Assembly (NCBI GenBank): GCA_038826135.1 | Contig: JAWBON010000027.1 | Coordinates: 1-16,094 of the forward strand | Length of the DNA: 16,094 bases | Direction: 5' to 3' | Origin: Candidatus Odinarchaeota archaeon | GTDB lineage: Archaea > Asgardarchaeota > Odinarchaeia > Odinarchaeales > Odinarchaeaceae | Shown: one piece after another, positions 1 through 16,094 of the stretch | Numbering within the stretch: position 1 is the first letter of the stretch | Layout of the letters: each line of letters starts with the position of its first letter | The notes under the pieces: generated by a model | Databases searched by the model: none | Seen by the model: the letters and a program-made list of their open reading frames with translations, nothing else | Told to the model about the DNA's origin: nothing | Made by a program: the position numbers and the translations under genes

Positions 1-16
1 TAGAAGGTGAACTGGC

Positions 17-1795
17 TTGGTTAAGAGGCAGCCGATTATCGCGGTTTTAGGTCACATAGATACTGGTAAAACATCCCTGCTAGATAAAATCAGGGGGACA
101 GCGGTTCAACTTAGAGAGGCTGGTGGAATAACCCAGCATGTAGGCGCCAGTTATTTACCGATAGAAACTATAAAAGAACTCTGTGGAAGCCTTCTTGAAA
201 GATTAAACGTCGAATTAACAATACCCGGCTTACTTATAATAGACAGTCCGGGTCACGCGGTGTTCATGAATCTGAGGAAGCGGGCTGGTAGTGTTTGCGA
301 TCTAGCTGTTTTAGTTGTTGATTTAACAGCTGGTTTTCAACCCCAAACATATGAGTCTATAAACATACTTAAAGAGCGTAAAACTCCTTTTGTTCTGGTT
401 GCGAATAAGGTTGATCTAATACCTGGTTGGAAACCTACTTCGGACGCATGCTTCCTAGATAGTTTCAAAAACCAAGATAAACAGGTTATAAAAGACTTGG
501 ACGCCAGAATATACGAGATCATCGGTAATCTTTCAATACTCGGTCTCCAGTCCGAGCGCTTTGATAGAGTGCAAGATTTTACAAGGAATATTGCAATAGT
601 CCCCACAAGCGCTAAAACAGGTGAAGGTATACCCGAGTTATTAATGGTGTTAGCAGGGTTAGCTCAACAGTATTTAGCTAAAAAACTAGAGTTAAAGGAG
701 GAACCGGCTAGAGGAGTTATTTTAGAGGTTAAAGAGGAGCCTGGTTTAGGCATAGCCGCTGATACAATAATATATAATGGTGTGCTTAGAAAAGGCGATA
801 TTATAGTAGTAGGAACTTTAACAGAGCCTTTAGTTACAAAAATTAAAGTTATACTTAAACCTAAACCCTTAGATGAGATACGTGACCCCCGTGAGAAATT
901 TGATTCTGTGGATGAGGTTTGGGCTGCAGCTGGTGTTAAAATAGTAGCAGCGGGGTTCGAGCAAATTATAGCCGGAGCGCCTATTATCGCTGTTTCAACG
1001 GATTCAGATACTCAAAAAGCAGCTGCGGAAATTAAAGATGAAATTAGTAAAATAAGAATAAGCACCGATAAAACAGGGATAGTTCTAAAAGCTGATGCCT
1101 TAGGTTCACTGGAGGCGATTATAGGATATTTCAAGGAGAGAGGATGTCAGATAAGGATAGCTGACGTAGGCGATGTTTCGAAAAGAGATGTCATAGAAGC
1201 TGAAGTTGTCCGAGAGGAGGATCCCTACGCTTCGATTATTCTAGCCTTTAATGTGAAGGTTCTCCCAGATGCTAGGGAGGAGGCTGAACTGAAGAACATC
1301 CCTATCATCAAGAGCAACATCATATACGATTTATTTGATAAATATGATGAATGGGTTAGATTAAAACGCGAGGAAGCTAGGAAAAAAGCGTTTGAAAATA
1401 TAATTTTACCGGGTAAATTCGAGATATTACCCGGTTATGTTTTTAGAACAAGTAAACCCGCGATTGTTGGTGTAAAGGTATTAGCAGGTAAAATATCCAC
1501 TAAAGTCGGATTAATCAATTCCGACGGGGAGAAGATTGGTGAAATACTTCAAATCCAAGACAAGGGGCAAAGCCTTCAAAAAGCGTATGCAGGGCAATCA
1601 GTAGCTATCTCTATAAAAGGACCCACAGTAGGGCGTCAAATAAACGAAGGAGATGTTTTATTCATAGATGTGCCGGAAAGTGATGTGCGAGTTCTAAACA
1701 CAAAGCTTTCAGCCGAACTCACTTCAGATGAAAAAGAGAGTCTTGAAGAGTTTATTAGAATTAAAAGGAAAACTAATAAGTTCTGGGGAATTTAG
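17..1795 (+). CDS. infB: Translation initiation factor aIF5B (IF-2)
   Basis: 592 aa from a TTG start, with a GAAGGTGA Shine-Dalgarno (SD)-like site at 3-10. N-terminal RQPIIAVLGHIDTGKT, EAGGITQHVGA, IDSPGH, NKVD and SAKTGEG GTPase motifs; KADALGSLEAI; C-terminal FRTSKPAIVGV. Confidence 0.97.
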   Translation: MVKRQPIIAVLGHIDTGKTSLLDKIRGTAVQLREAGGITQHVGASYLPIETIKELCGSLLERLNVELTIPGLLIIDSPGHAVFMNLRKRAGSVCDLAVLVVDLTAGFQPQTYESINILKERKTPFVLVANKVDLIPGWKPTSDACFLDSFKNQDKQVIKDLDARIYEIIGNLSILGLQSERFDRVQDFTRNIAIVPTSAKTGEGIPELLMVLAGLAQQYLAKKLELKEEPARGVILEVKEEPGLGIAADTIIYNGVLRKGDIIVVGTLTEPLVTKIKVILKPKPLDEIRDPREKFDSVDEVWAAAGVKIVAAGFEQIIAGAPIIAVSTDSDTQKAAAEIKDEISKIRISTDKTGIVLKADALGSLEAIIGYFKERGCQIRIADVGDVSKRDVIEAEVVREEDPYASIILAFNVKVLPDAREEAELKNIPIIKSNIIYDLFDKYDEWVRLKREEARKKAFENIILPGKFEILPGYVFRTSKPAIVGVKVLAGKISTKVGLINSDGEKIGEILQIQDKGQSLQKAYAGQSVAISIKGPTVGRQINEGDVLFIDVPESDVRVLNTKLSAELTSDEKESLEEFIRIKRKTNKFWGI

Positions 1796-1805
1796 ATGAA
1801 CCCTG

Positions 1806-1844
1806 ATTATACTATTAAAATCTGTTTTCTTCAAATAGTATAAT
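1806..1844. other. Perfect 11-bp inverted repeat (ATTATACTATT / AATAGTATAAT, 17-nt spacer) between infB and rps6e
   Basis: Arms at 1806-1816 and 1834-1844 are exact reverse complements. Function unknown: terminator, processing hairpin or operator. Confidence 0.45.
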
Positions 1845-1913
1845 TTAAATACGGTTCAATAGAATTCTTTCTTGAATTAATTATATTTTAACTTAGTAGC
1901 GGAGGTTTATTCA

Positions 1914-2306
1914 ATGCCCGAGTTTAAACTAGTTATCTCAGATAAAGAGACAGGTAAGACTGTTCAGATACCGGTTAAAGACGCTAAAGCGAATGCTCTA
2001 ATAGGTCGTAAAGTAAACGAGGTTATTTCAGGTGATCTAATAGGATTAGCTGGATACGAGCTTAAAATAACAGGCGGTAGCGATCGTGACGGTTTTCCAA
2101 TAAGAGCTGATGTTCAAGGAACTGCTAGAAAAGCGGTATTTATATCTAGCGGGTCAGGTATTAGAGATAAAGAAGTTAGAAGAAGAAAATATGTTAGAGG
2201 CAACACTATTTCCCCGGATATAGTTCAGATTAACATGGTTATTACTAAAAAAGGTAAACGATCATTAGAGGAGCTTACCGGTTTAAAAGAGGGGGCCTCT
2301 CAATAA
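1914..2306 (+). CDS. rps6e: 30S ribosomal protein S6e (eS6)
   Basis: MPEFKLVISD start, LKITGGSDRDGFP and RRKYVRGN motifs; GGAGGT SD at 1901-1906. Confidence 0.96.
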   Translation: MPEFKLVISDKETGKTVQIPVKDAKANALIGRKVNEVISGDLIGLAGYELKITGGSDRDGFPIRADVQGTARKAVFISSGSGIRDKEVRRRKYVRGNTISPDIVQINMVITKKGKRSLEELTGLKEGASQ

Positions 2307-2328
2307 ATTAAAATGAGGCGCGTCTGTA

Positions 2329-3600
2329 ATGCCTAAAACTGTTGAAAAAAAATATAGTATAGGCCAAGCGGTGGTTAATATAGGTGTGGTAGGGCATGTT
2401 GACCACGGTAAGACTACACTAGTCCATGCTATAACAGGTGAGTGGACTGATAGGCATAGTGAAGAGATAAAAAGAGGTATATCAATTAAACTAGGCTACT
2501 CTGATATTACAATTTTTAAATGCCCGAAATGCTCTGAGCCTGAATCATATACAACAAAGAACCTGTCCCCTGACTTGAAATGTTTGAAATGTGGCGTGGA
2601 GTTAGTGCCTGAAAGAAAAATATCATTTGTAGACGCGCCTGGACACGAGGTTCTCATGGCCACAGTAATCTCCGGCGCCTCTTTAATGGATGGTGCTTTA
2701 CTTATAATAGCGGCTAATGAAAAATGTCCACAACCACAAACTCGTGAACATTTAGCAGTCCTCCAGATCACAGGGATAAAGAATATTATAATAGTTCAAA
2801 ATAAAGCGGAACTGGTTAGTGAAAAAGAGGCTTTAGAAAACTATAAGCAGATTAAACAATTTGTTAAAGGAACAGTCGCTGAAAACGCTCCGATTATTCC
2901 CACATCCGCTATTTTCAAGAAAAACATAGATCTAGTCCTTTACGCTATTCAAAAATATATTCCAACCCCTAAAAGGGATGATAGTAAACCTTTGTTAATG
3001 TATGTTACCAGGTCATTCGATGTTAATAAACCCGGCTGTGAACCTAAAGACCTTCAAGGGGGTGTGTTAGGGGGGTCAATAATTCAGGGTAAGTTGAAAG
3101 TGGGGGATGTGATAGAAGTACGCCCGGGGATAAAAATAGACAAGTCCGGTGTCTCAACATATAATCCGATAACAACAACGGTTACGAGTTTACAGGGTGG
3201 TGGAGTCTACTTAGAAGAAGCAAGGCCTGGTGGACTTATAGGCGTTGGAACAAAACTCGACCCATCGTTAACCAAGGCGGATGGTTTTATAGGTAACATG
3301 GTTGGAAAGAGTGATAGTTTACCGCCTGTACTAGATGAGCTTACGCTCACCGTCAACTTGATGCAGAGAGTTGTAGGAACAAACGAGCTTCTTCAAGTTG
3401 ATAATATCCAGTTGAAGGAGCCTCTTATGGTGAATGTAGGCGCTGCTGTGACAGTGGGGGTTGTAACAAAAGTTTCAAGTAACCAAATTACTTTAAAGCT
3501 TAAAAGACCGGTATGCGGTGAACCTAATCAGAGAGTAGCTATAAGCCGTCAGATAAAAGGGAGATGGAGGCTTATAGGGTGGGGTGAATTAATAGCGTGA
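2329..3600 (+). CDS. eif2g: Translation initiation factor aIF2 subunit gamma
   Basis: NIGVVGHVDHGKTT, DRHSEEIKRGISIKLGY, CPKC/CLKC zinc ribbon, FVDAPGHE, RSFDVNKPG and C-terminal RWRLIGWG. Confidence 0.97.
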   Translation: MPKTVEKKYSIGQAVVNIGVVGHVDHGKTTLVHAITGEWTDRHSEEIKRGISIKLGYSDITIFKCPKCSEPESYTTKNLSPDLKCLKCGVELVPERKISFVDAPGHEVLMATVISGASLMDGALLIIAANEKCPQPQTREHLAVLQITGIKNIIIVQNKAELVSEKEALENYKQIKQFVKGTVAENAPIIPTSAIFKKNIDLVLYAIQKYIPTPKRDDSKPLLMYVTRSFDVNKPGCEPKDLQGGVLGGSIIQGKLKVGDVIEVRPGIKIDKSGVSTYNPITTTVTSLQGGGVYLEEARPGGLIGVGTKLDPSLTKADGFIGNMVGKSDSLPPVLDELTLTVNLMQRVVGTNELLQVDNIQLKEPLMVNVGAAVTVGVVTKVSSNQITLKLKRPVCGEPNQRVAISRQIKGRWRLIGWGELIA

Positions 3601-3602
3601 CA

Positions 3603-3618
3603 CCCTTTCTTCAAAGGG
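3603..3618 (+). terminator. Short hairpin CCCTTT-CTTC-AAAGGG followed by a pyrimidine run, directly after the eif2g stop
   Basis: 6-bp stem with a 4-nt loop, then CTTTCT. The terminator or attenuator role is an inference. Confidence 0.3.
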
Positions 3619-3651
3619 CTTTCTCGTTGAGCGGTTTAATAAGGCGTTCAT

Positions 3652-4053
3652 ATGATTATAAAGATTTTAATAGACACAAATTTTCTCATTCTCCCGTTAA
3701 AAACTGGAAAAAATTTTAAGATACAACTTGATAATTTAATAGGATTCAACTATGAACTGCTGGTTTTAACAGATTCTATAAATGAGCTTGCGTACGTGGA
3801 GCCGAGGCTCTTCGAAAACATTAAGGCGAACAACTCACTTATTGAAACGCTATGGCCTGGAATAAAAATAGTGAACGCCGAGTCAACTCTTATTAACAAT
3901 GTAGATGATAGAATAGTCGAATACGCTGTTAAAAACAATTGCGCTGTAGCTACAAACGACGCATCCTTAAGATCAAGGTTGAGAAAAAACAACGTTACTA
4001 CAATATATTTAAGGCATAAAAGCCATTTAGCAATAGACGGAAACATTGGTTAA
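3652..4053 (+). CDS. PIN-domain ribonuclease (Fcf1/Utp24-like, conserved downstream of aIF2-gamma)
   Basis: ILIDTNFL, NEL, VDD and VATND supply the PIN acidic residues; this is the usual archaeal position after eif2g. Confidence 0.85.
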   Translation: MIIKILIDTNFLILPLKTGKNFKIQLDNLIGFNYELLVLTDSINELAYVEPRLFENIKANNSLIETLWPGIKIVNAESTLINNVDDRIVEYAVKNNCAVATNDASLRSRLRKNNVTTIYLRHKSHLAIDGNIG

Positions 4054-4225
4054 AACAGGTTTTTCTCGAATTAATTAAATGGAATATAAATATTTATAAA
4101 GAAAAAAAATCATTCATTGCCAGCGTTAAAATTATTCCCGTCAAATAAGACTGTAAAATTTATTAAATTAGTAGGGTAGAAGTGACCAAAATATTTAACG
4201 CGTGCAGTAAAGGTATGATTATAAG

Positions 4226-4233
4226 TTTATAAA
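4226..4233 (+). promoter_or_regulatory. TATA box candidate for the rpo7-spt4-DUF359-rps24e-rps27ae unit
   Basis: TTTATAAA about 48 nt upstream of the rpo7 start, in an AT-rich intergenic region. Confidence 0.45.
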
Positions 4234-4280
4234 TGCTCGTTAATAAAAATAGTTCTATAATGTTTAAGAGGCTGGTTTAA

Positions 4281-4865
4281 TTGTATAAGCTATTAACAGT
4301 GAAAGATAATATTCGTATCCCTCCATCCCGTTTTAGAGAAGATATTGAGAAAGTCTCTCTGGAAATCCTAAGAGAAGAGTATGAGGGTGTTATGACCACG
4401 GAATTAGGTTTCATAGTAGCTATTATAAAAGTTTTAGAACTCGGCCCTGGAAAGATTATTCCAGGAGATGGCGCGACATATCATAACGTAATATTCGAAG
4501 CCTTAGCGTTTAAACCAGAACTTCAGCAAATAGTTGAAGGAGAGGTTGTTGAGGTTGTCGACTTCGGGGTTTTTATCAGGCTAGGACCATTAGACGGTTT
4601 ATGTCATGTAAGCCAGGTAACTGACGACTTTATCAGCTACGATCAGAAAAGATCAGCTTTACTGGGCAAAGAGAGCGGTCGCGTAATATCGGTTGGCGAT
4701 CATGTAAGAGCTAGAATCATAGCGGTGAGCTTGAAGGGCGGTTCTAGAAGCGGTAAAATAGGGTTAACCATGAGGCAGCCTTACCTGGGTAAAATTGAAT
4801 GGATTAAAGCTGATATTAAAAAAATTCTAGAGGCGAAGGAGCCTAAAAAATCAAAGGCTAGTTAA
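4281..4865 (+). CDS. rpo7: DNA-directed RNA polymerase subunit Rpo7 (E')
   Basis: TTG start; VRIPP-like NIRIPP, IIPGDGATY, S1 domain FGVFIRLGPLDGLCHVSQV and C-terminal KIGLTMRQPYLGK. Confidence 0.96.
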   Translation: MYKLLTVKDNIRIPPSRFREDIEKVSLEILREEYEGVMTTELGFIVAIIKVLELGPGKIIPGDGATYHNVIFEALAFKPELQQIVEGEVVEVVDFGVFIRLGPLDGLCHVSQVTDDFISYDQKRSALLGKESGRVISVGDHVRARIIAVSLKGGSRSGKIGLTMRQPYLGKIEWIKADIKKILEAKEPKKSKAS

Positions 4866-4876
4866 CGGTGATCTAA

Positions 4877-5062
4877 GTGAAAGATAGGGCTTGTAAAACA
4901 TGTAGAAAAATAATAAAGGGTCAAATATGCCCTACTTGTAAAACATACACTTTATCATATGAGTATGACGGGCTTGTTATAATAAATGACCATCAAAACT
5001 CGCAGATTGCTGAAAAATTAAATATTAATGAGAACGGTAAATATGCGTTGAAGGTAAGATAG
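4877..5062 (+). CDS. spt4: Transcription elongation factor Spt4 (RpoE'')
   Basis: 61 aa from a GTG start; ACKTC..CPTC zinc finger, SQIAEKLNI and GKYALKVR; directly follows rpo7. Confidence 0.94.
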   Translation: MKDRACKTCRKIIKGQICPTCKTYTLSYEYDGLVIINDHQNSQIAEKLNINENGKYALKVR

Positions 5063-5595
5063 TGAAGACACTGAAAATAACACGTAAATTAAGATATTAT
5101 TTAAAGAAACCCCTCGGCCGCCTAATACCATTAGAGCATATGGGTAATATAGAGCTGTTAAAAGAAGTGTTGAAAAAAGAGAAACCTGTAAAACTGATCT
5201 CTGTAGGTGATATAGTAACAGACAGTCTGATCAAGAATAATATTGAACCTGATTTATACATAGTTGATGGGCGAACTTTAAGAGGTGAATTCAACTCTCA
5301 ACCAGCTAGAGCGTGTAGCATAAAAGTGATTAATCCACCTGGAACAATTAATTCTTCAGTGTGGATGGTGATCGGAAGCTGTTTAGAAAAAGAGGACAAA
5401 ATAGGCATATTCGTGGAGGGTGAGGAAGATTTATTAGTACTTCCGTCCGTTATACTAGCGCCATTAGGCGCGGTAGTGATTTACGGTCAGCCTAATAAAG
5501 GTGTAGTTATAGTAAAAGTGGATCAAGAGATTAAAAACAAAGTTCAAAAAATTTTATGTTTAATGGAGGAAGTTGTCAATGGGCAAGGATTTTGA
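5062..5595 (+). CDS. DUF359 family protein, GTP-dependent dephospho-CoA kinase
   Basis: LKKPLG, ISVGDIVT, IVDGRT, NPPGTI, VEGEEDL and YGQPNKG motifs; conserved position after spt4. Confidence 0.9.
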   Translation: MKTLKITRKLRYYLKKPLGRLIPLEHMGNIELLKEVLKKEKPVKLISVGDIVTDSLIKNNIEPDLYIVDGRTLRGEFNSQPARACSIKVINPPGTINSSVWMVIGSCLEKEDKIGIFVEGEEDLLVLPSVILAPLGAVVIYGQPNKGVVIVKVDQEIKNKVQKILCLMEEVVNGQGF

Positions 5596-5911
5596 AGTAA
5601 AAGAAGATGTGAAAAATCCTTTACTCAAACGTAGAGAGTTAACTATTATAATAAATCACGCTGGAACCGGCACCCCTAACAGATTAGAGGTTAGGAAAAA
5701 AGTGTCTTCAAAACTTAATGAAGATTTAGAGAAGGTTTATGTAACAAAAGTAGTGGAACTACCAGACCATAATAGTTGCAAGGTCTTAGCTCACGTCTAC
5801 GATAATAAAGAGACTGCTTTAAAGATTGAACAGCAATATATTATAAAAAGAAACACTGAAAATAAAACTGAAGCGGAAAGCGCTGAGTCTAAATCTGAAT
5901 CTGTCAGCTAA
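5579..5911 (+). CDS. rps24e: 30S ribosomal protein S24e (eS24)
   Basis: [17 protein letters not shown] and AHVYDN motifs. Start moved from TTG 5573 to ATG 5579 because of the GGAGGA SD at 5565-5570; overlaps the DUF359 3' end. Confidence 0.94.
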
Positions 5912-5946
5912 AAGCTGAAGATAAAAACATGGGAGGAGGTATAATC

Positions 5947-6114
5947 TTGACAGTTAAAGATTATTTCAAAGTAGAAGGTGATAAAATAATTCGTTTAAAG
6001 AGAAACTGTCCAAGATGCGGTCCAGGCACGTATATGGCGGAGCACGGTGACAGGTTTTCATGCGGAAAATGCGGTTGGACTGTTTTCAAAAAACAGGATA
6101 AGAGTGAAAAATAA
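5947..6114 (+). CDS. rps27ae: 30S ribosomal protein S27ae (eS31), stand-alone with no ubiquitin fusion
   Basis: [20 protein letters not shown] zinc ribbon. The track start is ATG 5929, but its 'GGG' codons (GGAGGAGGT) look like an SD for TTG 5947. Confidence 0.93.
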
Positions 6115-6137
6115 AACGGGGGGAGGGCTAATAAAAT

Positions 6138-6671
6138 TTGTTTAAAAAAATAAATGATCAGACTCTTCTAGCTCTAGCCCAACTGTTAGAGCTTGATATA
6201 GATACAGGCGTGCTCAGAGTATTCAATCAAAGGGTCGGTATATTCCCACTCACCTCTGTTCTACAATTATTCGAAGAGATTAAAACACAAGTAGGCTCCA
6301 AGAAATTCAACGATATAATTAAAAATGCGGGGATAAAATTCGGAGAGAAACTATTAGATACTATACTTTCATTAGATGAAGAGGATTTAATCGAGTTAAA
6401 CCCGCTTCAAGGACGGGAAGCCATATCTAAAATACTCTCATTCTTCGGTTTCGGTAAAATAGAATATATCACGGAATCTCAAAGTAATGTCGCCGTTCTC
6501 AACTACTATAATTCACCTGCCAGTGAGATAGATAATAATATTTTCTGTATTCTCATAACCGGTATAATAGAGGGCATATTAAGTAAATTATATGATAAAA
6601 AGGTTGAAGTTGAAGAAATAAAGTGTGTTAAGAAGAAGAATGACTTCTGTTCTTTCAAAATATTCATGTAG
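6138..6671 (+). CDS. V4R-domain protein
   Basis: C-terminal FFGFGKIE...NSP...FC.LITGIIEGILS......VEVEEIKC......C.F pattern typical of V4R; TTG start with a GGAGG SD. Confidence 0.75.
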   Translation: MFKKINDQTLLALAQLLELDIDTGVLRVFNQRVGIFPLTSVLQLFEEIKTQVGSKKFNDIIKNAGIKFGEKLLDTILSLDEEDLIELNPLQGREAISKILSFFGFGKIEYITESQSNVAVLNYYNSPASEIDNNIFCILITGIIEGILSKLYDKKVEVEEIKCVKKKNDFCSFKIFM

Positions 6672-6691
6672 GAATTACTTGAATCGAATTA

Positions 6692-7288
6692 TTACGCAGC
6701 CCCTGACGGCCTAGCTACCATTTTACTCTTTCTAACCTCGCATTTACGGAGAGGCACTATTTTTTTAGCTTCATTATATATTTCCGATCCGATCTTACCC
6801 AATACAGTTTCATGAACAAATTGCTCGAAGTTTAATTCACCCGCTTTTCTATAAACAATATCCTTCATGATTCCCCTAATCGCCTGCTCTTGGCTTGTTT
6901 TAGCTCTACTATGGGTGAAAGCGATTGTGGAAACTATAAGCTTATAACCGTCTTTAGTGGTGACGCTGAATCGCCCGTCTATTCTGGTGGTCCCTCTTCT
7001 CACTAGACTTCTTAAATAATCCCTGGTTAAATCATGACCTTTAAATATAGTGTACGCCTTATTCCCTTGAACCTCTGTTATTTGAAGAAATATTTTAACA
7101 TGTATCAGTGATATGTCCCCGGTTATATCGTAAAGTGTTGTCTCTACAACCCTGCCTATAACCGCATCTTTAACATTTGCAGGCGTCTGCCCGATTTCAA
7201 TGTTTCCAAGATACTTTGGCGAGACAACTGTGAAAAACTCCTTCATCACCCATCGATCCTTTGAAGCTGTGCCTTTAGTTTTAGACAT
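6692..7288 (-). CDS. rps3ae: 30S ribosomal protein S3ae (eS1)
   Basis: KDRWVMKE, GRVVETTLYDITGD, DYLRSLVRRGTTRID and IVPLRKCEVRK; GGAGGA SD at 7300-7295. Confidence 0.96.
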   Translation of the reverse strand: MSKTKGTASKDRWVMKEFFTVVSPKYLGNIEIGQTPANVKDAVIGRVVETTLYDITGDISLIHVKIFLQITEVQGNKAYTIFKGHDLTRDYLRSLVRRGTTRIDGRFSVTTKDGYKLIVSTIAFTHSRAKTSQEQAIRGIMKDIVYRKAGELNFEQFVHETVLGKIGSEIYNEAKKIVPLRKCEVRKSKMVARPSGAA

Positions 7289-7357
7289 TTAACATCCTCC
7301 ACAAGCTGATTACTATACTTATGAACTTTATACCAGTTATCTTAATGCTTTAAATAT

Positions 7358-7365
7358 TTTATAAA
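7358..7365 (-). promoter_or_regulatory. TATA box candidate for an internal rps3ae promoter
   Basis: TTTATAAA about 70 nt upstream of the rps3ae start, in the pcc1-rps3ae gap. Confidence 0.35.
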
Positions 7366-7462
7366 CGATTCAACGCTTCAACCTACGAACGCCACTTTTC
7401 TCGTTAAAGTTGAGGAAGCTATTTAATCCGTTTATCAAATACTATTTATAAATATACTTGTT

Positions 7463-7717
7463 TTACTCTCCAGCCGGTTTCACACGCTCCCTTAAATAAA
7501 CTATAAGATCATCTAAAACAGTTACGGCTTGATTAATTTCATGTGTTAATTGAAATATTATTTCCAAGTTATTGTTAGAAAATACTTTAATATTATTACC
7601 ATCCACACTTTTAACAGCGTCTTTTAGACTTTCCTGAAATTGTTTCAAATCCAAGCTTCTAACCTCTTCCTTTAATACTAGTTTTAATTTAACCTCTTTC
7701 AACAATCTGTTCTCCAC
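7463..7717 (-). CDS. pcc1: Probable divergent KEOPS subunit Pcc1
   Basis: 84 aa, the right size. It fills the known archaeal rps15-recJ-pcc1-rps3ae slot, and the C-terminal helix (AVTVLDDLIVYL) resembles Pcc1. Sequence similarity is weak, so the call rests mostly on synteny. Confidence 0.6.
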   Translation of the reverse strand: MENRLLKEVKLKLVLKEEVRSLDLKQFQESLKDAVKSVDGNNIKVFSNNNLEIIFQLTHEINQAVTVLDDLIVYLRERVKPAGE

Positions 7718-9164
7718 CTATCTGCTTATTGATAATCTTATTCAAATAAGATGTAAATGTATCCTCGCTGCCTATAGGTATCTCAGCTCCGGCTGCTATA
7801 TCGTGACCTCCAGCCTCAACTGTCTTCAATCCCATTTCTGTAACAGCAGTTTTTAAAGCATGGTTTAAATTTAATCCTTTTTTAACAAGCTCGTCGGTGC
7901 CTCTAACCGAAACCTTAACCCCATCACCCTCACTCTTATAAGCGAAGCATAAAAGCACTTTGTTTGCAGTTTGCGAGATAATCCTAGAATATATTGAGGC
8001 AATAGTGGCGATCATCCTATCGTCTATAACATCCTCGCCGTGGATTATTTTCAACCATTCGATCTCTCTTATCCTACCGGGCTCTCTCAGCCAGGCTATA
8101 TACTTTGAAATCCTCTGCCTGTACTCGTTGATAACATTCTGCGCTTCTGTAATTGATGTAGACCGGTCTCCTAAACAAAGTGATATCGCTAACCCAGTGT
8201 ATCCTAACCTACCGCAAGCGTTGAGCGTGTACGCGTATTCTCTTATATCTCTAAGAAAAGAACCCTCCTCCTCTTCTGTGATAATATATTTCGTCCCTAT
8301 TAACTGCTCGGCAATTTTAGTGTCAAACCCTAACTGCAACATATAAGTGACTAAAGAACTGTATAATTTTACTTTTTCATCCTGAGTTAAGTCGGATAGG
8401 GTTCTCCAATCAGAGTCTTTTTTTAAAGGGATTTTTAGATTAGTTAAGAACGCTATACACTTATCTTCTTCACCAGTCAAACCCTCTATAAAAGGGTCAC
8501 TAGTATATTTAAGCGCCAGATGTATTGGGCGTGTCTCCGACCCGAAGAGGAGAATGTCCTTGACAACTTTCACAAGCCCTTCTTTAACAGCGTCGTTAAG
8601 TACAATATCGTTATTTACACCTGTAAAAGAGCGTTGCGGCCCCTTATCTTGAACATCACCGACAGCTCCCACTAAAGCAATAGGGGATAAGTCGATGTTT
8701 CTATGATTTAAAGCCTTAGCTAAAATATAGCTTGTACCTGAACCGCTAATCTCACTGGACCCGTTTAAACCATAGTAGTGAGGGTTTAATTCTAGTATTT
8801 TTTCAGAATCCTGATGTTGCACGGTTTCATGATGGTCCACTATGAAAACGATTGCTTTATCTTTCAAAACTCTAGAAATATTATCTATCTGGCCGCTTCC
8901 CATATCCAGAAAAACATAGATTTTATTTTCAGCGTCTTTCTCTAATGATTTAATCTCGTTTAATCCTAGTTTCTTAACTATCCTCGCGCAGAATCTGGCA
9001 TTTTCCCGTGCAAGAGCTTTTACAATTATACTAGCAGCTGATATTCCATCAGCATCTATGTGAGATATTACCGTTATATGCTTGTTTTCGCTGATAAACT
9101 CTCTAAGCCACCCAGCTATTTCATCCGCTTTTTTCAGTAAACTAGAATATCTATTATTAGACAT
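7689..9164 (-). CDS. RecJ/Cdc45-like DHH-DHHA1 nuclease (GAN-type)
   Basis: DHH motifs SHIDADG, FLDMGSG, IVDHH and GAVGD; DHHA1 motifs KVSVRG and AGGHDIAAGA. It lies between rps15 and pcc1, the position of GAN in Thermococcales. Confidence 0.88.
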   Translation of the reverse strand: MSNNRYSSLLKKADEIAGWLREFISENKHITVISHIDADGISAASIIVKALARENARFCARIVKKLGLNEIKSLEKDAENKIYVFLDMGSGQIDNISRVLKDKAIVFIVDHHETVQHQDSEKILELNPHYYGLNGSSEISGSGTSYILAKALNHRNIDLSPIALVGAVGDVQDKGPQRSFTGVNNDIVLNDAVKEGLVKVVKDILLFGSETRPIHLALKYTSDPFIEGLTGEEDKCIAFLTNLKIPLKKDSDWRTLSDLTQDEKVKLYSSLVTYMLQLGFDTKIAEQLIGTKYIITEEEEGSFLRDIREYAYTLNACGRLGYTGLAISLCLGDRSTSITEAQNVINEYRQRISKYIAWLREPGRIREIEWLKIIHGEDVIDDRMIATIASIYSRIISQTANKVLLCFAYKSEGDGVKVSVRGTDELVKKGLNLNHALKTAVTEMGLKTVEAGGHDIAAGAEIPIGSEDTFTSYLNKIINKQIGGEQIVERG

Positions 9165-9198
9165 ACCGCTTTTAAACCATTAAAATTATTTAAAGGCG

Positions 9199-9654
9199 TT
9201 AGCGAATAACCATCGCTTTATCCATAGACGTATACTTCCAGTTAGCTGGAAGCATATTCTTACTCTTATAGTATTCTGTTAACCTGCGTATTTTACTTTC
9301 AATTAATTGTAATCCTCGTTTAGAGTGAAAGTCTTTAGGATGCTCTTCTAAATGTGTTTTTAAGCCTTGAGCTTTTCTAATCAAGTTAGATAAGTCTTCA
9401 GGAAACTGCGGTGCTAAACCCTTCTCCCTCAGTATTTGTGTAATCTTCTTATTAGCTATATTCTTGGTTAATGGAATACCGTGCTGGTCTCTTAAAATTA
9501 AACCGATTTTAGAGGCGGTTTCACCGCTTCTGGCGTATTTAACTATAAGCGCCTCAACCTCCTCAGATGTTCTAGTACACCATTCCGGTGCTTTTTTAAG
9601 AGGCGGTCTTACTGATTTAGATTTACCACGCCTTTTAGAATGCATTCTCGCCAT
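9199..9654 (-). CDS. rps15: 30S ribosomal protein S15 (uS15/S13e)
   Basis: [50 protein letters not shown] and LPANWKY. Confidence 0.97.
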
Positions 9655-9699
9655 ATTTATTCACCGAATCAGAGATAAGATATAATTCAAACAATCTTT

Positions 9700-10257
9700 T
9701 TAAACTTTTCTCAGAAATTCACCTAATATTCTAAGCGCCTTAGATCTATGGGATAATCTGTTTTTCTCCGGCAGCGTCATCTCAGCGTATGTTCGGCCAT
9801 CTCCTTCAGACGGTATGAATATAGGGTCGTAACCCCATCCTGTTCCTCTAATATTTCGGGCGATCACCCCCTCCGTCTCCCCTGTGATTATCTTTAACAT
9901 GTTATCAGTGTCTTTGAAAGCTATTACAGTTTTAAAAACAGCGCTCCTATCCGTCTCCCCCTTCATTAATTTTATTATTCCCCCGTTACCTATCGTCTTA
10001 AACACGTATGATGAGAATGGGCCTGGAAAACCGTTTAAACGGGTTATGAATAATCCTGTATCTTCAACGAAAACAGGCTGTTTAAAATCTTTAGTTATCT
10101 GGTTTAGACTATAAGAGGCTATCTCCTTTAAATCTGGTGACTGGATTTCTATTCTTTGAATATTTAAATGAGCTAACTCCACACCGTATTCTGCTAGAAT
10201 CATTTTGGCTTCTTCAACCTTGTGTACGTTTCCTGTTGCGAAATAAATTTTACACAT
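9700..10257 (-). CDS. rdgB: XTP/dITP diphosphatase (RdgB/HAM1 family)
   Basis: FATGNVHKVEE, EIQS, VEDTGL, GFPGPFS, GWGYDPIF and KNRLSHR motifs. Confidence 0.95.
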   Translation of the reverse strand: MCKIYFATGNVHKVEEAKMILAEYGVELAHLNIQRIEIQSPDLKEIASYSLNQITKDFKQPVFVEDTGLFITRLNGFPGPFSSYVFKTIGNGGIIKLMKGETDRSAVFKTVIAFKDTDNMLKIITGETEGVIARNIRGTGWGYDPIFIPSEGDGRTYAEMTLPEKNRLSHRSKALRILGEFLRKV

Positions 10258-10262
10258 TATAT

Positions 10263-10895
10263 TTACCCTCTATCAGAGATGTAGCGTCCCCTTTTCTCTA
10301 TTATAATTATTCTTCTTATAACATCTTCAGCTTCACTCCCAGCGGTCTCCTTGTACCCTTCTAATATATCTCTGAAACTTTTCGAAGCTACCCTGAAATG
10401 CGTGCTCTCTAAAGCTCTCTTCATTAAATGCAAATCAACGCCTTTGCTTTCAACATCTGTTGAATGCTCGCATAATCCGAAATCAATGAAGTAAATATTG
10501 CCGTTACTCGTCAAAAGAATATTTGAAGTAGTTAAATCACCGTGAATTAAACCATTCCTGTGCAGTAAGCCGATCATATTTCCTATGCGCTTATTTAACA
10601 CGCGTCTTTCAACCTCATTCAGCTTCTCTAATATATTTTTCACTTTAACCCCTTCAATATACTCGTATATGATACGCGTGTTCTTCAAATCCACATCGTA
10701 CACAATCGGTGTGGGAACCCCCACCGCTCTAGCCTCATTCATCATCCTAGCTTCGAGTATAGTCCTATATGTTCTAAGCTTAGAGTCTAGGGTGGGGTGA
10801 CGGTAATTTTTTTTAACCCTCTCTTTTATAATAACATCAAAACCATACCATTTACTTTTATAAAGACAAGCTTCAGCTCCTTTAGCTATCAGCAT
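10263..10895 (-). CDS. bud32: KEOPS kinase/ATPase Bud32 (PRPK)
   Basis: KGAEA, IIKERVKKNYRHP.LD, LIHGDLTTSN, IDFGL and GVDLHL. Confidence 0.96.
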   Translation of the reverse strand: MLIAKGAEACLYKSKWYGFDVIIKERVKKNYRHPTLDSKLRTYRTILEARMMNEARAVGVPTPIVYDVDLKNTRIIYEYIEGVKVKNILEKLNEVERRVLNKRIGNMIGLLHRNGLIHGDLTTSNILLTSNGNIYFIDFGLCEHSTDVESKGVDLHLMKRALESTHFRVASKSFRDILEGYKETAGSEAEDVIRRIIIIEKRGRYISDRG

Positions 10896-10901
10896 CTAAA
10901 T

Positions 10902-11905
10902 CTATCTCCAAGGTATGTCTATTTCGTCAAGTCTCCATTTAGGGCGAATATGGCTCTCAGAGATCGGTGTGGTTTTACCGGACTTCATGTAAAGCATACC
11001 CGTCCAAGCGATCATTAAACCGTTATCACCCGAATACTCTCTAGGAACCACTTGGAAATTAGCATCATGCTCCTCAGATATTATTTTAATCATCTGTTGA
11101 AGTCTTTTATTAGCCGCCACACCCCCTGTTAACAGAACATCCTTTTTCTCCGTGTGAGCTAAAGCTCTCTCCGTAACCTCAGCTAGCATTGCGAAAGCTG
11201 TTTCCTGGATACTGTAACATAAATCCTCTATTTTATATTTTTTAACCATACTTGATATCGCTGTAAGAAGCCCTGAGTAAGATAGATCCATTCCCTTAAC
11301 TATGTAAGGTAAATCTATCAGCACCCTGCCTTTTTCAGCGTAAGCTTCTATCTTAGGCCCACCAGGGTGTTTAAAACCCATTAACCTGGAGAAACTGTCT
11401 AGAAGATTTCCTATGGCAAGATCCAAGGTTTCGCCGAAAACCCTGTATCTACCAGAATCGAAAGCTGCGACAATTGTATTACCGCCTGAAACATATAATG
11501 TCAGCGGGTCTTCTGTATTCGTAGACCTCCTCCCTATCTCTATATGAGCTATACAGTGATTTACACCTATAAGAGGTATCTTCAACATCATTGATAACGT
11601 CCTAGCTATTATAGCCCCCGCCCTCAGACAAGGCCCTTTAAGCGCTTAAATTAGATTTAAGCTAAACCCGGGCCTTGAGAGAATGCTACAAAATCGAAAT
11701 CTGAAAGATCTAGTTTACCGCTTTTAAGAGCCTCCCTTATAGCTTTATCAGCATTTTCAAGATGATGCTGCACCGCCTCTCTTGGATGTATCCCACCGGT
11801 TACTGGAATATAGGTTTTCTGAATGTTCACTGTTCTCTTAAAATCTTCATCAGTGACCCCTACACCGAACGTGTGAGCGGTAGCTTCAATACCTAATCCG
11901 AGCAT
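10902..11905 (-). CDS. kae1: tRNA t6A37 threonylcarbamoyltransferase Kae1, predicted spliced: exon 1 11905-11664, exon 2 11637-10902, 325 aa
   Basis: Exon 1: MLGLGIEATAHTFG, GGIHPREA..HH, AFSQGPG. Exon 2: GPCLR, GVNHCIAHIE, LYVSGGNT, GETLD.A.GN.LD, GGVAAN, DNGLMIA. 242 + 736 = 978 nt = 326 codons. ATG 11905 is preceded by a GGAGTG SD-like site; ATG 11920 is an alternative start. Confidence 0.93.
11638..11663 (-). other. 26-nt bulge-helix-bulge (tRNA-type) intron in kae1
   Basis: mRNA sense: CAAGGCCC-GGGU-UU|A-GCUUAAAU-CUA-AUUUAAGC-GCUU-AA|A-GGGCCUUG. This gives an 8-bp exon helix, a 4-bp central helix, two 3-nt bulges and an 8-bp intron helix. Cutting after the 2nd nt of each bulge restores GGU-UUA-GGG (G-L-G). 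Confidence 0.9.
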
Positions 11906-11944
11906 TAAATCACACTCCATCTCATAAAACCATCTGCTTAACAC

Positions 11945-12101
11945 TAAGAGGTTGCGATAATATTTAAGGTTGGATTAACAATTTAATTTTTGGGATGATT
12001 ACTAGTTTAAAGATAATATTATATAGGTTTAAAATAAAATATTTGAATAATAATTCACTGAATTGTAATAAAAGACTATTTAAAAATAAGCAGGGAAGAT
12101 T
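11945..12101. promoter_or_regulatory. AT-rich divergent promoter region between the kae1 operon and the GTPase pair
   Basis: Divergent gene starts flank it, and TATA-like elements occur on both strands (TTAAATA minus strand near 11960-11967; TTATATAG plus strand near 12019-12026). Confidence 0.45.
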
Positions 12102-12617
12102 ATGGCTGCATATAAGTTTAAAATAGCGTTAGTCGGGGACGGCGCTGTTGGGAAAACCTCTCTGATCATAAAATTTGTTGAAAACATGTTTAAACACGAA
12201 TATAAGTCAACGATCGGTGTAGACATTTTCACCAAGTCTGTTACAATAGATAAGAATGATGTGTTAATGACTCTCTGGGATATAGCCGGTCAAGAAAGAT
12301 TTAAAGTAATCAGGAAAGGTTTTTTCGACGGTGCTGCTGGAGCTATAATAGTCTACGATATTACTAGAAAGGAAACATTTGAAAATGTAGATGCCTGGTT
12401 GAAAGAAGTTGAAGAGTTCACAGGGCCAGTACCTATGATTATATGCGGTAATAAAATAGATCTAGCTGATAAACGTCAAGTTTCAACCAAGCAGGGAAGC
12501 AGCTACGCTAATAAGCTTAAGAAAACATTTATAGAGACTAGTGCTAAGACTGGTGAAAACGTTGAAAACGCTTTCGTCGAACTGTGTAGTGAAATACTGT
12601 CTGCACGGAAAAAATAA
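12102..12617 (+). CDS. Rab-like small GTPase A (Ras superfamily, eukaryotic-signature protein)
   Basis: G1 GDGAVGKT, G2 YKSTIGVD, G3 WDIAGQERF, G4 GNKID, G5 ETSAK; Rab-type IVYDIT; no C-terminal cysteine motif. Confidence 0.93.
   Translation: MAAYKFKIALVGDGAVGKTSLIIKFVENMFKHEYKSTIGVDIFTKSVTIDKNDVLMTLWDIAGQERFKVIRKGFFDGAAGAIIVYDITRKETFENVDAWLKEVEEFTGPVPMIICGNKIDLADKRQVSTKQGSSYANKLKKTFIETSAKTGENVENAFVELCSEILSARKK
12535..12574 (+). repeat. 40-nt direct repeat, copy 1 (G5 region of GTPase A)
   Basis: AGACTAGTGCTAAGACTGGTGAAAACGTTGAAAACGCTTT; 39/40 identical to 13092-13131. Confidence 0.9.
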
Positions 12618-12634
12618 GTCTGCTGGTGAGATTG

Positions 12635-13312
12635 ATGTCATCTGCGACTGGTGTTGAAACACATTTCGTGTTCAAAGTACTCTTACTAGGCGATGGCGCT
12701 GTCGGCAAAACATCGCTTATCTCCATGTTCACAAAAGGCTTCATAAAACAGGACTATAAAATGACGATCGGCGTCGATATAATGGCTAAAACCGTGAGAG
12801 TTGACGATAAGATAGCTAAACTCTCAATATGGGATTTAGCTGGGCAGCAACGGTTTAAAGCTATAAGAAGTGCTTTTTACGGCGGTGTAGCTGGAGCGCT
12901 GCTTGTATTCGATTTAACTAGGGCTTTAACGTTTAAGAATTTAATAAACTGGCTTCAAGAACTCTACCAGTACGGCAACCCTGAATGCCCGACCATCCTC
13001 ATAGGTAATAAATCCGATTTAGCCGAGCTGAGAGATGTTCGACAAGAAGACATAGACTGGTTTGTATCCGAGATCGGTAGCGAATACATACAGACTAGTG
13101 CTAAGACTGGTGACAACGTTGAAAACGCTTTTATAAGTTTAACTAGGAAAATGATTGAGAAATCAATGGGTAAAAAAATAAAAGTTGTTAAAAGTCAGGA
13201 TGAAGGTAAATATTACACATCTGTTGAAACCAACAACAAGGAGTCAACCTCTAAAACTGAACAGCCGAGTTCAAATCAAAAAAATATTTTAAACCAAGGC
13301 TCCAATCCGTAA
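12635..13312 (+). CDS. Rab-like small GTPase B with a ~50-aa polar C-terminal tail
   Basis: G1 GDGAVGKT, G2 YKMTIGVD, G3 WDLAGQQRF, G4 GNKSD, G5 QTSAK; LVFDLT. ATG 12635 is preferred over GTG 12626 because of the GGTGAG SD at 12625-12630. Confidence 0.92.
   Translation: MSSATGVETHFVFKVLLLGDGAVGKTSLISMFTKGFIKQDYKMTIGVDIMAKTVRVDDKIAKLSIWDLAGQQRFKAIRSAFYGGVAGALLVFDLTRALTFKNLINWLQELYQYGNPECPTILIGNKSDLAELRDVRQEDIDWFVSEIGSEYIQTSAKTGDNVENAFISLTRKMIEKSMGKKIKVVKSQDEGKYYTSVETNNKESTSKTEQPSSNQKNILNQGSNP
13092..13131 (+). repeat. 40-nt direct repeat, copy 2 (G5 region of GTPase B)
   Basis: AGACTAGTGCTAAGACTGGTGACAACGTTGAAAACGCTTT; single mismatch (C13114 vs A12557). Confidence 0.9.
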
Positions 13313-13418
13313 CCTAGAAAGTTTTCAATTTACAATCACAGTTAATTTATATCCTGTTATATAAATTTGTTAATTAAATATTAAATTACTCTAAACCACC
13401 ATAGCGTTGTGATATTGG

Positions 13419-14693
13419 TTGAAAGCGGTTGTTTTAGCTGCTGGTAAAGGTAAACGTCTCCAACCGTTAACGCTAACTAGACCTAAACACCTTCTCTTTG
13501 TCGGCGGGAGACCTATCCTAGGTCATATACTAGCAGCCGTTGAATCCGCTGGTATAAAAGAGGCGCTGATAGTTGTTAAACACATGAAGGAGAAAATAAT
13601 TGAATGGTGTTCAAAAAATAATTTTAATCTTAAAATAGAATTCGCAGAACAATCTGATTTTCTCGGAACAGCTCACGCGATATCAGTTGCAGAAGACTTC
13701 ACCCGCGGGGAGTCTTTTATAGTTGTTAACGGTGACGTGCTCACCAACCCCTTAGAGATTCAAGGAATAGTTCACGCTCATAAATCCGCTAAACCATTCT
13801 GTACACTAGGTGTTAAAAAAGTTGAAAACCCGTGTCAGTATGGTATTGTAAGTGTTAAAAACGGTTTAGTTGAAAGTGTTATCGAAAAACCATCCCCTTC
13901 AGAAACACTCTCTAATCTTATAAGCACTGGAATAATGTGCTTTGAAAGCAGTGTATTCGATATTATACGGCAGACCCCTATTTCAAAGAGAGGCGAATAC
14001 GAGATAACAACCACGCTGAAACTAGCTATCTCCGATTCTAGAAAAATTATACCCTACGAGATCAGTTCATGGTGGATTGACATCGGACGGCCTTGGGATC
14101 TTTTAGAAGCGAACCGCTATCTCATATCTGAAGCACCCGCCTCAAATACAGGAGTCGTTGAGGAAAACGCTCATCTAAAAGGTAAAGTCATAGTGGGTAA
14201 AGACGCGGTCATCCGCTCCGGCGCTTATATTGAAGGCCCAGTCATGATAGATGAGGGAGCTGACATCGGCCCTAACTGTTATATTCGCCCAGTCACGTAT
14301 ATAGGTAAACACGTGAGAATCGGTAACGCTTGCGAGATTAAAAACAGCATTATACTAGATGGAACCCATATAGGGCATTTATCCTATGTCGGTGACAGTA
14401 TTATAGGCTCCGATGTGAATTTCGGCGCGGGTACAAAGATCGCTAATCTAAGATTTGATAATAAAACAGTTTACATGGACATTAACGGTGTGAAAACAGA
14501 CTCAACTCTCAGAAAACTCGGCGCAGTTATAGGTGACAGGGTTAAAACAGGTATCGGTGTTAACATTATGCCAGGTGTTAAAATAGGTTCAGGCAGCGCT
14601 ATAGCCCCTAATATAACAGTGTGGTGCGATATTCCCCCAAATAAACTAGTAAATGTTAAATTAGATTACAGTTTCCGTGACTGGAACATGTGA
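13419..14693 (+). CDS. glmU: Bifunctional sugar-1-phosphate nucleotidylyltransferase/acetyltransferase (archaeal GlmU type)
   Basis: MKAVVLAAGKGKRLQPLT..RPK, LGTAHA, VNGD, EKP, RGEYEIT and WIDIGRPWDLL; C-terminal hexapeptide repeats (HLSYVGDSIIG, NFGAGT, RKLGAVIGD). Confidence 0.9.
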   Translation: MKAVVLAAGKGKRLQPLTLTRPKHLLFVGGRPILGHILAAVESAGIKEALIVVKHMKEKIIEWCSKNNFNLKIEFAEQSDFLGTAHAISVAEDFTRGESFIVVNGDVLTNPLEIQGIVHAHKSAKPFCTLGVKKVENPCQYGIVSVKNGLVESVIEKPSPSETLSNLISTGIMCFESSVFDIIRQTPISKRGEYEITTTLKLAISDSRKIIPYEISSWWIDIGRPWDLLEANRYLISEAPASNTGVVEENAHLKGKVIVGKDAVIRSGAYIEGPVMIDEGADIGPNCYIRPVTYIGKHVRIGNACEIKNSIILDGTHIGHLSYVGDSIIGSDVNFGAGTKIANLRFDNKTVYMDINGVKTDSTLRKLGAVIGDRVKTGIGVNIMPGVKIGSGSAIAPNITVWCDIPPNKLVNVKLDYSFRDWNM

Positions 14694-14783
14694 ACTAGCT
14701 AAACCGGTATTCTATCATGAAAGCGATTAGAACAGTGTTATTATTTAAACCACGCAGACCACTAATTTGCGGAGGTCCCCTTC

Positions 14784-16094
14784 TTGTTTATTGAAGAAGT
14801 GAATGTAACCCGTAAAAAATATAGTAAAAACCTAGTTAACCTAGCTTTACTTTACCCTAACAAATACCAGGCGGGTGTCGAATCTTTAGCGATGCAAATC
14901 CTGTACATGCTCTTCAACAGAGAGGAGAATTTCTACTGTCAACGAGTTTACAGCACACCACCCTACACCTCCATGGAGGAGGGGATGAAGCTAGCAGACT
15001 TCAAAATTATTTGTGTAACACTCCAATACGAAAACGATTATTTTAATTTTATAAAAACTCTTTTAAACTCGAATATTGAACCACGCTCAGCGAATAGAGT
15101 TAACGGACCGTTGATTATAGCGGGCGGCCCCTGCGCTACTGAGAATCCTCTCCCCCTCTCACAGTTCATAGATGTCTTCATAATAGGCGAGGTTGAACCT
15201 ATTTTTCCACTTTTAAAAGAAGCTGTAATCTCATATACAGAATCCGGTGAACTGGCGGCTTTTAGAAATATCACCAGCGCGTACATACCGTCTATAATGA
15301 GAGGTGAAAAAGTTAGAAGAGCCTGGGCTTCTAACTTAGACGCCCTCCCCTACCCTACCAGTCAAGTTCTCCCATCTGCAACAGGCTTATTCGGAAAGCA
15401 CCCTATCGCCTTCGGCTCAAGTTTTATAGTTGAAGTCTCAAGGGGCTGCACTAGAAATTGCAGATTCTGCCTGATAGGATGCCAGAGCCCACCTTACAGG
15501 GAGAGAAGCTTAGAGAAGCTTAAGAATATTATTTTAGAAGGTGCGGCTAAGACTTCGAGAAGCAGAGTCTCACTTATCTCATCCGCTTTCTCAGATTATT
15601 CAAGTCAGATAGAACTTTTAAAATTCATAATCGACAGTAATATTTACCCTATCATTCCATCTTTAAGAGCTGATCGTGTTTCAGAGGAACTTATTAGTTT
15701 AATCAAGAAGTCAGGTGAACGCAGCGTTACAATAGCCCCGGATACCGCATCCGACAGACTCCTGGAGGAGGTGAATAAAGGTCTATCAACACGCGATGTT
15801 TTAGATGCTTCTGAGAAAATCAACCGGACTGGTTTAAATAAAATAAAACTGTATTTTATGTACGGGTTACCCTCCGAGACTGTTGATGAAACACTAAAAA
15901 TAATAGATTTAGTCGGCAAGATATCTCTGCAAGGGTTTAAGAAAAAAAATATTACAGTTAACCTCACCCCATTCATACCTAAGCCTCACACCCCATTCCA
16001 GTGTAAGGCTCAGATGCCTATTAAAGAATTGATTAAACGTGAACAAATTCTTTTAAAAAATCTTAGAAGAGAAGGCTATAACGTTAAATGTTAC
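14784..16094 (+). CDS. B12-binding-domain radical SAM protein, 3'-truncated by the window edge (absent from the ORF track)
   Basis: Manual translation from TTG 14784 (GGAGGT SD at 14771-14776) is open for 437 codons: MFIEEVN..., LLYPNKY, LQYEND, IIAGGPCATENP, FIIGEVE, EVSRGCTRNCRFC (CxxxCxxC at 15447-15470), SLRAD, TIAPD, LYFMYGLP, PFIPKPHTPFQ. Confidence 0.92.
   Translation, partial: MFIEEVNVTRKKYSKNLVNLALLYPNKYQAGVESLAMQILYMLFNREENFYCQRVYSTPPYTSMEEGMKLADFKIICVTLQYENDYFNFIKTLLNSNIEPRSANRVNGPLIIAGGPCATENPLPLSQFIDVFIIGEVEPIFPLLKEAVISYTESGELAAFRNITSAYIPSIMRGEKVRRAWASNLDALPYPTSQVLPSATGLFGKHPIAFGSSFIVEVSRGCTRNCRFCLIGCQSPPYRERSLEKLKNIILEGAAKTSRSRVSLISSAFSDYSSQIELLKFIIDSNIYPIIPSLRADRVSEELISLIKKSGERSVTIAPDTASDRLLEEVNKGLSTRDVLDASEKINRTGLNKIKLYFMYGLPSETVDETLKIIDLVGKISLQGFKKKNITVNLTPFIPKPHTPFQCKAQMPIKELIKREQILLKNLRREGYNVKCY

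What the first reader, a model, noticed from the sequence alone, without database searches (positions are those of the whole stretch)
11629..11677. Canonical bulge-helix-bulge intron in the essential t6A gene kae1
Seen in sequence: the two kae1 ORFs end in AFSQGPGL-A-stop and resume, in another frame, with GPCLRAGAIIAR. The mRNA-sense sequence folds as an outer helix CAAGGCCC(11677-11670)/GGGCCUUG(11636-11629) of 8 Watson-Crick pairs, a central helix GGGU/GCUU of 4 bp (three are G-U), 3-nt bulges UUA (11665-11663) and AAA (11639-11637), and an inner helix GCUUAAAU/AUUUAAGC of 8 bp with a CUA loop. Established: the archaeal tRNA splicing endonuclease (EndA) cuts after the 2nd nt of each bulge. 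Doing so removes exactly 26 nt (11663-11638) and gives CAA GGC CCG GGU UUA GGG CCU UGU = QGPGLGPC, the conserved Kae1 motif, in a 325-aa protein. The well-documented BHB intron in an archaeal mRNA is in cbf5 of some Thermoproteota; I do not know of one in kae1. Inference: mRNA splicing occurs in a probable Asgard archaeon, in a gene pipelines would call a pseudogene. Novelty needs a literature check.
Basis: partly seen in the sequence, partly recalled or inferred. Interest (0 to 1): 0.96.

Follow-up and report, generated by a model that had tools for sequence, protein, structure and literature searches.

The report
tRNA-type mini-intron splitting Asgard kae1
The essential tRNA-modification gene kae1 of this hot-spring Odinarchaeia (Asgard) archaeon is interrupted by a 26-base insert shaped like a tRNA intron, and comparison with relatives strongly suggests that the tRNA-splicing enzymes cut it out of the messenger RNA; in the papers I could search, only one other archaeal protein gene (cbf5) has such an intron.

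Summary
On the minus strand, kae1 is broken by 26 nt (11663-11638) that shift the frame and put a UAA two codons in. Removing them gives FSQGPGLGPCLRAG and a 325-aa Kae1. The RNA has an 8-bp exon-exon helix, a 4-bp central helix (three G-U pairs, so weak), two 3-nt bulges and an 8-bp intron hairpin.

- **Distribution:** among 400 Asgard genomes, inserts of 13-32 nt sit at this codon in all 7 Odinarchaeia and in all members of two further families that have a kae1 match. One of those families is probably Freyarchaeia. About 370 other genomes have none.
- **Covariation:** across 15 inserts, 98% of the outer and central pairs hold. Synonymous wobble positions of the two flanking Gly/Gln/Pro codons covary. 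In 26 intronless genes coding the same motif, those positions pair only 31% of the time.
- **Genome:** it has one kae1, two EndA paralogues (one with the catalytic residues, one with His replaced by Ala) and RtcB.
- **Other genes:** at least four (gatA, gcvPA, citG, an adenosine-kinase-family gene) carry similar inserts. cbf5 does not.

No RNA data covered the junction. I found no publication on a kae1 intron. This scan had already reported it in other Odinarchaeia DNA.

The parts
11664..11905 (-). kae1 exon 1 (ATG at 11905; an upstream GTG at 11944 is an alternative start), ending with the first two bases (UU) of the Leu codon of GPGLGP
   Evidence: the ORF matches Pfam TsaD positions 6-62 (E 2e-13). 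The N-terminus MLGLGIEATAHTFG is Kae1-like.
11638..11663 (-). 26-nt intron, phase 2, holding an in-frame UAA at 11659-11657. Removing 11637-11662 would give the same product.
   Evidence: removal restores the frame and the motif QGPGLGPC; the sequence is unique in the genome, so it is not a repeated element.
10902..11637 (-). kae1 exon 2, from the A that completes the Leu codon to the stop codon at 10904-10902
   Evidence: TsaD profile 64-264 (E 1.3e-62).
11670..11677 (-). 5' strand of the outer (exon-exon) helix, CAAGGCCC
   Evidence: 8 of 8 pairs here and 98.3% of cells paired over 15 genomes. Wobble positions covary.
11629..11636 (-). 3' strand of the outer helix, GGGCCUUG
11666..11669 (-). 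5' strand of the 4-bp central helix (exonic GGGU)
   Evidence: pairs with GCUU. Relatives have CGGC/GCUG, GGGG/CCCC, GGGG/CUCC and GGGG/CCCU.
11640..11643 (-). 3' strand of the central helix (intronic GCUU)
11663..11665 (-). 5' bulge UUA; predicted cut between 11664 and 11663
   Evidence: The cutting rule is from PMC2738675.
11637..11639 (-). 3' bulge AAA; predicted cut between 11638 and 11637
   Evidence: The cutting rule is from PMC2738675.
11644..11662 (-). Inner intron hairpin: 8 bp (GCUUAAAU/AUUUAAGC) with a CUA loop
   Evidence: Its sequence differs between families, but a hairpin is kept in f1, f2 and f19.
10263..10895 (-). bud32 (KEOPS kinase) 6 nt downstream of the kae1 stop on the same strand; probable kae1-bud32 operon (context)
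   Evidence: RIO1/Pkinase family hits.

Best explanation
The 26 nt at 11663-11638 are an archaeal bulge-helix-bulge (BHB) intron in the kae1 pre-mRNA.

**Shown:** the transcript can fold so that the two exon edges pair (8 bp). The last exon-1 bases, GGGU, pair with the intron's 3' end, GCUU (4 bp). Two 3-nt bulges lie on opposite strands, and the rest of the intron forms an 8-bp hairpin.

**Inferred:** the tRNA-splicing endonuclease cuts between the 2nd and 3rd nucleotide of each bulge. Here it is probably an (alpha-beta)2 heteromer of the genome's two EndA paralogues. RtcB then joins the exon ends, giving CCG GGU UUA GGG CCU and the 325-aa Kae1. It may also circularise the intron. Ribosomes that read unspliced mRNA stop at the UAA two codons into the intron, so making Kae1, and therefore t6A, depends on the tRNA-splicing machinery.

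The intron is old. It is fixed in all sampled Odinarchaeia and in two other Asgard families.
For: 1. Anatomy and frame restoration.
2. The same codon, phase 2 of the Leu in GPGLGP, holds inserts of 13-32 nt in 15 genomes from four families. In a survey of 400 Asgard genomes the split is seen only in f1, f2, f7 and f19, and in every member of those families that has a match.
3. Structure counts on alignment A1: 98.3% of 180 cells pair, against 86.1% in shuffles. The covariation score is 0.411 against 0.175, reached by 0 of 500 shuffles. Sliding the partner by one column drops pairing to 57-64%. Pair 6:50, the wobble bases of two Gly codons, shows GC, UA, AU, CG and UG. Central-helix pair 9:44 switches between G-U/G-C and C-G.
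4. Control: in 26 distinct intronless kae1 genes coding QGPGLGP, those wobble positions pair only 31% of the time, and all 8 pair in 2 of 26. So the covariation belongs to the intron-bearing alleles.
5. In f2 and f19 the unconstrained MFE fold is the textbook hBHBh'.
6. Machinery: there are two EndA paralogues. One is closest to the A. pernix catalytic alpha subunit (3P1Z_B, E 5.6e-29). The other is closest to M. jannaschii EndA (E 1.4e-26) but has the catalytic His replaced by Ala. RtcB is present. [quoted passage not shown]
7. kae1 is single-copy, and both exons are intact and conserved.
8. Inserts of the same kind restore conserved motifs in gatA, gcvPA, citG and an adenosine-kinase-family gene of this genome.
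9. A Logan contig of run X1 spans the site with 0 differences.
Against: - No transcript evidence for the spliced junction was obtainable.
- In this genus the central helix has three G-U pairs and is not in the MFE fold. That is weak for a hot-spring organism unless the enzyme stabilises it.
- The 15 genomes are related, so the shuffle statistics overstate independence.
- A motif-plus-ORF scan of the genome gave no excess over a mirror-topology control, so the fold alone is not rare enough to be proof.
- The heteromeric state of EndA is inferred from sequence only.
Confidence: 0.88

Rival explanations
1. Pseudogene: a small palindromic insertion has inactivated kae1 and the gene is decaying.
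For: The insert shifts the frame and carries a stop codon. Annotation pipelines would call two fragments.
Against: - kae1 is single-copy, and t6A synthesis is universally conserved.
- Both halves remain open and match the TsaD profile end to end.
- Inserts at the same codon persist in 15 genomes of four families, with covarying helices.
- The insert is unique in the genome and has no target-site duplication.
Confidence: 0.03
2. Translational bypassing or recoding: ribosomes hop over the 26 nt, as at phage T4 gene 60, with no RNA cutting.
For: There is a stop codon soon after the break and a hairpin in the gap, as in gene 60.
Against: - Gene-60-type hopping needs matched take-off and landing codons. 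Here take-off would be UUA, and the codon that must precede GGG CCU is AAA.
- Hopping does not explain an exon-exon helix kept by synonymous covariation, or a 4-bp helix flanked by two 3-nt bulges, in inserts of 13-32 nt with unrelated sequences.
Confidence: 0.03
3. The BHB is cut by EndA but the pieces are not rejoined: it is a cleavage site that destroys or regulates the kae1-bud32 mRNA, or that yields two separately translated Kae1 pieces.
For: EndA also cuts BHB motifs in non-intron contexts such as rRNA processing and a 5' UTR in Haloferax (abstract of PMC7714728).
Against: - Removal restores the reading frame and an invariant motif exactly, in every one of 15 variants, whatever the insert length (13, 14, 25, 26, 28, 29, 30 or 32 nt).
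- The downstream piece has no start codon before a Met 15 residues past the break, so it would lose conserved residues.
- RtcB is present.
Confidence: 0.04
4. Assembly or sequencing artefact in a metagenome-assembled genome.
For: The genome is a 105-contig MAG. Other kae1 'splits' in relatives did turn out to be artefacts: a run of N with a duplication in G141, and a 1-nt frameshift in G014.
Against: An independent Logan contig of 4,484 nt carries the identical sequence, though that run may be the source sample. Homologous inserts occur in closed single-contig genomes (G002, G040) and in MAGs from other studies.
Confidence: 0.01

Closest known systems
cbf5 pre-mRNA intron of Crenarchaeota (Desulfurococcales and Sulfolobales; Watanabe 2002, Yoshinari 2006, Yokobori 2009 = PMC2738675)
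   Same: - A short BHB-type intron inside a protein-coding gene for an RNA-modification enzyme.
- Predicted cuts between the 2nd and 3rd bulge nucleotides.
- The host has a hetero-oligomeric EndA.
- Patchy but clade-wise distribution that points to old gain and loss.
   Different: - A different gene (kae1, not cbf5) and a different phylum (Asgard, not Thermoproteota).
- cbf5 of this genome is uninterrupted.
- Splicing of cbf5 was shown by cDNA and in vitro cleavage, while kae1 splicing is inferred.
- cbf5 introns are described as unconventional or relaxed BHB. The kae1 motif is a full hBHBh' in f2 and f19 and nearly so here.
Archaeal tRNA and rRNA BHB introns (EndA plus RtcB pathway)
   Same: The same structural signal (3-nt bulge, 4-bp helix, 3-nt bulge, with flanking helices), the same predicted enzymes and a similar size range. 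The host lineage has heavily interrupted tRNA genes (PMC11291895 for Freyarchaeia).
   Different: The substrate is an mRNA. The exonic halves of the helices are coding sequence, so the structure is kept through synonymous sites.
IRE1/RtcB unconventional splicing of HAC1/XBP1 mRNA in eukaryotes
   Same: Spliceosome-independent removal of a short mRNA intron (26 nt in XBP1) by an endonuclease that recognises RNA structure, followed by a tRNA-ligase-type joining. Removal changes the reading frame.
   Different: The nuclease (IRE1 kinase/RNase) and the signal (twin stem-loops) are unrelated. It is a regulated stress response rather than, as far as is known, a constitutive requirement. The resemblance comes from my own knowledge and a review (PMC13149111); it was not tested here.

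Membership tests
Archaeal BHB (EndA-dependent) intron | [quoted passage not shown] | tested here: met
   GGGU/GCUU with bulges UUA and AAA. Three of the four pairs are G-U, and the MFE fold does not form the helix. In f2 and f19 homologues the MFE fold forms it. All 4 central pairs form in 14 of the 15 genomes.
Archaeal BHB (EndA-dependent) intron | Flanking helices h and h' (strict hBHBh' form) | tested here: met
   an outer helix of 8 Watson-Crick pairs and an inner helix of 8 bp. In f7 the inner helix shrinks to 2 bp or fewer (relaxed form).
Archaeal BHB (EndA-dependent) intron | Cutting between the 2nd and 3rd bulge nucleotides yields a functional joined product | tested here: met
   the frame and the QGPGLGPC motif are restored. 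The same rule works for all 15 homologues. The rule is quoted from PMC2738675. This is an in-silico test only.
Archaeal BHB (EndA-dependent) intron | The host encodes the splicing endonuclease and an RtcB-type ligase | tested here: met
Archaeal BHB (EndA-dependent) intron | Structure conserved through compensatory changes | tested here: met
   (covariation 0.411 against 0.175 in shuffles, 0 of 500 reach it) and the intronless control (31% pairing).
Archaeal BHB (EndA-dependent) intron | The intron is actually excised and the exons ligated in RNA | not testable with these tools
   No RNA run holding the junction was listed or covered.
T4 gene 60-type translational bypass | Identical take-off and landing codons flanking the gap | tested here: not met
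   take-off would be UUA and the required landing codon is AAA.
Repeated mobile insertion (MITE/IS fragment) | Multiple copies in the genome, or a target-site duplication | tested here: not met
   one copy, even allowing 4 mismatches in the 26 nt. No flanking duplication that would restore the frame.

The most novel reading that the evidence does not exclude
The kae1 intron is one member of a set of obligatory EndA/RtcB-spliced mRNA introns. At least five genes carry them in this 1.26-Mb genome. The kae1 intron was inherited from before Odinarchaeia and the Freyarchaeia-like families diverged. If so, some Asgard archaea, the closest prokaryotic relatives of eukaryotes, routinely express essential genes from split coding sequences and tie their expression to tRNA-splicing capacity.
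Probability: 0.5. Interest if true: 0.9.

Novelty: new member of a known kind. Interest (0 to 1): 0.8.

Why it matters
- **Rarity:** in the papers I could search, endonuclease-spliced introns in archaeal protein genes are reported for one gene only, cbf5 of some Crenarchaeota. A second gene, in Asgard archaea, fixed across class-level lineages and held by synonymous-site covariation, would show that mRNA splicing by the tRNA machinery is not a one-off.
- **Dependency:** it makes an essential tRNA-modification enzyme depend on tRNA-splicing enzymes.
- **Test system:** it offers a clean way to study how splicing competes with translation in a cell without a nucleus.
- **Annotation:** such genes are called as two fragments or as pseudogenes, which distorts completeness and metabolic inferences for Asgard genomes.

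Tried and rejected
- **RNA evidence:** no RNA holder was listed for the stretch (one search failed because the machine was busy). Laying four runs gave a DNA contig of X1 across the site. It also gave a contig of X6, labelled metatranscriptomic but made with a WGS strategy, covering only 11798-11949. The RNA-seq run X12 gave nothing. So the junction could not be examined.
- **De novo census:** a BHB-motif scan combined with an 'excision joins two open frames' test did not separate signal from noise. It gave 1235 against 1257 hits, then 64 against 74 loci, for the real and mirror topologies. Joins between neighbouring genes dominate. True cases with imperfect outer helices (gatA, gcvPA, citG) or short first exons were missed. 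Only kae1 stood out (8 + 8 bp). I make no genome-wide count from it.
- **Topology check on this genome's tRNA introns:** ARAGORN's intron calls are unreliable here, with 'tRNA-Stop' models and multi-intron genes. Five of 23 calls fitted the real topology and none fitted the mirror. This is weak support only.
- **Extra kae1 'splits' in relatives:** G141's second break is a run of N with duplicated flanks, and G014's is a 1-nt frameshift. Both were rejected as introns.
- **Rfam:** no family matched in the window.
- **Naming f7:** not possible with anonymised handles.
- **Marck & Grosjean 2003 (PMC1370505):** not held.

Full report
**Observation.**
Read on the minus strand, the window has two Kae1 ORFs. 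One is 11944/11905-11657 and ends ...AFSQGPGLA-stop. The other's frame is open from just after the insert and carries GPCLRAGAIIAR before the first Met of the listed ORF, 11591-10902. Between them lie 26 nt.

Removing 11663-11638 gives one frame that reads ...DFVAFSQGPGLGPCLRAGAII..., and a 325-aa protein from the ATG at 11905. Pfam TsaD covers positions 6-62 on the first piece and 64-264 on the second, so nothing is missing from the profile.

The outer helix CAAGGCCC/GGGCCUUG has 8 Watson-Crick pairs. The central helix GGGU/GCUU has 4 pairs, three of them G-U. The bulges are UUA and AAA. The inner hairpin has 8 bp with a CUA loop.

RNAfold on 71 nt finds both 8-bp helices: -26.8 kcal/mol, z = -3.8, and 0 of 200 shuffles fold as well. 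It leaves the G-U-rich central helix unpaired. In this genus the diagnostic 4-bp helix is thermodynamically weak.

**Organism and machinery.**
The window is contig C27 of a 1.26-Mb, 105-contig genome that is 93% complete. The nearest public records are Odinarchaeia MAGs, at 88% and 85% amino-acid identity over exon 2.

- **kae1 copy number:** the genome holds only this kae1.
- **First EndA paralogue:** it spans the overlapping ends of contigs C48 and C72. It is closest to the catalytic alpha subunit of Aeropyrum pernix EndA (3P1Z_B, E 5.6e-29), and the Tyr, His and Lys positions are present by my reading of that alignment.
- **Second EndA paralogue:** it lies on C45 and is 185 aa long. It is closest to M. 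jannaschii EndA (E 1.4e-26). In that alignment the catalytic His is Ala, while the Tyr and Lys are kept.
- **Enzyme type:** two distinct subunits, one probably inactive, fit an (alpha-beta)2 enzyme. PMC5829648 says this type cuts non-canonical introns, and PMC2738675 links it to cbf5 pre-mRNA splicing. The quaternary state is an inference.
- **RtcB:** it is present, with a large in-frame insert that is probably an intein.

**Comparative evidence.**
A TsaD profile search of 41 relatives, and then of 400 Asgard genomes, shows a split at profile position 63/64. It occurs in all four species of the window's genus. In one of them the insert is 30 nt, in frame, and carries two TAA codons. It also occurs in all three genomes of the sister family f2. 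Together these seven are all the sampled Odinarchaeia. All five f7 genomes have it, and so do all five f19 genomes that have a match. About 370 other genomes have an uninterrupted gene.

G040 of f19 is a single contig of 3,576,204 bp. This matches the 3.58-Mbp complete genome of Freyarchaeum deiterrae (PMC11291895). That lineage is reported to have introns in 92-95% of its tRNA genes. Equating f19 with Freyarchaeia is an inference from size alone.

I extracted 15 inserts. All sit after the second base of the Leu codon of GPGLGP. Their lengths are 26, 30, 28 and 32 nt (f1), 25 nt (f2), 13-14 nt (f7) and 28-29 nt (f19).

Cutting after the second nucleotide of each predicted bulge restores GPGLGPC in every case. 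The intron interiors share no sequence between families, but the architecture is constant.

- The outer helix is CARGGNCC/GGNCCYUG.
- The central helix is GGGU/GCUU, CGGC/GCUG, CGGU/GCUG, GGGG/CUCC, GGGG/CCCC or GGGG/CCCU.
- The 5' bulge is YUR.
- The 3' bulge is AAA, AGA, UAA or UGA.

For f2 and f19 the unconstrained MFE fold is exactly helix, 3-nt bulge, 4-bp helix, 3-nt bulge, helix. In f7 the inner helix is 2 bp or fewer, which is a relaxed form.

**Covariation.**
On alignment A1, 98.3% of 180 pair cells are standard pairs, against 86.1% in shuffles. The covariation score is 0.411 against 0.175, and 0 of 500 shuffles reach it. Sliding the 3' partner by one column drops pairing to 57-64%.

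The variable outer pairs are wobble positions of codons. Pair 3:53 joins the third base of the Gln codon to the third base of the Pro codon. Pair 6:50 joins the third bases of two Gly codons and shows GC, UA, AU, CG and UG.

As a control, I took 26 distinct intronless kae1 sequences that code the same QGPGLGP. In these the two wobble positions pair only 31% of the time, and all eight positions pair in 2 of 26. In intron-bearing genes each of the two pairs holds in 14 of 15, and all eight in 13 of 15. The exon-exon helix is therefore maintained by selection only where the insert is present. This is the strongest single argument that the RNA structure is functional. The genomes are related, so these counts are descriptive, not probabilities.

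**History.**
A Kae1 tree of 59 sequences (quick IQ-TREE) places the intron-bearing genes in two clades. These are f1+f2 (SH-aLRT 87) and f7+f19 (SH-aLRT 90). Both arise from an unresolved node. The tree needs two changes of state, and one origin is not excluded. The intron is therefore at least as old as each pair of families.

It is not a repeated element. The 26 nt occur once in the genome even with 4 mismatches allowed. No homing-endonuclease gene flanks it. The neighbours are bud32 and two Rab-like GTPase genes.

**Other genes of this genome.**
Earlier first-stage notes of this scan pointed to more candidates, and I checked several.

| Gene | Location | Insert | Motif or reading after removal |
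|---|---|---|---|
| gatA | C35:9457-9485 | 29 nt; gene split at Amidase profile 153/155 | GSDTGGSVRQP |
| gcvPA | C60 | 30 nt, in frame, with a TAG; central helix CCCC/GGGG | YTPYQ |
| citG | C79 | 25 nt | LLEVSGWPKPGNIHRQA |
| adenosine-kinase family | C3 | 27 nt; central helix GGGG/CCCC; 8-bp inner stem | open frame, no stop |
| UPF0147 | C5 | in-frame TAA inside the profile match; fold not checked | not checked |

cbf5, the classical case, is uninterrupted here. aIF2-gamma in the window is also intact.

**Rivals.**
- **Pseudogene:** contradicted by the single copy, the intact exons and the conservation.
- **Gene-60-type ribosomal hopping:** it fails the matched-codon requirement (UUA against AAA). 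It also does not explain the bulge-helix-bulge geometry or the covarying exon-exon helix.
- **Cleavage without ligation, or a two-piece Kae1:** neither explains why excision restores the frame exactly for eight different insert lengths.
- **Assembly artefact:** excluded by the homologues in closed genomes and in MAGs from other studies. The identical Logan contig agrees, though that run may be this DNA's own source.

**What is missing.**
There is no RNA evidence. No RNA run holding the junction was available.

**Literature.**
Full-text searches combined Kae1, intron, bulge-helix-bulge, Asgard, Odinarchaeum and pre-mRNA. None found a report of a kae1 intron. A 2025 structural paper on archaeal endonucleases still cites only the cbf5 work for pre-mRNA splicing. 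The search covers open-access papers and bioRxiv only.

**Earlier findings of this scan.**
This scan had already reported the same intron in another Odinarchaeia genome (e1-2929203). It had also reported kae1 mini-introns in other lineages. My results agree with those notes and were obtained independently here.

**Verdict.**
This is very probably a real, ancient EndA/RtcB-type intron in an essential protein-coding gene. It is a new member of the kind so far documented for cbf5, and it lies in a genome that carries several more. Confidence is 0.88.

Noticed in passing
G000 contigs C35:9457-9485 (+), C60 near 2486 (-), C79 near 1190-1218 (+), C3:13666-14178 (-), C5:10042-10311 (-): Other protein-coding genes of the same genome carry 25-30-nt BHB-type inserts: gatA, gcvPA, citG, an adenosine-kinase-family gene and UPF0147. 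In the first three, removal restores a conserved motif; in the adenosine-kinase-family gene it restores an open frame. For UPF0147 only the in-frame TAA was seen and the fold was not checked.
   Followed up: partly
G000:C2:27118-27456 (-): cbf5, the one archaeal protein gene with a published BHB intron, is uninterrupted in this genome (one 331-aa frame).
   Followed up: yes
window 12102-12617 (+) and 12626-13312 (+): Two tandem Ras/Rab-like small GTPase genes lie divergent from kae1. The second has a Ser/Thr-rich tail of about 50 aa. This is typical Asgard 'eukaryotic signature' content.
   Followed up: no
G000:C16:2586-5357 (+): RtcB lies in one 995-aa open frame. The Pfam profile matches positions 1-50 and 49-426, about 1.4 kb apart, so there is probably an intein in the RNA ligase gene.
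   Followed up: no
G000:C48:1-420 (-) and C72:1-271 (+): The catalytic EndA gene is broken across two contig ends that overlap by about 125 identical bases. This is an assembly break, not a gene break.
   Followed up: yes
whole genome G000: ARAGORN finds only 31 tRNA genes. It calls introns in 23 of them, several with implausible models ('tRNA-Stop'). This fits heavily interrupted, multi-intron tRNA genes, as earlier notes of this scan describe.
   Followed up: partly
L130 (G141:C185) 1992-2031; L043 (G014:C121) about 1380-1404: Two further apparent kae1 splits in relatives are artefacts. One is a run of N with duplicated flanks, and the other is a 1-nt frameshift.
   Followed up: yes
window 17-9654: The kae1-bud32 pair sits in a translation-rich neighbourhood: aIF5B, S6e, aIF2-gamma, Rpo7, S24e, S3Ae, S15 and a DHH phosphoesterase, plus a Ham1 ITPase. 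Each of these is a single unbroken ORF with its expected Pfam match.
   Followed up: partly

What the first reader, a model, noticed from the sequence alone, without database searches (positions are those of the whole stretch)
11638..11669. The intron closes all three reading frames, making Kae1 synthesis splicing-dependent
Seen in sequence: UAA stops occur in frame 0 (11659-11657 and 11653-11651), in the exon-2 frame (11648-11646) and in the third frame (11640-11638). Unspliced mRNA therefore yields only an 82-aa fragment lacking the HCIAH metal-binding motif. Established: Kae1 makes t6A37, and Cbf5, the other known host of an archaeal mRNA intron, is also an RNA-modifying enzyme. Inference: the intron may tie t6A capacity to EndA/RtcB activity. 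Because kae1 is the first gene of the minus-strand cluster, splicing or unligated cleavage could also affect expression of bud32, rdgB and genes further down.
Basis: partly seen in the sequence, partly recalled or inferred. Interest (0 to 1): 0.62.

Follow-up and report, generated by a model that had tools for sequence, protein, structure and literature searches.

The report
tRNA-type intron in Asgard kae1
The normally essential tRNA-modification gene kae1 of this Asgard archaeon is interrupted by a 26-base tRNA-type intron that very probably must be cut out of the mRNA, something published inside a coding sequence only for cbf5; but its stop codons in all three frames are a by-product of an AU-rich hairpin, and nothing yet shows a regulatory switch.

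Summary
The four UAA stops and the 82-aa truncation are as described. Removing 11663-11638 at the cut sites of a canonical bulge-helix-bulge (BHB) motif restores a 325-aa Kae1 colinear with solved archaeal Kae1. All 17 genomes with a detectable kae1 in four Asgard families (Odinarchaeia, Jordarchaeia/Freyarchaeia) carry a 13-32-nt insert inside the same Leu codon. Across 23 distinct introns the synonymous exon positions stay paired (20/23 and 21/23, against 23/62 and 19/62 in intronless genes). The genome encodes two EndA subunits and RtcB. The intron is therefore very likely real, and splicing is obligatory: all 23 frameshift or stop when retained. Three-frame closure is neither the cause nor conserved (4/23, one genus; six have no internal stop; 28% under a hairpin-preserving null). 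Its one use is to exclude simple ribosomal frameshifting here. The regulatory argument weakens: BHB-shaped inserts also split gcvPA, citG, UPF0147 and gatA, cbf5 is intact, and kae1 heads the cluster only in this genus among the loci with mapped neighbours. No paper found reports it; this scan had already noted the same-site kae1 intron in other Asgard genomes. No RNA evidence.

The parts
11664..11905 (-). kae1 exon 1 (80 codons plus the first two bases of Leu81)
   Evidence: Aligns to residues 1-80 of solved archaeal Kae1 2ivn_A, E 3e-18; Pfam TsaD profile 6-62
11638..11663 (-). 26-nt BHB intron; cuts after the 2nd base of each bulge (UU^A, AA^A)
   Evidence: BHB-predicted removal restores GPGLGPCLR and a 325-aa ORF; top hit of two genome-wide BHB scans; same-site inserts in 17 genomes
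10902..11637 (-). kae1 exon 2 (last base of Leu81 to stop), holds HCIAH at 11558-11544
   Evidence: Aligns to residues 81-324 of 2ivn_A, E 3e-82; Pfam TsaD 64-264
11670..11677 (-). Exon helix h, 5' arm (CAAGGCCC)
   Evidence: Formed in the MFE fold at 37-80 C; synonymous positions covary
11629..11636 (-). Exon helix h, 3' arm (GGGCCUUG)
11666..11669 (-). Central 4-bp helix H, exon side (GGGU); pairs with GCUU 11643-11640 through three G.U and one G-C
   Evidence: 4/4 pairs in 22 of 23 orthologues with changing pair types; BHB fold 1.4 kcal/mol above MFE at 37 C
11640..11643 (-). Central helix H, intron side (GCUU)
11644..11662 (-). Intron helix h' (8 bp, 3-nt loop); its UUAAA/UUUAA arms supply the stops at 11659-11657 and 11648-11646
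11657..11659 (-). First in-frame UAA; ends the unspliced product at 82 aa
11646..11648 (-). UAA in the exon-2 frame; with the previous stop it closes a single-frameshift route in this genome
11586..11591 (-). Internal ATG-ATG (Met97-Met98) opening a 229-aa ORF that gene callers would take as a separate gene; not conserved
   Evidence: ATG in 4 of 23
10263..10895 (-). bud32-like kinase gene, 6 nt after the kae1 stop
   Evidence: Pfam RIO1/Pkinase; follows kae1 in nearly all loci with or without intron
9700..10257 (-). rdgB/Ham1 gene
   Evidence: Pfam Ham1p_like E 1.6e-45

Best explanation
A cbf5-type mRNA intron handled by the tRNA-splicing machinery, mainly as a housekeeping step. The nascent kae1 mRNA folds into a canonical hBHBh' (shown as sequence and covariation). 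The two-subunit EndA cuts after the second base of each bulge and RtcB joins the exons, rebuilding the Leu81 codon UUA (inferred from BHB geometry and established EndA chemistry). Unspliced RNA gives an 82-aa dead end, so Kae1 depends on splicing, but this follows from the frameshift or in-frame stop and holds for every orthologue. The stops in the two unread frames are a by-product of UUAA palindromes in an AU-rich hairpin and of the bulge sequences. The site probably exists because the invariant QGPGLGPC codons already encode most of a helix, so an inserted intron can be removed exactly, and it persists because the residue block tolerates no imprecise loss (inferred). One gain with later losses, or two gains, both fit the tree.
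For: Removal at BHB cut sites restores a gap-free Kae1. 17 of 17 kae1-positive genomes of families f1, f2, f7, f19 have the insert in the same codon, with none found at this site in the other Asgard genomes or in a sample of 401 genomes of the Bathyarchaeia-containing phylum. 23 distinct introns, 13-32 nt: central helix 4/4 in 22; bulges YUR and NRA throughout. Synonymous exon positions paired 20/23 vs 23/62 (p 5e-5) and 21/23 vs 19/62 (p 4e-7), with all four Watson-Crick types at the Gly/Gly site. 20 introns shift the frame and the three 30-nt ones have an in-frame stop. EndA catalytic and structural subunits and RtcB present. Three-frame closure only 4/23, null 0.28, and also seen in an untranslated tRNA-Pro intron candidate. 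BHB-shaped inserts in unrelated metabolic genes. Precedent for near-constitutive splicing: HVO_1309 (PMC10485636).
Against: No spliced read or cleavage assay. The central helix in this genus has three G.U pairs and is open in the MFE fold (BHB 1.4-2.3 kcal/mol above MFE). The p-values treat related genomes as independent and overstate significance. Constitutive, non-regulatory splicing is inferred from the absence of conserved regulatory features, not measured.
Confidence: 0.72

Rival explanations
1. Real intron that also acts as a regulator: the spliced fraction tracks EndA/RtcB capacity or temperature and so sets Kae1/t6A supply, and possibly bud32 and rdgB by polarity or unligated cleavage.
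For: Intron kept across four families although retention always kills the protein; many tRNA genes of this genome are called with introns and would compete for the same EndA; weak G.U-rich central helix in this genus could limit splicing; bud32 starts 6 nt after the kae1 stop; a negative-regulator role was proposed, not shown, for cbf5 (PMC2738675).
Against: No conserved intron sequence, length or stop pattern; central helix is G-C-rich in f7 and f19; same kind of insert in gcvPA, citG, UPF0147, gatA and none in cbf5 here; kae1 is mid-operon in f7 and f19; the kae1-bud32-rdgB order is the same in intronless lineages.
Confidence: 0.2
2. No splicing: full-length Kae1 arises by programmed ribosomal frameshifting or bypass at the hairpin.
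For: A single-frameshift route is open in 13 of 23 orthologues.
Against: Closed in this genome and six others (frame-0 stop 4 nt into the intron, exon-2 frame open only from nt 18), impossible for the three in-frame introns, and it would insert residues in the invariant GPGLGP block; it does not explain exact BHB geometry or covariation.
Confidence: 0.03
3. Split gene: the 82-aa N-terminal piece and a re-initiated 229-aa C-terminal piece assemble into Kae1, or the gene is decayed or mis-assembled.
For: ATG-ATG at 11591 opens an ORF with HCIAH.
Against: Residues 82-96 would be lost, yet they are conserved; ATG present in only 4 of 23; same break in 17 independent assemblies including single-contig genomes, exon 2 at 65-88% identity with open frames, and no second kae1 in the genome.
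Confidence: 0.04

Closest known systems
cbf5 pre-mRNA intron of Desulfurococcales/Sulfolobales (Watanabe 2002; Yoshinari 2006; Yokobori 2009, PMC2738675)
   Same: Short BHB intron inside a coding sequence, splitting a codon in a conserved motif; variable interior; host has a two-subunit EndA; host gene encodes an RNA-modifying enzyme; regulation proposed but not shown.
   Different: Different gene and phylum (Asgard); canonical hBHBh' rather than the relaxed motif; one of several split genes in the genome; cbf5 itself is intact here; splicing not demonstrated. Some cbf5 introns keep the frame (33, 36, 39 bp), so frame closure is not a defining trait.
HVO_1309 mRNA intron of Haloferax volcanii (Schwarz 2020, PMC7714728; PMC10485636)
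   Same: BHB in an mRNA cut by EndA; spliced RNA is the main product.
   Different: Lies in the 5' UTR and does not break a reading frame.
Archaeal tRNA BHB introns, abundant in Atabeyarchaeia/Freyarchaeia (PMC11291895)
   Same: Same motif and size range; present in many tRNA genes of this genome.
   Different: Substrate is an mRNA; no sequence match between the kae1 intron and a tRNA intron of this genome was found. That paper's main text does not mention kae1 or mRNA introns.

Membership tests
EndA-spliced BHB mRNA intron (cbf5 type) | Two 3-nt bulges separated by a 4-bp helix at the exon-intron borders | tested here: met
   GGGU/GCUU with bulges UUA and AAA, 8-bp flanking helices; central helix 4/4 in 22 of 23 orthologues. 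Weak in this genus (three G.U).
EndA-spliced BHB mRNA intron (cbf5 type) | Cuts between bulge bases 2 and 3 give the correct mature ORF | tested here: met
   Restores Leu81 and a 325-aa protein colinear with 2ivn_A; a Leu codon is rebuilt in all orthologues examined.
EndA-spliced BHB mRNA intron (cbf5 type) | Structure conserved by compensatory change while the intron interior varies | tested here: met
   20/23 and 21/23 paired synonymous sites vs 23/62 and 19/62; lengths 13-32 nt.
EndA-spliced BHB mRNA intron (cbf5 type) | Host encodes a hetero-oligomeric EndA and a ligase | tested here: met
   PF01974 hits at C45 (185-aa subunit) and C48/C72 (one gene across overlapping contig ends); RtcB at C16; Asgard EndA reported as (alpha-beta)2 with L1 loop (PMC5829648).
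EndA-spliced BHB mRNA intron (cbf5 type) | Spliced mRNA or in vitro cleavage demonstrated | not testable with these tools
   No RNA data available.
Regulatory (conditional) intron | Conserved regulatory sequence or stop architecture | tested here: not met
   Three-frame closure 4/23; exon-1-frame stop inside intron 10/23; operon position differs.
Regulatory (conditional) intron | Spliced fraction changes with condition or EndA level | not testable with these tools
   Needs transcript data.
Programmed ribosomal frameshift site | Both frames open over a common stretch | tested here: not met
   Frame-0 stop at intron nt +4, exon-2 frame open only from +18.

The most novel reading that the evidence does not exclude
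In Odinarchaeia and Jordarchaeia the tRNA-splicing endonuclease is a rate-limiting mRNA-splicing enzyme, and the kae1 intron forms a feedback loop that matches t6A-modifying capacity (and KEOPS partner Bud32) to tRNA-splicing load or temperature: a prokaryotic forerunner of regulated EndA/RtcB mRNA splicing in the lineage closest to eukaryotes.
Probability: 0.15. Interest if true: 0.88.

Novelty: new member of a known kind. Interest (0 to 1): 0.58.

Why it matters
Published work lists one archaeal coding-sequence intron (cbf5) and one 5'-UTR case. A conserved intron in the universal t6A enzyme across four Asgard families, with similar inserts in several other genes of this genome, indicates that EndA/RtcB mRNA splicing is a routine part of gene expression in some relatives of eukaryotes. 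It means kae1 is likely to be called as split or truncated in these genomes, and it gives an exact junction that can be tested in existing metatranscriptomes (a complete Freyarchaeia genome with soil transcriptomes carries the 28-nt version). The three-frame stop pattern itself adds little beyond excluding frameshifting.

Tried and rejected
Other 23/26/29/32-nt removals also reopen the frame, but only 11663-11638 (and its two sequence-equivalent slides) gives GPGLGPCLR, and only it matches BHB cuts. Three-frame closure as a selected trait: rejected. Three regex hits (L093, L216, L223) were not introns and were dropped. Same-site insert in the phylum of a Bathyarchaeia genome (401 sampled): 27 pattern hits, the 20 fetched were not kae1; the pattern would miss divergent motifs. 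Strict genome-wide BHB scan missed introns with weak exon helices; the relaxed scan found gcvPA, citG, UPF0147 and some untested candidates but excludes stop-free in-frame introns by design. No Rfam match in the window. Promoter/terminator scan uninformative (bacterial consensus, at chance level). No tRNA-intron donor for the kae1 intron found; tRNA intron boundaries there are rough motif calls. Kae1 tree: two intron clades, monophyly neither shown nor rejected (p-AU 0.22). Seven literature searches found no kae1 intron; most subscription papers are not searched. A second break in G141 kae1 is an assembly gap.

Full report
Observation. On the minus strand a gene starting at ATG 11905 reads as Kae1 up to AFSQGPGL and stops at TAA 11659-11657 after 82 aa; the rest of Kae1 continues in another frame to 10902. 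The closest named relative is an Odinarchaeia MAG (91% identity), so the window is from an Asgard archaeon.

The insert is a BHB intron. The junction folds as exon helix CAAGGCCC/GGGCCUUG, central helix GGGU/GCUU, bulges UUA and AAA, and an 8-bp intron hairpin. Cutting after the second base of each bulge, the established EndA rule (PMC2738675), removes 11663-11638 and rebuilds Leu81, giving 325 aa. Exon 1 aligns to residues 1-80 and exon 2 to 81-324 of solved archaeal Kae1 2ivn_A, with no gap between them. The site ranked first in two genome-wide BHB scans. The central helix has three G.U pairs and is open in the minimum-energy fold; the full BHB is 1.4 kcal/mol higher at 37 C. The genome encodes two EndA subunits and RtcB, matching the (alpha-beta)2 type reported for Asgard archaea (PMC5829648). 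No second kae1 was found.

Comparative evidence. Among 400 Asgard genomes, all 17 with a detectable kae1 in four families (own genus f1, same-order f2, and f7, f19) have an insert in the same codon; the five other pattern hits lack the kae1 context. f19 includes Ca. Jordarchaeum madagascariense and a complete Freyarchaeia genome. Metagenome contigs added six more variants. The 23 distinct introns are 13-32 nt with unrelated interiors; the central helix has 4/4 pairs in 22; bulge 1 is UUA, CUA or UUG and bulge 2 ends in A in all 23, while the matching Leu third base is A in 19 of 62 intronless genes. The two synonymous position pairs in the exon helix are paired in 20/23 and 21/23 intron genes against 23/62 and 19/62 intronless ones, and the Gly/Gly pair occurs as C-G, U-A, A-U and G-C. 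Relatives are not independent, so the p-values (5e-5, 4e-7) overstate, but several separate double changes are needed. On a Kae1 tree the intron genes form two clades (f1+f2; f7+f19); one origin is not rejected (p-AU 0.22).

Does three-frame closure matter? Splicing dependence is general: 20 introns shift the frame and the three 30-nt ones carry an in-frame stop. Three-frame closure is not: stops wholly inside the intron close three frames in 4 introns (all this genus), two in 3, one in 10, none in 6; a metagenomic relative 92% identical in protein has lost the third-frame TAA by a change that turns a central G.U into G-C. Two of the four stops are the complementary UUAAA/UUUAA arms of one helix and one is the last helix U plus the bulge. 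Chance of closing three frames is 0.07 on base shuffling and 0.28 with the hairpin kept. A candidate tRNA-Pro intron, never translated, also closes three frames. Of other split genes here gcvPA closes none internally, citG one, UPF0147 two. The stops have one logical use: frame 0 closes at intron base +4 and the exon-2 frame opens only at +18, so a single frameshift cannot make Kae1 here; that route is open in 13 of 23 orthologues. That all three in-frame introns have a stop fits selection against an insertion-bearing Kae1, but three related cases do not prove it.

Regulation. Leads from earlier AI notes were checked: gcvPA has a 30-nt BHB insert with an in-frame TAG, UPF0147 a 27-nt one, citG 25 nt, and gatA is split with a 29-nt BHB-compatible insert, whereas cbf5 is intact. 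These were checked in this genome only, without covariation. Hosts are thus not confined to RNA-modifying enzymes. kae1 heads its cluster in this genus, where the kae1-to-rps3ae block points opposite to rps27ae, but intron-bearing kae1 in f7 and f19 follows rps24e-rps27ae, and kae1-bud32-rdgB is the order in intronless lineages too. A negative-regulator role was already proposed for the cbf5 intron without proof, and for HVO_1309 the spliced form is the major product. A conditional role is not excluded; the weak central helix, not the stops, would be the likeliest handle (inference).

Mechanism and novelty. Shown: sequence, geometry, frame restoration, distribution, covariation, enzyme genes. 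Inferred: EndA cutting, RtcB joining, largely constitutive splicing, and insertion at a site where the invariant QGPGLGPC codons already supply six of eight exon-helix pairs. The searched literature reports cbf5 and HVO_1309 only. This scan had noted same-site kae1 introns of 14, 25 and 30 nt in other Asgard genomes and a different-site one in a DPANN genome. Verdict: a new member of the cbf5 kind, about 92% likely to be a real spliced intron; the three-frame and regulatory reading is mostly unsupported.

Noticed in passing
G000:C60:2485-2456 (-); C79:1196-1220 (+); C5:10103-10077 (-); C35:9457-9485 (+): BHB-shaped inserts of 30, 25, 27 and 29 nt splitting gcvPA, citG, UPF0147 and gatA; removal restores the frame.
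   Followed up: partly
G000:C23:14037-14012 (-) and C1:53889-53923 (+): Further candidates from the relaxed BHB scan (26 and 35 nt) that join long ORFs (268+347 and 241+271 codons); gene identity and conservation not checked.
   Followed up: no
G000:C16:2586-5357: RtcB gene has a 995-aa open frame with about 470 extra codons after profile position 50, as expected for an intein.
   Followed up: no
G000:C48 start / C72 start: The EndA catalytic-subunit gene runs across two contigs whose ends overlap by about 127 bases, so C48 and C72 are probably adjacent.
   Followed up: partly
window 6692-11905 (-) versus 17-6671 (+): The block kae1-bud32-rdgB-rps15-DHH-(84-aa ORF)-rps3ae is inverted relative to rps24e-rps27ae, which precede kae1 on the same strand in many other Asgard loci; all four genomes of this genus have a divergent Ras-family gene upstream instead.
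   Followed up: partly
window 7463-7717 (-): 84-aa ORF between DHH and rps3ae, the usual place of pcc1 (KEOPS subunit) in archaeal gene order by my recollection; Pfam and Atlas searches did not confirm it.
   Followed up: partly
window 12102-13312 (+): Two tandem small-GTPase genes (first is Pfam Ras, E 4e-58), typical Asgard eukaryotic signature proteins.
   Followed up: no
window 11662-11656 and 11643-11637 (-): GCUUAAA occurs at both ends of the intron as a direct repeat; shared only within this genus.
   Followed up: partly
L036 (G139:C3:33657-33695): Shortest version of the kae1 intron, 13 nt; family f7 otherwise has 14 nt with a 2-bp hairpin.
   Followed up: partly
L005, L006, L014 (family f13): kae1 is intronless in this family, two of whose genomes are single 2.8-Mb contigs (possibly Atabeyarchaeia, reported to have very intron-rich tRNAs), so tRNA-intron load alone may not predict the kae1 intron.
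   Followed up: no
L062:3458-3459: One-base frameshift at Kae1 residue 232 in a Bathyarchaeia MAG, probably an assembly error.
   Followed up: no
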